Assembly: GCA_016929335.1 (NCBI GenBank)
Contig: JAFGIY010000118.1
Coordinates: 34,494 to 98,493, forward strand
Source: Acidobacteriota bacterium
Lineage (GTDB): Bacteria; Acidobacteriota; UBA6911
Direction of reading: 5' to 3'
Length of the DNA stretch: 64,000 bases
In this document: positions 1-64,000 of the stretch, in pieces
Layout: the number at the start of each line of letters is the position of its first letter
Numbering within the stretch: position 1 is the first letter of the stretch
Made by a program: the position numbers and the translations under genes
Notes under the pieces: generated by a model
Told to the model about the DNA's origin: nothing
Database searches by the model: none
Seen by the model: the letters and a program-made list of their open reading frames with translations, nothing else

Positions 1-1260
1 ATCCAGCTATCCCTGGATGCTTTGCACCGGCTCCTTGAAAAAGCTCTGGTTATGCAGCAATCCATGGATGAAATGCTCCGGCTATCAGACCAGCTTCATT
101 TTCTTTTCGGGCTGGCAAACAAATTGGCCGGCGTTCAGGATCCGGAAAAATATTGCCGTCTGGTCCTCCAGGAAATCGGACGGGCCATAAACGCGGATGC
201 CGCGTTTGTGTATACCCGAGGCAAGAAGAGCCAACAATGGAAGATCCCTTACCGTCTTCCCATCCAGGATATCGATGCATTGGACAAGGATCCCGTGCTT
301 CTCTCCGGCTCTGATGGCAAAACCGTTATCGTTACCCTGCAAAACGGGATGTCGGCCGTCGTCACGCCGATTCAGGAAAAGGAAGAGCAAATCGGGCGCA
401 TGGTTTTTTTAAGGAAGCCCGACAGGTCGGTTTTTTCGGCCTATGATAAAAAGTTTGTAAGCATTATTAATAGCATCATTTCTCCCACCATGGAAACCCT
501 TGTGTTGTACCACAGCCTGCATGTGTTGTATCTCAATACAGTCAAGGCTCTGGCGGCCGCGATCGATGCAAAGGACGCCTACACACATGGGCATTCTTTC
601 AGGGTAGCAAAATATTCGGTTGCTATTGGACGGAAGCTTAAAATTTCAGATGAGGAGCTTCCCGACCTTGAAATCGCCGCTTACATGCATGATCTGGGCA
701 AAATTGGAGTCTCGGAATCGGTTCTTGCGAAACCCGGCAAACTGTCGGCCGCTGAATTTGAGGAAATCAAAAAACACCCTTTGCTTACAAACAAGATACT
801 GGAGCCGATCCATTTACCTGATTTTATAGTCAATGCCACATTGCAGCACCACGAACGGCTGGATGGAAGAGGATACCCTTTTGGATTGAAAGGGGATGAA
901 ATTTCCCTTTTTGCGAAGATCATCGCGGTTGCGGATGTTTTTGACGCTTTGACATCGGCCCGCCCCTATCGCGATGCCATGACGGTGGAAAACGCGCTGA
1001 CAATCATCTGCCATGGCAAAGACACAGAGTTCGATCGCAAGGTTGTGCATGCTTTCTTCTCTGCGCTCCGCGATAACGTAACAGATCACGATCTTGCGGG
1101 CGTCTATGCCGATCTCAAGTTCATGCGTCTGGAACAGATGAACCAGTTTCTTGAAAAACTGACACAGCGGCTTATTGGAGATCAGGCCGAGCTCAATACC
1201 AAGAGCCTGACCTCATCGAGGCAGCATGAATGCCCGGAAAGCAGAAGCTCCTCCCTCTAA
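1..1260 (+). CDS. GAF-like + HD-GYP cyclic-dinucleotide phosphodiesterase (5' partial)
   Basis: Frame open from base 1; HGHSFRV, MHDLGK, HHERLDGRGYP and ADVFDAL motifs. Confidence 0.9.
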   Translation: MQLSLDALHRLLEKALVMQQSMDEMLRLSDQLHFLFGLANKLAGVQDPEKYCRLVLQEIGRAINADAAFVYTRGKKSQQWKIPYRLPIQDIDALDKDPVLLSGSDGKTVIVTLQNGMSAVVTPIQEKEEQIGRMVFLRKPDRSVFSAYDKKFVSIINSIISPTMETLVLYHSLHVLYLNTVKALAAAIDAKDAYTHGHSFRVAKYSVAIGRKLKISDEELPDLEIAAYMHDLGKIGVSESVLAKPGKLSAAEFEEIKKHPLLTNKILEPIHLPDFIVNATLQHHERLDGRGYPFGLKGDEISLFAKIIAVADVFDALTSARPYRDAMTVENALTIICHGKDTEFDRKVVHAFFSALRDNVTDHDLAGVYADLKFMRLEQMNQFLEKLTQRLIGDQAELNTKSLTSSRQHECPESRSSSL

Positions 1261-1279
1261 AAGCTCCGACAGCAGAAAA

Positions 1280-2107
1280 TCACTTAAAAATTTCGTTCAA
1301 GATAAAAGCCGTGCGGATGCCCGCCTTGGCGAGCTGTCTTTGAATGACCGGCAACGCGAACCGATAATATTCGTTCCCCAGTCTGGTACCGGTTTTGATC
1401 ATTTGGCGGGTTCCCGGCAGGCAATAGGCTTCCTTCGCAACCAGCAAAGTCTCCGTAGCCCAGTCCTCCGTCGTCCCTCTGGACCATTCCACAACACGCT
1501 TCGGATTTGCGATAAAGTCGAAATCCCAGAGCCACACGCGTTCATTCTTTGTATGGCGATCTATCACCCGGGAATCCCATACGCGGTGAAGATTGGATCC
1601 ATCGCCGAAAAAGCGGACCTGAAGCAGGTTGCCTCCCTGATCCTTATTATCTCCGACGTGCATCGGCTGGTGAAGATCGGCGATAAAGTGGATTAGAAAT
1701 TTCAGAGCCTGATGTTTTTCAAGGCGGCCCGCCCCGGGATTCAACAGCGTGCGCTTAAACTCCTCTATCTTGCTTACAACGCAGCCGCCGGCCTGGCAGT
1801 ATCGTCTGTCATAGCGCATCTCCTGGATCGGGACATTGACATAATGCCATCGGCTGCTTTCCGGTACCTCCTGCTGTTCATCAGCCCATGTGGACGCTTC
1901 CGCCATGCTGACTCCCGGTCCAAGCAGATTTTTAACTGCTTTTTTGGCCGCGGGCGTCAGCCTCTCCTCCGCCATTTTAGCCACAACGCGATGCCCTACC
2001 CATCCCCAACCCCATAGGCCTTCCGGGAGCAGGAGGATCATCCACATCCATGTCGCTGCCAGGACCAATCGTTTCCCCGTCCGGAATTTATTTGCGAACT
2101 CAAACAT
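1280..2107 (-). CDS. S1/P1 nuclease, secreted
   Basis: Signal peptide then WGWVGH; HFIADLHQPMH; NLHRVWD. Confidence 0.9.
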   Translation of the reverse strand: MFEFANKFRTGKRLVLAATWMWMILLLPEGLWGWGWVGHRVVAKMAEERLTPAAKKAVKNLLGPGVSMAEASTWADEQQEVPESSRWHYVNVPIQEMRYDRRYCQAGGCVVSKIEEFKRTLLNPGAGRLEKHQALKFLIHFIADLHQPMHVGDNKDQGGNLLQVRFFGDGSNLHRVWDSRVIDRHTKNERVWLWDFDFIANPKRVVEWSRGTTEDWATETLLVAKEAYCLPGTRQMIKTGTRLGNEYYRFALPVIQRQLAKAGIRTAFILNEIFK

Positions 2108-2169
2108 GTCTGTAATCCACTCTGAAATCCATGAACCAATTCAAATTTAATCAATGCCGCATTTCTTAC

Positions 2170-2460
2170 CTATTTTTCCAAGCCGTTTGGTTTCTCTTCA
2201 TCCGCCACATCACTGTCGCTCAGCAGAAGGTCCCCGTGATCACCTGCGGCCAAAAGCGCTTTCGCCTCTTCCAAATACTCCTCCGGCACGAAGATCGAGA
2301 CCTCGCCGAGTCCATCAAGGGTCAGACCGAAAATTTCACCAACCGCTTCTCCGTGAGAACGCGCCGGTATTCCTCGCCCACGGAGTGACATCACGATGGA
2401 TTTGGCGTTGATGCCGCCGGGGACGCGAACCAATACTGCTTCCCTTGATTGTGAAGACAT
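2170..2460 (-). CDS. DUF2007-like small putative signal-transducing protein
   Basis: SLRGRGIPA...GEVSIFVPEEYLEEAKALL pattern; GGAGG SD before ATG at 2460. Confidence 0.7.
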   Translation of the reverse strand: MSSQSREAVLVRVPGGINAKSIVMSLRGRGIPARSHGEAVGEIFGLTLDGLGEVSIFVPEEYLEEAKALLAAGDHGDLLLSDSDVADEEKPNGLEK

Positions 2461-2728
2461 CTTGTCCTCCCATGCTATAGGTATTTTTATTCCAAGCGCC
2501 CCGATGGAACAAGTGTGATTCAAGCATATCTTCATTTAACCGACATTATATAGGAAGATTCTGCTGTGGCGATCAATCCGCGCATGTCGGCACCGCAGAT
2601 GCCTTTCTATGAGGGATTCCCATTATCATTCTCTCAGCCTGCGGCCGCCTGTTGCCGAAGAGAAGAGAGGCCGGAGAAGCACGAACTGCGCCGGAGATTC
2701 GGCAATTTGTTCCTCGAGTAAAGAAGAA

Positions 2729-3451
2729 ATGGATCTGGTTCAGACGGTTATCAATTTCGGCAATAATGATACGTTGCCTTTCACATTCAGAAAGCAAAGT
2801 CTCGGAGACAGGGGAGTCATTCAGCAGATTTTCATCAACAAAGACTATGATCTATCATGGCTGGCAAGGTTCAAAGACATTGCCGGCGAGTACGAACGGA
2901 TTCTTGCTGCCGGGAAAAGACCGTTGATCCTGGATTGCGGCGCAAACATCGGAGCGTCTACCCTGTGGTTTGCGAAATCCTATCCCCAAGCACATATCGT
3001 TGCCCTGGAACCGGAAAAGCACAACTACGCAATCCTCCGGTTGAACTGCGATAAGAATCCGGGCATCACAACCATGAAGGCAGCAATTTCATGTGCCGAC
3101 GAAACTCTTTTCATCCAGGATCCCGGACAAGGAGACTGGGGATTCCGCACTGCAAGCCGGCCGTCCGGTAAGGAACCCCCCATTGCCGCCCATTCGATTG
3201 CGACAATTTTGGAGAGATATCGGAATGAGGATCTGTTTATCGCCAAGATCGATATAGAAGGCGGGGAATCTCATTTGTTTGAGACCGGTTATGCATGGAT
3301 TGAGCAGGCTATGCTGATCATCATTGAATTGCACGACTGGCTGTTGCCCGGTACCGCGAACTCCCAGAACTGCCTGAAGGCCCTTTCCCAATATCCGAGG
3401 GATCTTGTCTTCAGAGGCGAGAACCTGTTCTCCATCCGAAATCCCCGCTGA
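2729..3451 (+). CDS. FkbM-family methyltransferase
   Basis: ILDCGANIG, ALEPE, KIDIEGGE, IIELHD; start moved to ATG 2729. Confidence 0.9.
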   Translation: MDLVQTVINFGNNDTLPFTFRKQSLGDRGVIQQIFINKDYDLSWLARFKDIAGEYERILAAGKRPLILDCGANIGASTLWFAKSYPQAHIVALEPEKHNYAILRLNCDKNPGITTMKAAISCADETLFIQDPGQGDWGFRTASRPSGKEPPIAAHSIATILERYRNEDLFIAKIDIEGGESHLFETGYAWIEQAMLIIIELHDWLLPGTANSQNCLKALSQYPRDLVFRGENLFSIRNPR

Positions 3452-3544
3452 TTTGCATCATTTGTATCTCCCGCGCAGGTAAAACACGGACGCCCGGAAT
3501 TCCGCCCCATTTTAATCTTCATTCAGATTTGCCTTCCCCATCCT

Positions 3545-4546
3545 TCATTCCACAAGCATAAACCGGGCGCAGCCGCTGTCCATCTCGCGTCTGATTCGGC
3601 CCTTTTCTTCGAGCACTTCAAGGTTACCCAGGGTCTCAGAAATCATCAGAATGAGTTCAAATCCTCTCTCAGATGTGAAGAGCTCCTTCATGATTTCGTA
3701 AACGGTCAGCGGTCCATGTTTTAGAGAATCCAGAATTTTCGCCTGGCGGCGCTCATAGAAGGAAGACAACGAATCGATTACCTCGCGATGACGACTGAAT
3801 GGAGCGGCATGGCCCGGGAGCACCAAATCGACAGACAGCGAGCGCACTCGATCGATAGACGCAAAATAGGAGAGGAGCGGTTTGAACGAGGGCGGTTCGC
3901 CATTCGGACTGAGTTCGAGCAGCGGATTGGGGGATACATTCTGGAGAAAATGATCGGCAGAGAACAGGAGCCGGTTGTCCCGGTCGTAAAGGCAGCAGAC
4001 CCCGGGAGTATGTCCGGGCATATGTAGAATTTCCAGCGTAACATGCCGACACTGGAGTATTTGGCCGGGAAGAAGCGGCGTCACTTTTTCCAGACGTTTT
4101 CCCAATTCAGCGCTATTCCCGAGAACGGCAGCCGTTTCCTCAATCATCGCAGCAGGCACGCCAAGCATCGAGAAGTATCTACGGTTTTGCATGAGCAGTT
4201 TTGGCCATTCCAAGCCTGACTGGAGGACCTTGCCGGCATCCGCCGGATGGATTGAAATTGGAATTTGGCGGCCTGCCTGCTCCTGAATCCAGGCGGCCGC
4301 TCCAAAGTGGTCGATATGCCCGTGCGACAGGAGGATGCGGTTCACATCCTCAAAACGATGCCCGGTTCGCGCCAATCCCTCAGACAGGGCTGCGCGGGAA
4401 TCTTCCGTTCCAAGGCCGGCATCAAACATCAGGCAGCCGTTTTTCTCTTCAATGATATAGGCGTTGACCGGCCCGCCTGCCTCTCGGAATGGGATTGGGA
4501 CCGGTATGCGAAAGATTCCCAGTTCTCCCAGTTCGTCTTCTTTCAT
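3545..4546 (-). CDS. MBL-fold metallo-hydrolase with C-terminal winged helix
   Basis: SHGHIDHFG, PGHTPG, LPGH; AGGAG before ATG 4546. Confidence 0.88.
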   Translation of the reverse strand: MKEDELGELGIFRIPVPIPFREAGGPVNAYIIEEKNGCLMFDAGLGTEDSRAALSEGLARTGHRFEDVNRILLSHGHIDHFGAAAWIQEQAGRQIPISIHPADAGKVLQSGLEWPKLLMQNRRYFSMLGVPAAMIEETAAVLGNSAELGKRLEKVTPLLPGQILQCRHVTLEILHMPGHTPGVCCLYDRDNRLLFSADHFLQNVSPNPLLELSPNGEPPSFKPLLSYFASIDRVRSLSVDLVLPGHAAPFSRHREVIDSLSSFYERRQAKILDSLKHGPLTVYEIMKELFTSERGFELILMISETLGNLEVLEEKGRIRREMDSGCARFMLVE

Positions 4547-4685
4547 GCTTCTCCTCGCAGCATATTTCCGCTGCAACAAAAATCGCGTGCATCTCTGCTT
4601 TCCGCATTGCCCCCCTCATTATGAAGGCAGGCTTCATCGCCGAACCAGAGGCAAGGTTTACACTAATCGATATTTCGGAAGCGGC

Positions 4686-5561
4686 CTATTTGACAGCCGC
4701 TTTGATTTCTTTGAGATCTCCTCCGGCCAGAGACGCAATCTCCAGAGAAAAAACAAAATTATGGAATCCGCGCGATCCATCCTTTTCTAAAAGCGTGAGA
4801 TTTGCCTTCACGTCCTCAAGCTTCGCTTTCAGGGATGCATCCAGGACGCCGGGATTTTTCTTCAAAGCCTCCTCGATAGTCTTCACATCCGCCAGCAGTG
4901 GAGCCATGTTTTCATCATAGGTTGATTGCCATTCCTGTATCTGATGGACACGGGCTTCACGGTTGTTGTCCTTGTGGCAGGCTGTGCAGGTGTCGAGGCG
5001 CTTCTCGGTCAGGCTTGGATCATCGGGCCGAAGGACTTTCATCCTGTGATTCCCTTCAGTCATATGACAGCCGATGCATGGTACTCCGGAATGGAAGTTT
5101 CTGGAATCCTCGATGCCCTTGGCGCCATATCCCCAGAATATGGATCGCTGGGTATGGCAGGATTCGCATATCTTGTCCGGATCCACCACTACTCTGCGGG
5201 AATATTCGGTCTTCTGACGGGCATGGCATGCTAAACAGCTAACCTTATGGACACTATCCTTTCTGTCGCCGCCGACTGCTGCGGTCTGTTGCCCTGCCTC
5301 GGGTCTTTTGGCGGAGTGGCATCCGCTGCATTCGGTCGCTGCCGGATTATTCTGAGCGGTCCGGCGGATTGCCTTTCCATGATTGGATGCCTCCCACATG
5401 TTGTGCTTTTCCGAATGACAGGGCTGACAGGATTGAAAGCCGGCATGGTCGGGAATTTCCTTTTTTTCTTCTCCAATGACAAAAGTAATGTATCCGGAAA
5501 CGAATATGCCGAAGATACCGGCGAAAATTAAAGCAGCGTTCCATCGATTTTGTCTGTTCAT
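4686..5561 (-). CDS. Membrane-anchored hexaheme c-type cytochrome with C-terminal helical region
   Basis: Six CxxCH (CQPCH, CSGCH, CLACH, CESCH, CIGCH, CTACH); N-terminal TM; DGSRGFHN motif. Confidence 0.85.
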   Translation of the reverse strand: MNRQNRWNAALIFAGIFGIFVSGYITFVIGEEKKEIPDHAGFQSCQPCHSEKHNMWEASNHGKAIRRTAQNNPAATECSGCHSAKRPEAGQQTAAVGGDRKDSVHKVSCLACHARQKTEYSRRVVVDPDKICESCHTQRSIFWGYGAKGIEDSRNFHSGVPCIGCHMTEGNHRMKVLRPDDPSLTEKRLDTCTACHKDNNREARVHQIQEWQSTYDENMAPLLADVKTIEEALKKNPGVLDASLKAKLEDVKANLTLLEKDGSRGFHNFVFSLEIASLAGGDLKEIKAAVK

Positions 5562-5748
5562 TTATGAATATCTCCTGGCCTGGAAATCCATATCTGATAA
5601 GGATTGAATAATAACAGACAGCAACGACAAAAGCCTAAAACTTACACATTGTCGTTGCTGGAGCGGCAAATATGCGTTAAGGTTTCCTCATAAAACGGCT
5701 TGGAATCCAAGATTGAAATTTAGGATAGAAATTTTGCAAGGAGGATTT

Positions 5749-6909
5749 GTGAGCTCCAATCCATCACGAAGGCAGTTTCTGCAAGCGGGCATGGCATTGC
5801 CTGCGGCCGGGCTTGTTTCTCCGAACAGCCTGGAATCAGTATTACAGGAACCTCCAAAGGCTAAAGAACCGCCCAAAGTTGTTTATCGCACGCTGGGCAA
5901 AACGGATCTCAAACCCTCGGGCGTCGGCTATGGCATAGGATATGTGCCGTATACCGATGTGGTAGCGAGGTCTCTCGATATGGGCATCAATTATTTCGAT
6001 ACCGCCCGGGACTACAAGGACAGCGAGAGGATCTTCTCCGGCGTTATCAAGGGAAGACAGAGAGATAAAATCATCATCGCCACCAAATCTCCATCCTATA
6101 AAAAGGAGCAGATACTGAAAGATCTGGACACCAGTCTTAAGGAACTTGGGACAGACTACGTGGATGTCTGGCATTTGCATGCCAGAGACACGCCGGCATC
6201 GATCCCGGATGGAGCGCTTGAAGCTATGCGCATAGCCAAGCAATCCGGTAAAGCGCGATACCTCGGCTTCAGCTGCCACAAGCCATATGCAATGGTCGAC
6301 TTCATAATAAATACCAAAGTATTCGACGTAATGCAGATGACTTACAGCTATCCGATCGGCGGGCGTCTCAGAAACGATGCAGTCGACAAGCTTCGTGAGG
6401 CCGGCATTGGCGTCATCGCGATGAAAGTGGTTGTGGCGGTCAGCGGACTGAATTTGGCCGACTTTGCCGGCAAACCCAAAGCGACCGGCGAGGGACCGCT
6501 TGCCGGCATCAAGTGGGTTCTGACTAATCCGGGGATAGGAACGACGGTTCCTCACATGAGGACGATCGAGGAGCTCGAGATGAATTTCCGGGCGATGTCG
6601 GAGCCTTACACAGCGAAAGACGAGCAGCTGCTGTTCGTATTGAACGAGCAGATCCGGCCGGATTACTGCCGCATGTGTTACGAATGCGAGGGCAAATGTC
6701 CGAAAGGCGTTCCCGTCGCGGAGGTATTGCGCTTCCTGGCGTATCATGACTTCTGCGGCAACTATCACCAGGCGGCAATGAGTTTCAAAGGTCTGGCAAA
6801 AGAGATTCGTGATGTGCGCTGCAGCGATTGTTCCTCTTGCGTCATCCAATGCCCGAACGGAGTTCACGTTCAGGAGCGCCTGATTCGCGCGCAGGAACTG
6901 TTAGCCTAG
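5749..6909 (+). CDS. Aldo/keto reductase with twin-arginine leader and C-terminal Fe-S motifs
   Basis: SRRQFL; YRTLGKT, YFDTARDY, IATK; CRMCYECEGKCP and CSDCSSCVIQCP; GGAGG before GTG 5749. Confidence 0.88.
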   Translation: MSSNPSRRQFLQAGMALPAAGLVSPNSLESVLQEPPKAKEPPKVVYRTLGKTDLKPSGVGYGIGYVPYTDVVARSLDMGINYFDTARDYKDSERIFSGVIKGRQRDKIIIATKSPSYKKEQILKDLDTSLKELGTDYVDVWHLHARDTPASIPDGALEAMRIAKQSGKARYLGFSCHKPYAMVDFIINTKVFDVMQMTYSYPIGGRLRNDAVDKLREAGIGVIAMKVVVAVSGLNLADFAGKPKATGEGPLAGIKWVLTNPGIGTTVPHMRTIEELEMNFRAMSEPYTAKDEQLLFVLNEQIRPDYCRMCYECEGKCPKGVPVAEVLRFLAYHDFCGNYHQAAMSFKGLAKEIRDVRCSDCSSCVIQCPNGVHVQERLIRAQELLA

Positions 6910-6997
6910 ATTACAGTGTTCAGTCTGCGGTCGGCAGTCGTTAGTAAAATGCTCTTCTGCCGACTGCCGAATAAAGTCTGGCTTATGGAGGTATGAG

Positions 6998-7390
6998 ATG
7001 CGATACACCCTGCGGATTGCGGTTGTTGCTGTGCTCCTATTTGCCGGCAGCTCATTCGCTCAGCAAGCAAAGCAAGAAGTAAAAAAAGACGGTTGGTGGC
7101 TGAAGACCCTTACGGAGAAGCCGGCGTCCCAGATGATGGCGTTTTATGTTGGAGCGAGAGCCGGTTCCTATGGTTTCTGGAGGGTCTGGAATCCCGGCGA
7201 TCCTGTTGAGTTCGACGTCCCCGAAGAATACCGGAACAGTCCGACGCTTTATATCCTGGCGCAAACCACCAGCGGTGTGAAATGCGGATTCTGTATAATG
7301 TACAAATCCAAAGGCGTCAAACGCATCGAATTTGATCTCGAACAGGATCACGAAGCAACGCAGTCGGATGAAGATACGAGCTGCAAATAA
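6998..7390 (+). CDS. Hypothetical secreted protein
   Basis: GGAGG SD; Sec signal ending SFA. Confidence 0.7.
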   Translation: MRYTLRIAVVAVLLFAGSSFAQQAKQEVKKDGWWLKTLTEKPASQMMAFYVGARAGSYGFWRVWNPGDPVEFDVPEEYRNSPTLYILAQTTSGVKCGFCIMYKSKGVKRIEFDLEQDHEATQSDEDTSCK

Positions 7391-7509
7391 CAGCGGAATT
7401 TTCAACGTCTGCCGGCCTTCTTGAGGATAAAATCCAGCTGCGAATTTTCACGAAATATGCCAATGGATAATGCTTTGGCCGGAAGCAGGACCAATCCGCG
7501 GCGGGCAGA

Positions 7510-7890
7510 TCATTGCGATATCTGCATGGTTTCATCGATCCATAGTGTGGGAAGATCCGTTCTGGCAGGATCCGTCGGAGTTGCCGTGATTCGGAAATGC
7601 GCGGAGCCGTCGACTTCAATGGAATATTCGTAGCCCGACCGACTGCCTCCGGGGAGAGAACCCATAATAGCGGACTGCCGCAGCTGTTCGAGAGTTGCAT
7701 AGCTTCCGTTCGCCGCCCAGAAGAGTCTTTCCGCCTGGCCGAGCGAAAGCAGGTCGCTGCGCACGGCAGCATAATTGATCGGCTGCACCACCGGCTTATC
7801 GTCCGTCACATGACGGACCTGAGAAGAATAGATCAGGTAGCCTGTCAACAGCACAATCAGGAGTCCCGCCATCCCCAAAACAGATCTCAT
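7510..7890 (-). CDS. Pilin/pseudopilin-like small membrane protein
   Basis: N-terminal TM, then QAERLFWAANGSYATLEQL...SGYEYSI...FRITATP, like a pilin globular domain. Confidence 0.6.
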   Translation of the reverse strand: MRSVLGMAGLLIVLLTGYLIYSSQVRHVTDDKPVVQPINYAAVRSDLLSLGQAERLFWAANGSYATLEQLRQSAIMGSLPGGSRSGYEYSIEVDGSAHFRITATPTDPARTDLPTLWIDETMQISQ

Positions 7891-8145
7891 GTCTTTATCC
7901 TCTCGGAGTTCGCGGCATGAATTGCATCATGCTACAAGTAGATTATCGGCTCCGACCAAATTAGGAGTTTAATTAATTGTTGGACCGGCCCTGAAACACT
8001 AAAAGACATACTCAAAAGAAATGAGACTTTGGCCTTTATCTTTCATCTGATTTGGAGAATTCTTGTATCTCGTTTCTGAAGCGCATTTTTTCTGATTTGC
8101 ACATTAGACAAAGCGACCAGACCGTCGGGCATTAAGGAGTTCGGA

Positions 8146-10227
8146 ATGGCTCTTGTATCACAGATTGTTATATGGTTTGCCTGTATCCTGTTGTTTGCAG
8201 GCGCAGCTAGATCTTCTCAGCAAGAAACATCGTCAGAAGAGACGATTGTCCGCATCAGCGTGGACCTTGTGCAGGTGGATGCGGTTGTCACGAATTCTAA
8301 AGATGAACCGGTGACGGATCTGACGACAAACGACTTCGTTATTCTTCAGGATGGGAAACCGCAGGAAATTACGCATTTCTCTTTCATCCGGACAGCGGAT
8401 TCGCCATCACCTGCCGCAGCAACCCGCAAGGCCTCTTCCGCAAAAGGAAGAATGCAGCCTATGCCGCCTCCGCCGCCCATCTCCGTCAGGCGCGAATCTG
8501 TTCGCCGGACGATTGCCTTGCTTGCGGATGATCTCGGCCTTTCGTTTGAACATGCAGTGCGCGTCCGTCAAGCCATTCGGAAGTGGATTGATGAAGAGAT
8601 GGAGCCCAATGATCTGGTGGCCGTGATGCGGACCGGAGGAGGCGTTGGCGCACTGCACCAGTTTACAAACGACAAACGCATGCTTTATGCCGCCGCAGAT
8701 CTCCTCACCTATAATGCGGCATCGCGCGTAACGGCCTCAGGGGGACAATCTTCAGGAACCAGCCGGAAGGACGCGTACGGATTTGCGCTGCCGATGGTGG
8801 AAGAAGAAAGGGATCTTATCTATACCAAATTCACCCTCGGATCCATCCAGTACGTGGTCGAAGGATTAAGAGATTTGCCCGGCCGAAAAAGCATTGTTTT
8901 TTTCAGCGAAAGCTTCAAGCTCGGATTTGACGGATGTGAAGGTCAGTCGCAAGGGCGCGATATCGCCATGAAGGGCCCCTTGCAGAAACTGATTGATGCG
9001 GCAAACAGAGCGGCAGTGGTGATCCATTCCATCGATCCTCGCGGAGTGACAAATACAGATAACGTTTGCGCCCTGCTATCTTCACAGGATGGCATGGTGA
9101 CGCTCGCCAAACAGACCGGCGGTTTATTTATAGCCAACCGCAACGATATCGCCCGCGCCCTCGAGGTAGCCGACGACGACGGAAACGGCTATTACCTGAT
9201 CGGCTATCAGCCCGACGCAAGGATTGTCGCGGAGATGAGAAAAGGCAAACCGAAATTTCACAAGATCGAGGTGCGTGTGAAGCGCCCCGGATTGAAGGTG
9301 CGCTCGCGTTCCGAGTTTTTCAGTTCTCCCGATGCCAAACCGTCACCGGAACTGCTGACCCGCCAGGAGCGCGTCGGACAGGCGCTGCAATCTCCATTTG
9401 CCGGCGGCGATTTGCGTATGCGCCTGACGGCATTGTTCTGGCGGACGAAGGAAGAGAAATCCTTTATTAATGCGCTGCTGCACTTCGGCGCGGATCAGCT
9501 GGTTTTTTCCGACGAACCGGACGACTGGCATAAGGCAACAATCGAAATAACAGCGGCTTTGTTTGCCTCCGATGGGCAACAGGTCGATTTTGCGGATAGA
9601 AAATGGAACCTCAACGCCAAAGGCAAAACCTACGAATACATGAAAAAGAACGGTGTGTCTTTCCTGATGAACATTCCGGTGAAGGAGCCCGGCGCCTACC
9701 AGCTGCGGCTTGTGTTGCGCGACACCGCCAATGGTCGATTGGGCAGCGCAACGCAGGTCATTGAGGTACCCAATGTCCGCGACGGGAAGTTGGCGCTATC
9801 CGGAATTCTAATGGCTGCGGATAAATCAAAATCGGAAGCTGCTGCAGATCAGGCGGAAGGATTGATCGAGGAAGCGGATTCCAAAAGCACGCCGGCCGTA
9901 CGCATCTTTGAATCCGGCGAGACGATTGCATGGGCATACCAAATCCTCAACGCGAAAACCGGCAAGGAGGATAAACCACAGCTGCAGGCGCAGATCCGTC
10001 TGTTCCATGAAGGGCGGGAGGTCTACGAAGGACCGGCATCCACGTTGACTTCGCAATCGCAGGGCGGGTCCAAGAGGATGATCGCGGCAGACCAGATGTA
10101 TTTAAGGCAACTGCCGCCCGGCTATTATGTCCTGCAGGTCGCGGTTACGGATTTGGCGGCAGACGTTAAACAGCGGACGGCCGTGCAGACCATCGATTTC
10201 GATGCTCAAAAGCCGGGGAAAAAATAG
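8146..10227 (+). CDS. VWFA-related Acidobacterial domain protein
   Basis: Signal peptide; RISVDLVQVDAVVT, DF.ILQDGKPQEITHF, LPGRKSIVFFSE, LAKQTGG, YYLIGY. Confidence 0.88.
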   Translation: MALVSQIVIWFACILLFAGAARSSQQETSSEETIVRISVDLVQVDAVVTNSKDEPVTDLTTNDFVILQDGKPQEITHFSFIRTADSPSPAAATRKASSAKGRMQPMPPPPPISVRRESVRRTIALLADDLGLSFEHAVRVRQAIRKWIDEEMEPNDLVAVMRTGGGVGALHQFTNDKRMLYAAADLLTYNAASRVTASGGQSSGTSRKDAYGFALPMVEEERDLIYTKFTLGSIQYVVEGLRDLPGRKSIVFFSESFKLGFDGCEGQSQGRDIAMKGPLQKLIDAANRAAVVIHSIDPRGVTNTDNVCALLSSQDGMVTLAKQTGGLFIANRNDIARALEVADDDGNGYYLIGYQPDARIVAEMRKGKPKFHKIEVRVKRPGLKVRSRSEFFSSPDAKPSPELLTRQERVGQALQSPFAGGDLRMRLTALFWRTKEEKSFINALLHFGADQLVFSDEPDDWHKATIEITAALFASDGQQVDFADRKWNLNAKGKTYEYMKKNGVSFLMNIPVKEPGAYQLRLVLRDTANGRLGSATQVIEVPNVRDGKLALSGILMAADKSKSEAAADQAEGLIEEADSKSTPAVRIFESGETIAWAYQILNAKTGKEDKPQLQAQIRLFHEGREVYEGPASTLTSQSQGGSKRMIAADQMYLRQLPPGYYVLQVAVTDLAADVKQRTAVQTIDFDAQKPGKK

Positions 10228-10233
10228 GCCGCG

Positions 10234-11091
10234 CTATTGAATATGGAAATTCTGCGGATCAATCGCCTCGTTATGGCTTATCTGCTTGATATCCGCAGCC
10301 CATCGGGTCGGCTGATCGCTTGCAAACGGACTGTATTCAATCGAGTATCCATGGGGAAGCATCAGCCCATCGACACTCTTAAAGCTTCCGAACCTTTCCA
10401 GCACAATGAGAGTAGGCCGCTCTGTCGCTCCGCCCGTCAGCACGTACTCGGTCATCAAGTGGCGGTAGCTTTCCAGGTCGAGAAAAATGTGGATGGTGGT
10501 GTTGATCAGATGCCGGCTGCTTTTAGGCTTGTAAGTCAGCTGGTGATATTTGACTCCGTTAATATCTTCAATTTTATAGCTCAATTTGAATTTGGCGTCC
10601 TTGATATTCAGCAAGGGCCAGGCAGTGGATAAAGTGCCTCCCAGGAGGCCTTCCCTCATCAGGCCGCTGTATGAATAGATAAAACTCCCCAGCTGAGACC
10701 GGTTGTTGACCACGGTGATGCCGACCGAGGCATCCTTTCCATCGAAGGCAAAGTGTTCGCCGCGATATTGCTGGTCGTAGAACTTCATGATCATCCCCAG
10801 TTTTTCCCCCTCCGAAACAAAAAGGAAATTCGTGGGATCCGTTCGCTTGCCCGGCTCCGGTAATACCTGGGGAGTCGTTCCAATCGGCCTCTGAACGGCG
10901 GTTATTCCGTAAATTGAGCGCGATTTGACTGCGGATAGCGCTTCCGGGCTGCCGATCGATTCGAGATGCTTGGCGACAACTTCCTGGGGAGTAAGCTTTT
11001 TTTCCTTGGCGTAGGATTTTTCAAATCGGATAGCGCTCAACGACAAGCACAACAAGATTGCCAGCAAACTGAAGCTATACCTCTTTGCCAT
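10234..11091 (-). CDS. Hypothetical secreted protein (possibly LolA-like fold)
   Basis: Signal peptide; EVVAKHLESIG; VDGLMLP; AAGGAG SD. Confidence 0.7.
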   Translation of the reverse strand: MAKRYSFSLLAILLCLSLSAIRFEKSYAKEKKLTPQEVVAKHLESIGSPEALSAVKSRSIYGITAVQRPIGTTPQVLPEPGKRTDPTNFLFVSEGEKLGMIMKFYDQQYRGEHFAFDGKDASVGITVVNNRSQLGSFIYSYSGLMREGLLGGTLSTAWPLLNIKDAKFKLSYKIEDINGVKYHQLTYKPKSSRHLINTTIHIFLDLESYRHLMTEYVLTGGATERPTLIVLERFGSFKSVDGLMLPHGYSIEYSPFASDQPTRWAADIKQISHNEAIDPQNFHIQ

Positions 11092-11557
11092 GACTTTCTC
11101 CTTTTATATTCACAGCACTGACCGGGATGAATTCTCTATTCCCACTGCGCAACAGGCTCAGTGCCCATAGCGCACAGATTGTTTCCGCCGCGTATGAGCA
11201 CCTTGCATCCTACTCAGACCATTTTGCCGAATGTAATCATCATAGCATGGAAATCCATGAAAATAGGGATGCCCTTCACTATAAACAGACTCAAATATCT
11301 GCCTGGCACTTGCCGACCAGCGCGCATGGTAATGAAGCTGATCGTTCTCCAATCCTGCTCCTAAGCAGCGAAATTTTGATGTTTTAAAGATTTCTCTTGC
11401 AAATTCGGCTGATTTTACATTTAATTAACATTAACTAGTTCCTTAGTTCGATAAGGGGCATTGCGCAGGCACGTATTTTGTTGATTCTCGCTGATTTTTC
11501 GAGACACCAAGTCTAAGGACATTAGTTGTAGGTTCTTCGTCAGAGCTCGGAGGTCCT

Positions 11558-11884
11558 ATGGCTTATAATCGGCGTATGCTTTTGAAGGAAGTGGATGATC
11601 TCATTTCCAAAAATCCTCGTATCAGGCTTTCCGAGATTGCCAGTTCGCTCAAGGTGAATCGTCACACGATCGAAAATGCGATGCGATCAAGCCGGAAATT
11701 ATCCTTTCGCGATTATCGGCGCCGGGAGCTGATGCAAATGGTGCGGTCCATGCTTAGCTGGCCGCATGCATCGATAAAAGAGGTGGGGATCAAGCTTGGA
11801 TATGGGTCGGCGGCATCTTTCTGTCGTTTCGTCCAGCAATCGACCGGCAAGAGTCCGAGTCAGCTTCGGGAGGATGAAATCTAG
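11558..11884 (+). CDS. Stand-alone AraC-type HTH protein
   Basis: SIKEVGIKLGYGSAASFCRFVQQSTGKSPSQLR; GGAGG SD. Confidence 0.85.
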   Translation: MAYNRRMLLKEVDDLISKNPRIRLSEIASSLKVNRHTIENAMRSSRKLSFRDYRRRELMQMVRSMLSWPHASIKEVGIKLGYGSAASFCRFVQQSTGKSPSQLREDEI

Positions 11885-12074
11885 CTCGGGATTTAATGGA
11901 TAAGCAATTCCCGGCATTAGATCTTCATGAAGCAACGGGACGGCGAACAAACCGCGATCCCTGGAATTGAGAGGAGGGGCTAAATTCTTGGCAGGATGTC
12001 CCGATTAGGGATTTAATATTTTTTCGCTCAAAATTTTCTGGGACAGGATTGAGCGAATCGACAACATGTTCAGC

Positions 12075-12117
12075 AAAAAACTCCCCTGCGCGGGCATGTC
12101 GTGCAGGGGAGTTTTTT
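12075..12117. terminator. Bidirectional intrinsic terminator
   Basis: AAAAAACTCCCCTGC...GCAGGGGAGTTTTTT between convergent genes. Confidence 0.8.
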
Positions 12118-12159
12118 AGCGAATAGCGGTCTTTCTGCTGGATTTATGGCGGCAGCCTG

Positions 12160-12627
12160 CTATTTGCCGACTCTTTTTGCAACCATCTCCTGCGGTCCTG
12201 CAGGTGGTCCGCCGAAACCGCCGCCGCCACCACCGGCATCTTCGGCAGTGAATTTAATTTCATTGCCGATAACTTTGCCCTTATATTGGGTTTTCGTCTC
12301 CATCCCGAACATCTGGGCTACGACGGCAAATGAGATTTCATCCCCGGAGACTTTTCCTTCGGAAATCTGCTGAGGATCTCCGCGCCGGGTTTTAAGCGTA
12401 CCCGTCATTGCAGCCTTCCCCGTTTCCTGGAAGGTGGCAAGGGTAACCTGCCAGTCTTCAATTGTGCCGGTCAGGTTTTCGCCGGAAACCTGAAAATTAA
12501 AAACGCGCTCGGAATTCCCTCCCATCATCGGATTGCTGACCTGAGCCATCCACTTGCCGTTGATATCGGCAGCGCTGCAGGCTGCGGCAAAAACCAATGT
12601 CATGAATAATACAAGATAAACTCTCAT
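12160..12627 (-). CDS. Hypothetical secreted protein (Acidobacteria-type ADxxGKW family)
   Basis: Signal peptide, ADINGKW, EGKVSGDEISF, Gly-rich tail; GGAGG SD. Confidence 0.75.
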   Translation of the reverse strand: MRVYLVLFMTLVFAAACSAADINGKWMAQVSNPMMGGNSERVFNFQVSGENLTGTIEDWQVTLATFQETGKAAMTGTLKTRRGDPQQISEGKVSGDEISFAVVAQMFGMETKTQYKGKVIGNEIKFTAEDAGGGGGGFGGPPAGPQEMVAKRVGK

Positions 12628-12826
12628 ATATCTGTTTCCTCCGCATCGGATTTATTTCTTTACAATTACGCTTACGCACCTATGAGAATCAGTGTTACAG
12701 ACGGGATCGTCTTTTTTCTGTTTTTGTTGTTTTTCTGCTTGTGAAATTCTGCGAATGCCGATCAAAATAGAACCGTGGATCACCTCGGAATCAGCCTTGG
12801 GACCATAACAGGAAACGTGCATTGCG

Positions 12827-14239
12827 ATGACTCATAAAAGCATTTTAGATACGGAAAGCATTGGAAGACTGCTGTTTAAACTGGCGGTGCCTGCCTTTTT
12901 CGGCATGCTGGTGATGGCATTATATAACATCGTCGACACAATCTTTATCGGCCGCTACGTTGGCTCGCTGGGCATAGCCGGATTGTCCATTGTGTTCCCA
13001 TTTCAGATGCTCGCCCAGGGCTTTGGAATGATGGCGGGAATCGGCGGGGCTTCCCTGGTTTCAAGGAGCCTGGGAGCCAGGAACATAGGCAAAGCCGAGC
13101 ATGCGATGGGCAATGCGATTCTGCTCGGTTCCGTATTCGGCATCGCCATGAGCATCATCATTCTGTTCAACATGGACTTCTGGCTGGGGATGGCGGGGGC
13201 AACCGAATCGATATTGCCCTATGCGCGCGATTACATGGAAGTGGTCATTGCATTTGCCATTCTTATGACTCTGGTTATGGCTTTTCACAGTGTCGTAGTC
13301 GCCGAAGGAAATGCAAAGATGCCGATGATATCCATGATCTGCGGCGCCATCCTAAACATTATCCTGGACGCTGTTTTTATCATTCCTCTTAAAATGGGGA
13401 TTCGAGGAGCAGCCATTGCGACCATGATCAGCAACGGAGCCTCGCTGGTCTGTTTTCTCTGCTATTTCTTTTACGGGAAGAGCACTCTAAGGCTGAAGCT
13501 GAAAATCTTTCGGCCCGATTTCAAAATCATCAGGCAGATCGTTGTTATTGGAGTCTCCGGCCTGGCCATGACACTTTCCAACAGCTTCTCTGCCATTTTC
13601 CTCAATAACCTTCTGGTGATTCATGGCGGAGATATGGCCGTGTCCACCTTCGGCTTAATCAATCGGGCCATGGTTTTCATTTTTATGCCTTGCATGGTTA
13701 TCGGACAAGGGATGCAGCCTATTATTGGATTCAACTACGGAGCCCGGCAATATGACAGAGTGTTTAGAGCACTTAAGATCTCCCTTAGCTGGGCGACCGG
13801 CATTGCCACGGCAGGCTTTCTGATCTTCTATTTCTTCCCGGGCCGAATCATGAGCATCTTTACTACGGATCAGGACCTGATTGCGCAGACGATCTATGCC
13901 AGCAAACGGATGTTTCTGGGCATCTATTTGCTCGGCTTTATTTCGGTATCATCGATCGTTTTTCAGGCATTAGGCAAAGCCGTACAGTCCTTTATTGCAT
14001 CGGTAGCCAGACCCGCTCTGCTTCTGATACCCGTTCTATACATACTGTCCAGCATCTGGCATATGGACGGCATCTGGTACACCTTCCCGCTTACAGATGC
14101 ACTGACTGCACTGGTTATATTGCTATTGCTTCTGCCGCTCATCAGAGACCTGCAGAGGAGAAGAGATTCAGAAGCGAAAAATACAGGATCCATGGCGACC
14201 GCTGTTGTCGAAGCGGAGCAGTCGCCGATCCAGCCCTGA
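12827..14239 (+). CDS. MATE family efflux transporter (MepA-like)
   Basis: LYNIVDTIFIG, NIILD, GIRGAAIAT, QPIIGFNYGA; about 12 TM. Confidence 0.92.
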   Translation: MTHKSILDTESIGRLLFKLAVPAFFGMLVMALYNIVDTIFIGRYVGSLGIAGLSIVFPFQMLAQGFGMMAGIGGASLVSRSLGARNIGKAEHAMGNAILLGSVFGIAMSIIILFNMDFWLGMAGATESILPYARDYMEVVIAFAILMTLVMAFHSVVVAEGNAKMPMISMICGAILNIILDAVFIIPLKMGIRGAAIATMISNGASLVCFLCYFFYGKSTLRLKLKIFRPDFKIIRQIVVIGVSGLAMTLSNSFSAIFLNNLLVIHGGDMAVSTFGLINRAMVFIFMPCMVIGQGMQPIIGFNYGARQYDRVFRALKISLSWATGIATAGFLIFYFFPGRIMSIFTTDQDLIAQTIYASKRMFLGIYLLGFISVSSIVFQALGKAVQSFIASVARPALLLIPVLYILSSIWHMDGIWYTFPLTDALTALVILLLLLPLIRDLQRRRDSEAKNTGSMATAVVEAEQSPIQP

Positions 14240-14269
14240 TTCTTCAGGGGCGATAGAGGGGATTCAGCC

Positions 14270-15220
14270 ATGCTTGCTATTACTGGAGCCACGGGAGAAA
14301 TCGGTGGCAGAGTTGCAGCGCGGATTTCCAGGCTTGGACTTGCTCAGCGGCTGATCGTGCGCGATGCTGCCCGGGCTCCTCAACTGTCAGGAGCAGAGAT
14401 AGCCGCCGCCTCTTCCTACGGAGATACCATCGCGATGGGTCGCGCGCTATCCGGCGCTCGAACTCTGTTCTTCGTTTCCGCTCGCGATCGGTTTGGCGCT
14501 GCTCATATTAGTGCAAAAAGGGGGGAGCCGCCTCCTCAATACGATCGGTTGCAGCAACAACTTGCCGTTTTGAAGGCGGCTGTGGCTGCGGGCATACAGC
14601 ATATTGTCTATCTTTCCGTAATAAACGCAGCTCCCGATGCCACCTTCATCCTTGCCCACGACCATTTTTATACAGAGCAGAGGATCCGGGAATCGGGCGT
14701 GCCTTTTACATTCGTGCGCGCCAACCTGTATATGGATAACGTGCCGCAAAGCGTCTCGGCAGACGATATTATCCGCGCACCGGCCGGCAATGGACAAGCT
14801 GCATGGGTTACCCGCGATGACATCGCAGACGTTGCAGTAGCTATATTGACCGGCTCAGGGCACGAGGGCCGCAGCTATGATGTGACTGGCCCGGAAGCAC
14901 TCACTATGACTGAGACTGCGGAACGGCTGTCTGCCGTTGTAGGACGCAAGATAATCTATCGGGCGCAGACTCCGGAGGAAGCCAGGACAACACGTTCCAC
15001 AAGCCGATTGGAAAAGTATGAAGCAGAACGGCGGCAGTTGACCGGACATGGTCTGGATGACTATGAGGTGGAAGTCTTTGTTACACATTTTTTGCAGATC
15101 GCGCACGGTGAATTGGCCGGCGTCAGCAATACAGTTCCGGCACTGACCGGACGACGCGCACAATCCTTGGAAGATTACCTCCGGCAACACCCCGAAAGCT
15201 ACAGCCACCTCCTCCGATAG
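14270..15220 (+). CDS. NmrA-like/atypical SDR NAD(P)H-binding oxidoreductase
   Basis: ITGATGEIG, HIVYLS, VTRDDIA, YDVTGPEAL. Confidence 0.88.
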   Translation: MLAITGATGEIGGRVAARISRLGLAQRLIVRDAARAPQLSGAEIAAASSYGDTIAMGRALSGARTLFFVSARDRFGAAHISAKRGEPPPQYDRLQQQLAVLKAAVAAGIQHIVYLSVINAAPDATFILAHDHFYTEQRIRESGVPFTFVRANLYMDNVPQSVSADDIIRAPAGNGQAAWVTRDDIADVAVAILTGSGHEGRSYDVTGPEALTMTETAERLSAVVGRKIIYRAQTPEEARTTRSTSRLEKYEAERRQLTGHGLDDYEVEVFVTHFLQIAHGELAGVSNTVPALTGRRAQSLEDYLRQHPESYSHLLR

Positions 15221-15307
15221 GCAGGGGACAGTCTCCAGTGTCCCCGACTGCCTGATCATAGTAGTATGAACAGAAGGCAACGGCATAAGCATTGAAAGGA
15301 GAATTGC

Positions 15308-16090
15308 ATGGCTACTTTGAGCGATTTTAACCGCTATGGAGAAGAAATTCAGAAACTCATGCTGTTGAGAACATACCCAATAGCAGTGAAAATGCTGGAA
15401 AAGGAATCGGATATCCCGAAGGGAGCCTTGAGGCCCAAAAGAGACCGCGGATACCATCTTGCGCAATGCCAGGCCTTTTCTCTGTCGCGACGGCAGGGGA
15501 ATACCGTCGCCATGCTGAAAGAAGACAATTGGTGCTGGGGCGCTTTGATGGCTTACGGGCTTGTGGATCCACGAGTGGCCGAGCATTACCCTGAACTCAA
15601 AGATGAGGTGAAGAAGATCCCGGCGATTGAACATGGAAGGTATGTCGGCGTGGTTTCTGCGCCGTTAAAGACCTCCGGTTTTTTACCCGATATCGTGCTC
15701 ATTTATTCCAATAATGCCCAATTGAACAACATGCTCCATGCCTTGTCCTTCAAAGGCGAAGGCGTGATCTCATCCCCGCTGTACGCAATCGCATCCTGCG
15801 CCTTCTCGGTCGTGCCGGCGCTTTCAGGGCAGTACTGCGTCACGCTGCCGGATCCCGGCGAACTTGGACGGGCTTTGGCCGGAGAAGATGAAATCATTTT
15901 CTCGGTACCGAAAGAAAAAATGGAAGGACTGGTATCGCAGCTGAAAATGTTTGAGGAAAGGGGATTCGGGTACAGGCATCATGCTTTTCTGGAAATGAGG
16001 CCTGATTTCCCACGGCCGGAGTTCTACAAAAAACTCTTTCGGGAATGCGGACTGGATGCCGACGATATCCCGACATGGCCGGTTCAATAA
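15308..16090 (+). CDS. DUF169 family protein
   Basis: YPIAVKM, AQCQAF, NWCWG, PDIVLIY, SCA, PDPGE; AAGGAG SD. Confidence 0.8.
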   Translation: MATLSDFNRYGEEIQKLMLLRTYPIAVKMLEKESDIPKGALRPKRDRGYHLAQCQAFSLSRRQGNTVAMLKEDNWCWGALMAYGLVDPRVAEHYPELKDEVKKIPAIEHGRYVGVVSAPLKTSGFLPDIVLIYSNNAQLNNMLHALSFKGEGVISSPLYAIASCAFSVVPALSGQYCVTLPDPGELGRALAGEDEIIFSVPKEKMEGLVSQLKMFEERGFGYRHHAFLEMRPDFPRPEFYKKLFRECGLDADDIPTWPVQ

Positions 16091-16097
16091 TTCCGGT

Positions 16098-16799
16098 TCA
16101 GCGGATCCCATTTCGCAGCCGCCGGTAATAGGAGTCGGACAGGTAAAGAGCCGCCAATGGATTATGTGCCATCAGCCTATCCTTCACGGCCAGCACGGTC
16201 AACGGAACGGCGCAATATTTTATGAATAGAGTGTCGTGTCCTATGCAGAGGCCCAGCATAACAGCGAGATCCACCTGCGCATTATTGATAATCATAGCCT
16301 GGGCAATCGGATTGCACATGCTCTCCCAATTGTCCGGACCGGCAATTTTTTCTTCCGGTTTAATGCCGATTGACTCTTTCGGAACACATCCGGCTTTGCA
16401 CTGGACAGAAATTACGTCGAAGCCGTTATTTTCCAGTATGTCGGTCAAAACACCGGCTTCCTTGATTAATCCAGCACAGTGAGCGATGCCAAGTCTCCTG
16501 TAACCGCATTTTCTGGCGAACTGAATCAACTCTTCGATACGGGGAAGCTTCGGTCTTATTCCGTCGGATAGACGCTCGTAGCACTGGAATTCTTGCACCG
16601 AGGCCAGCCTGGCGAATTCCTGAACTGCCGGCTTCTCATATTCGGCTGCCGCCTCGGAAAAAACCCCAGGCATCAGCTTCATGGGACAAAAACCCGGAAG
16701 CTTTTCCTGAGTGGGAGGATTATCACCCATCTTCGCTCCGCGGTTTTCACAAATCCTGACAGTACAGCGTGCACATTTTGGCATCTGTTTATCGACCAT
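16098..16799 (-). CDS. DUF1847 family Cys-rich metal-binding protein
   Basis: RIEELIQFA, LGIAHCAGL, CKAG, MCNPIAQA, GLCIGHD, VKDR..HNP. Confidence 0.85.
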   Translation of the reverse strand: MVDKQMPKCARCTVRICENRGAKMGDNPPTQEKLPGFCPMKLMPGVFSEAAAEYEKPAVQEFARLASVQEFQCYERLSDGIRPKLPRIEELIQFARKCGYRRLGIAHCAGLIKEAGVLTDILENNGFDVISVQCKAGCVPKESIGIKPEEKIAGPDNWESMCNPIAQAMIINNAQVDLAVMLGLCIGHDTLFIKYCAVPLTVLAVKDRLMAHNPLAALYLSDSYYRRLRNGIR

Positions 16800-16873
16800 A
16801 GTACATCCTCTTGCCGAATGATAAAGGGAAACCGAAAGCTTGCGGATTCCGCACATTGACCGGTTGAACCGGC

Positions 16874-16934
16874 CCAGTCTGCAATATTCATGAAGCCTCT
16901 GCGGCGACGTATCTTCATAAATAATACAGCCTAG
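16874..16934. repeat. Degenerate short sibling of the MITE sharing the CTAG junction
   Basis: CCAGTCTGCAATATTCATGAAG / CTTCATAAATAATACAGCCTAG pair at 17 of 22 positions. Confidence 0.5.
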
Positions 16935-17114
16935 CCCGCTTTATTCATGAAGCTTCTGCTACGGCGGCGGATCCGGGCATGTCTGCTGCGTTGCGCTCGG
17001 TCGGATCCCTCGACGTACTGTCGAGTACGCCTTCGGAATCCTCCCGTCGCGCGCCTTGCAGCCACGCCCGTCTGCACCGCCTCGCAACGAACCTTCATGA
17101 ATAAAGCGGGCTAG
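16931..17114. mobile_element. MITE-like element with perfect 22-bp terminal inverted repeats ending in CTAG
   Basis: CTAGCCCGCTTTATTCATGAAG (16931-16952) and its exact reverse complement (17093-17114); no ORF. Confidence 0.75.
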
Positions 17115-17491
17115 TATATTTCAAGGTTGCGATACCGAATTGCGGCCTCAAAAATTCGGCCGCAGGATAAAAATCCCAGCGCATGCCTGCTGCCACGAGC
17201 AACCAACAGCCGGCTGCCCGTTTGTGCTTCTACCTCCGGAGGCAAAAACACCCGGCTTCTTTTATCGATCCTCCCCTGAGCCAGCACTCGCTCCATTAAC
17301 AGCAACGGCAGCCTATCGGCTCGACCGATTCCAAATCCACCCGAGGATCGGCTGCTTCTGGTAAATGCAATTTCATCCCCAGACCGGAAGCCATATTCCA
17401 CGCATGCATCCGGAGGAAGGATTATGCTCCTCTCTCTTCGCACAACAACCCATCCATAAACCCATTTGCCGCCCTTTTCCAGTTGAGGCAC
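17111..17491 (-). CDS. Hypothetical protein, possible tandem AbrB-like domains
   Basis: GTG start after GGGAG; two similar ..LPPD/E segments; stop codon is the MITE CTAG. Confidence 0.6.
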   Translation of the reverse strand: MPQLEKGGKWVYGWVVVRRERSIILPPDACVEYGFRSGDEIAFTRSSRSSGGFGIGRADRLPLLLMERVLAQGRIDKRSRVFLPPEVEAQTGSRLLVARGSRHALGFLSCGRIFEAAIRYRNLEIY

Positions 17492-17664
17492 AGTCACGCT
17501 CTCCCGCTCAAACCGCGTGCACGACCAATTTCCGAAATAAACTGGCAATTTGCCCGATTTGCAAAAGCAATACGATTGCAATCTGCAACATTATGACTGC
17601 ATATCCACCCATTTCAGACCTGCTGTCCTCATAATAATCAGGATTTAGGCTGCAGTCGCTGATA

Positions 17665-17680
17665 TGGCATGAACCATGCA
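17665..17680 (+). promoter_or_regulatory. Possible sigma54 -24/-12 promoter
   Basis: TGGCATGAACCATGCA (GG-N10-GC); TTGCAATCTGCAA box about 80 bp upstream. Confidence 0.4.
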
Positions 17681-18041
17681 TACGATTTTATAGCCGGAGC
17701 CGGAAGATATTTTAAACAAAATTCGCATATCCATGTAATCCGCAATGGCTGGAGGTTAGGTTCGGATCGAACGATGCTCCTCTCCGGTTTATGAGTAACA
17801 TCAACTGGACTTACGGGAACGAAATCTTGGTCTCTGTCCGAGGAATGCGCTAAAATGAAACCTGTATCTCCTGTTTTTATGTGTGCAGTTCATCCTGCTG
17901 TTGCTTTCATTTTGGCTCAAAAAAAATCTCATGGCCGACACATGGAGGCAGAGGACAGAATCAGATTATCCGGCCCGGCTTCTCGAGATGATGGGGTTTC
18001 CATCAATATCGTGTCCTGAGAATGCCTTAAAGGTATCAAAA

Positions 18042-18347
18042 ATGCCTGAAAATATTTCAGAAGAAGATGTTGATAAACCAAAGCCTAAGATCTTGAAGTA
18101 TTATTTGCGTGCAGCCATAGTCGGAGCCATAGCTGCGTTGTCCGGCGCTTTTGCCTACTGTGTGTATGATGGCTATGTTCGCCTGCATGAAGGTCTATGC
18201 AATTGCGCAAAATACGCGGCCTTTGTAACGGCTGCATTCAGCCACCCTATCGTGATCATCGGCGCTTTTGCCGGAATTTCAGTCCTTTCCCTCGTGTATT
18301 TGATCAAGGTGGTATTTAAAATCTTCCGCCACCATCGATGCGGATGA
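18042..18347 (+). CDS. Hypothetical 2-TM membrane protein
   Basis: Two hydrophobic helices with a CNC loop; start uncertain (17883 or 18042). Confidence 0.45.
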   Translation: MPENISEEDVDKPKPKILKYYLRAAIVGAIAALSGAFAYCVYDGYVRLHEGLCNCAKYAAFVTAAFSHPIVIIGAFAGISVLSLVYLIKVVFKIFRHHRCG

Positions 18348-18385
18348 TATCGTCCGGCCGGAACGGGCAAGAAGCGGGAAGGAAT

Positions 18386-20797
18386 TCACTCGCGGTTTCC
18401 GAGCGCAGGCTGATGGCATGCAGTACAGCTTTCCGGTGTATAAGAAGTATGATTTGCAGGAAACGGGCGGATCTCTCCTGTGTTGTGGCACGTCGTGCAA
18501 TTTCTATAGATACCCTCCTCAATCGAGTGTGGAACGAATCCCGGTTGCCCCCCTGTCAAGCTCTCATCGGTTGCACTGATGAGCAAATCAGGCGATGGTT
18601 TGTGGCAGATGCGGCACGATTCCAACGGCCTTTCCCGGTGGTTGTGAGGCATCGGTCCTATTGCTGAAGGACCGTGGCATTGATGGCACTTCTTTCCGTC
18701 TGCAAGGAAATGAGGAACGAGCGGCGCAAGCACGGTTTCGGCAGCGGCACGAGAGGATGATTCCGGCGCTGCCACGCGATTGACACCGCGTTTTGGTTTT
18801 ACAGGCAAAGCCAGAACGCGGGAGGTTTCCACAGTCGCTGCCCAGTAAATGGTGCCCACGCCCACAACCGTAACGGCAATGGCGATTGACGCGAACAGGA
18901 TCAGATGCCGCCGCATCGCCGGATGCTTTCGCAGGGGATGCATTTCACCTGCAATCAGCCTTTTCAATTCATGCCCGTGTTCTTCCTCCATCTGCTTTGC
19001 TGTAAGCCTTCCAGTGAACATGCTTCTATTAAATGCCTTGACGTGAACATGATAGAAATGCCACACGATGATCGCCAGAACGGCCAGGATGGCTTCACCG
19101 ACATGAGCGGCCTTGGCTGCCGGAATGAATTGGCTCGGCAGATATCTTGCAGTAACCAGGGGATTCAGAAGCAATAAACCGGTCAGTCCCATAATCGCGC
19201 TGCCCCATAGCAAAGACCAGTATTCCAGCTTCTCCGCGAAGGTGTAGCGCGGCATTTGAGGAGGCTCCTCCGTCATCAGCAAGTTGTACCGCAGCAGATG
19301 ACGCGCATCGCTGATATCCTTTCCTTCAATCCCCATTGCCATGTGTTCCCGGCGCACAATAGCCTTGTAGCTCACAACGATAAGGTGATACACGCCCAGA
19401 AGAACAAAAACGACGGCTACCTTTCTATGGCAGATGCGCAATGCTTCGTGCCCGCCCAACCAATAAATGATCCGGCTTACAACCGGATACGCAGCGCCTG
19501 CCTGGATAAATCCTGTAAACGCCAGGGCCGTAAAGCTGAAAGTCAGCACTGCGTGCTCAATTTGCTGCATTATTGTGAAGCGCCTGGGAATCCGGGGAAC
19601 GGCATTCGATGCCTTCTTCTCTGCCATTATCTCCGGGGGCTTTCGGGATCCCGTTTTTCTGCGCCTGTAGTAACGTCTGATTCGGCCTGTTGCGTCCATG
19701 AGCACAAAAATCGTCATGCCGCCGATCGTGACCGGAATTAGAACCCGATAAAACAGATTTATATAATACACAAGTGGGAATCGATCCCGAGTGGGGGCAA
19801 AATGACCAACCCAGCTGTCCGGAAAATCGGCGGTAGCGTCCGGATGGCAGCGGCGGCACGTAGACAGCAGATTCTGTTTGATAGCCTGAGGATCGCCATT
19901 CGACACCTTTTGAATTCGATGTACGCCGTGGCAGTCCGTGCATACGGCTTCGTTCGTTTGCCGGCCGGGATGTTCCTTTTCAAACAGCATTACGGTCGAT
20001 CCATGAAAATCCGCGACATAGGTGTCGAAAACTCTGTGGGAAAGATTGTATTTGCGCATCATCGCGGCATTGCCATGGCATCGGCCGCAGATTTTCGGAG
20101 ATTTCAGGCGGAATGCCATCGTGGTCGGATCTTCCTGGCGATGCGTTCCATGGCAGTCCGTGCAGGCAGGCACATCCGGATTGCTGATTTGCAGCAGCGC
20201 CTCGCCGTGCGCACTCGTCAGATATTCTGCATATATTTCCCTATGGCATTGACCGCAATTTGCGGAGACCATTTGCCGAGACTGGTCCGGTCTTGCCACT
20301 TCATGGCTGCCATGGCAATCGACACAGATTGCAGCATCGCGATTGCCGGCGGCGAGCTTTCGACCATGAGTGCCGTCCAGCGCCTGCTGGTACTGGTAAG
20401 GATGGCACCCCTGGCACTTTCGATATCGCTCGATTTGAAAATCGCGATAATTATCCGCCGATATTGCCGGATGGGGATAGCCATTCAGATCTTTGTGACA
20501 GTCTTTGCAGCTCAATTCCCCATGAACTGAAGATTGAAAAGATTCAACGTCTATGGTGAGTGACAGCCGTTCGCCGCCAGGAAATTGCGTGCTCAATCCC
20601 TCGGTGCCGTGGCAACCTGCACAACCGGCATCTTCACCCTCCGCAGCGGCAGCTGTTGAGATGCAGGCAAGCTCGAACAGAAGAGACAGGACCGCGTAGA
20701 ATGCAGGCTTCAGGATCTGCCTGATGGATAAAGCGCAGCACATGCAGTCTCCCGGAAAGATAAACCAGATCGCGCGTGCAGAAAACGATGCCGGCAA
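18386..20797 (-). CDS. CbcL-like multiheme cytochrome c / cytochrome b fusion with extra C-terminal tetraheme domain
   Basis: 9 N-terminal CxxCH, FdnI-like cytochrome b (QIEH, ICHR, EKLEYW, AHVGEA..WHFY), 4 C-terminal CxxCH; start may be a later Met. Confidence 0.88.
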   Translation of the reverse strand: MPASFSARAIWFIFPGDCMCCALSIRQILKPAFYAVLSLLFELACISTAAAAEGEDAGCAGCHGTEGLSTQFPGGERLSLTIDVESFQSSVHGELSCKDCHKDLNGYPHPAISADNYRDFQIERYRKCQGCHPYQYQQALDGTHGRKLAAGNRDAAICVDCHGSHEVARPDQSRQMVSANCGQCHREIYAEYLTSAHGEALLQISNPDVPACTDCHGTHRQEDPTTMAFRLKSPKICGRCHGNAAMMRKYNLSHRVFDTYVADFHGSTVMLFEKEHPGRQTNEAVCTDCHGVHRIQKVSNGDPQAIKQNLLSTCRRCHPDATADFPDSWVGHFAPTRDRFPLVYYINLFYRVLIPVTIGGMTIFVLMDATGRIRRYYRRRKTGSRKPPEIMAEKKASNAVPRIPRRFTIMQQIEHAVLTFSFTALAFTGFIQAGAAYPVVSRIIYWLGGHEALRICHRKVAVVFVLLGVYHLIVVSYKAIVRREHMAMGIEGKDISDARHLLRYNLLMTEEPPQMPRYTFAEKLEYWSLLWGSAIMGLTGLLLLNPLVTARYLPSQFIPAAKAAHVGEAILAVLAIIVWHFYHVHVKAFNRSMFTGRLTAKQMEEEHGHELKRLIAGEMHPLRKHPAMRRHLILFASIAIAVTVVGVGTIYWAATVETSRVLALPVKPKRGVNRVAAPESSSRAAAETVLAPLVPHFLADGKKCHQCHGPSAIGPMPHNHRERPLESCRICHKPSPDLLISATDESLTGGQPGFVPHSIEEGIYRNCTTCHNTGEIRPFPANHTSYTPESCTACHQPALGNRE

Positions 20798-21078
20798 TTC
20801 AGAAAATCTTCCTGCTGATAAACCAGCGGAACGAAGATCCTACCCGGTCTGACCGTAAAAAGAAACAGAATTCTCTCTCCTGCCATAATAGAAGAGTGAA
20901 TCGTTGAAATCACGGCTGCAGGTTACGTATTCCGTCGTTATCCGACGATGAACAGGAAAAGCCTCCCATATATGCCCGCGGAGGCGGACAGATCTCAAAA
21001 AATCCTTCCCTTCGGGCAGTCTGGCACGGACAATGCATGCCATTTTGTGGATGGAGAATACAAAACAAGGCAACATCG

Positions 21079-21612
21079 ATGATTCAAGATATTGTTTTAT
21101 ATCCTGACAAGCGTTTGGAAACCCCCTGCTCTGCAGTTGAGGAGTTTAACACTGAGGATCTTCATCGACTGATCGACGACATGTTTGAGACCATGTATGC
21201 AAATGGGGGCTTAGGCCTGGCTGCGCCCCAAATTGGCGTCATGAAACGGGTGACCGTAATCGACATTTCGTCGGGTAAAGATCCGAGCAAAAAGATCATT
21301 CTTATTAATCCGACAATTACCGATATGAAGGGCACTCAACGCGGCGAGGAAGGATGTCTTTGCTTTCCGGGTTTTATGGAACAGGTCACCCGCTCGATGA
21401 CTGTCTCAGTAGCGGCAACCAATTCTGCAGGCGCAACCTATCAAATGCAGGGGGAAGGGATATTGGCGCGGGCGTTGCAGCACGAAATTGATCATTTGAA
21501 TGGGATTTTATTCATTCGGCGCATGAGTTCACTGAAACGCGAGCTGATCCGCCATAAGATTCGTAAAATGCTCCGGACTGGCGACTGGAAAGCCGGCGGA
21601 AGATCCGCATAA
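21079..21612 (+). CDS. def: Peptide deformylase
   Basis: GLGLAAPQIG, EGCL, QHEIDHLNG. Confidence 0.95.
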   Translation: MIQDIVLYPDKRLETPCSAVEEFNTEDLHRLIDDMFETMYANGGLGLAAPQIGVMKRVTVIDISSGKDPSKKIILINPTITDMKGTQRGEEGCLCFPGFMEQVTRSMTVSVAATNSAGATYQMQGEGILARALQHEIDHLNGILFIRRMSSLKRELIRHKIRKMLRTGDWKAGGRSA

Positions 21613-21746
21613 ATCCCGATTCCAACGCGGCAGGAATTCCCATAAGGGCTGTGGACCGCCCCATATTGGACGGACTGTCATTCCACTACCCACTATTTCG
21701 CCTGCACGAGTCTATCGCATCGGCCGTAAATGGAAAACTCCGGCTC

Positions 21747-22580
21747 TTAGATCTCGATAACGGTCCCCGCCTTGTTGAAGAAAAGAGCCTCGCTGAATTC
21801 CTGAGCCAGGAGAACGATGGCTTTCAAGTCGGTGCAGTGGCACAAGCCCAGATTCTGAACATTCAAATCGCGCAGGGCAGCGATTGTCTGCCACATGCGT
21901 TCCTCGGAAGCGTCAAGAAGATGAGAGCCGCCCACCACGGCATAAATTCTGTCTTCTCCGGTCAACTGTCTGGCGTGATATAGGGTGTTGATAATGCCCC
22001 TATGAGCGCAGCCCAAAATTACCGCAAGGCCCTTCTTTGTCTTAACAATAAGAGCCTGGTCATCCATAACCGCATCCTGCTTCCAGCTTGTCCCCTCTTT
22101 GACGAGCAGAGCGGCATCGATTTCCTCAAAAGAATTGGTCATCGGGACTTCGCCGGTTGTCATAATGGAATCGCTGATTTTTACCGGCTTTTTATCGAGG
22201 ACAAATAAAGCGCCAAGACTTTCCAGTTCGCTCTGTTGAAAAGGGATCCCGATATACCGGCCTTCTTCGTTTTTGCGGCGCGAGAATTTTGGCTGCCAGA
22301 TATCCGGATGAGCAATTACTTCCACTCTTTTTCTCATTCGTCGCAAAACTTCACGCAAACCTCCCGTATGGTCGAAATGGCCATGGCTTAAAACGATTTT
22401 GTCTATGGCACGCAGATCAATACCAAGCGTGTCGGCGTTGTAAACGCAGGAATATCCCTGTCCCGTATCAAGCAGGACTTTTGTGTTTTCTGTTTCTACC
22501 AGGATACTCAGCCCCCATTCAGCTGCAAAATTCCCAATGGAGGAAGTGTTTTCACTCAAGGTTGTCAGGCGCAGCCCCAT
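21747..22580 (-). CDS. MBL-fold metallo-hydrolase (archaeal dihydropteroate-synthase-like subfamily)
   Basis: EWGLS, DTGQ, SHGHFDHTGG, DDQAL, GCAHRG, GGSH, CHCT. Confidence 0.88.
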   Translation of the reverse strand: MGLRLTTLSENTSSIGNFAAEWGLSILVETENTKVLLDTGQGYSCVYNADTLGIDLRAIDKIVLSHGHFDHTGGLREVLRRMRKRVEVIAHPDIWQPKFSRRKNEEGRYIGIPFQQSELESLGALFVLDKKPVKISDSIMTTGEVPMTNSFEEIDAALLVKEGTSWKQDAVMDDQALIVKTKKGLAVILGCAHRGIINTLYHARQLTGEDRIYAVVGGSHLLDASEERMWQTIAALRDLNVQNLGLCHCTDLKAIVLLAQEFSEALFFNKAGTVIEI

Positions 22581-22661
22581 ATCAATTTCTCCCTTTTCGC
22601 GTATTCAAAGCCTGCACTGTTGACTGACTCAATCAAATCTAAAAAAGTTATGCTGACGCGA

Positions 22662-24044
<1,383 letters not shown>

Positions 24045-24180
24045 CTCCAGGCACTCCCGTTGGAATCCCGCTCCACTGCGCTATCCATGCAGATGCCGTA
24101 CCACTCGCCGGCTATTGGCGTTTTACAGCCGCTCCCTTGATGAAACCCGGGAACCTGAAGGAAACCGGAAGAAAGATGCA

Positions 24181-24225
24181 TTGCAAAATGCATGAAGGCA
24201 TTTCGTCCTTATATGCATATTGCAA
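24181..24225. promoter_or_regulatory. Pair of TGCA-N3-TGCA boxes (candidate upstream activator sites)
   Basis: TTGCAAAATGCAT (24181) and ATGCATATTGCAA (24213), 32 bp apart. Confidence 0.6.
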
Positions 24226-24346
24226 GAATATAAGGGAGCTTCCCGGGTGAAAGAGGAAGACTCATCGGATAAAATAAACGGGAAATCCGGCCTGCAGGGA
24301 AAGCAACGGTCGTTTTCAATGAATCCGCAGATACCGGTACAGGATC

Positions 24347-24361
24347 TGGCACAATCATTGC
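24347..24361 (+). promoter_or_regulatory. sigma54 -24/-12 promoter of the Mrp gene
   Basis: TGGCAC-AATCA-TTGC consensus match, divergent from a sigma54 activator gene. Confidence 0.8.
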
Positions 24362-24432
24362 CTGCATAGGTCGGAGACAAATATTTGATCGCAAAGAATT
24401 GAAACGAGAAACCGCTTGGAAAAGGCAAACAG

Positions 24433-25512
24433 ATGGTGACGGAATCAGAGGTGAGAAAAGCCCTCGGGCAGGTTCAGGACCCGGAGCATGGGCAAAGCAT
24501 TATCGCCTTGGGTATGGTGCGCGATTTGGAGATCCAGGGGGGAAAGGTAACCTTCACGTTAGCGCTTACAAACCTGGCATGTCCATTCAAAGATCGGATG
24601 GTTAATGGCGCCAGGGAGGCGATACAATCCCTGGAAGGGGTAAAGAGCATTGATATCTATCTGGCAGAGATGACTGCGAAGGAAAAGGCTGCATTAACCA
24701 GGGAAGATGCGCCTAAAAGCGTGGCGGAAAAGCTTAACGACGTTAAGCACGTGATAGCCATCATGAGCGGGAAAGGCGGAGTAGGTAAATCCCTGGTTAC
24801 AGGACTTCTTGCAACCAGCATGCGCCGTATGGGACACAAGGTAGGCATATTGGATGCAGACATCACCGGACCCAGCATTCCCAAGATGTTTTTCAAGGAC
24901 GGCGCGCGCCCCGAAGCCAGTCCAATGGCTCTATTGCCGCCAAAAACACGGACCGGCATATCCATCATGTCCATAAACTTGCTGCTGGAGAGCGAAGACC
25001 AGGCCGTAATCTGGCGAGGTCCTCTCATCAGCAACACTATTAAGCAGTTCTGGACGGAAGTTCTATGGGGTGATCTGGACTACCTGCTGGTGGATCTGCC
25101 GCCGGGAACATCGGACGCTTCGCTGACAGTGCTTCAATCTCTTCCCATGAGTGGAGTGGTTCTGGTCACATCACCTCAGAACCTGGCGGGCATGGTCGTG
25201 CGCAAAGCGGCGAACATGGTGCGTGATATTGGTATTCCGATATTGGGATTGCTGGAAAACATGAGCTATTTCGTGTGTCCCGATACGGGGGCGCATCATG
25301 AAATATTCGGCAAAAGCAATCCGGAGGATATGGCATCGGAGCTCGGCATGCCGTTCCTGGGGTGTCTGCCGATAGATCCCCTTATTACCTCGCTATGCGA
25401 TAGAGGCGAGGTCGAGAGCTATCCGGGAGACCTGTTCGAGCCGTTTGCCGGCAGGATCGTGGAACTTGCACCGGCTGCCAGCTCTCCCAAAATGCAAAAG
25501 CATTCTTCCTGA
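24433..25512 (+). CDS. mrp: Mrp/NBP35 Fe-S carrier ATPase with N-terminal MIP18-like domain
   Basis: VQDPE..SIIALGMV, LACP; SGKGGVGKS, DADITGPS, WRGP, DLPPGT, ENMS. Confidence 0.92.
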   Translation: MVTESEVRKALGQVQDPEHGQSIIALGMVRDLEIQGGKVTFTLALTNLACPFKDRMVNGAREAIQSLEGVKSIDIYLAEMTAKEKAALTREDAPKSVAEKLNDVKHVIAIMSGKGGVGKSLVTGLLATSMRRMGHKVGILDADITGPSIPKMFFKDGARPEASPMALLPPKTRTGISIMSINLLLESEDQAVIWRGPLISNTIKQFWTEVLWGDLDYLLVDLPPGTSDASLTVLQSLPMSGVVLVTSPQNLAGMVVRKAANMVRDIGIPILGLLENMSYFVCPDTGAHHEIFGKSNPEDMASELGMPFLGCLPIDPLITSLCDRGEVESYPGDLFEPFAGRIVELAPAASSPKMQKHSS

Positions 25513-25583
25513 TTTTCAGGAGGACGCTCTGCATACAATGAGTATTGCTATTATTGGCATTCAGGACGGGCTCACGCAAAAAG

Positions 25584-25599
25584 TGGCACGCGATTTGCA
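25584..25599 (+). promoter_or_regulatory. sigma54 -24/-12 promoter of the NifX-FmdB-radical SAM operon
   Basis: TGGCACGCGATTTGCA consensus match. Confidence 0.8.
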
Positions 25600-25611
25600 C
25601 TGGCAAAGCGT

Positions 25612-26007
25612 ATGAGAGTAGCTATCCCATTATGGCAAGGACGCGTATCGCCGGTATTCGATGAGGCAAACAGGCTTCTGCTTGTAGACTTCTCAGAGAA
25701 ACGGGAACAGCATCGACAAGTGGAATCTCTGATAGCACGAAATCCCTTCGAGAGGGCTCAACTGCTTCCAAAACTTGGAGTGGATCTTATCGTATGTGGA
25801 ATGATCTCTCAGACTCAGGAGGCGGCGCTTGTTTCAGCCGGGATCCGCATAATCCCGCACATCTGCGGCCCTATGGAGGAAGTAATAGCCGCTGTACTCG
25901 ATGGACGCATTGAAAATGGGGCGTTTCTTATGCCCGGATGCGGCGGTCGCAAACGGAAGCGCAGCCGTATGGCCGGGCGAGGATGGAAAGAAGACTGCAG
26001 ACAATGA
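25612..26007 (+). CDS. NifB/NifX (FeMo-co binding/ORP-like) family protein
   Basis: RVAIP..GRVSPVFD, VDLIVCG, MPGC plus basic tail. Confidence 0.85.
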   Translation: MRVAIPLWQGRVSPVFDEANRLLLVDFSEKREQHRQVESLIARNPFERAQLLPKLGVDLIVCGMISQTQEAALVSAGIRIIPHICGPMEEVIAAVLDGRIENGAFLMPGCGGRKRKRSRMAGRGWKEDCRQ

Positions 26008-26270
26008 TCACTTATGAATATCAATGTGAATCCTGCGGCAGGCGATTTGAGTTCCGGCAGGCTATCACGCAAAAACCGATCGAAGAGTGTCCGGAATGCC
26101 ATGGGAAATTAAGCCCGATGGTCAGCGGAGGATCCGGTTTTATTATCAAAGGCGGAAGCAGTGAAAGACCGACCCGAAATGGTAATGGCTGCTCGTTTGA
26201 ATCGTCAGGAAAGACCTGTTGTGGCCAGACGGAGCGTTGTGGAAAGCCTCCATGCGGAATCAGGTCATGA
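26004..26270 (+). CDS. FmdB family zinc-ribbon protein with extra Cys-rich tail
   Basis: MITYEYQCESC...CPEC...SGFIIKG; ATGA overlap with the upstream gene. Confidence 0.88.
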   Translation: MITYEYQCESCGRRFEFRQAITQKPIEECPECHGKLSPMVSGGSGFIIKGGSSERPTRNGNGCSFESSGKTCCGQTERCGKPPCGIRS

Positions 26271-27232
26271 ATACCCGACGTCTGAAACACATCTACGGGC
26301 CTGTTCCCTCCCGGCGCCTGGGACGATCCCTTGGGATCGACCTTGTGCCCTATAAAACCTGCACATACGACTGCATTTATTGCCACCTGGGACCGACTAC
26401 AAATAAGACTATCAAACGCAGGGAATATGTTGCGATAGCCGACATAATACAGGAACTGGAAGAGAAATTATCCGGATCGGATACTTTCGACTATATCAGT
26501 CTGGCCGGCTCCGGAGAACCCACGCTCAACAGCGGAATCGGAGATTTAATCCTCAAGCTTAAAAGCATGACACGCATCCCGGTAGCCGTATTAACCAACG
26601 GATCCCTTCTCTGGATGAAAGAAATACAGGAAGCCCTGATGCCGGCGGACCTGATTCTTCCTTCTCTGGATGCGGGAGACAGTCTGCTTTTTCAATATAC
26701 AAACCGTCCGCACAAGGATATCTCCTTTGAGCAGATGATCAACGGGCTTGCCGGCTTTTCGAACCGGTATAAAGGAGAGATCTGGCTGGAAATCTTTCTG
26801 TTGGCCGGAGTCACAGGGATTCGTGATGAAGTCGAAAAAATCAACTCCATCATCAAGGGCATTAAATTGAGTCGTATCCAGCTGAATACGGTTGCCCGTC
26901 CTCCTGCCAAAACATTCGCGACACCACTATCCCAAAGACAGATGGTATCCCTGAAAAGCATTTTTTCAGGCCAGGTCGAAATCATCAGCGATAGGAACAA
27001 GAAATACCGGCAAAGACTGGCGGCCTCAGATTCGACAAGGAATGACGTTCTTTCGTTGATTTCGAGGAGACCCTGCACCAGCTCGGATATCGCCCGCAGT
27101 CTGGGGTTGAAGGTTGCAGAAGCGCTCAAGCATCTCGACGCGCTCATCCTCGCCGGGAAGGTGGCGACGGTTCGTTTAAGTGAAAAAACCTTTTATGCCG
27201 CGAAGGAATCATCCCATGCTTTGAGGTCCTGA
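26267..27232 (+). CDS. Radical SAM protein with C-terminal HTH
   Basis: YGPVPSRRLGRSLGID, CTYDCIYC, GSGEPTL, LTNG; ATGA overlap. Confidence 0.9.
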   Translation: MNTRRLKHIYGPVPSRRLGRSLGIDLVPYKTCTYDCIYCHLGPTTNKTIKRREYVAIADIIQELEEKLSGSDTFDYISLAGSGEPTLNSGIGDLILKLKSMTRIPVAVLTNGSLLWMKEIQEALMPADLILPSLDAGDSLLFQYTNRPHKDISFEQMINGLAGFSNRYKGEIWLEIFLLAGVTGIRDEVEKINSIIKGIKLSRIQLNTVARPPAKTFATPLSQRQMVSLKSIFSGQVEIISDRNKKYRQRLAASDSTRNDVLSLISRRPCTSSDIARSLGLKVAEALKHLDALILAGKVATVRLSEKTFYAAKESSHALRS

Positions 27233-27457
27233 ACAGGTATCCTGCCGGAAGTATTTCGTTCGGGTTTTACTTACCTAAGAGCGCAGTTCCCAGTACAATT
27301 CAAACGCCATTCATCGGGGACGGCATAGCGCATAGCGCGGAATGAAACAGGATTTTGTTTCAGCATGACGAAGACAACGCGGCCGGTTCCATTCGAGGGT
27401 CAGAGTGCTTTGTGATGCATGGCGTTTTTTTAACTGAACACAGGAAAAGGAGATAGC

Positions 27458-29146
27458 GTGAAAGTTGTCATAGTTGGCGGAGTGGCTGCCGGCCCAAAAG
27501 CAGCATCCAGGATCATTCGCATGATGCCCAATGCGGATATCACCATTGTTGAAAAGGACTTGTTCCTCTCTTACGCCGGATGTGGCCTGCCCTATTATGT
27601 ATCCGGAGAAATCAAAGAGCAGAGAGAACTGATGGAAACTTCGGCAGGAGTTGTAAGAGATGCCACGTTCTTCCTGCATGTAAAAAATCTGAAGGTTAAA
27701 AATCATACGGAAGCTTTGGAGATTGACCGCAAGAACAAGCGAGTGCACGTTAAATCGGTGGCAACTGGAGATAAAGCCTGGCTGCATTATGACAAACTGG
27801 TGCTGGCTACCGGCGCTTCTCCCGTAATACCGCCGATTCCCGGAGTGGATAAAAAGAATGTATTTACACTTCATGGGGTCCATGACGCTGAAGGGATCAA
27901 GAAAGTGCTGGCGCAACATAAAGCCAAGGACGTCGTCATTATTGGCGGGGGCCTCATCGGAGTCGAAGCCACCGAAGCATTGGCCACACATGGTTGCAGA
28001 GTGACTATTGTGGAGATGCTGCCGCAGATACTCAATATGCTCGATTGGGAGATAGCGCGTCTGGTTGAAAATTATGTGGAGACGAATGGCGTTCGGGTGA
28101 TGACGGGCACCAAAGCAATTGCCCTGGAAAATCGGGGAGAAACAGATGACATTGTGACCCACGTGCGGACCGACAAGGGAGATTTGCCTGCAGATATTGT
28201 CATTCTGGCAATCGGAGTACGTCCAAATGTCTCATTGGCGCAAAAAGCAGGTCTGACAATAGGAGAAAAAACCGGCGCCATTCAGGTGGACGATCACATG
28301 CGCACCTCGGATCCGGACATCTACGCCGCAGGAGATTGCGTGGAATGCATCGATCGTCTGACAGGGCAACCCTGCTATGTCCCTCTCGGCTCCACAGCCA
28401 ACAAACAGGGCCGCGTGGCTGCCGTAAATATCTGCGGAGGCAATGAGGTTTTCCCCGGAGTTCTGGGGAGCTCCATCTGCAAGGTTTTTGATTATTGTGC
28501 AGCCCGAACGGGGCTTACCGAACGTGCCGCAAAAGACCTCGGATATGAATTGATTACGGCCATGGTCCCCGGCGTAGATAGAGCCCATTACATGCCGAAA
28601 TCCAAGATTCTGCTGATGAAAATCGTTGCGGATAAGAACACCGGCAGGTTATTGGGAGTTCAGGTCACAGGACCGGGAGAAGGGGCCAAAAGAGTTGATG
28701 TCGCGGCCACCGCTATTACAGCAGGCATGACTTTGGATCAGCTGGCGCACCTCGATCTTTCTTACGCTCCGCCATACGCCTCGGCCATGGATAATTTGAT
28801 CACGGCCGCGAATGTAGCCCGCAACAAACGTGACGGATTTATGATAGGCATTCCTGCAGAAGCCGTGCAGCGCAAGATTCAAAATGGAGAGGATTTCGTA
28901 TTTCTCGATGTCCGCACCCCTAATGAGTATGAACAAGTGCATCTGCCCAAATCGACATTGATTCCACTGGGCGCTCTTCGCAGGCGTCTATCCGAAATTC
29001 CCAGAGACAAAGAAGTCATCACATACTGCGCCATTTCGCTGCGAGGGTACGAAGCTTCTTTGATTTTGAGAGCTGCGGGATTTACCGACGTGAAGGTGCT
29101 GGATGGCGGTATAGCCATGTGGCCTTTTGACAGGGAGATTCCTTAG
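27458..29146 (+). CDS. CoA-disulfide/persulfide reductase with rhodanese domain
   Basis: GGVAAG, SYAGCGLPY, GGGLIG, AAGD, YAPPY; rhodanese DVR...YCAISLR. Confidence 0.92.
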   Translation: MKVVIVGGVAAGPKAASRIIRMMPNADITIVEKDLFLSYAGCGLPYYVSGEIKEQRELMETSAGVVRDATFFLHVKNLKVKNHTEALEIDRKNKRVHVKSVATGDKAWLHYDKLVLATGASPVIPPIPGVDKKNVFTLHGVHDAEGIKKVLAQHKAKDVVIIGGGLIGVEATEALATHGCRVTIVEMLPQILNMLDWEIARLVENYVETNGVRVMTGTKAIALENRGETDDIVTHVRTDKGDLPADIVILAIGVRPNVSLAQKAGLTIGEKTGAIQVDDHMRTSDPDIYAAGDCVECIDRLTGQPCYVPLGSTANKQGRVAAVNICGGNEVFPGVLGSSICKVFDYCAARTGLTERAAKDLGYELITAMVPGVDRAHYMPKSKILLMKIVADKNTGRLLGVQVTGPGEGAKRVDVAATAITAGMTLDQLAHLDLSYAPPYASAMDNLITAANVARNKRDGFMIGIPAEAVQRKIQNGEDFVFLDVRTPNEYEQVHLPKSTLIPLGALRRRLSEIPRDKEVITYCAISLRGYEASLILRAAGFTDVKVLDGGIAMWPFDREIP

Positions 29147-29230
29147 CCCGCCAAGGTTTTAAAGAAACGCGGGAAGCAACCCGGCATAGCCGGAGGTTTG
29201 CTCGAAAGAGAATCCTTCAGGAAGCCGGTT

Positions 29231-30295
29231 TCAAGGATTCAGCAATTCCTTGACGGATATCAGGATTTCAACATCCCCTTTTTCTCGAAGCTGGTTTACC
29301 AGCTTATTCAGCTCTTCCTGGTATTTTCGATCTGTCAAATGCGCCAGAAGCTGCGGCCTGATTTCTTCAAGAGTAAATAATCCTTCTTTTTTCTTATCAG
29401 TTACCTTGATGATGTGATAGCCATTCTGGGTTTTGACGAGCGTGACGCCTCCTGTTGGAAGTGAAAATGCCGCTTCCGCATACTCGGGGGCTAAACCCTC
29501 TCTGGAGGCGAAACCGATATCGCCTCCCTTGGAAGCCGATGAATCCACCGAGTTTTCTTTGGCAAGCCGGGCAAAATCTTCTCCCTTCTTAATGCGGGCA
29601 AGAAGCGCTTCAGCACGTTTCCTGGCAATATCATCCTGTTCCGCAGTATTCCCTGCAGCTTTTATTAAAATATGGCTTGTCTTGACAATATCGGGGTGGC
29701 GAAACTCCTCGGCGTTGCTTGCATAATATTTTGCCAATTCCTCGGAAGTAACAGCCAGTCCCTTTTTAATCGTCGCTTCCACATATCTGGACACCGTAAG
29801 GCTTTCAAATATGCTCTTCTGGAGGGATTCACGGCTCTTGTTTTGACTGGCCAAAGCTGCATTCATCTCGGCTTCGCTGCTGAATGTTTTGGCGATTTTC
29901 TGCATTTCAGCCTGGACTTCTGCATCCGGGACCTTTATTCCGCTCGCTTTCGCCTGTTGGAAAAGGAGCTTCGAATTAATCAGCGCCGTGATCTTGCTCA
30001 AGGTCAATTCACCCCGATAATCACCGCGAAGATTCTTCCATTCCGGATTGCCTATGGCGCTCAATTCGAGACGCACCAACTCCTCGAGATCCCGGCCAGA
30101 GATCGCCTCCCCGTTCACTTTGGCGACAATGGCCGGGAAAATGGCGTCGGGCGTCGCAGGGGGATTGCCGGCATCTTCGACCGGTTTCTGCCGGGATTCT
30201 TCACCCGCGGGTCCGGCTTGCGGAAAACACAACACAGGAAACAAAAGTAATCCGGGGAACGCAAGTATTTTAAGATACTTCACCACGCTAACCAT
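29231..30295 (-). CDS. PpiC-type peptidyl-prolyl isomerase (SurA/PrsA-like)
   Basis: VAKVNG, SHILI, FARLAKENS, GGDIG, GYHIIK; AAGGAG before ATG 30295. Confidence 0.9.
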   Translation of the reverse strand: MVSVVKYLKILAFPGLLLFPVLCFPQAGPAGEESRQKPVEDAGNPPATPDAIFPAIVAKVNGEAISGRDLEELVRLELSAIGNPEWKNLRGDYRGELTLSKITALINSKLLFQQAKASGIKVPDAEVQAEMQKIAKTFSSEAEMNAALASQNKSRESLQKSIFESLTVSRYVEATIKKGLAVTSEELAKYYASNAEEFRHPDIVKTSHILIKAAGNTAEQDDIARKRAEALLARIKKGEDFARLAKENSVDSSASKGGDIGFASREGLAPEYAEAAFSLPTGGVTLVKTQNGYHIIKVTDKKKEGLFTLEEIRPQLLAHLTDRKYQEELNKLVNQLREKGDVEILISVKELLNP

Positions 30296-30376
30296 GCTCC
30301 TTTCACCAGGCTTATCACACAAATCGTGATTCCGACGATCTTTCACAAAATCCGCCCCGCTTTGAGCAGGAGTAGA

Positions 30377-31150
30377 TTAATGCGGATTCGTGTGGCATGT
30401 ATCGCAATTCATGCCGCTGGCAACATTGGCTTTCACCTTTCCCGGACCATGGCAGGACTGGCAGCCCTGGGAAAAGGAATTCAGCTTCTCCTTGTACGCA
30501 ACTTTGCCACTGCTGTATTCATTGAGCATGACAACAGCCTTTACGGTAACATCCGCAACCAGCCGGTTGCACCGTTCAAAATGCTCTGTAGTCAATAGCT
30601 TGTGACCGGAAGCATTAGCCCATTCGGTCGACGAGATATGGCACAGGTTGGAGCGGGACACAGAGGAAACGATCGGAATATCCAGTTTCGGCTTCTTCGG
30701 TTTGTAGGAAGGCATCCTGGCATTTTCATACCAAAGAGAGATTTCCTGACAGAGGGCAAAGAGATCTTCCTGATTTTTGGAAAAGAGATTGAATAGAAGA
30801 CCGCAGGCGTTGATAGTGCCACAAAGAGAACCGATCCCTCCGATGCCGCCGCTGCCGTAAATAGTGGCATCGATCGGAAACGTATTATATGGAGCGCCGT
30901 ATTTATCCGCCAGCGTTCCGATAACGGCTTCGATTGTGCCATACATACAACCGATTTTTGCCCATGCAGATTGATAAGCCCTTTCCTGAATTTCTTCCGG
31001 CTTGATCTCTCTCCAGGGCCAGGGGAGGGTGGTCGCCGTTTTCGTCTCAGACCGGATGCCAGCTGCGCCCAGTATTGCTCCGCCAATGGCCAGGCCTCCT
31101 GCAGCAGTTCCTATATTCAACATAGTGCGGCGGGTGATCTTCGTTTTCAT
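30377..31150 (-). CDS. Split-Soret cytochrome c-like (C-GCAxxG-C-C domain + 2 hemes), Tat leader
   Basis: TRRTML; GCMYG, GSLCG, LCH, ERC; C-terminal CQSCH and CDTCH. Confidence 0.85.
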   Translation of the reverse strand: MKTKITRRTMLNIGTAAGGLAIGGAILGAAGIRSETKTATTLPWPWREIKPEEIQERAYQSAWAKIGCMYGTIEAVIGTLADKYGAPYNTFPIDATIYGSGGIGGIGSLCGTINACGLLFNLFSKNQEDLFALCQEISLWYENARMPSYKPKKPKLDIPIVSSVSRSNLCHISSTEWANASGHKLLTTEHFERCNRLVADVTVKAVVMLNEYSSGKVAYKEKLNSFSQGCQSCHGPGKVKANVASGMNCDTCHTNPH

Positions 31151-31313
31151 AAAGAAACACCTTCCTTCAGAAATGACGCAAATACAACCTCAAAAAATGA
31201 TATAAGCAAACCTCTGGTCAATTGAATAATGTTTGCATACATTATTAACTTATAAAATTAAAGGATTGCAGAATAACAAGGCAAATAATAAAACATATGA
31301 GACGCGAGAGTCT

Positions 31314-32723
31314 ATGATTAAGCTCCTTTTGATAAGACTGATAAAGATCGGGTTTTACGTAATCGCTGCCATTTTTCTGGTTTTTCCCGCAGGCCAGGCC
31401 CAGCCCGCGAAGACAAGTTCGCCGGTTGTACGAGGGATTCTTTTCACTTCACCGACGTGCGGCCACTGCGCCTACGTAAGAGAAGAGGTACTGCCGCCAC
31501 TCATCTCACGCCATGGTTCAAGACTCCAGATAGCTATTTTAAGTACAGCCACTCAGACCGGGCACGAGCTTTTCCTGGCGGCATGCATGAAGCATGGGCT
31601 TTTGCGGCTATCCGTGCCGCTTCTCATAGTGGGAAATACCGCCATGGTAGGATCCGACGAGATCCCGGCGAAATTGCCCGATCTCATCGAGAAGCAACTC
31701 GCTGCGGGAGGTGTCGATTGGCCAAAAATCCCGGGATTGAGCACTCTGCTGGCGGCAAATCCCGCGCCAACTCCCGAAGCCACCCTCCCCGCTGAACCGG
31801 CGCCGAAGGAGCCCCCTGCAGTCGCGTCGGCATCTCCGGACGAGAAGACCGAGCCTGCCGCACAACCGCCTTCTGCCACGACTGCAACGGCCAGAAAGGA
31901 AAAGCCGGCGGAGCCTGCGAAGGCGGCTGCCGGGCCGGTATCAAAGCCTTCACCGGTAGAGAAACCCACTTCGCCTCTGTCGGAACGTGCCGCTGCCAAC
32001 GTTTCCAGCCAGAATACGACCGTTGCTTCGACTGCTCCTCTATCAGCAGATCTATCCGCAAGCGCCAATCCGGGATCCACATCACCCTCCGTCAGGACAG
32101 AACCCTCAGGGATAATTGATCTGACCGGAGGCGAAGAAGAAAAGGGCGTCATCGGGCGAATAAAGCGTGACATTTATGGAAATGGTCTATCCATTCTGGT
32201 ATTGACCGGAATGATAATAACACTCCTGGTTTCCCCCAGGATATTCAGGAAGTCCTCACTTCAGAATCCATCGAAGATAAGACCGGATCACGACTGGCTT
32301 ATTCCAATCCTGATACTGGTGGGTCTCGGAGTTGCTGCCTACTTATCCCATATTGAGGTAAGTCGGGTCGAGGCTGTCTGCGGACCGGTAGGTGACTGCA
32401 ACACGGTGAATCAAAGCGAATATGCAAGGCTCTTTGGCATCCTGCCCATCGGAGTCCTCGGAATGATCGGCTTCCTCGCCATCCTCGCCGCATGGGCGGT
32501 CCGGCGGTGGGGATCTCGAAAAATTTCGCTATGGGCCGCGGTTGCAATCCTGGCGATGACGGCCTTCGGAACTCTTTTTTCGGCTTATCTGACTTTCCTG
32601 GAGCCCTTTGTGATAGGGGCAACATGCCTGTGGTGTCTGAGTTCTGCAGTGATTATGACTACGCTCTTTGTGCTCGCACTCAAGCCGGGACGTCAGGCAT
32701 TGTCGGCCCTTAAATCAAGCTGA
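31314..32723 (+). CDS. Thioredoxin-like domain + Pro/Ala linker + VKOR domain fusion
   Basis: Signal peptide, SPTCGHC, long P/A/S/E linker, CGPVGDCNTV, CLWC. Confidence 0.85.
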   Translation: MIKLLLIRLIKIGFYVIAAIFLVFPAGQAQPAKTSSPVVRGILFTSPTCGHCAYVREEVLPPLISRHGSRLQIAILSTATQTGHELFLAACMKHGLLRLSVPLLIVGNTAMVGSDEIPAKLPDLIEKQLAAGGVDWPKIPGLSTLLAANPAPTPEATLPAEPAPKEPPAVASASPDEKTEPAAQPPSATTATARKEKPAEPAKAAAGPVSKPSPVEKPTSPLSERAAANVSSQNTTVASTAPLSADLSASANPGSTSPSVRTEPSGIIDLTGGEEEKGVIGRIKRDIYGNGLSILVLTGMIITLLVSPRIFRKSSLQNPSKIRPDHDWLIPILILVGLGVAAYLSHIEVSRVEAVCGPVGDCNTVNQSEYARLFGILPIGVLGMIGFLAILAAWAVRRWGSRKISLWAAVAILAMTAFGTLFSAYLTFLEPFVIGATCLWCLSSAVIMTTLFVLALKPGRQALSALKSS

Positions 32724-32901
32724 AGCAATCCCTGTCGCTTTTTTACAGCAGCGGGAGTTCTGATCTGCAAGATGGTTGAAAGCAAACACAATAGGCGGAG
32801 AAGTTGTCAGCGCGCGGTTTTCACGAATCTTCAATAGCAATGGTTGCGGCCAACGATCGCGCCCGGAAAAACTACATGAACAATAGATAGCCCTTTCCCC
32901 G

Positions 32902-33189
32902 CTATTTCTCCAATTGCTCTTTTTCGGCAACGTCTTCGGTATTCGATTTCACGCGCGTAGGATACAAAACAAGATTACCCGGATTCCCCTTGCGGACGTT
33001 TTTAGCCCTTTCTCCTGGTCGTGGATCCCGGTCAGCGCAATTTTCATGCTTTTGGCCTTGATAATACTTCGATGAATGCAGGTTTTGGTGTCTGCCCCTA
33101 TACAGGGAGCATTGCGTACAAGCTCTACCTGTGAAGGGGCAAATGATTCCAGCCTTTTTTGTGATATTTGCTTTTGCACTAGCTCGCAC
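32902..33189 (-). CDS. Small Cys/His-rich hypothetical protein
   Basis: AGGAGG SD before GTG; CPFTGRACTQCSLYRGRH. Confidence 0.6.
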   Translation of the reverse strand: MRASAKANITKKAGIICPFTGRACTQCSLYRGRHQNLHSSKYYQGQKHENCADRDPRPGERAKNVRKGNPGNLVLYPTRVKSNTEDVAEKEQLEK

Positions 33190-33270
33190 AATTTCCTCCT
33201 GGCACTTCCGCTATGAAGGTATCAGGCAAGATGCGTGCCAACGAGGTTGATAATTTTAAAGTAAATATCC

Positions 33271-33383
33271 CATGTGGGTCGCGGCTGAAGCCGCGACGCG
33301 CAATAAATCGCGTGTTTAAGAGATATTTATGCCTGATCTTCTGTTTGCACCAACATGTCGCGGCTGAAGCCGCGACCCACATG
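33271..33383. repeat. REP-like palindrome doublet (REPIN-like)
   Basis: Two identical GTCGCGGCTGAAGCCGCGAC (33278, 33357) inside CATGTGG/CCACATG inverted ends. Confidence 0.75.
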
Positions 33384-33607
33384 GTTCAAGGCGTGCAGCA
33401 TAATTACTACCTGAGGAGAGAACGTTTTTACAGGCATTCTGAAAAGATCAGGATCGATATGTGGCAAAATGCAATGATTTATGCTTTGGAAGGATGCCGG
33501 GCCGCAACCATCCCGTTTCAGGAGAAAATGGGATTGGGGCTGCGCCTCACGCTCGTTTTTCCGAAGCGCCAGGAGCAGCCCTTTATTGATGGAAGCCGTA
33601 TTGATTA

Positions 33608-34018
33608 TCAGGAGATCTTCTTTCCAGCATCAGCTCCGGGAGAAACAGAAAAGATCTCGTTGATTTTGATAACGATGGCACCCTTCGAATGAAGCGGTAA
33701 TCCCAGTTTTTTGCCTTCCTCTTCCGTCCAGGTTTGAGTTTCATTAAAAACAGGCCCTTCGGTGACCACCGTGGCGGGACCTTTGAATTGATAGCCGGCA
33801 AAACCCTCCCAAATTGAAAGAGCACACACCGGATTTTCCTTAATATTATTAAATGTCTTGGTCATGAAAACGGCCGAAGCGAGAATCGTTTCATCATCCA
33901 CGATCTTCATAAAGTTGATCGGAACGACATTTGGAACGCCCTTCTTGTCTGCTGTGGCTAACTGCTTGATTCCCACGCGGTTGAACATCTCCTGCATTTC
34001 CTTCGTCATCTTTGCCAT
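33608..34018 (-). CDS. Pyridoxamine 5'-phosphate oxidase-family FMN-binding protein
   Basis: LATADKKGVPNVVP, FMTKTFNNIKENP, GYQFKG, SVSPG. Confidence 0.88.
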   Translation of the reverse strand: MAKMTKEMQEMFNRVGIKQLATADKKGVPNVVPINFMKIVDDETILASAVFMTKTFNNIKENPVCALSIWEGFAGYQFKGPATVVTEGPVFNETQTWTEEEGKKLGLPLHSKGAIVIKINEIFSVSPGADAGKKIS

Positions 34019-34234
34019 ATTGATTCTCCCTTTCTTAAATCGATATCAGGAGGACCCCGCTGATAGAAGCTGGGGGGAACAGATTTCCTCTCTTTGAGAT
34101 ATACAATAACCATTTATGTTAAGCAAAACCTTTTCCAATGTATCCAGCCTCATAAGGAATTATGGAAGCAGTATTAGATATTTCTTTCTCCCGGCCAATG
34201 GTATGCAGCCTCGGTGCTGTCCAAATGATGCTAT

Positions 34235-34250
34235 TGGCCGGAATCTTGCA
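34235..34250 (+). promoter_or_regulatory. Possible sigma54 promoter upstream of the Tat-DUF169 gene
   Basis: TGGCCG-GAATC-TTGCA. Confidence 0.5.
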
Positions 34251-34391
34251 TTGCATGTAATCGATTATTATTGCCAATATGCAGGTATATTTTCTTTTGG
34301 TCCACCTATGGTGCCGGGAAGAATTTTGCTTTCCGGTCGGGCAGTAAAGGAACTGATTTTAAGCGAAGCAAACCGACAGGAGGATTCCCCC

Positions 34392-34955
34392 GTGAGAAAC
34401 AAATATTCTCGACGTGAAGCAATTAAGCTAAGTGTAGGGACAGCAGCACTGGGGGTTGCCGGCTCTGCGATATCGGCAGCCGCAACAGGACTGGTTTCCT
34501 ATCCTCAAGGAGCAAAAGGCATGCCGACACTCAGCGAATTCAACAAGTATGGCGAAGAACTGGAAAAGTCTCTTCTGATGAGAATTTCGCCCATAGCCGT
34601 CAAAATGCTGGAGAAGGAGGCGGACATCCCCAAAGGGGCTATCCGGCCCAAAAAAGACCGTGGTTGCCATATTGCTCAGTGCCGGGCATTCGCCATGTCG
34701 CGGCGTGAAGGGACAACCGTAGCCATGCTGAAGGAAGACACCTGGTGTCCGACTTCCGTCATAGCCTACGGCCTCGAAAAAAAACCGGAGTCTCTTGCGA
34801 AATGGGTTCACCCCTACAATTGTTTCGAGCATGGAAAATATATCGGCATTGTCTCTGCGCCTCTAAAATGTGCCAATTCCCTCCCCGATGTTGTCATTGC
34901 ATATCTCAAACCGGCTCAGCTTAGAGGATTGCTGCTATCAGGTTCCCTGCAATAA
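34392..34955 (+). pseudogene. C-terminally truncated DUF169 paralog with twin-arginine leader
   Basis: SRREAIKL leader; body parallels 15308-16090 but stops at TAA soon after PDVVIAY. Confidence 0.6.
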
Positions 34956-34991
34956 TTAACGTCCAGGGTTACGGAATTAATTTTTAACTCT

Positions 34992-37262
34992 TTAAAACAG
35001 AAACCTCAGAGTTGCCCGAATGTTCCGGCCCGGGCTCAGGGCATATAGTTTGTATGTATCCAGAAAACCCTTGTATGCCCTGTCGGCTAGATTACTGATC
35101 CTCAAATCGAAAGCCATCACGTACTTTCCCAAACGTCGCTGCACCCCTGCTCCGAGATCCAGCAGAGCATACCCTGCCGTGTCCAGAGGAAACGGCTCAT
35201 CGGGACCTGAAATGCTTCCTTTTCCCATAAAAGTGCTGCTGATTTCAATGTAAGGATGGATCCAGTCAGCAGATGAATTGTCGTGAAAATGCGCGGCGAA
35301 CATTGCGCGATCCGGCGGAGAAAAAGGCAGCCGAGTTCCGGTGGCTATGTTTTTGGATCGCAACATATCCCCCGCGATACTTAAGGTCAGCCACGGCGAT
35401 GCATCGACAGCCGCCTGCATCTCGAAGCCCTTCACGATCGCGTCGGACTGGTTGAATATGCCGACGGGCAGCCCATCCCGCATTCCGCCGGAGAGCTTCT
35501 GGTAGATGTAGTCGTCAAACCTGCTGCGGTACAAAGCCAGAAATCCTCTTGCCCGGTCCCCTTCCATTCGAAGTGTGAATTCCGTATTGAAATTCGTCTC
35601 TTCCCGCAAATCGGGATTCCCGTTTTCATACAAAAGAGCCCCATCGTGCGGGCCATCTGCGAACAGCTCATATTCGGATGGGTTTCGCCAGCCTCGGCTG
35701 AAGCTCAATCCGGCGGACAGGGTGCGATTGAATCGATAAACGGCTCCCACCGATCCGGTTATGGGAGCATAGCTTTTTCTGAAATCATGGAGAATGCCGC
35801 GTTGCGGATTCGCAGGCAAATCCAGCAGCCGATGGTCATAGCGCAAACCCAGATTCAGAACAAGGCGATCAAGAGTTCCCGATTGTACCAGACGAATTTC
35901 TTCATATAACGCAGCAGCCCAGGTTCGATTTCGATAATAAGGGAGCAGAGTGACCGGCCCGAAGGATTCATTTTTTTGCCGGGTATATTCCATTTGGATC
36001 CATCCACGGAATGGACCGGACGGTTTGTGTTGAAGTGAGGCCCGATAGTTCTGAGTCATCAGCTGCAGGTCAACCTTGGCTCCCCGGGAGCGTCCGGCGG
36101 GGAATGCCTGTCGCGTGTTCCGGGAGATATTCGCGGCTATACGCCAGTCTCCCCAACTCGAAGCACCGGAGGCTTCCATCTCGCCCACGTCGTTCTCCAG
36201 GTTGAGTCGAAAATCCGGCTGGATGGGGATGTAAAAGCCGAGATCGTTTTGCCAGTGTCGATATTGTCCCCTGATACGAAAACCGGCAGGAGATCTGTAA
36301 CCGATTTCCAGAAGGCCAGACAGTTGATCATAGTCTGTATTGGGAAGATCGCCTCCCGGAGTGCGGATATTGTCTGCAGACCGCTGTGTCCAAGCAACGC
36401 GGCCGCCAAAACCTCCTCTTGCTCCTTCAATTTGAGCGTGGCCGATCCTTGCCGCATTATTGTTCGCATATCCGAAAAGGCCTTCACCATTTAATATGTA
36501 ATTCCCCGTCTTCGCTGTCGGGGTTGGCGCCGACACCAGGTTGGCTAATCCGCCCATGGCCTGAGTGCCATACAGGACACTGGCCGGGCCGCGAATGACC
36601 TCAATAAAACTCGAATCATAGGTTTCGATATTTGGCATGTGCCGCCGGCTGAACTGATAATAATCGTGCGGGAATCCATTGCTTAGAACGCGTACCCGCT
36701 CATTCGTCTGCCCACGGATCATCGGCGCGCCACCAGCCTCTCCGGTTGAGATATTCCGGACCCCGGGCAAGTTTCCGACAGCTTCGCCCACGGAAAGTCC
36801 CGTCCGGGCGCGTACCTCAGAGGTATCCAGCACATTGGCTGATTGGGCAACATCCGCTCGGTCCACAGCCCATGGAGCAGCCGTAACCGTTACCGTTTCG
36901 TGAAAGTGCGGGATCGACTGCATTTCAATCTCCAGGTCCTCCTCTACGGGGACCTGAAGAACAAAGCGCTGCTCAACAAACTGAGGATGAGAAGCAAGCA
37001 TGGTATAGCGGCCCGGATTGACAGACTCCAGAGAAAACCGCCCTTCGGAATTAGTGACACTTCTAACGGACATTTCCACAAGACGTACAACAACGCCTGG
37101 TATAGGGTCTTGGCTGCCAGCCTGGATAATGCGGCCTCTCAATTTGCCGTCATCTCCGCCGGCTGCTGCACACGGCAACAGAAGCATCAGCAGAAAGACA
37201 AGTAGGATACAGGCAAAAAACCGGATAAAAATCCTCATAAATGCAAAAGCAGATCGTTGCAT
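34992..37262 (-). CDS. TonB-dependent receptor with N-terminal carboxypeptidase-regulatory-like domain
   Basis: ETVTVTA, IRG, IEVIRGPASVLYG, NPDLREE, NLAD, terminal Phe. Confidence 0.93.
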   Translation of the reverse strand: MQRSAFAFMRIFIRFFACILLVFLLMLLLPCAAAGGDDGKLRGRIIQAGSQDPIPGVVVRLVEMSVRSVTNSEGRFSLESVNPGRYTMLASHPQFVEQRFVLQVPVEEDLEIEMQSIPHFHETVTVTAAPWAVDRADVAQSANVLDTSEVRARTGLSVGEAVGNLPGVRNISTGEAGGAPMIRGQTNERVRVLSNGFPHDYYQFSRRHMPNIETYDSSFIEVIRGPASVLYGTQAMGGLANLVSAPTPTAKTGNYILNGEGLFGYANNNAARIGHAQIEGARGGFGGRVAWTQRSADNIRTPGGDLPNTDYDQLSGLLEIGYRSPAGFRIRGQYRHWQNDLGFYIPIQPDFRLNLENDVGEMEASGASSWGDWRIAANISRNTRQAFPAGRSRGAKVDLQLMTQNYRASLQHKPSGPFRGWIQMEYTRQKNESFGPVTLLPYYRNRTWAAALYEEIRLVQSGTLDRLVLNLGLRYDHRLLDLPANPQRGILHDFRKSYAPITGSVGAVYRFNRTLSAGLSFSRGWRNPSEYELFADGPHDGALLYENGNPDLREETNFNTEFTLRMEGDRARGFLALYRSRFDDYIYQKLSGGMRDGLPVGIFNQSDAIVKGFEMQAAVDASPWLTLSIAGDMLRSKNIATGTRLPFSPPDRAMFAAHFHDNSSADWIHPYIEISSTFMGKGSISGPDEPFPLDTAGYALLDLGAGVQRRLGKYVMAFDLRISNLADRAYKGFLDTYKLYALSPGRNIRATLRFLF

Positions 37263-37266
37263 TTTT

Positions 37267-37331
37267 GTGCCCTCGATTTGAATTGGACATCAAGGCTGGG
37301 AACTCCTGGCATCAAATCGATGGAGGGGCAC
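37267..37331 (-). promoter_or_regulatory. Predicted SD-sequestering hairpin between the RAPP codons and the receptor RBS
   Basis: mRNA GUGCCC(CUCCA)UCGAUUUGA pairs with UCAAAUCGA-GGGCAC, which contains the GAGGG SD. Confidence 0.65.
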
Positions 37332-37617
37332 GAACTGCCATGCAGGCCCGGTCCGATGATATGCTGTTTGAGATCCGCGCCGGAGAAAGCGGATGATTGG
37401 CTATCAGAAGAACGGGCAAAAAGACCGAAGGGATGAAGTACTGCAGTGTATGGCCGATGACGTTGCAAATCAGGCAGTGATGTGAGGACCCTCCGCCATC
37501 ATTGTGGTCGATAGCATGAACGCATAAATGTATGAATGCAATTGCAGGCAAGGCTAGAGCGACAATACCGGCCGCTATTGCCGCCCTTCGGAATTTCAGC
37601 CTCCAGTGGCTCATCAT
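37312..37617 (-). CDS. DUF2946-like His/CxxC leader peptide ending in RAPP
   Basis: TM, HLCVHAIDH...HHCLIC, C-terminal RAPPSI; AAGGGA SD. Confidence 0.8.
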   Translation of the reverse strand: MMSHWRLKFRRAAIAAGIVALALPAIAFIHLCVHAIDHNDGGGSSHHCLICNVIGHTLQYFIPSVFLPVLLIANHPLSPARISNSISSDRACMAVRAPPSI

Positions 37618-37671
37618 GACCTATCGTTCCCTTAGGAAACCACATCCCCATTTGTGCAAAAGCACCTGTCA

Positions 37672-38835
37672 CTAAAGCTGGGGCCCGCTTTCAATTGAGG
37701 AAATACCGCGAAGACGATGAACGGTATTCTTCAAGGCTTCGACAACAGCCCGGATGTCTTCTTCACGATTATCCTTGCCGAAGGAAATCCTGATGGAGCC
37801 CTGCGCTTCCTTGGACGAAAGTCCCATGGCAAGAAGGACGTGCGATGGTTCCGGATCTCCCGTGGAACAGGCGGAACCTGTCGAGATATAAATGCCTCGG
37901 AGATCCAAACTGAAAACAATGGATTCACCATCCACAGAATCAAAACTGATGCTGGAGGTATTCGGCACCCGCGGAGCAGAAGCGCCGTTGATTCGCACTC
38001 CAGGCAAAACAGAACGGATTTCATCCTCGAACTTGTCTCGTAGATGCCGTAAACGGCTGTATTCACTTTCAGCAGACTCAGCAGCCAGATCCAGCGCATG
38101 GGACAGCCCCACAATTCCCGCGACGTTTTCTGTTCCGGCGCGATGGCCTCGTTCATGAGGCCCGCCCGTAAGAAGGGGATCAAGCGGTGTTCCCTCACGA
38201 ACATACAGCGCAGCCGTTCCCTTGGGACCATAGAACTTGTGACCGGAAATAGAAATGAGGTCCGCGCCCAGCCCGCACAATTTGTGAGGCATCTTCCCGG
38301 CCGTCTGAACGGCATCGGTGTGCAACAGGATCGCGCGATTTTTAGCCAATGCGGCAATCTCCTCCACAGGCTGGATTACTCCGGTTTCGTTGTTGGCGTG
38401 CATAATGGTTATAAGCACCGTTTCACTGCAGAGGTTCTTTTCCACATCTTCAATTCTGGCAGCGCCATCAGAACCGACGGGAAGATAGGTAATCCGGAAG
38501 CCTTCCGCTTCCAGAGCCTTGCAGGTATTCAGAATGGCATGATGCTCAATGGCCGTTGTCACAATGTGATTGCCGCGATGCAAAAGCGCGCTCGCCACGC
38601 CTCGCACAGCCAGATTGTCTGATTCCGTTCCGCAGGATGTGAAGACGATTTCCTCGGGCTTGCAGCCGAAGTGTCCGGCAACACTCTCCCTTGCCTTCTC
38701 GGTTGCGATCTTGGCTTGATTGCCGAAACTATAGGGACTGGATGGATTGCCCCAACGCTTGGTCAGATACGGCATCATGGCTTCCAGGACTCGACTATCC
38801 AGGGGAGTCGTAGCGTTGTGATCAAGGTAAATCAC
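37672..38835 (-). CDS. nifS: Cysteine desulfurase (NifS/IscS)
   Basis: YLDHNATTP, GNPSS, HTDAVQ, SGHKFYGPKG, STGSAC. Confidence 0.93.
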   Translation of the reverse strand: MIYLDHNATTPLDSRVLEAMMPYLTKRWGNPSSPYSFGNQAKIATEKARESVAGHFGCKPEEIVFTSCGTESDNLAVRGVASALLHRGNHIVTTAIEHHAILNTCKALEAEGFRITYLPVGSDGAARIEDVEKNLCSETVLITIMHANNETGVIQPVEEIAALAKNRAILLHTDAVQTAGKMPHKLCGLGADLISISGHKFYGPKGTAALYVREGTPLDPLLTGGPHERGHRAGTENVAGIVGLSHALDLAAESAESEYSRLRHLRDKFEDEIRSVLPGVRINGASAPRVPNTSSISFDSVDGESIVFSLDLRGIYISTGSACSTGDPEPSHVLLAMGLSSKEAQGSIRISFGKDNREEDIRAVVEALKNTVHRLRGISSIESGPQL

Positions 38836-38837
38836 TG

Positions 38838-39287
38838 CTATTTCTCCTTATCCTCGGATTGTCTGCTTTCCCAGTCTCTAATGGCAGCCTGAAGCGCCAT
38901 TACTCCAAGAAGCGAGCAGTGCTTTTTCCTTTCCGGAATTCCTCCAAGCGCTTCCACTACCTCATCGTCTGTGATGCGCCTGGCTTCGTCTATCGACTTC
39001 CCTTTTGCCAGATCGGTCAGCATGCTGCTTGTCGCAATGGCTCCGGGGCATCCGAACGATTTAAATGCAATTTTGTCGATATGGCCCGAGCGGACAGAAA
39101 TCCACAGCTTCATCTGATCACCACAGGACGGATCCCCAACCAAGCCATATCCATCGGTCTCATTCTCCGGCAACTCCCCTACATTGCGCGGATTCATGAA
39201 ATGATCGATGACAGCCTCGCTGTAGTAAAGGATCGGCCCGGAATATTCAGGCTGCATTTCATTTTCATCATCTGAAGACGTATCCAT
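38838..39287 (-). CDS. nifU: Fe-S scaffold (NifU N-terminal/IscU type)
   Basis: DHFMNPRNVG, GDPSCGD, FGC, KHCS. Confidence 0.9.
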   Translation of the reverse strand: MDTSSDDENEMQPEYSGPILYYSEAVIDHFMNPRNVGELPENETDGYGLVGDPSCGDQMKLWISVRSGHIDKIAFKSFGCPGAIATSSMLTDLAKGKSIDEARRITDDEVVEALGGIPERKKHCSLLGVMALQAAIRDWESRQSEDKEK

Positions 39288-39335
39288 TAAGCGACCCCCC
39301 AACCGGTTTCTGCGAACTTAACAACGGCACATCAG

Positions 39336-39350
39336 GCAATCTATATACCA
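39336..39350 (-). promoter_or_regulatory. sigma54 promoter of nifU-nifS
   Basis: Minus strand TGGTAT-ATAGA-TTGC; ATGCAATATGCAC box at 39416-39428. Confidence 0.65.
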
Positions 39351-39517
39351 TAATGCTCAGAATCCAGAACATTTTGAGAACAAGGCAAATCGGGAGGATA
39401 ACACAACCAGGAGCTATGCAATATGCACGATTCCATGCGGCAAATTCATACGGGGTGGGAGAAGCAAAGTCCCGCTCCTGATAAGCCTGATGGTGGATCT
39501 TCGCTATACTCCTTAAT

Positions 39518-39964
39518 CTATATCAAATCACGGTTTATATACTTTGCAAAGCCTCGTACCAATACCTTCCCATATTGTTCCAGTTCCGCCTCCAACACAT
39601 AAAGCGGCGGCTCATATTCCCGGATCCAGGCTCTAACCGTTGCGGACTTATCGGTTTCGACGGGAAAGAGGAAACGCACAATCAGCCTGGCCGTCACCGC
39701 AACAATCCGATGAGCGAAAAGGCAGTTGGCCATCGCCGAATCCAGCAGTAAAGAGCTTATACCTCCATGAAGATAGCCCGGATAGCCTTGATATAGCGGA
39801 CTGCAATTGAACTCAGCCTGAACTCCACCGTCATCCCGAACGGAAAATTTTAGCCCGAGCCCGGATCCATTTTCCATACTGCAACCGATACAGGCCGGAT
39901 GTTCCTGTTGTCTTATGTTTTCCAGCAGCTGCTGTGTAGGATCGGTCATTAAAATCGGCTCCAT
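39518..39964 (-). CDS. PaaI family hotdog thioesterase
   Basis: CIGC..N..GLGLKF, QGYPGYLHGG, LLD. Confidence 0.88.
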   Translation of the reverse strand: MEPILMTDPTQQLLENIRQQEHPACIGCSMENGSGLGLKFSVRDDGGVQAEFNCSPLYQGYPGYLHGGISSLLLDSAMANCLFAHRIVAVTARLIVRFLFPVETDKSATVRAWIREYEPPLYVLEAELEQYGKVLVRGFAKYINRDLI

Positions 39965-40024
39965 CGGCTTTGTCCGGACTTCCTCAGCATTAATAAACCC
40001 GGTTTGCCGCCGCCTGCCATGTTT

Positions 40025-40399
40025 TTAGTGCCCGCATTGACCGCCGTGTTCTTTGCAGGAATCATCCATGGACAATTCCTGGAGACTGTTTTCTCCCAGC
40101 AATGCCATATTCTCACTCACGGTCGGAGCACCCGCCCTGTAGACCTTCACACCCATTGCATTTAACTTCATAATTGCTCCGGGTCCGATTCCGCCCACAA
40201 CCAGTGCATCAAGACTGTTTCCTCCAAGAGTCGCAATCGGATTGCATACGCCGTGTTCACGATGGGCGTTTGAATTATCTACTGCCGAAATCTGATTCAG
40301 CTCCGTATCGACGATAACAAATGCGGGAGCCGAGCCAAAATGACCGTATACAGTGCTTTGTAATCCCTCATTAAACTGAACCGCAAATCCAACCTTCAT
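40025..40399 (-). CDS. NifB/NifX family protein
   Basis: VYGHFGSAPAF, HGVC, GGIG, C..HGGQCGH tail; AAGGAG SD. Confidence 0.88.
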   Translation of the reverse strand: MKVGFAVQFNEGLQSTVYGHFGSAPAFVIVDTELNQISAVDNSNAHREHGVCNPIATLGGNSLDALVVGGIGPGAIMKLNAMGVKVYRAGAPTVSENMALLGENSLQELSMDDSCKEHGGQCGH

Positions 40400-40473
40400 C
40401 TTTTTCTCCTTTGATTTTCAGGAGGGTATCTCACGCTATGGAGACAGCCTCCTGCCATTTATGCGCTTCTTAT

Positions 40474-40488
40474 GCAATTATTTGGCCC
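40474..40488 (-). promoter_or_regulatory. Weak candidate sigma54 promoter of NifX-PaaI
   Basis: Minus strand GGGCCA-AATAA-TTGC (GG-N10-GC). Confidence 0.35.
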
Positions 40489-40648
40489 TAGTACCGGGAT
40501 ATAAGGCTCACGTGCCCCGGGGCATCGTGTTTCTGTTATCATAATATCCTCAGGGGTACAATCATTGCGTTGCTCAATCAGTCCATTCTGACAGCAAAAG
40601 CCCCGAATAAAGGGATTATCATACCATAGCGTACGGAGGATTCGTTTT

Positions 40649-41395
40649 ATGTTGGTTGATGAAATTGTAGAACAAGGTCTTGCGATGGCGGATCCGCATA
40701 TCGCCGTGGATATTCGAATCGGCCTTGGTTATACGGCGGTGCGTCTGGAGAACGGGCGTTGCGGATTAGGTTATACGCTGCATGAAAAAGAATATGAATC
40801 CTGTTGCGTAATGCCGGATGCAGGCAGCCTGGCCGGACGAAAGGCGTCGGAGCTTATAGCGTGGATGAAATCTCCGGATGTAACCGCATGTGCTGTCGCA
40901 TTGGCAACTCTCAACGCCTTGATTACAGCCCCTTCCGCGGCTGCTGCTTCGGATATTCTCGACCTGATACCCATCGGGCCGGAAGATGCGGTTGGAATGA
41001 TCGGCTATTTCGGACCGCTGGTAGAGCCAATAAAAAAGAAAGCCCGCGCACTGCACATCTTCGAACGCAAGCCGGAACCCGAATATCAAATACTGCCCGA
41101 ATCAGCGACAAAGGATCTTCTTCCCCAATGCCAGGTTGTTATAGTGACTGCGACCTCGCTCCTGAACCATACCATTGACGGGCTTCTTGATTTGTCCAGG
41201 GAAGCCCGGGAAGTCGCAATTCTGGGACCTTCCACTCCCTTCCTTCCGGAAATTTTCAAACGCCATGGAGTAACAGTGCTTTCCGGCGTGCAGGTCGAAG
41301 ATCCGGCAAAAGTACTTCAAATTGTCAGTGAAGCGGGAGGCACGCGCCAGTTCCTCCGGGCAACCCGCAAGTTGTCCCTGCGTTGTACAGCCTGA
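40649..41395 (+). CDS. DUF364 (putative heavy-metal chelation, Rossmann-like) protein
   Basis: IGLGYTAV, ATLNA, VGMIGYF.P, SLLNHT, LGPSTP. Confidence 0.85.
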   Translation: MLVDEIVEQGLAMADPHIAVDIRIGLGYTAVRLENGRCGLGYTLHEKEYESCCVMPDAGSLAGRKASELIAWMKSPDVTACAVALATLNALITAPSAAAASDILDLIPIGPEDAVGMIGYFGPLVEPIKKKARALHIFERKPEPEYQILPESATKDLLPQCQVVIVTATSLLNHTIDGLLDLSREAREVAILGPSTPFLPEIFKRHGVTVLSGVQVEDPAKVLQIVSEAGGTRQFLRATRKLSLRCTA

Positions 41396-41460
41396 CAATA
41401 ATTCTTCCAATGAAAGCGCACGCTATTTCATGTTATCTCTCTCCTGCTTTTTGAAATTTT

Positions 41461-41504
41461 TTGCAGAATGCAATAATTTTGGAAATATTCGGTGCATAAT
41501 GCAA
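41461..41504. promoter_or_regulatory. Pair of TGCA-N3-TGCA boxes upstream of the second activator
   Basis: TTGCAGAATGCAA (41461) and GTGCATAATGCAA (41492), 31 bp apart. Confidence 0.6.
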
Positions 41505-41527
41505 TAATCCGTTAGGAGAAGATTATA

Positions 41528-42919
41528 GTGAAAGAACTGGATGGACGAGAAAAAACAATTCTGGACTCGATTAACGAAGGCGTCTTCACTGTGGATTTGG
41601 AATGGCGGATCACGGCTTTCAACCGCGCCGCCGAGCATATCACGCAGGTCAGCCGGCGCGAAGCTCTCGGGCAACAGTGCTGTGATGTTTTCCGGGCAAG
41701 CATCTGTGAAAATGCCTGTGCGCTGAGGCGAACCATGTCCAGCGGCAAGCCGATTCTCAATGCTACTGCCCATATCATAAGCAGGAGCGGAGAACGTATC
41801 CCAATCCGCATATCAACCGCGCTGCTGAAAGACGATAAAGGACACATTATTGGAGGAGTCGAAACGTTTCGGGATTTAAGCTCAATTGAACAGCTTCAGA
41901 AGGAACTGAAGGCCCGATACACATTTGAAGACATCGTTGGCCACAGTGCGGCGATGATCAAGCTTTTTGAAATTCTGCCGCAGATCGCCGACAGTTCCAG
42001 CACCGTCCTGATCGAAGGTCCCAGCGGCACGGGCAAGGAACTTTTCGCACGAGCCATTCACAGCCTCTCTCCGCGAAAGAAAAAGCCTTTTATTGCAATC
42101 AATTGCGCGGCGCTACCCGACACTCTGCTGGAAAGCGAACTGTTCGGGCATAAGGCAGGCGCATTCACAGATGCCAGGCGCGACAAGCCGGGGCGGTTTG
42201 CTCTTGCAAACGGGGGAACCTTGTTTCTGGACGAAATCGGAGATATCTCTCCGGCAATGCAGATACGGCTTTTGCGCGTGCTTCAGGAACGGATGATTGA
42301 ACCTTTGGGATCCGTGGAGCCAACCAGGGTGGATGTCCGCATTGTAACGGCCACTAATCGCGATTTGGCGCAGCTGGTACAGGAGGGACGTTTTCGTGAA
42401 GACTTGTATTACCGCATCCGCGTCATCTGCATGCGCCTGCCCAGCCTTAGCCAGCGCAGAGAAGATATCCCTCTGCTTGTGGAGCATCTTGTGGCGAAGC
42501 TTAATCGAATCCAGGGGAAGGAAATTGAAGGCGTATCCGAAGAGGTTATGGCGCAGCTGATGGAATATGAATACCCCGGAAATGTCCGTGAACTGGAAAA
42601 CATTATCGAACAGGCGTTTGTCTTGTGCCGTGGCCCGATCATTGAGCTGCACCACCTCCCGGCCGAACTCCGGCCTTCCGATCCGGCCAGCTATCACGGA
42701 ACTAATCCAATGTCATTGGAAGCTATGGAAAAGCTCCTGATAAGCGAGGCTCTTCGACGCCATAAAGGCAGCCGGAGCAAAGCGGCCAAACAGCTGGGAA
42801 TCAATCCAAGCACCCTGTACCGCAAACTGAAAGCCTTGAATATTGATTTCAGGAAAGAGAGTATTCCGGCACGCGCAAGATCGCTGGGCAGAATTATTGC
42901 AAAAAACAGCACTGCCTGA
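41528..42919 (+). CDS. PAS-domain sigma54-dependent activator (OrpR-like paralog)
   Basis: C-x8-C-x3-C PAS; [28 protein letters not shown]; Fis HTH. Confidence 0.93.
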
Positions 42920-43120
42920 GACTTTCTCCGATGTTCTTGTCATTCTGAAAGAGCCGGGGACAAGACATGTCAGACGGGGATATGGGCATCTAAGAAGAGA
43001 CAGCGGCAGCAGCGGGTAACTCCCGGAAATAGCCCCTGATTTGAAGCCCGCAATGAGGCATTTTGTCAAAATACTGTCATGCGGAATACTGATCCATCCA
43101 CACGAATGAAAGAGCATAGC

Positions 43121-43672
43121 ATGAAGATTCTGAAGAAGTATCGCGGTCTTTCGAAACAGCAGTTATTGGAGAAAGCCTACGACCTTGGCGTCCTCTTTGA
43201 AAAATACTCAGGAAGTTGTTCTCAATGTACGGTAGCCGCCCTGAGAGAAATCCTCGGCTTTGAAGAGGCGATTGTCCAGGTTGCATCCTCTTCGTGCGGA
43301 GGCCAGGCCGGGCTTTCTGCGGGGACCTGCGGTGGAATTATCGGGGGTACTATTGTCCTGGATTACTATTTTGGCCGCTCCGCAAGCATGCTTTCGTCAA
43401 CAAAAGAAATCCCTGAGGGTGCGGCAGAATTATCCCAGGCAATGGAAGCAGCCAGATTGCTGTGCGATAAATTTATTCAGCAATATGGCTCAATACTCTG
43501 CCCCCGGCTCCAGGAAAAAATTTATGGCAGATCCTTTAATCTTCAGGATCCGAACGACTGGCAGGCGTTCATGGATGCCGGCGCCCATTCTGATCCGACG
43601 AAATGCATGAGCGTTGTGGGAAACGCTTCACGGTGGACATTGGAAATTCTTATCGAAAAGTTTCATCGCTGA
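43121..43672 (+). CDS. C-GCAxxG-C-C family putative redox protein
   Basis: SCSQC, CGG, GTCGG, ILC, KC. Confidence 0.85.
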   Translation: MKILKKYRGLSKQQLLEKAYDLGVLFEKYSGSCSQCTVAALREILGFEEAIVQVASSSCGGQAGLSAGTCGGIIGGTIVLDYYFGRSASMLSSTKEIPEGAAELSQAMEAARLLCDKFIQQYGSILCPRLQEKIYGRSFNLQDPNDWQAFMDAGAHSDPTKCMSVVGNASRWTLEILIEKFHR

Positions 43673-43698
43673 ACCGTGAAACAGAGTGAATAGAACCT

Positions 43699-44595
43699 TT
43701 ACTCCAGCAGCTCATTTCGAAGCTTGTCTATCATTTCATCAGAAATTCCGAGCCCTTTTCGAAGATAAGATTCCATTGAACCGTATTTGCCGATTACCGC
43801 ATCATGGGCAGCATCAAGGTATTCCGGCTTGACTTGGTACATAGCCTTGTAGGCTGTCATATCCACCTGTTCAGGAGGAATACCCTGCTTTTTGGCAAGG
43901 CCTTCCCGCATGCTTTTCAGCTCTCTCTCATTTTCTTCCCGGCGGTAATAGTTGGAAAGGAGATAATCATCCCGTACCGTATCCCAGGGGACTCCAAGCA
44001 ATGTCAATACGACGGCGGCTCCAATACCGGCCCGGTCTTTCCCGGCAGTGCAATGAAAAACCAACGGCCGGGTGTCAGGCTCAGCCAACGTTCGAATCAA
44101 GGCAGAATACACATCTGTACGATAAAGCATTATCGATCGAGTCGCCCGAAGCATGAAATCGGGACGGCCGACAGATGCACCGGGGGGGGAGGCTTCTTCC
44201 TCCTCTTTGGGAAGCTTGGTCGAATCTATTGGGAGACTCACACCGCGAGCTCCTTCCGGCAGCCGGTCCTTTCCGCGAGTCTCGGCTTCGGAAGCCCCCC
44301 GCAGATCAATGACGGTGCGAATTTTCAGCTCTTTCAGCTTTGCCAAATCCGCATCGGAAAGGTTGTTGAGCTGGCCTGCACGAAATATCTGGCCCCACTT
44401 CACTCTGCGGCCATCGGTCGCTCTGTAGCCTCCCAAGTCGCGGAAATTGGGTTGGCCATCAAGCTTTATATGCCGATCCCGTTCATCAGCTCCGTGTTTC
44501 TGTTTTACTGCCTGACCCGATTGGAAACCAAAGAGCGGGCTGCTTATTGAAAACAAAAACAGCAGGGTAAAAAGCCGTGTTTGCATTATGCCCAT
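43699..44595 (-). CDS. Secreted tyrosine-phosphatase-family protein (Y_phosphatase3 type)
   Basis: NFRDLGG, IDLR, HCTAGKDR, DYLLSN; signal peptide. Confidence 0.9.
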   Translation of the reverse strand: MGIMQTRLFTLLFLFSISSPLFGFQSGQAVKQKHGADERDRHIKLDGQPNFRDLGGYRATDGRRVKWGQIFRAGQLNNLSDADLAKLKELKIRTVIDLRGASEAETRGKDRLPEGARGVSLPIDSTKLPKEEEEASPPGASVGRPDFMLRATRSIMLYRTDVYSALIRTLAEPDTRPLVFHCTAGKDRAGIGAAVVLTLLGVPWDTVRDDYLLSNYYRREENERELKSMREGLAKKQGIPPEQVDMTAYKAMYQVKPEYLDAAHDAVIGKYGSMESYLRKGLGISDEMIDKLRNELLE

Positions 44596-45027
44596 TTTTT
44601 CTCCTTAAACCTAACCGGAAACCTTTCATTACACATTATGTGTTATTTCGCAACAAGTCACTCTCCATTCTGTGCAAGCCGGATGAAGCCGCTTCGCAGG
44701 CGATGCCGTTCAGACATATTGCGATAGTCCGGACAGGAATGCTTGGCTGAACGCGGTCTTGTTCACTATAAATGATAAAAGTGCGGAGACCGAAACACGG
44801 AATTGCTGCCGACTTTGAAGCAGGCACAGGCGCAGCCTAAAAATACAGGAGCGATGACTGAATGTCTAAAAATGCTATTGGGGCGGCGGCCGGATGCGAG
44901 ACTGCTGCGCAATCGAATCTCCTGAAGCTCTTCAGCAGATTCCAAATTGCCTGGATCCTCCCTCCAAACCGCCGCCTCTTCCACCTGCGGCTCTGGGAAT
45001 GCATTTACTTGGGGAAATAATTTGGGA

Positions 45028-45735
45028 TTATTTCCCGCCCAGACGAAATACTATGCCGAAACTGAGCTTAATATTATGCACTTTAAAATTATCACCCGAA
45101 TCCGAATGGCTCCCCATCAGATAATCAAACTGGATCGGGCGTATGGCAATAGTATCACTGACATTGACATCCAGTCCGCCGCCTGCAATCAAGCCAAATC
45201 CGGAATCCTCGATAGCCCCTATGCCCGTTTCATCAGTAAATTCGCCGGTAAAATCCTCGCCGTCGATTTTGAGAGACGGAGTCATCTTGACACGGTTTAT
45301 TCCAAACAGAATATGGGCAAACGGAGTTATTCTTTCAACCTTTCTATAGGCGAATTTAGGACCTGCCATAAAGGAAAAATCGCTGGCATCAATATTTGCA
45401 TCGTAGTCATATCCTACCGGGTCGCCAGGGTATTGTTCCACGTTGCCCTTGAATTTCATGATGTCATTGGAGTTGTATTGGAAAGCAGCCTCGATTCCAA
45501 AGTAGTGGTTGACATTGTAGGTGAAAGACGCATCAAAGCCCTTTTTGAAGAGCTTGGAAGTTTCAACACCCAGAGGGGTATCCAGCGTAGCTTCATCCAA
45601 CAAATCATTGATATCGCCGCCGCCAATTCTCGTTAATGAATATCCGCCGAATATCTCTACCTTTGGAAAATCCTGAGCTCCTACGAATCCGGCAACCAGC
45701 AAAATCGAAATTACTGCCAAAAGAACTCGCTGCAT
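45028..45735 (-). CDS. Outer-membrane beta-barrel protein
   Basis: Signal peptide, VEIFGGYS, GGGLD, C-terminal LSFGIVFRLG. Confidence 0.85.
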   Translation of the reverse strand: MQRVLLAVISILLVAGFVGAQDFPKVEIFGGYSLTRIGGGDINDLLDEATLDTPLGVETSKLFKKGFDASFTYNVNHYFGIEAAFQYNSNDIMKFKGNVEQYPGDPVGYDYDANIDASDFSFMAGPKFAYRKVERITPFAHILFGINRVKMTPSLKIDGEDFTGEFTDETGIGAIEDSGFGLIAGGGLDVNVSDTIAIRPIQFDYLMGSHSDSGDNFKVHNIKLSFGIVFRLGGK

Positions 45736-46352
45736 AAGGTTTTTTCTCCTTTTCTTATGTCCTGAATTTGCGAAAAATCACGCTCCTCGCCATTAGCGGG
45801 CAATAGCAAGGATTGATGCCGCAAATTACTCATCATCACTAAATAACAGCAACCGGAGATGGATACTATATTTTACGTCGAATGGCAAACGCTCATACAA
45901 GCCGATACTGTATATCAAATTCCTGAAAAATGGGATGAGAATATGATTTCATGCGCGCATTATTGTCGAACCGAGAATTGGAATCATTCAGCAAAGTATC
46001 CTTCCTGCCGATTGCATTGGATCGATCTTCTCTCCGAAATCCTTCGTTGATGAAAAGCAAACCGTACGGGAAATGTCATTCTTCGAACCAAAAGAAAATA
46101 ATTCTTTAAAATCATCTCTTTTTTGATCTCTTTCCCGAACTAATGATATAAGATTAGATCATTAGGAAGGTGTTTGGCTTTTGTTCCTGCTTCAGCATTT
46201 TGCAGCATTATTTCGATGCGAGGATCGTGCAAGATTGACGATCAGAGCTCAGGTTTATTTTGGCATGTACTCAATTTCCGAACATGAAGGTCTGGCTTCC
46301 ACAATGTTTCGTTATCAAATGGCTGCAAATCATTTTTAAAGGAGATTTGACG

Positions 46353-48362
46353 ATGGTGATGATGCAAGGAAGAAGGAGAGCGATAACCCGATTGCTGTTG
46401 TGCGTTTTGGTTCTGCTGATGGCATTCGGGACTTTTGCTTTTGCTCAAGGGAAACGATATCACAGTTCATCAGCATGGTCCTTCGGCCTGATGGCGGACA
46501 CTCAATGGACTGTGAGTGATGACCCTGAAGGCGTGAACCCCGAATATGTCAGTGCAGCTCTTGCCGGCGTGATCCAGGAAAAGCTCATCGATCATAATGT
46601 CAAGTTCGTCATACAGGTAGGAGATTTGACGGACAGAGCAGGCGATGCCGGGATGGAAACCCGTAACACGGTAGCGCAGCCTCTCTATGATGCGGGGATG
46701 GGATACTTCACCCTCCGCGGCAACCATGAAACATACGGGTATCTTTATAGCCGAGACCCTGAATGGAATGTAAACGTTCCGGGTTATATTGCAGCGTTTC
46801 CACAAACTCAGGGACTGATACATACCTTTGGCGCGACAAATTTCAGCAAACCCAGTGATATCATGACGGGAGTGGATATCCTGGATGGCCTGAGCTATTC
46901 ATTCGATTACGGCACTCAGGGCAACAACGCCAGGTTTGTCATCGTCGATGTTGAGGCTACGAGTTTTATACACAGTGTGGTGGATGAAGATTCCGCATAC
47001 AATCCGGCATATGGTGAAGGGTGGTACTATCTGGGCTGGATTGTTTATCGCGCTACAGCCACTGTGCCGGGTGGATCAATCCCGGATGGGGCATGGTTTC
47101 GTATAGCCAGCAACGGAAGGCCATCTACCAATTTTTATGGCTTTGATCAGACTTGGCCATTCGACGAGTGGATTAAAAAAGATAAATACGATATTGCCAA
47201 TACCGAATTCTGGCCGGGAATGCAGCAGGAATGGATCGACGATCGGCTGGATGTAAACACCCGCGGTACAGAGCATGCGTTTGTATTGTCCCATAGAGGG
47301 CTGATGGGAGCGAACCATGCGGATGGATTTTTCGGCAGCAGTCCCGCTTCGAAAGCGGCCACCCAGGATGTATTCTATGCCAGTCTGGCTGCGAACGGCG
47401 TAAGATACATGCTCTCCGGTCATGACCATCTCCACAATCGCGCCATTGTTGCCAGCCCGGATGGTGAGAACCAGGTTCAGCAGATAATTCACATGGCAGG
47501 AAGCACAAAATTCTACGGCCCTGCCAGCCTGGATGGCTTCAGCAATACAAAAGGTCGCGAGACCCAGCTATCTCAGGAACTCTATAAGGTCGGCTACTAC
47601 GTTTATACCATCGACGGCCCCCGCGTGAGCGTTGATTACTATTCGGATACCGGCCCCGGTTTTCAGGATATGGAAGACTATCCTTACGGAGATGATTCCG
47701 TACCTGAACGTCTTTACCTGCCTGAGATTACTTTTGCAAAGAAAGAATCCTATGGTTACAGCACAAACGGACAGCAATTCCTGATTGCACAAGGCGCTGC
47801 CTATACCGCTGTACAAGACAGCTTTGGATCAACGACCGCAAGGATTCTTTCCGGTACAAATAACAGCACTGCAATGGACCAGACGCCCACGGTAATCGAT
47901 GACAATGACACACCGGATGATCCCGAAGACGACATAATCCTGAGCGCTCCCCGTCCGTTTACCAAGGCTGTTAATACCGGTTGGGTATCGAATCCCGATC
48001 CTTACACCTTTAAGAGCGACATCGTCTCTCTGTGGGGCATGTCGGATTTGGGATCGTCAGGACAGACCGATACCTATGTGCTTTCCATATCGTTTGATAT
48101 GTCGAAAGATCTCTATCTCAAGGGCGGAGCAGTCGGGATTGCTGCGTTGAATGCCAGTAACAATTGGGTCAATGCGGTAGATCTGAATTTCGGCGGCACG
48201 AAGAATTTCGTACTCGGCCCGTACCAGTCAACCTATACGCTTGGCACTTACGGAATTGACTATACCACAAGGACTGCATGGGCGGTTGTCAACTACGACG
48301 CCGACTTTGTGGTTATGAATGGCCTTGACGGTGTAGTCCGCCGTGTTTGGAGAATGCGTTAA
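46353..48362 (+). CDS. Secreted calcineurin-like metallophosphoesterase
   Basis: ADTQ, GDLTD, GNHE, SH, SGHDH; AAGGAG SD; signal peptide. Confidence 0.88.
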   Translation: MVMMQGRRRAITRLLLCVLVLLMAFGTFAFAQGKRYHSSSAWSFGLMADTQWTVSDDPEGVNPEYVSAALAGVIQEKLIDHNVKFVIQVGDLTDRAGDAGMETRNTVAQPLYDAGMGYFTLRGNHETYGYLYSRDPEWNVNVPGYIAAFPQTQGLIHTFGATNFSKPSDIMTGVDILDGLSYSFDYGTQGNNARFVIVDVEATSFIHSVVDEDSAYNPAYGEGWYYLGWIVYRATATVPGGSIPDGAWFRIASNGRPSTNFYGFDQTWPFDEWIKKDKYDIANTEFWPGMQQEWIDDRLDVNTRGTEHAFVLSHRGLMGANHADGFFGSSPASKAATQDVFYASLAANGVRYMLSGHDHLHNRAIVASPDGENQVQQIIHMAGSTKFYGPASLDGFSNTKGRETQLSQELYKVGYYVYTIDGPRVSVDYYSDTGPGFQDMEDYPYGDDSVPERLYLPEITFAKKESYGYSTNGQQFLIAQGAAYTAVQDSFGSTTARILSGTNNSTAMDQTPTVIDDNDTPDDPEDDIILSAPRPFTKAVNTGWVSNPDPYTFKSDIVSLWGMSDLGSSGQTDTYVLSISFDMSKDLYLKGGAVGIAALNASNNWVNAVDLNFGGTKNFVLGPYQSTYTLGTYGIDYTTRTAWAVVNYDADFVVMNGLDGVVRRVWRMR

Positions 48363-48449
48363 ACGTACTGTCTATGGAGTCTGTTTAAGATTTAATCTTT
48401 CAGCAGACTCTACGGGGGTTGAACAGATACCCTCCATTCAGCATGATGC

Positions 48450-48487
48450 AAAAAAGCCGTGGCCTATTTCGGGCCACGGCTTTTTTT
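48450..48487. terminator. Bidirectional intrinsic terminator
   Basis: AAAAAAGCCGTGGCC-loop-GGCCACGGCTTTTTTT. Confidence 0.85.
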
Positions 48488-48671
48488 GTGGCTGGATGTC
48501 TGAAGACTATCCGGAACCTCCGGCAAAGCCGAGGCTTGATAAATGAACCGATTAAAGCGGTCGGCACTGCATTCCTAAAGAAATCTGACACAGGGATCTT
48601 TTCTTAGAGCCTCGGAGTCTTTGAGTTGAATCAACTCTAAGACTCCAAGCCGCTAAGTCTCCGCGAACGGA

Positions 48672-49301
48672 CTAATCGAAAATTGTGGGGCAGTCGGGAT
48701 TTTTAAGTGATGCGAAGATATCTCCGATGTGGCGCGCGGTGGTGCGTTCGCCGGAAAAAACCGCAGGGATTTCATCCCGGGCGAAAAATCTCACTTCTGT
48801 AGTCTCGTTGCTTGGGCGGGCTTCGCCGTCCAGAATTCTGCATTGAAACACAATCTTGAAAGCGTGAAAAATTTCGAGCGGATTTCTTCGGTTGGCGTCA
48901 TAGACGCCGATGACTTTATATGCCTTCACATGGAAGCCGGCTTCTTCCCAGGTTTCGCGCTCCGCCGCTTTGGATGGCGTGTCGCCGACATCCACCCAAC
49001 CTCCCGGCAGTGTCCATCCACCATCAATTCCTTCACGTACCAGAAGCAGCTTGTGATCCGAAAACACGGCAGCCCGCACATCAATCTTGGGTGTCGCATA
49101 GCCGGTCTGGGAATTGAAGGCTTCCGCCAGAGGCAAGAAGTCAATACCGATATTTTCGCTGATCATCTCCGCCGCTATTTCCGTCAGCCGCCGGCAGCGG
49201 TCCCGCTGATAATCATCCTGGGCATAATGATGCCCGGTTTGAGCCAGCGCCTGTATTTCGCGCGCCCATTCAAGAAATCGCGGCAGTCTTGTATCGCTCA
49301 T
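48672..49301 (-). CDS. NUDIX hydrolase with Nudix_N domain (YjhB-like)
   Basis: IQALAQTG, GYATPKIDVR, LPGGW...ERETWEEAG. Confidence 0.92.
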   Translation of the reverse strand: MSDTRLPRFLEWAREIQALAQTGHHYAQDDYQRDRCRRLTEIAAEMISENIGIDFLPLAEAFNSQTGYATPKIDVRAAVFSDHKLLLVREGIDGGWTLPGGWVDVGDTPSKAAERETWEEAGFHVKAYKVIGVYDANRRNPLEIFHAFKIVFQCRILDGEARPSNETTEVRFFARDEIPAVFSGERTTARHIGDIFASLKNPDCPTIFD

Positions 49302-49811
49302 TCATCTTATCCCTATAAAGCCGCTATCGATATCAGCTTCCAATATTCTTTCCAGCTGAAAAACCGGCAGCAATGCCGTTACGGACCGTGCTCTCATTTA
49401 TCGCCAAATCCTTATTAAAAAGCTATGCTTTTTTTAAATATCAGATCAGGATACCCGATGGTCCGCCGCTTGGACCAAACCACTGCGATGGGCAACATAC
49501 ACATCCGGCCATGCTCGACCTGAAGAGGACGAAATACATCCATTAAAACAGGGACCGGAGCCGTAACACTTCGAAATCGAGAGGAGTATTAAATACCCGT
49601 CAATAAGTGAAAGCGCAGACATACGTGGTTTCAGACCATTCCATCTCAAACTGAAGAGAATGACTGGTGCGAAAGATCAGCTCCGGATTGTACTGACTTT
49701 GATCTTTGCATGGATTGTCCCGTCAACTGATGAGAACGGGATTTGGAAAAGGCTCGATAGAAACGCGCATTTAATGCCGTGAACCATCGGTCATAAAAAG
49801 GAGAGACTACA

Positions 49812-51281
49812 GTGAGCAATGTGAATCATAAAGAAGTTCACGTTGGAAGGCGCGATTTTATAAAGGCAACCGCTATTGCAGGCGTTGCTGTGAATTTGCC
49901 GGGGGCAAAGCTTGTCGCTCAGAACACCGAAGGCCCACCCAAGGCAAAACACGGCGGGGCTAAAAAGAAACTGCTTTGCCTGACCGACAATCAGATCGTC
50001 CATGAGCGATTGATTGAATCGATACGGTCACTGCCCGCAACTGATCTTCTTATCTCGCATATCAAAGCTAATTATCAAAGGCCGCAAGAAATCATCGATA
50101 CCGTTCGGAGCCATGGCCCTGATTTTCTGTTCATGAGCCTGCCGCTCTTTACCTTCAATTTCGGAGCTCTTTACGATTCCATGGGTGACTTGGATGCACC
50201 TGTAATCATACTTTCATCCAATCCTGAATTGAGTATGATCGATGCGAATCTTGCAGCATCACTTCGCGGCAACGGAGCCAACGTCACATTCACCATTTCG
50301 GAGGCACAGGCGCTTGAAGCGGTGAGAATTGCAGTCTCACCCAGAATTCTGGAAGGCAAGCGAGCCGTCCTTTACGGCAAACCATTTAATTCAACCACTG
50401 TTCCGTCGCGCAACTTGACCGAGGGCTATGTATATGAACGCACGGGAGTCAGGATTCAGCATCGTCCGCTCGAAGAATTGACGGAGCTTTTGAAGGGAGT
50501 CAACGAATCTGCGGCCAGGAGCGAAATGGAACGATGGGAAAAAGAGGCCGCAGAAGTCATTCGAGTCTCAGACAAGGCGATTCTCGATGCGTGCAAGCTG
50601 TACATCCTGCTGCGTTCCATCATGGAGAAGGAAGGATTATCCGCTGTTTCAATTGATTGTCTGGGCTTTACAATGAATCCCAATCCGGTATTGCCTTATC
50701 CGTGTCTCGCATTTGCCCGGCTGCGAGATGAGGGATTAACGGCTGCCTGTGAATCGGATCTATGCGGATTGTTGTCCTCCATGTTTATGCAGGAAATCAG
50801 CGGAAAGCCCTCTTTCATGTGTAATGTGGTTTCGGTGAAGGTACCGAGTTCAATCATCATCTTGAGTCACTGTGTCGCTCCTTTGAAACTGAACGGAGCG
50901 GACGCTGCTCCAATGAGGTACAGACTCCATGATTATCATAATTTCGGGAGAGGCGTTGTGCCGGAAGTTGAGTTCCCCGTAGGGGCGGAGGTCGTTACAG
51001 GCGGATTCAGCAAGAACCTGAGAAGCTTTTCCGTATGGCCCGGCCGCATTCAATCGCAGGCGAAGAACACGGATTCCTCATCCGGCAAAATGCTCATGCT
51101 CAATGTCTGTGCAAATACCATGGAAGTGAGAATAAGGGACGCGGAGCATTTTCTACAGAATATCACAGGGATTCATCACATCATGGTCATCGGGAACTAT
51201 GCCAAAGAGATCGAGGATGCGTTGCATACAATGAATATGGATATTGACCGGCCTTCCGATCTTACCCCGCCCGATCTGTAG
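49812..51281 (+). CDS. L-fucose/arabinose isomerase-like protein with twin-arginine leader
   Basis: GRRDFIK; IDC, PCL, ACESD, HCVAP, GIHH. Confidence 0.7.
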   Translation: MSNVNHKEVHVGRRDFIKATAIAGVAVNLPGAKLVAQNTEGPPKAKHGGAKKKLLCLTDNQIVHERLIESIRSLPATDLLISHIKANYQRPQEIIDTVRSHGPDFLFMSLPLFTFNFGALYDSMGDLDAPVIILSSNPELSMIDANLAASLRGNGANVTFTISEAQALEAVRIAVSPRILEGKRAVLYGKPFNSTTVPSRNLTEGYVYERTGVRIQHRPLEELTELLKGVNESAARSEMERWEKEAAEVIRVSDKAILDACKLYILLRSIMEKEGLSAVSIDCLGFTMNPNPVLPYPCLAFARLRDEGLTAACESDLCGLLSSMFMQEISGKPSFMCNVVSVKVPSSIIILSHCVAPLKLNGADAAPMRYRLHDYHNFGRGVVPEVEFPVGAEVVTGGFSKNLRSFSVWPGRIQSQAKNTDSSSGKMLMLNVCANTMEVRIRDAEHFLQNITGIHHIMVIGNYAKEIEDALHTMNMDIDRPSDLTPPDL

Positions 51282-51517
51282 GAGAATAGCGGCGCGATTT
51301 ATACAAAGCGCAGCGGCATAAGCAGTATGAATGAAGCAGCCGCGGGCACGACCCGGATTTGCCTCAAGGTCTCAAAGACAAGCAGCCGCCGATTTCACAG
51401 ATTCAAAATGATTTATGCAGGTGCGGGCATCCGGTCCTGTTTGATGATCTGATCCGGTGAAATAAGTGAAATCCTCTTTTCTCCCGGCAGATGCAGGAAA
51501 CAGTTGGACGTATTAAA

Positions 51518-53065
51518 CTAGCTCCAGGCTTTCTCTGCGGCAGCCCGCTCGCCCGCAATGCGACCAAAGACAATGCATTCAAGGATGTTGCCGCCGCCCT
51601 GATAATGCCAGCTGTAGACAGCTCCCAATTCTCCGGCCGAATAAAGCCGTGGAATCGGTTTGCGATCCGTATCCAGTACTTGAGCGTTGCCGTTGCGCCG
51701 TGGCCCTCCCTGAGTATTTGTGAAGGCCGGCACGAATTCAGCGGCGTAGTAGGGCGGTGTTTGAATCGGCGCCATCTTTTTGGGATCCCGGCCGAACTCC
51801 GGATCATTGCGTACAGCACAAGCCTTGTTCCAGGCATCAACGGTTTTTTCGAGCGCAGCCGGATTTTTGCCAATTTTTGCGGCTAATTCCTTCAGACTGT
51901 CTGCCTTGACGATCCAGCCCTTTTCGATTTCTGCGCTGCTGTCCGGACTCCACTTATAATCTTCCATCTGAGACCACCAGCAGAAGAAATAATCCCGCGG
52001 GTATAGCGGCCCGCTCTTTCTCATCGTTTCGTCAAAGACAAGGTGAACAGGAAGCGGAGCGGGTACGTGAATGTAGACACCGTGAAACGGTATCTTGCCA
52101 TGCTTCGTGAAATAGGTTTCATTGGTAAACCGGGTGGCATCTTTGGCAATCCAGATCCAGCCGTTTCCCGGAGGAGAGAAGTTATACCCGAATGCCCAAT
52201 CCTTGCCTGGAATCCTGAAATTAAAGTCAGGCCCCGCCTGGTTGTCCATGTGCCAGAGATCCGCCCCGATCGCCATCGCCATCCGGATCCCATCTCCTGT
52301 ATTGTAAGGACTCCCCTTGGGGTATCCGCAAGGCATCCCGAGATAATCGCGGATCATCTCCTGGTTGTTTTCAAAACCTCCCGTACAGAGAACCACGGCC
52401 TTCTTTGCCTTAACGTATAGTTTCTTGCCTTTGTTTTCCGCAACCACACCCCGGATCTCTCCGGTTTTGACGTCTCGAATCAATTCCACGGCAGGCGTTT
52501 CATAGAGGACCCTGACTTTTCTCTTTTTAAAGGCGTTCTCCATCAGCAGGAGCCACAGGCGCTGAAATCCGTTGCCCTTCGTGGACCAACAAACGTATTC
52601 GGCTCCGCCCGGAAAGTCCGGATATTCGCCCTGTGTCGGAATCGTCCTCATGTCCGCGCCCATTTTTGTAAGCCAGTCGGTCACATGGATCGAGCGTTCG
52701 TGGAAAGCCTGAGTGACATCGTCCGGAATGGGAAAACCGTCACTCATCGCTTTTTGATACTCGATCGCCTTAGTCGAATCGGAAGGGCACCAGTATCCCT
52801 GACCGCTGACGCGTGTATTTCCACCGGCATGAGCCTCCGGTGCTTTTTCAAGCATCAGAACATCGTCTCCCTGGTCATAGGCTGTTATCGCGGTCATGAG
52901 GCCGGCGGCCCCGATGCCGAGCACGACAACGCCGGCTTCATAATCCCATTTCTCAACCTGACTGAATTGAGTTGCTTCGGCTCTGACTGTACCAAGCCCC
53001 GCCAGCGTAGCTGAGCCCATTCCCGTTGCGGTAGATTTGAGGAAGCATCTTCTTGATGTTTTCAT
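51518..53065 (-). CDS. Tat-exported FAD-dependent oxidoreductase (flavocytochrome c flavin subunit/KstD-like)
   Basis: SRRCFLK; GIGAAG, GGNT, TGGFE, NTGDG, TQGG, LYSAGE, GRIAG. Confidence 0.9.
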   Translation of the reverse strand: MKTSRRCFLKSTATGMGSATLAGLGTVRAEATQFSQVEKWDYEAGVVVLGIGAAGLMTAITAYDQGDDVLMLEKAPEAHAGGNTRVSGQGYWCPSDSTKAIEYQKAMSDGFPIPDDVTQAFHERSIHVTDWLTKMGADMRTIPTQGEYPDFPGGAEYVCWSTKGNGFQRLWLLLMENAFKKRKVRVLYETPAVELIRDVKTGEIRGVVAENKGKKLYVKAKKAVVLCTGGFENNQEMIRDYLGMPCGYPKGSPYNTGDGIRMAMAIGADLWHMDNQAGPDFNFRIPGKDWAFGYNFSPPGNGWIWIAKDATRFTNETYFTKHGKIPFHGVYIHVPAPLPVHLVFDETMRKSGPLYPRDYFFCWWSQMEDYKWSPDSSAEIEKGWIVKADSLKELAAKIGKNPAALEKTVDAWNKACAVRNDPEFGRDPKKMAPIQTPPYYAAEFVPAFTNTQGGPRRNGNAQVLDTDRKPIPRLYSAGELGAVYSWHYQGGGNILECIVFGRIAGERAAAEKAWS

Positions 53066-53547
53066 AATTCCTTCCTTTGTTCCGGCCGGTTGCCAATGAG
53101 TGAGTCTGCCCTTTTCTCGCGAATAGCGAAAAACACAAAATATACATCGCTTGCTTTGCGCTTCTGGTAGATAGTCCCGTGCTATTTACGCCAGGTGTAT
53201 TGCCTATAATTGTACAGAGGGCAGGCTATAAAAGCTATTAATGCATTGTCAAGAATTATGTCACAGATTTGTGACATCCATTGTGTTAGAGTGTTGGCTC
53301 CAGGCAGCCATGAGGAAATATGCGGGCCTGAGACTGGGAAGCAGCAGGGCCTGATTGGGGGAATTGCCTCTGGATTATTGCGATGGCATGAAAGCCAATT
53401 GCAGGGCTCATAATAATAACTGCGCTGGAGCTTATTGAGGAGATTGTAAAGGCTGCCGCGGCTCAGATAACAAAAAACGCTACGACATTTGAGACAATGC
53501 CGGGTATCTTCCGGCTCTGTTTGAAAACCATCCATTTCAAGGTAGTT

Positions 53548-54447
53548 ATGAAGACAATTGCGTTGGGATTTATTGCATCGCTTTTACTGATTACATCCGC
53601 AACCATTCATGCCGGGAGCCAAACGCGGGCTGCGCAGCTCCAGTCTACGGCGGAAATAATGACTTACCCGATGAATGTGTTCCGCCGTTTTCCCGGTGAT
53701 GCCAAGCCGATTTATGACTTTTATGGAAAGGCTCTGGGACTCAAACAGCTGACGACCTACAACCTTGGCGGCAACACCAATGTTGCAAGATTCGAAATCG
53801 GTTCTACACAGCTTAAGTTCACCGCGGTTGTGCCGAATCGAAAATATCAACAAGGAGCGGTACAGGGTGCGACCGGGATGCGCCTTCTCACCTTTTTATT
53901 CCCGGATCAGGCTCCAGTGACAAAGAGATTTCGGGATAATGGCTTTGCGGTTCCGGAATTTCTGCTGATTCCCGGAACAGGAAGAAGCAGCGCGCTTGTT
54001 CAGGACCCTGCCGGGCAATGGGTTGAACTGGTTATAGCTGCCGACGAGCCGGCTGCCGTTTATAGCCAGGTCGAAATCGGCCTTGTTGTTTCCGATATCG
54101 AGATGAGCCGGAAGTTCTATCGCGACTTCATAGGGCTCGAGGAACTCCCGGCTGTAAAAGATACAATCTTTAATATAACAAAGTACCCTTTCAGACATGG
54201 ATCGGTGATCGTGAGCCTCCGCTGTCTCGGCAAGCCTGTCCCTGCAGATACAGGAAGCGGCGGAATCCAATACGTGGTCTCCGATGTAAAAGCAGTTCAG
54301 GATCTGGCGGAAGCGAGGCATGTAAAGATCAATCAACCGGTGAATACTCTCAGCGGTTATGGGCTTCGATTTGTTTGGCTTGAAGACCCGGATGGAATCA
54401 CCAACTATTTTGCTGAAATTGCGGCAAGTCCTTCGAAGAAGCGGTAA
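53548..54447 (+). CDS. Secreted tandem VOC/glyoxalase-fold protein
   Basis: Signal peptide; FYGKALGL..DPAGQWVE and FYRDFIGL..DPDG repeats. Confidence 0.8.
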   Translation: MKTIALGFIASLLLITSATIHAGSQTRAAQLQSTAEIMTYPMNVFRRFPGDAKPIYDFYGKALGLKQLTTYNLGGNTNVARFEIGSTQLKFTAVVPNRKYQQGAVQGATGMRLLTFLFPDQAPVTKRFRDNGFAVPEFLLIPGTGRSSALVQDPAGQWVELVIAADEPAAVYSQVEIGLVVSDIEMSRKFYRDFIGLEELPAVKDTIFNITKYPFRHGSVIVSLRCLGKPVPADTGSGGIQYVVSDVKAVQDLAEARHVKINQPVNTLSGYGLRFVWLEDPDGITNYFAEIAASPSKKR

Positions 54448-54728
54448 TGCATGATTTTGATTCTTCTAATCTTGGAGTCTTTAAACCATTATAAGTAAAA
54501 AAAATGAGCTCCAAAACTCAAAGGCTCCAGGCCCCGAAGGATATGAAGAAGCAGATTTCGGGTAGTATTTCAGTTGATTCTTAGCAATGTACTTCCAATG
54601 ATGCCGTTTCGTAGTAAGATTCCAAACAGGTGGGCCTTTGTTGTATTTATATCACCGAAGAGGATGGTTATTGTTGACCCAATAAACGTAAGTACACATC
54701 ACAAAATCCTGAACAGAGAAAGCGACAT

Positions 54729-55346
54729 ATGGAAAGAAGAGATTTTTTTAAATTAGGCTTAGCGGCCGGAGTCGGTACGATGGCTTTTACCAACAATGCG
54801 TCGGCGCTGGATTACTATCCTACGCCATCAGACAAGAAATGTGCCGTGCTCTTCGCGACCTGGTGCGGGAGTTCTCGAGATGCCGCAGTATGGATCTCGG
54901 AAGGCATGGGCGGGATCGCCGACGTCTTCGATGTGCGCGAAAATCCCGATCTGAAGTCATTTGATCACATTGTCATTGGAGGTTCCATTCGATCGGGTGT
55001 AACACGCAAAGAGCTGCAGGACTACATCACAAAGAATAAGGGAGCTCTTAAGAATAAGATCAAAGCGCTGTTTGCAGTATGCGGCAATGGAGAAAAAGCA
55101 GTCGGTCCGGCGCAGAAAACCGCCCTTATCGACAATCATCTGGCTAAATTGTGCGAGGTCGGCAATATTCCATCAAGGGTGTTTAATGGCAGGATCACCA
55201 AAGCCCTGCTGGATCCCGCAACACGCAAAAGGATGGAGGAAATGTATCCCAATTTTGCGGGCAAGCAACTGGAAGATTACGACCTTCTCAAACGCGCCGA
55301 TTGTCTGGCGTTTGGCCGAGAGATCCTGGCCGGCATGAAGCAATAG
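54729..55346 (+). CDS. Flavodoxin-like (HemG-type) domain protein with twin-arginine leader
   Basis: ERRDFFK; ATWCGSSRDAA, FDHIVIGGSI, LFAVC. Confidence 0.8.
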   Translation: MERRDFFKLGLAAGVGTMAFTNNASALDYYPTPSDKKCAVLFATWCGSSRDAAVWISEGMGGIADVFDVRENPDLKSFDHIVIGGSIRSGVTRKELQDYITKNKGALKNKIKALFAVCGNGEKAVGPAQKTALIDNHLAKLCEVGNIPSRVFNGRITKALLDPATRKRMEEMYPNFAGKQLEDYDLLKRADCLAFGREILAGMKQ

Positions 55347-55452
55347 GGCAATTCTGAAGTGAGGGTTCAAAGACTCCGGGCAGCTTCCGGAATTATCCGG
55401 GCCTCGATGTTTCATTGCGTCCCACGGTGACCTTTGACTCTGAGCAGAATCT

Positions 55453-56400
55453 CTATAGGATGACCCCTGCGAGGATTCTGGCGGTCTCCAGACCTATCGG
55501 ATCCAGTTCCATCTGTAAAAGAATAAGACGTGAACTCCGCTGCAATTGCCCCGGCACGCTTTTGCGGGCGCCCGGGGACACCAGTATGCGATCATATTCA
55601 GAATCGCTCAGCAGGAGACCGAAATCGGCCACTTTGCTGATTGCCATCCAGGAGATGTTTGCTTCTTTGCATTTCATCCATTTGCGCAATTGCTCAACGA
55701 TGAAGCGAGCGCTCGATACCGCATGATCGGGAAGGAGAAGGAGTATGGAAGAGGCTCTTATTTTTTCAAGCGCCCTGATCGTATGTTCCGTGTAATAAAT
55801 CTCAATGGGAACAATATCAACTTTCTTTCCGCGAGACACCTGGCGAATATTATCGGCATAGAGATGGTTAACGAGAATCTTTCGGAGTTTGCTGCCATGG
55901 CCGAGAGCGAGTATGAATTCCTCTTCAGACAAGCCGACTACGCATGCGTGCCATAGCCGGGACACCTGTTCCGCCCTTCGAAGAGCCGTTTCTTTATCCG
56001 AATCAACGTAAGCGATAAACGGGGATCTGCGCTCATCTTCCTGCACATGCCGGCTGAGATATCTGCCAAAAGCGATTGGAGATATTCCGATCTGCCGGAC
56101 TCGCTTGCTGATGTCCTTGCTCAGTTGCTGGCATTTTTTGTTGATAGAATCCGGCGCTGCCGCGGATACGGCAACTGCTATCCTCTTGCCGGGAGCCGGA
56201 GAAAGCAGCCCAGACCGATACAGGGCCAGATACGCTCTGTGAATCTGGCCTCGATTTATGCCCGTCTGCTTTTCGACTTCGCGAATCGGCGGCAGGATGT
56301 CGCCTCTCTTAAGAACTCCCATAGCAATGGAGAGTTTGATCTGTTCCTGAATCTGTTTGATAAAGGGGACAGGGCTGTTCTTTTCAATCTGGAATTCCAT
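55453..56400 (-). CDS. GntR (YtrA-like) transcriptional regulator with C-terminal extension
   Basis: SPVPFIKQI..QIK..I..G.LKRGD.LPPIRE...RAY. Confidence 0.85.
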   Translation of the reverse strand: MEFQIEKNSPVPFIKQIQEQIKLSIAMGVLKRGDILPPIREVEKQTGINRGQIHRAYLALYRSGLLSPAPGKRIAVAVSAAAPDSINKKCQQLSKDISKRVRQIGISPIAFGRYLSRHVQEDERRSPFIAYVDSDKETALRRAEQVSRLWHACVVGLSEEEFILALGHGSKLRKILVNHLYADNIRQVSRGKKVDIVPIEIYYTEHTIRALEKIRASSILLLLPDHAVSSARFIVEQLRKWMKCKEANISWMAISKVADFGLLLSDSEYDRILVSPGARKSVPGQLQRSSRLILLQMELDPIGLETARILAGVIL

Positions 56401-56853
56401 AGCATCTGCAATAGATCAAAAGATAGTGACCTGCATAAAATTAAGAGCTTGCGTAACACATTATGCGCCACTGCCTTCGGCTTCCGAATATCGCCACAGA
56501 AGCAATATTGGCGGCAACACAAACCGTGGATCCTTGTTGCGCGGCATGCATGCTGGCACAGACTCATAGGCAAAGTCAATTACGGGCTATAACAGGTTCC
56601 TGTGCGGATAGAGTCTTTATCTATGATTCCTTTGCATTTTGCAAAGAAGTTAAACTATGAAAAAATTTCTGAAACCATGCGCACCTGGCAGGAAAGCTGA
56701 CTGCTGAAAGCTGCCAGCGGGCGGCCTCAAATAGTCTATAAAAATTCGGCTGCGGCCACAGGCCGCACCGGGGGATTAAGAGAATCCCGCATGAGTCAAG
56801 GTTGTGTGTGCTTGTGATGCTTACCGTAGATATCCGGTCGATGGGCCTGCTTC

Positions 56854-57110
56854 TTAATCAATTTTCTTCTTGCGGGTGATCCATTGCAGATCGACGCAGA
56901 GACGGCACTTGTCACCCTCGAACATCCTCGCCGACTCTTTGTTTCCCTTCAATTGCCCGTTCAGCCATGAAAGCGTAACCTTGCCGAAAGCTCCGCCATC
57001 GGAATCATGCAGGCGCCACCATGGCCAATTCCCTTCTGGCAGGCACGAAATACCGGCATGTGACCGGTTTTTCAAAGTCGTCATTTGCGTTTGCAAAAGC
57101 AATGTCGGAA
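56854..57110 (-). pseudogene. Frameshifted C-terminal remnant of an alpha/beta hydrolase
   Basis: Three frames join: SDIAFANANDDF / PVFRACQKGIGHGG / DGGAFGKVTLSWLNGQLKG...CRLC...WITRKKKID*. Confidence 0.55.
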
Positions 57111-57122
57111 TCATCAGCAAAT

Positions 57123-58079
57123 CTATTTGAGTCTGCAGCGGTCGAAAAACTTGAAAATATCCGGCAGCACCAGGGGGATCATGCCGCCGTGATCGGCATT
57201 CACCTCCATATATTCCAGTTTGAAGCCGCGCTCTTTCATCCAGGCCAACATGGCCCGGCTTCCGGCGAGCGATGGCGTGGCGCCCGTTCCTTCCGTCATG
57301 AAGACGGGCATTTTCCGTATGCTGTCCCACGGATAGTTCATTTCATCTACAAATGGCCCCGACATGGGCGCAATCCCAGCCCAGTACTGGGCATACTTTG
57401 CGCCGAGATACCACGTGCCGCCACTTCCCATGGAATGCCCGGCGAGAAACATCGCGGAGCGATCCACGGGATACTCGTTGAGCACAATCTCGATTACATG
57501 GATGACATCTTTCTCGCTGAGCTCCAAAATCCGTTCCCGTTCCTTATTCACAGCAGACCGCTGTTGCGCCGCTGCTTCCGGATTCCCAAAGACGGCCGGG
57601 AGACGCAGAGGTGTGCCGAAGGCGCCTAAGGGCGAGTATCCTAATGGCGACACCAGAATATAGCCATGCTGCTCGGTCAGACGGATAAGCTGTTTGTCGT
57701 TCGCATCCAAATAGCGGTTTTCGTCCGATCCGCCGCCGTGCAGGAATACGATCAACGGCAACCGTGACTTGCCGTCCCACGATGTCGGGACATACAGACG
57801 GTAGGGCATGTCCGCATTGGCCGCAGGAAAATGATATTTACGGCGGAGATCGCCTTTGGCGCGCCACTGAGGATCACCGGGAGAGGCAATGCTTTTTGCC
57901 AGCGCCTGAGATTCGCGGATCTGCTCCTGAGAATCAATAGAACAACCAAACGCTATCGTTAAGGGCGTCTGTGCGCACAGCAGTGTTGCCGCAAATCCGG
58001 CAATCAGAAGCATGCACACCGGCAATATCCTATCCCGGAAAGATATTGGATTCATCATAATCAGCGTCCCCCTTTTCAT
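57123..58079 (-). CDS. Secreted alpha/beta hydrolase (esterase)
   Basis: PYRLYVP, FLHGGG, GHSMG nucleophile elbow, DHG; start probably a later Met. Confidence 0.88.
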   Translation of the reverse strand: MKRGTLIMMNPISFRDRILPVCMLLIAGFAATLLCAQTPLTIAFGCSIDSQEQIRESQALAKSIASPGDPQWRAKGDLRRKYHFPAANADMPYRLYVPTSWDGKSRLPLIVFLHGGGSDENRYLDANDKQLIRLTEQHGYILVSPLGYSPLGAFGTPLRLPAVFGNPEAAAQQRSAVNKERERILELSEKDVIHVIEIVLNEYPVDRSAMFLAGHSMGSGGTWYLGAKYAQYWAGIAPMSGPFVDEMNYPWDSIRKMPVFMTEGTGATPSLAGSRAMLAWMKERGFKLEYMEVNADHGGMIPLVLPDIFKFFDRCRLK

Positions 58080-58179
58080 TTCCGGGTTAACTCGCGCACA
58101 CCGACCTCATCATGAAAGCATGCATAATTTTGCCTCGATGAATCGTGGTTCTCGACGAACAAGCATCCATTCCTATCGA

Positions 58180-59409
58180 TCAGGCCTTGGCCGCCTGCTC
58201 AACCTGTCTTTTTTCCGTGTGGCGTTTGAGAAGCAACAACTCGATCAATGTCAGCAAGGCAATGATCGCCATCATGTACCAGCCTGCGCTGAATCCATTT
58301 GTCCAATCGCGCAACACTCCCAGCATTTGAGGACCCACATACCCGGAGAGTCCCGCTCCCAGGCCCATCAGCCCCATCACATTTCCTGTTTCTCGTCCGC
58401 TCAGCACACTTCCGGCGAGACCATATACCTGATTGGTTGCAGTGAACCCTCCTGCAAGCACTACAGCGGTGGCGATTCGGAATATCAATTCATTTTCGCT
58501 GATCATGGCAAATGAAGCCGGAATTAAAAGCGCTACAAGCGAACTCAGGACAATCCACTTGTTGTAATGATCCATCAGGTAGCCGAAAAGAAGATTCAGG
58601 AAAATGGCACAGAAATAGCCCGTGCTGATCACAAAAGAAGCACCAACGGCATCCATTTTGAAGACTGTGGTTGCAGCGGCAGGAACAAAAAACGTTACGC
58701 TGAAGGCAGCCACACCGACCATTGCCACTAATAAGGCAAGCGCCCAGACAATCGGCGTGCGAAATGCACTCTGCCCTCCATGCGGGGAACTGCCGGTATG
58801 ATGCATTGAGGCATGTCCCCTTTCGCCCGATTTCCGGCGATAGAATACCCAAATGACAAGCGCTCCCAGAATCGCCGCCCATGCAAAAGCCGTCATCCCT
58901 GTCCGCCATCCGAAAGCTTCGCCGATTTTGCTTCCGAAAGGCGCTCCAATCACCGAAGCTAAAGATGCAACCGATCCGAGGAAACCCATGGATGAACCCT
59001 TCAGAGAAGGCGGCGAGGTAAGTGCAATGGCTGTCAGGACGCACACAAAAGCAAATCGGTATGCGCCGATCCACAAAGCGCGGGCAGCGAAGGCGCCATA
59101 AAATCCCGGCGCTCTGCCCAGCATGAATAATCCGAGTCCGACAAGAAAAAGAGCCATAACCAGCACCCTCTTCTCCCCGAAACGTTTTGCCGTGAGGCCC
59201 GCGGGCACACTTAATGCCAATGCCAGCAATCCATACATTCCCGTGAAAAGCCCGATCTGGGTGTAGTTCATGGAGAATTCTTCCTGGATGGCGGGCAAAA
59301 GGGGAGAAAAGCCGAGGCTGGACATCTGAAGGGTCATCATTCCAAAGAGTGTCGCCAGAAAAGGAACAATCCAGGACCGATCCGGGTTCTGCTTTCCCTC
59401 AACTTTCAT
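58180..59409 (-). CDS. MFS transporter
   Basis: About 12 TM; PAG..AKRFGEKR, GYLMDHY, GP..LGVLRD. Confidence 0.9.
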   Translation of the reverse strand: MKVEGKQNPDRSWIVPFLATLFGMMTLQMSSLGFSPLLPAIQEEFSMNYTQIGLFTGMYGLLALALSVPAGLTAKRFGEKRVLVMALFLVGLGLFMLGRAPGFYGAFAARALWIGAYRFAFVCVLTAIALTSPPSLKGSSMGFLGSVASLASVIGAPFGSKIGEAFGWRTGMTAFAWAAILGALVIWVFYRRKSGERGHASMHHTGSSPHGGQSAFRTPIVWALALLVAMVGVAAFSVTFFVPAAATTVFKMDAVGASFVISTGYFCAIFLNLLFGYLMDHYNKWIVLSSLVALLIPASFAMISENELIFRIATAVVLAGGFTATNQVYGLAGSVLSGRETGNVMGLMGLGAGLSGYVGPQMLGVLRDWTNGFSAGWYMMAIIALLTLIELLLLKRHTEKRQVEQAAKA

Positions 59410-59416
59410 GAATACC

Positions 59417-60733
59417 TCAATCCTTGCCCCGCCGAAGTTCAGCGGAGCGTGTCGTCGTGTTATAAAGGCGAGGCAGGACGCGAAGCGTCAGGAAATCGGC
59501 GACCTTCCGGCGCATGGCCTTCGGATCCCAACCTCGGGCATCAACCATGTCGGCAATCACGGGAAGCACAGGAATTCCGGCTTCCTCCAGGCCGCGTTCA
59601 ATAAAACGATTGCCTGTTGCAGCCGGTCTTGTTCCCAGGGGCGTGAGCACAAGAGCAGCGTCGATTCTATGTTTTCTGGCCTGATGAACAATCCATTCGT
59701 TGGCCCAGGGAGGATTGTGCAATTGCTCATTCATGCTGACCGTGCGGCTGGCCAGTGCCAGCAATGGATCGTCCAGACCATAGCGGATATATCCGTCGGG
59801 TCCGAAGGCCAGATACATGGACCACACGAAAACAGCCCCGAATTCCTCCTCAAAAGAAGTGTAAAAATCCGTGTCGTGCCAAAGCCCGGCGCCCACCCAC
59901 ATCAGGCGCAGACGCTCGCCAGAGCATGCCGCCACTCCCTGCCTTACCCGATTTCTGATCTCGTCCCTGAAAGTGCGGGCATGTTCCACCGCCCAGTCGC
60001 CGCCGCGCTCCCACTGTGCAGCCATGACGTTTGCCACCTGTTCGTGCATGCGCACCGGTGTCCTGGGAGCAGAGCAGATCATATGACAGGCTTCTTCGAA
60101 GTATTCTTCCTGGCGATTGACGCGTTCCATCAGGTTGCGCAGCCGATCGATTTGAAATTGCTTTCCGGTGATTCGCTCGAGCACTTTGATAAGGTTCTGA
60201 AACTGCCCTACGGTGAGCTTCAGCCGGTGATCTTCAAACAGCTCCCGCCAGCGATGACGGCTGAGGTCCCACCAGCGCGGCGGCAACTCGGCAGCACCGG
60301 GATTGTCAAGAAACACAAATTCGGATCCAAATGCCTCGGCCCAAATTGCGAAGACCCGTTGAAGACAGTCGCATGTAAGTCTCGCGCAGAGCAATGCCGG
60401 CTTGGGCAACCCGCCCCAGGGAGCGTGCTCCGGATCCTTCGCCAGCGTGGAGGCCGCCGCCAGACTGCAGTAACGGCATAGCCCGTCGTGAAATCCCATA
60501 GAACTGAGAATATCAAGGTAATAGGCCGAAAGACGTTTGGCCGAAATTATGGATGCCCACCACTGGTTGCTGACAGCAGGCATATCCATTACATGGAACA
60601 GCTCAAAAGGCATATCTGCCTGGATAATGGCGTAAGGCCGCTGCCTTTCAAATACATCCTTCCGAAGCTGGGCAAACCAGGATTTCTGATGCTCGGCAGC
60701 TGCCAGCGTGCAATCGAGCTGTTTCTCTGCCAT
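59417..60733 (-). CDS. 2-hydroxyacyl-CoA dehydratase family subunit
   Basis: GLCRYC, LPKP, TCDC, LERITG, RLMWVG, ADMVD. Confidence 0.85.
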   Translation of the reverse strand: MAEKQLDCTLAAAEHQKSWFAQLRKDVFERQRPYAIIQADMPFELFHVMDMPAVSNQWWASIISAKRLSAYYLDILSSMGFHDGLCRYCSLAAASTLAKDPEHAPWGGLPKPALLCARLTCDCLQRVFAIWAEAFGSEFVFLDNPGAAELPPRWWDLSRHRWRELFEDHRLKLTVGQFQNLIKVLERITGKQFQIDRLRNLMERVNRQEEYFEEACHMICSAPRTPVRMHEQVANVMAAQWERGGDWAVEHARTFRDEIRNRVRQGVAACSGERLRLMWVGAGLWHDTDFYTSFEEEFGAVFVWSMYLAFGPDGYIRYGLDDPLLALASRTVSMNEQLHNPPWANEWIVHQARKHRIDAALVLTPLGTRPAATGNRFIERGLEEAGIPVLPVIADMVDARGWDPKAMRRKVADFLTLRVLPRLYNTTTRSAELRRGKD

Positions 60734-60739
60734 GGTCTT

Positions 60740-61921
60740 CTACCGCTCCTTGCCGATGCTGCGCACAAACAATCCGATGCGCTTGCGGCATTCTTCCGAA
60801 AGGGACGTGGCATCTTCCCGCACAAGGAAATGAGGAATTCCTCTCTCATCCAGGTACTGCCGGCGCCTTGGGTAATCCCATCCTGCTACGCAGTCTTCAG
60901 GCGGCAGATAAAAAACAATGCCATCGATTCCATCCATTGATTCCTGTTGAAACCATGCATCGGCGAATTCAAAGGGAAATAGCCGCGGGCTTGGCGCATC
61001 GAGGTAGTATTTCTCAAATATGGCTTTCAACAGGTCGCCGGATCCATCAGCAATATCCTCGCCCGCACTGCGTGAACCCCACCAGTCATCTTCCGCGACT
61101 ACAACCGCTCCCTGTTGTTCCAGCGCCCGGTGAAGGCCTCGATGGTTTAATGAGGATCCCACAATCATCAGTTTCCTGCCGGCAAGAGGATTGCGATTCC
61201 CAATCATCTCCGCTGCTTTATCTGCCAGACGCGTATATTCATCCCTGCCGACAAAAACCGACGCTCCAATCAATGCCAACGCCTCTGTTCCGCTAATTCG
61301 CGGTTCATGCCGGCGCAGGTCCACCAGCTTCCGAATTGCTTTGCGTGCGGAATTGGATTCCCTGATCGCATGCAGCAGGGCCGCATCATCTACGCGTTTG
61401 CCGGTCAGCTCTTCAAGCCGTTCCTTCAGACACAGCGTACGTTCCAGTCCATAGGAACAGGATTCCCGGGAGCGTGTATGGAGCATGTCATACAGGTAAA
61501 CGGGCGGAAGGCGGCGCTCGGGATCCTGGCGCGAAACCTCCCGGAGATAAAGGTACAGTTTATACTCCTGCTCTGAAGTCCTCGGTATCAGCAGAAGGCT
61601 CAGGAATTGCAGATCTCCGGATATTGCAGCCCCGAATATGGCTCGAATGCGCTCCTCGAAAACGCCCTCTTCCATAAAACTGCCGATATCCGGGAGTTTC
61701 GAATTTCGGGGATTGATCACGCAGGGGAAAGCTCCGGAGGCTCGGACAAGTTCCCATGGCACCGTATTAGACGTAATCCCTACTACCGGGATGCCGCCGG
61801 CGGCGGATGATACAGCTTCCGCCGCCGGGTTTTCATAATGCCACGTCAGCCGCTCTATCGGATCCGTCCTATTCCGCAGCTTTGTTGTGTGATCAGGACT
61901 CGCCATATTGAATGTCCGCAT
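60740..61921 (-). CDS. 2-hydroxyacyl-CoA dehydratase family subunit (divergent)
   Basis: VG...TVPWELVRASG, LEELTG, GAVVVAED, IDGIVFY; start uncertain (61906-61942). Confidence 0.8.
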   Translation of the reverse strand: MRTFNMASPDHTTKLRNRTDPIERLTWHYENPAAEAVSSAAGGIPVVGITSNTVPWELVRASGAFPCVINPRNSKLPDIGSFMEEGVFEERIRAIFGAAISGDLQFLSLLLIPRTSEQEYKLYLYLREVSRQDPERRLPPVYLYDMLHTRSRESCSYGLERTLCLKERLEELTGKRVDDAALLHAIRESNSARKAIRKLVDLRRHEPRISGTEALALIGASVFVGRDEYTRLADKAAEMIGNRNPLAGRKLMIVGSSLNHRGLHRALEQQGAVVVAEDDWWGSRSAGEDIADGSGDLLKAIFEKYYLDAPSPRLFPFEFADAWFQQESMDGIDGIVFYLPPEDCVAGWDYPRRRQYLDERGIPHFLVREDATSLSEECRKRIGLFVRSIGKER

Positions 61922-62142
61922 CTGCAAAACATCACTGTACAATCACACACTTATTTCACAACTCTAATCCGTGTCAAGCATATAATGCACATGATATGGC
62001 ATTTGCATGCATAATGCGTTTATATTTCTGTTTTATCCGCGAATCCGATGCGCTAGAGTAAATCCCGAATGGAGAAATTACCGCAGGATCGGCATCCAGC
62101 CGGTATAAAGGCGGCACCAATGGAAAGTACAGAGGCGGAACT

Positions 62143-63402
62143 ATGAAAGAAACTGAATCAAAAACTGCACTCCCGAAACCCTTGGAGGATATTACCGTCC
62201 TGGATATGACGATTGCACTGGCCGGGCCGTTCGCAACGTTCCTGCTCGCCGGGCTCGGCGCTCGCGTTATCAAGGTGGAGAATCCGTCCGCGGGAGATAC
62301 ATGTCGCGAAAATGCTCCTTACCTTGGAGTGGAAGGAGCAGGTCTGGTCCGCAGAAGTGCCGATGACGTATCCGTTTCAGCCATTAACCGGCTGCGAAAC
62401 AAACTCGGCATTACCCTCAATCTCAAGCATCCGGAGGCGCGTGCCATTTTCGCCGACCTTGTGAAAAAGTGCGACGTACTGGTTGAAAATTATAGCCGTG
62501 GGACTCTGGATCGTCTTGGCGTGGGCTATAGCTGGTTGCAGGAAGTGAATCCGAGGCTTGTTTATTGCTCCATTACAGGTTTTGGCAGTGACGATGATTC
62601 GAGCCCTGCCAAAGCCATGGACACGATCATCCAGGCTCAAAGCGGCGTGATGTATACCTCCGGTGGGCCGCAGGATCCGCCTGTTCGAGTCGGGATTCCC
62701 ATGGCCGATTTTTGCGCGCCCATGTTCGGCGTTATCGGTGTGTTGGCAGCCATACACCAGGCGCAACGCACGGGAGTCGGCCAGCATGTCGATATTTCCA
62801 TGCTCGGAGCATTGACGATGATGGTTTCGGGAGAGCCATTCGATCTTCTGGAACGCTGCGGCATTCCGCAGCGGACCGGACAAACGATGCCGCGTCTGGC
62901 TCCCTTCGGCATTTTCCCGACCAAAGACGGTTTCATCGCCATCTGTGCGCCGACCGAGGCGATGGCGCGCGGCTTCTTTGTGGCTGCGGATCATCCGGAG
63001 ATGTCTGACGATGAGAAATTCGCCACACGCGATGCGCGAGTCAAGAACTACCGGGAACTCGATGCCTTTATTGAGCGGTTTACCGGTTCGCTGACCTCTG
63101 CTGAGGCGCTGGCGCGATTGGAGCGTGCCGGCGTGCCGGCGGCTGAGGTTCGAGATCCATCCGCAGCAGTGCGCGATCCCAGAGTAGTGCAGCGCGGCGA
63201 AACCGTGCCTCTCATGCATCCCAGATACGGCGCCGTGGAAGATGTCTATGGTATGGGTATGCCCATAGTGTTCTCCGGCTCCAATGCCGGCTTTACCCAG
63301 CCGCCTCCGTCGTTGGGTGAACACAATGATATGGTTTATGCTCAAATTCTGGGCTATTCCCCAGAGAGAATTGCGAAACTGAAAACTCAAAAGGTTATTT
63401 GA
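62143..63402 (+). CDS. Family III CoA-transferase (CaiB/BaiF)
   Basis: LAGPFA..LAGLGA.VIKVE, RNK, DVLVEN, SITGFG, catalytic MD..QA.SG. Confidence 0.93.
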   Translation: MKETESKTALPKPLEDITVLDMTIALAGPFATFLLAGLGARVIKVENPSAGDTCRENAPYLGVEGAGLVRRSADDVSVSAINRLRNKLGITLNLKHPEARAIFADLVKKCDVLVENYSRGTLDRLGVGYSWLQEVNPRLVYCSITGFGSDDDSSPAKAMDTIIQAQSGVMYTSGGPQDPPVRVGIPMADFCAPMFGVIGVLAAIHQAQRTGVGQHVDISMLGALTMMVSGEPFDLLERCGIPQRTGQTMPRLAPFGIFPTKDGFIAICAPTEAMARGFFVAADHPEMSDDEKFATRDARVKNYRELDAFIERFTGSLTSAEALARLERAGVPAAEVRDPSAAVRDPRVVQRGETVPLMHPRYGAVEDVYGMGMPIVFSGSNAGFTQPPPSLGEHNDMVYAQILGYSPERIAKLKTQKVI

Positions 63403-63406
63403 CATC

Positions 63407-64000
63407 ATGGGCGATTCCACCATTCTGAAAGTGATGCTGGTAGGTGATTTGATCCTGGACGAGCCTGAACCCGACTCATTTTTCGAGCCGGCGCGCAGCA
63501 CGTTGAAGGAAGCCGACGTGCTGGTTGGACATGTTGAAATCCCGCATACGCGCCGCGGGCGCGAGAGCACTTCTGATGTTCCGGCACCACCCGGCAATCC
63601 CGACAACCTGGCTGCTTTGAAACGCGCGGGATTTCACGTTGCTACTCTGGCCGGCAATCACATGTTTGATGCCGGACCGGATGGCGTCGAAGATACCATC
63701 ACCACACTTCGGCAACTTGGCATTGTCACGACAGGAGCGGGGATGTGTCTCACCGAAGCGCGGGAGCCGGCGATAGTGGGGCATCAGGGATTGAAGGTCG
63801 GGACGCTCAGTTACAACTGCGTCGGCCCAAAGGATTCGTGGGCAAATGAGAAAAAGGCGGGTTGCTCCTATATTCAGGTGATCACTCATTATGAGCTGGA
63901 TCACGCTACTCCCGGAGGTCCCCCGCGGATATATACATTTGCAGAACCCGAGAGCACGGATGCGATGCTGGCGGACATAGAAAATCTGCGCCGGATGGTG
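63407..64000 (+). CDS. CapA/PGA_cap family metallophosphatase-fold protein (3' partial)
   Basis: Not in the ORF track; translated by hand: MLVGD, GHVE, GFHVATLAGNHMFDAG, GAG; open to the window end. Confidence 0.85.
   Translation, partial: MGDSTILKVMLVGDLILDEPEPDSFFEPARSTLKEADVLVGHVEIPHTRRGRESTSDVPAPPGNPDNLAALKRAGFHVATLAGNHMFDAGPDGVEDTITTLRQLGIVTTGAGMCLTEAREPAIVGHQGLKVGTLSYNCVGPKDSWANEKKAGCSYIQVITHYELDHATPGGPPRIYTFAEPESTDAMLADIENLRRMV

What the first reader, a model, noticed from the sequence alone, without database searches (positions are those of the whole stretch)
34992..37617. Candidate metal-sensing ribosome-stalling switch: RAPP leader codons base-pair with the TonB receptor RBS
Seen: a 101-aa ORF (TM, HLCVHAIDH...HHCLIC, ending RAPPSI*) stops 49 nt before a TonB-dependent receptor. 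On the mRNA its final codons GUGCCC-CUCCA-UCGAUUUGA (37331-37312) are complementary to UCAAAUCGA-GGGCAC (37281-37267): 15 bp with a 5-nt bulge, burying the GAGGG SD 7 nt before the receptor ATG. Known: RAPP-like motifs arrest ribosomes, and DUF2946 leaders (Bordetella CruR, Rhodobacter CutF) give copper-responsive control of downstream genes. Inference: a ribosome stalled at RAPP opens the hairpin and licenses receptor translation, while metal binding to the His/Cys segment relieves it. The His-rich sensor, probable Acidobacteriota host and position behind sigma54-driven nifU-nifS suggest a new variant, possibly sensing Ni/Zn/Co and tied to Fe-S status.
Basis: partly seen in the sequence, partly recalled or inferred. 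Interest (0 to 1): 0.85.

Follow-up and report, generated by a model that had tools for sequence, protein, structure and literature searches.

The report
Metal-sensing stalling leader before TonB receptor
A small upstream gene ending in the ribosome-stalling motif RAPP sits in front of an outer-membrane receptor gene; it is a diverged relative of the known copper-sensing leaders CruR and CutF, and its relatives share a promoter control site with a zinc transporter gene, so it may sense zinc.

Summary
The 101-aa ORF (37312-37617, minus strand), its His/Cys cluster, the RAPPSI* end, the 49-nt gap and the 15-bp bulged hairpin over the receptor's Shine-Dalgarno (SD) site are all present as described. 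CruR is a DUF2946 leader with CXXC and RAPP placed before a TonB transporter. CutF is a leader whose stall melts a stem-loop that hides an SD. RAPP/RGPP uORFs before TonB receptors are already described as widespread. This ORF has the family's layout: an export signal, CxxC, exactly 44 residues, RAPP and a short tail. It scores below Pfam's DUF2946 cut-off and belongs to a tiny clade found in 6 of 30 genomes of one Acidobacteriota genus, always with the same receptor. The hairpin is only partly conserved. It is predicted in 4 of 7 loci and beats synonymous recoding at the 5% level in three, and there is no consensus helix. Pro-Pro codons pair with SD sites anyway. New here: in 5 of 7 loci the leader has its own promoter overlapped by a palindrome that recurs before a ZIP zinc transporter gene, and the receptor's closest solved relative is ZnuD. 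Zinc is therefore the likeliest ligand. The window's copy lacks that promoter and sits 54 nt behind nifS. Verdict: a new variant of a known kind, of moderate interest.

The parts
37312..37617 (-). Leader ORF, 101 aa, of the CruR/CutF type (DUF2946-like)
   Evidence: Pfam DUF2946 E 0.011, 17.0 bits, below the 23.7 cut-off. Orthologues in 5 sister genomes plus 1 metagenome contig.
37531..37584 (-). Hydrophobic export signal or signal anchor (residues 12-29), after R6, K8, R10, R11, with an A-x-A motif at residues 25-27
   Evidence: Read directly. No signal-peptide predictor was run. AF2 models residues 3-41 as a helix (low confidence).
37465..37530 (-). Candidate metal-binding segment, residues 30-51. 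H30, C48 and C51 are invariant in 14 of 14 sequences and H38 is conserved in 13 of 14. The CxxC codons are at 37465-37476.
   Evidence: Alignments A1 and A5.
37321..37332 (-). RAPP arrest-motif codons CGU GCC CCU CCA (R96-P99). They lie 44 residues after CxxC and 2 codons before the stop.
   Evidence: RAPP is invariant in 14 of 14 sequences. [quoted passage not shown]
37312..37331 (-). 5' arm of the hairpin: GUGCCC, CUCCA bulge, UCGAUUUGA. It covers the R/A/P codons, the tail codons and the stop codon.
37267..37281 (-). 3' arm of the hairpin, UCAAAUCGA-GGGCAC, containing the SD GAGGG (37270-37274)
34992..37262 (-). TonB-dependent receptor, 756 aa. Its closest solved relative is the zinc receptor ZnuD.
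   Evidence: An orthologue occurs in exactly the 6 of 30 genus genomes that carry the leader.
37618..37671 (-). 54-nt gap between the nifS-like stop and the leader ATG. It has no promoter-like or terminator-like site and lacks the palindrome-bearing promoter found in 5 of 7 related loci.
37672..39302 (-). Upstream NifU_N (38838-39302) and class-V aminotransferase/NifS-like (37672-38835) genes on the same strand
   Evidence: Synteny in all six genomes.
40473..40488 (-). Sigma54-type -24/-12 element GGGCCAAATAATTGCA, 89 nt before the NifX-like gene (40025-40399). It is the probable promoter of the upstream operon.
   Evidence: present in 5 of 6 loci. A sigma54 activator gene lies at 41528-42919 (+).

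Best explanation
The ORF is a cis-acting, metal-sensing arrest-peptide leader of the CruR/CutF kind that controls the TonB-dependent receptor behind it. [quoted passage not shown] This stall position is inferred from published work on RAPP. In that position the ribosome covers the whole 5' arm of the hairpin, from the RAPP codons to the stop codon. The SD/ATG of the receptor, about 50 nt further on, then loses its main pairing partner and can be loaded by a 30S subunit. The paused ribosome may also block Rho. At the moment of the stall the nascent chain's ligand set (H30, H38, C48, C51, with C51 lying 47 residues before P98) has just left the exit tunnel. When the metal is plentiful it binds this set. 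Binding or folding pulls the chain and releases the arrest. The ribosome terminates, the hairpin re-forms and receptor synthesis falls. This is the CruR polarity, which suits an uptake receptor. The metal is most likely zinc. In most relatives a Zur-like operator adds a transcriptional layer. In this genome that promoter is missing and the pair appears to be read through from the nifU-nifS operon, which would leave the leader as the main metal checkpoint. What is shown here: the anatomy, the conservation of motifs and spacing, the co-inheritance with the receptor, the shared operator with a ZIP gene, and the predicted fold. What is inferred: the stalling itself, its release by metal, the direction of control and the identity of the metal.
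For: Architecture. A charged N-terminus and hydrophobic segment are followed by CxxC, exactly 44 residues, then RAPP and 2-5 tail residues in all 7 loci. CruR has CXXC, 45 residues and RAPP three residues from the end, with spacing conserved to within 1-2 residues, and more than 95% of the family carry an export signal (PMC9426467, section 9). Canonical DUF2946 genes from other Acidobacteriota show CxxC, 43-44 residues and R[AG]PP (two larger values of 47 and 49 come from the regular expression catching an earlier Cys pair).

Sequence links. Pfam DUF2946 is the best hit, aligned to the profile's C-terminal end. It is hit by 6 of 10 clade members. hhalign of clade against canonical members gives E 5.5e-5 and 66% probability over the CxxC block.

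Leader-like conservation. The leader is only 31-44% identical between loci whose neighbours are 64-90% identical, yet H30, C48, C51 and RAPP are invariant.

Coupling. Leader and receptor occur together in exactly 6 of 30 genus genomes. The gap between them is 46-59 nt in all 7 loci.

Hairpin. The predicted probability that the SD pairs with the stalled ribosome's footprint is 0.80 (window), 1.00, 0.99 and 0.80 in 4 of 7 loci. Blocking the footprint lowers the cost of opening the ribosome-binding site from 10.1 to 6.7, 13.5 to 5.4, 12.9 to 7.1 and 14.8 to 11.6 kcal/mol. Synonymous recodings reach the observed pairing in 4.3%, 1.7% and 2.7% of cases for the three closest loci.

Precedents. CruR arrest has been shown in vitro, with the two Pro codons in the P and A sites (PMC12992588). 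RAPP stall structures are solved (PMC10951233). The CutF stall melts an SD-shielding stem-loop (PMC9973294).

Zinc. The palindrome TGCRAAT-NN-ATTTGCA overlaps the -35 of a TTGCAT-N17-TAATAA promoter before the leader in 5 of 7 loci. Exact matches in the five sister genomes fall only there and, in three of them, just before a ZIP zinc-transporter gene; the control pattern gave 1 hit. A fourth genome has a one-mismatch site before its ZIP gene. Zur boxes are palindromes that often overlap the -35, and Zur regulons typically contain zupT and TonB receptors (PMC6103462). The receptor's best solved relative is ZnuD (E 9.2e-26).
Against: No experiment, toeprint or RNA data exist for this locus. The leader is below Pfam's curated cut-off, and hhalign aligns only 20 columns.

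The hairpin is not a conserved feature of the clade. In 3 of 7 loci the SD does not pair with the leader's end (probabilities 0.02, 0.33, 0.02), and blocking the footprint does not lower the opening cost. RNAalifold finds no shared long-range helix; the consensus energy is -0.8 kcal/mol. The pairing registers differ between loci. By duplex energy, only the window (2.1%) and L038 (8.5%) are near or beyond the synonymous-recoding tail; the others lie at 22-53%. The baseline complementarity is already -10 to -18 kcal/mol, because CGN-GCN-CCN-CCN is intrinsically complementary to a G-rich SD. Even with the footprint blocked, the window's SD is still predicted to be 0.91 paired, with residual structure costing 6.7 kcal/mol.

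Zinc is indirect. The regulator is unidentified. ZIP transporters can carry other cations. The window's own genome has no strong copy of the palindrome (best weight-matrix score 17.5, against 25.5-38.3 for the training sites) and only a degenerate one before its ZIP gene. The receptor is far below the ZnuD model's cut-off (127.6 bits against 950) and scores similarly on heme-receptor models. All relatives are metagenome-assembled genomes of one genus, so the 7 loci are not independent.
Confidence: 0.6

Rival explanations
1. The same arrest-peptide leader, read out as in CruR. The stalled ribosome blocks Rho-dependent termination or polarity, and release by metal lets Rho terminate before the receptor. 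The RAPP-codon:SD hairpin is then an incidental consequence of Pro-Pro codons lying near a G-rich SD, or at most a secondary aid.
For: CruR, the only characterised leader before a TonB transporter, works through Rho, with a rut site in a C>G bubble inside cruR (PMC9426467, section 11). A C>G excess of +12 to +28% in 78-nt windows lies 100-230 nt before the stop in 6 of 7 leaders, and is +8% in the seventh. The hairpin is absent from 3 of 7 loci and has no consensus. Synonymous controls are unremarkable in 5 of 7 loci. Canonical DUF2946 loci with 62-145-nt gaps show the same pairing in a hit-or-miss fashion, at 0.90, 0.80, 0.65, 0.43, 0, 0 and 0.
Against: The gap here is 46-59 nt, against 162 bp in Bordetella, where long gaps were argued to be needed (PMC9426467). 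In the window and its two closest relatives the pairing exceeds synonymous expectation. The C>G bias may simply reflect Pro, Leu, Ser and His codons. No tool here can test Rho dependence.
Confidence: 0.25
2. The leader senses a metal other than zinc: copper as in CruR/CutF, iron given the adjacent Fe-S assembly genes and the heme-type receptor hits, or Ni/Co.
For: All characterised family members respond to copper, and CxxC is a classic Cu(I) motif (PMC9426467, PMC9973294). The receptor's top NCBIfam hit is the heme/hemoglobin subfamily, at 137.7 bits against 127.6 for ZnuD. nifU-nifS adjacency is conserved in all six genomes. His-only CutF-like clusters are linked to Ni/Co (PMC9973294, section 11). 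ZIP transporters are not strictly zinc-specific (recalled, not from a call).
Against: The receptor is not of the OprC/NosA copper type: TIGR01778 scores 30.1 bits against a 472 cut-off, over the plug only. No copper-homeostasis gene lies in the conserved neighbourhood. The operator is shared with a ZIP gene and has very few exact genomic copies, which is the pattern of a small Zur-type regulon rather than a large Fur regulon. In 5 of 7 loci the pair is a separate transcription unit from nifS.
Confidence: 0.3
3. The ORF encodes a stable small exported metal-binding protein, such as a chaperone or receptor partner, that acts in trans. RAPP and the hairpin give only ordinary translational coupling, not metal-regulated arrest.
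For: CutF was first conjectured to be a copper chaperone (noted in PMC9426467, section 11). The leader has a likely cleavable signal and a conserved His/Cys set. Any terminating ribosome would melt a hairpin that overlaps the stop codon.
Against: Outside the motifs the sequence is poorly conserved, at 31-44% identity against 67-75% for the receptor. It is predicted to be largely unstructured (pLDDT 63). The fixed 44-residue distance between CxxC and RAPP in 7 of 7 loci and in distant canonical members makes sense for a nascent-chain sensor but not for a folded chaperone. RAPP is generally avoided in proteomes unless it is used for arrest (PMC12992588, passages).
Confidence: 0.07
4. CutF polarity: metal binding strengthens the stall and induces the receptor, which would then serve a function needed under metal excess.
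For: This is the demonstrated behaviour of CutF, and it uses an SD-shielding stem-loop like the one seen here (PMC9973294; abstract of bioRxiv 10.1101/2025.02.05.636593).
Against: The downstream gene is an uptake-type receptor. It shares a repressor-style operator with an importer gene. CruR, the closest analogue with a TonB transporter, shows the opposite polarity (PMC9426467).
Confidence: 0.05

Closest known systems
CruR (Bp2923) of Bordetella pertussis, a DUF2946 leader before the TonB transporter gene bfrG (PMC9426467; arrest shown in vitro in PMC12992588)
   Same: Both are small ORFs with an export signal, CXXC, a fixed spacer of about 45 residues and RAPP 2-3 residues from the C-terminus. 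Both sit directly upstream of a TonB-dependent transporter. The proposed logic is the same: stall means on, metal releases the stall.
   Different: This ORF is below the Pfam DUF2946 cut-off. It is 101 aa against about 145. It has extra conserved His residues (H30, H38). The gap is 49 nt against 162 bp. The anti-SD lies inside the arrest codons, whereas CruR uses a Rho terminator. In this genome the ORF is not the first gene of its operon. The likely ligand is zinc rather than copper. The host phylum is Acidobacteriota.
CutF of Rhodobacter capsulatus, a DUF2946 leader of cutFOG (PMC9973294; bioRxiv 10.1101/2025.02.05.636593, abstract only)
   Same: A C-terminal proline-rich stall motif in an exported nascent chain is followed by a stem-loop that shields the SD of the next gene and is melted by the stalled ribosome, across a short intergenic gap.
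   Different: CutF has CxxxC and a PPP-type motif, is EF-P dependent, and copper enhances its stall to induce a detoxifying oxidase. Its anti-SD lies in the intergenic stem-loop. Here the anti-SD arm is the RAPP, tail and stop codons themselves, and the expected polarity is the opposite.
RAPP/RGPP arrest peptides (ApdA, ApdP, SecM-like) and RAPP/RGPP uORFs upstream of TonB receptors (PMC10951233, PMC12992588)
   Same: All have a C-terminal RAPP close to the stop codon and an N-terminal localisation signal. TonB-receptor genes are a listed, enriched class of downstream genes across Gram-negative phyla.
   Different: Those surveys do not mention zinc ('zinc' occurs 0 times in the PMC12992588 main text). 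In the passages I saw, they do not describe the arrest codons acting as the anti-SD. The supplements were not available.
Zur-regulated zinc receptors (ZnuD of Neisseria; zupT plus TonB receptors in Cupriavidus) (PMC6103462; PDB 4rdr)
   Same: The receptor's best solved relative is ZnuD. The palindromic operator overlaps the -35 and is shared with a ZIP (ZupT-type) transporter gene.
   Different: The receptor is not a ZnuD orthologue (127.6 bits against a 950 cut-off). In the passages read, no Zur-regulated receptor is described with a RAPP leader. The operator is missing at the window's own locus.

Membership tests
Pfam PF11162 (DUF2946) | Score at or above the curated gathering threshold (23.7 bits) | tested here: not met
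   17.0 bits, E 0.011, residues 37-99 aligned to profile positions 53-117 of 117; 6 of 10 clade members hit the family, best E 0.0065. NCBIfam: no hit.
CruR-type DUF2946 leaders (as defined in PMC9426467) | Conserved CXXC motif | tested here: met
   C48-L-I-C51, invariant in 14 of 14 clade sequences.
CruR-type DUF2946 leaders | C-terminal RAPP motif a few residues before the stop | tested here: met
   R96-A-P-P99, then 2 residues. Invariant in 14 of 14 sequences, with a 2-5 residue tail in the 7 loci.
CruR-type DUF2946 leaders | Spacing between CXXC and RAPP of about 45 residues, conserved to within 1-2 | tested here: met
   44 residues in 7 of 7 loci. 43-44 in canonical Acidobacteriota DUF2946 genes.
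CruR-type DUF2946 leaders | N-terminal signal peptide or Nin-Cout transmembrane segment | tested here: inconclusive
   Basic residues, an 18-residue hydrophobic stretch and A-x-A at residues 25-27 were read. No dedicated predictor is available here.
CruR-type DUF2946 leaders | First gene of an operon with metal-homeostasis genes such as a TonB transporter | tested here: inconclusive
   The ORF lies directly before a TonB receptor in 7 of 7 loci. It is first behind its own promoter in 5 of 7 loci. In the window and in L038 it sits 54 and 49 nt behind nifS with no promoter detected.
CruR-type DUF2946 leaders | RAPP-dependent ribosome arrest relieved by the metal; Rho-dependent readout | not testable with these tools
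   This needs toeprinting, a PURE translation system or reporter assays. Only a C>G bubble was seen.
CutF-type leaders (PMC9973294) | Stem-loop shielding the downstream SD that a stalled ribosome can melt | tested here: inconclusive
   Predicted in the window and in 3 further loci of the 7. Absent in 3. No consensus helix.
CutF-type leaders | CxxxC motif and a PPP-type, EF-P-dependent stall | tested here: not met
   The motif is CxxC, not CxxxC, and the window has RAPPSI with only two Pro residues. EF-P dependence cannot be tested here.
ZnuD zinc receptors (NCBIfam NF038289) | Score at or above the model cut-off (950 bits) | tested here: not met
   127.6 bits. ZnuD is nevertheless the best PDB hit, 4rdr, E 9.2e-26.
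Zur regulon member | Palindromic operator overlapping the promoter and shared with known zinc-uptake genes; Zn-dependent binding by Zur | tested here: inconclusive
   The operator is shared with a ZIP gene in 4 of 5 sister genomes. It is absent at the window's locus and degenerate before the window genome's ZIP gene. Binding was not tested. Two Fur-family genes exist in the genome.

The most novel reading that the evidence does not exclude
This would be the first zinc-responsive nascent-chain sensor: a RAPP arrest leader whose His2Cys2 set binds Zn as it leaves the ribosome and so releases the stall. The arrest codons themselves (CGN GCN CCN CCN plus the tail) act as the anti-Shine-Dalgarno for a ZnuD-like receptor, so that one stalled ribosome is both sensor and switch. 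In most relatives this acts beneath a Zur-type operator shared with a ZIP importer gene. In this genome the Zur promoter has been lost and the module has been captured by a sigma54-driven nifU-nifS operon, which leaves the leader as the only zinc checkpoint. More broadly, Pro-Pro arrest codons doubling as anti-SD elements may be a general, unrecognised design feature of DUF2946 leaders, since it is predicted in 4 of 7 canonical loci as well.
Probability: 0.3. Interest if true: 0.7.

Novelty: new variant of a known kind. Interest (0 to 1): 0.45.

Why it matters
Post-transcriptional sensing of metals high in the Irving-Williams series has so far been shown only for copper, through CruR and CutF. 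Roy et al. point out that no riboswitch is known for Cu or Zn. A zinc-responsive member would extend the nascent-chain sensor principle to a second metal. It would also give a compact natural example of two-tier control of zinc uptake, with Zur acting on transcription and the leader on translation. The locus further shows that the family reaches beyond what the Pfam DUF2946 model detects, because this clade is unannotated in public databases. The observation that Pro-Pro arrest codons are built-in anti-SD sequences is both a caution against over-reading such hairpins and a testable design idea. If none of this holds, the locus is simply one more CruR-like leader, which is ordinary.

Tried and rejected
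1. Word-indexed homologue search with the single leader found nothing at E <= 0.01 among 15 candidates. The profile search returned only 7 unannotated clade members and no protein labelled PF11162.

2. The search for related loci with alignment A1 failed because no stretch was conserved enough. I built the closer sub-alignment A2 and ran it. It gave 1 locus in genome contigs and 1 in metagenome contigs, so only 7 loci were available for covariation.

3. RNAalifold on the 7 loci gave no long-range consensus, only a 4-bp UUCC:GGAG local pairing. I did not run the count of structure pairs, because the stems use different registers and no common column structure could be written.

4. Rfam at E <= 1 over 34000-41000 gave 0 matches, so no known riboswitch or leader RNA is present.

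5. The promoter/terminator scan found no sigma70-like promoter or intrinsic terminator between nifS and the receptor on the minus strand. The hairpin is not followed by a U-tract.

6. The sigma54 consensus search with up to 2 mismatches was at chance level: 29 matches against 34.8 expected. The element before the NifX-like gene has 3 mismatches and was found by eye and confirmed in 5 of 6 loci.

7. AlphaFold2 on the 14-sequence alignment gave mean pLDDT 63.2 and pTM 0.32. It shows an N-terminal helix and no reliable metal-site geometry, so I made no fold search.

8. Sequencing runs: no RNA holder is listed.

9. Extending the operator search to 2 mismatches was too noisy: 33-122 hits per genome against 9-56 for the control. 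One recurrent 2-mismatch site lies between MutY-like and GcrA-like genes in an AT-rich spacer, and I set it aside as probably unrelated. The two exact hits in the window's own genome lie inside long ORFs and were treated as chance.

11. Supplementary tables of PMC9426467, PMC9973294 and PMC12992588 could not be opened. They list thousands of DUF2946, CutF-like and RAPP uORFs by taxon and may already contain Acidobacteriota or even this clade. 'Acidobacteri' occurs 0 times in the main text of PMC9973294 and once in PMC12992588, in a figure legend on proteome bias.

12. The statement that no zinc-sensing DUF2946 leader is in print rests (full-text searches 'DUF2946'+'copper' and 'DUF2946'+'zinc') and on the 0 occurrences of 'zinc'. 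The only link found is a Caulobacter table that lists DUF2946 genes among Zur-affected genes (PMC4176598).

13. I recalled from memory a resemblance of the palindrome to actinobacterial Zur and Nur boxes. This was not checked and is not used as evidence.

Full report
**1. Observation**

On the minus strand, the ORF at 37312-37617 encodes 101 residues. It begins with a basic N-terminus (R6, K8, R10, R11) and a hydrophobic stretch at residues 12-29. A His/Cys cluster follows: H30-L-C-V-H-A-I-D-H38, then H46-H-C48-L-I-C51. The protein ends R96-A-P-P99-S-I-stop.

The next gene (34992-37262) starts 49 nt later. It is a 756-aa TonB-dependent receptor with CarboxypepD_reg, Plug and barrel domains.

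GUGCCC (37331-37326), a CUCCA bulge and UCGAUUUGA (37320-37312, ending in the stop codon) pair with UCAAAUCGA-GGGCAC (37281-37267). That 3' arm contains the Shine-Dalgarno (SD) sequence GAGGG, 7 nt before the ATG.

RNAfold gives this helix as both the minimum-free-energy and the centroid structure of a 96-nt segment (-27.9 kcal/mol). The statistical support is modest: z = -1.87, and 12 of 200 shuffles fold at least as well.

**2. What the ORF is**

Pfam's best hit is DUF2946, below threshold (E 0.011, 17.0 bits against 23.7). The match aligns residues 37-99 to the C-terminal half of the profile. NCBIfam has no hit.

- CruR of Bordetella pertussis is a DUF2946 upstream ORF before the TonB transporter gene bfrG. 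[quoted passage not shown] More than 95% of these carry an export signal. Stalling at RAPP prevents Rho-dependent termination, and copper sensed through CXXC relieves the stall (PMC9426467; abstract and sections 9-11 read).
- A 2025 survey reports RAPP/RGPP small ORFs enriched upstream of TonB-dependent receptors. [quoted passage not shown] The same paper shows CruR arrest in vitro with the two Pro codons in the P and A sites (PMC12992588, passages).

The window's ORF fits this layout precisely. It has CxxC, 44 intervening residues, RAPP and a 2-residue tail.

**3. Relatives**

The leader belongs to a very small, unannotated clade.
- HMMER against 1.84 billion representatives found 9 proteins at E <= 0.001. 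A profile search of the 5.8-billion-cluster set found 7, none with a Pfam label.
- In whole genomes it was found in 6 of 30 genomes of one genus, counting the window's own. It was not found in the 21 genomes of the family's other ten genera. It was found in none of the other 400 genomes in an even sample of the phylum (1 of 401, the window's own).
- One relative's record is titled an uncultured Acidobacteriota MAG. One more locus came from a metagenome contig (L038).
- In all 7 loci the spacing from CxxC to RAPP is exactly 44 residues, the tail is 2-5 residues and the gap to the next ATG is 46-59 nt.
- In a 14-sequence alignment H30, C48, L49, C51 and RAPP are invariant, and H38 is conserved in 13 of 14.
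- The leader is 31-44% identical between loci whose flanking genes are 64-90% identical. That is the pattern expected of a leader peptide in which only the functional motifs are constrained.
- The receptor orthologue (67-75% identity) occurs in exactly the same 6 of 30 genomes, so leader and receptor form one module.
- Canonical, above-threshold DUF2946 genes exist in 7 of 401 sampled Acidobacteriota genomes. They show CxxC, 43-44 residues, R[AG]PP and a 1-9 residue tail.
- hhalign between the clade and these canonical members gives E 5.5e-5 and 66% probability, over only 20 columns around CxxC.

I therefore read the ORF as working like a CruR/CutF leader and as a probable distant relative. 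By Pfam's own criterion it is not a member.

**4. The hairpin across loci**

I modelled a ribosome stalled with P98 in the P site as occluding positions -12 to +15. In the window this covers the whole 5' arm, through the stop codon.

| Locus | P(SD pairs inside footprint) | Synonymous recodings reaching it | Opening cost of the ribosome-binding site, free → footprint blocked (kcal/mol) |
|---|---|---|---|
| window | 0.80 | 4.3% | 10.1 → 6.7 |
| L043 | 1.00 | 1.7% | 13.5 → 5.4 |
| L038 | 0.99 | 2.7% | 12.9 → 7.1 |
| L041 | 0.80 | 14% | 14.8 → 11.6 |
| L040 | 0.33 | 36-42% | no decrease |
| L039 | 0.02 | 36-42% | no decrease |
| L042 | 0.02 | 36-42% | no decrease |

A direct duplex-energy test puts only the window (2.1%) and L038 (8.5%) near the tail. 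The remaining loci lie at 22-53%. The synonymous background is already -10 to -18 kcal/mol, because CGN-GCN-CCN-CCN is inherently complementary to GGAGG-type SD sites.

RNAalifold finds no shared long-range helix, and the stems use different registers. The window pairs GUGCCC with GGGCAC. L043 and L038 pair CCUCCUC with GAGGAGG.

Seven canonical DUF2946 loci with 62-145-nt gaps show the same hit-or-miss behaviour: 0.90, 0.80, 0.65, 0.43, 0, 0 and 0.

The stem is real in the window and better than synonymous chance in its subclade. It is not a conserved feature of the clade, and part of it is a by-product of coding. A CruR-style Rho readout remains a serious rival. Six of 7 leaders have a C>G excess of +12 to +28% in their distal half, though this may be only a codon-composition effect.

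**5. Context and which metal**

All six genomes share this gene order: sigma54 activator and DUF364/DUF4213 (divergent), then NifX-like, 4HBT, NifU_N, NifS-like, leader and receptor, then a convergent DUF169 gene. A GG-N10-GC sigma54-type element lies 84-107 nt before the NifX-like gene in 5 of 6 loci. In the window it is at 40473-40488.

The leader is not generally part of that operon. The gap between nifS and the leader is 184-374 nt in 5 loci. There it holds a TTGCAT-N17-TAATAA promoter whose -35 is overlapped by the palindrome TGCRAAT-NN-ATTTGCA. Only the window (54 nt) and L038 (49 nt) lack it.

Exact matches to the palindrome in the five sister genomes number 8 sites. Five lie before the leader. 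Three lie immediately before a gene whose product is a ZIP zinc transporter (PF02535, E 1e-15 to 1e-17). The control pattern gave 1 hit. A fourth genome has a one-mismatch site, plus a second site, before its ZIP orthologue.

Published descriptions fit this arrangement. Zur boxes are palindromes that often overlap the -35, are sometimes duplicated, and sit in regulons that typically hold zupT and TonB receptors (PMC6103462, passages).

The receptor's best solved relative is the zinc receptor ZnuD (4rdr, E 9.2e-26). It is far from the ZnuD model's cut-off and similar in score to heme-receptor models. It is not of the copper OprC type.

The invariant or near-invariant H30, H38, C48 and C51 make a His2Cys2 set. 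Taken together, zinc is the most likely ligand. I put this at about 55-60%, with copper, iron and Ni/Co sharing the rest.

There are caveats. The regulator is unidentified, although two Fur-family genes exist in the genome. The window's own genome has no strong copy of the box and only a degenerate one before its ZIP gene.

**6. Mechanism proposed**

Shown here: the anatomy, the conserved motifs and spacing, the module's co-inheritance, the predicted fold and the shared operator. Inferred: everything below.

1. Arrest occurs at RAP/P.
2. At that moment C51 is 47 residues and H30 is 68 residues from the peptidyl-transferase centre, so the ligand set lies just outside the exit tunnel.
3. Metal binding there releases the arrest, as proposed for CruR.
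4. While stalled, the ribosome removes the anti-SD arm and may also block Rho, so the receptor is made. After release the hairpin re-forms and receptor synthesis falls.
5. In this genome the loss of the Zur-type promoter and the 54-nt junction to nifS suggest read-through from the sigma54 operon. The leader would then be the remaining metal checkpoint.

**7. Novelty and score**

Four things are new.
- A sub-threshold, genus-restricted Acidobacteriota clade.
- Regulon evidence pointing to zinc rather than copper. No zinc-responsive DUF2946 leader turned up. The only link is a Caulobacter Zur-regulon table that lists DUF2946 genes (PMC4176598).
- An anti-SD arm made of the arrest and stop codons themselves.
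- A non-first operon position in this genome.

I rate it a new variant of a known kind, with interest 0.45.

Limits: there are no experimental or RNA data. There are seven related loci, all from MAGs or metagenomes.

Noticed in passing
L043, L039, L040, L041, L042 (184-374 nt between nifS and the leader); ZIP loci L056, L059, L060, L092: A palindrome TGCRAAT-NN-ATTTGCA overlaps the -35 of a TTGCAT-N17-TAATAA promoter before the leader in 5 of 7 loci. It recurs, sometimes twice, before a ZIP zinc-transporter gene in 4 of 5 sister genomes. It is probably a Zur-type operator, but the regulator has not been identified.
   Followed up: yes
G000 contig C52:13747-14540 (outside the window): The window genome's ZIP orthologue (75% identity over 241 aa) has only a degenerate version of the palindrome, AATGCCAACACATTCGCAAC. 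The genome has no strong copy anywhere: the best weight-matrix score is 17.5, against 25.5-38.3 in the sister genomes.
   Followed up: partly
window 40473-40488 (-) and the equivalent places in L040-L043: A sigma54-type GG-N10-GC element lies 84-107 nt before the NifX-like gene in 5 of 6 loci. Further upstream is a conserved AATGCAAT-N2-3-GCATACC-like motif, possibly the activator's binding site. Its ATGCAA half resembles the leader's palindrome, which is unexplained.
   Followed up: partly
window 37283-37290 (-) and alignment A4 columns 78-95: A conserved intergenic motif (A/G)UUCCAU lies about 10 nt before the SD in all 7 loci. Its UUCC can pair with GGAG of the SD (4 bp), and in L043 it pairs with the leader's tail codons. 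It may be a second, competing anti-SD.
   Followed up: partly
window 37672-42919 and syntenic loci: The cluster of sigma54 activator (PAS-AAA-HTH), DUF364/DUF4213 ('putative heavy-metal chelation'), NifX-like, 4HBT thioesterase, NifU_N and NifS-like genes is conserved in all six genomes that carry the leader-receptor module. Its function is unknown, and the reason for the adjacency was not explored.
   Followed up: no
L044-L052 (canonical DUF2946 loci of other Acidobacteriota): In 4 of 7 canonical loci the SD of the downstream gene is also predicted to pair with the RAPP/RGPP codon region (0.43-0.90). This suggests that Pro-Pro arrest codons commonly double as anti-SD, whether by selection or by composition.
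   Followed up: partly
L048 (G364:C1): Two DUF2946-type ORFs, both with CxxC, 44 aa and RGPPA*, lie about 1.4 kb apart on the same strand.
   Followed up: no
P0005 (representative protein): One clade member reads ...VRA and then diverges into a 30-residue unrelated tail instead of PP. It looks like a frameshifted or misassembled copy.
   Followed up: no
L106, L107, L108 (G004:C81, G027:C210, G022:C76): A 2-mismatch copy of the palindrome (TTGCAAAT-RC-ATTTCAAT) is conserved in an AT-rich spacer between divergent MutY-like and GcrA-like genes in three genomes. It is probably unrelated to metal control.
   Followed up: partly
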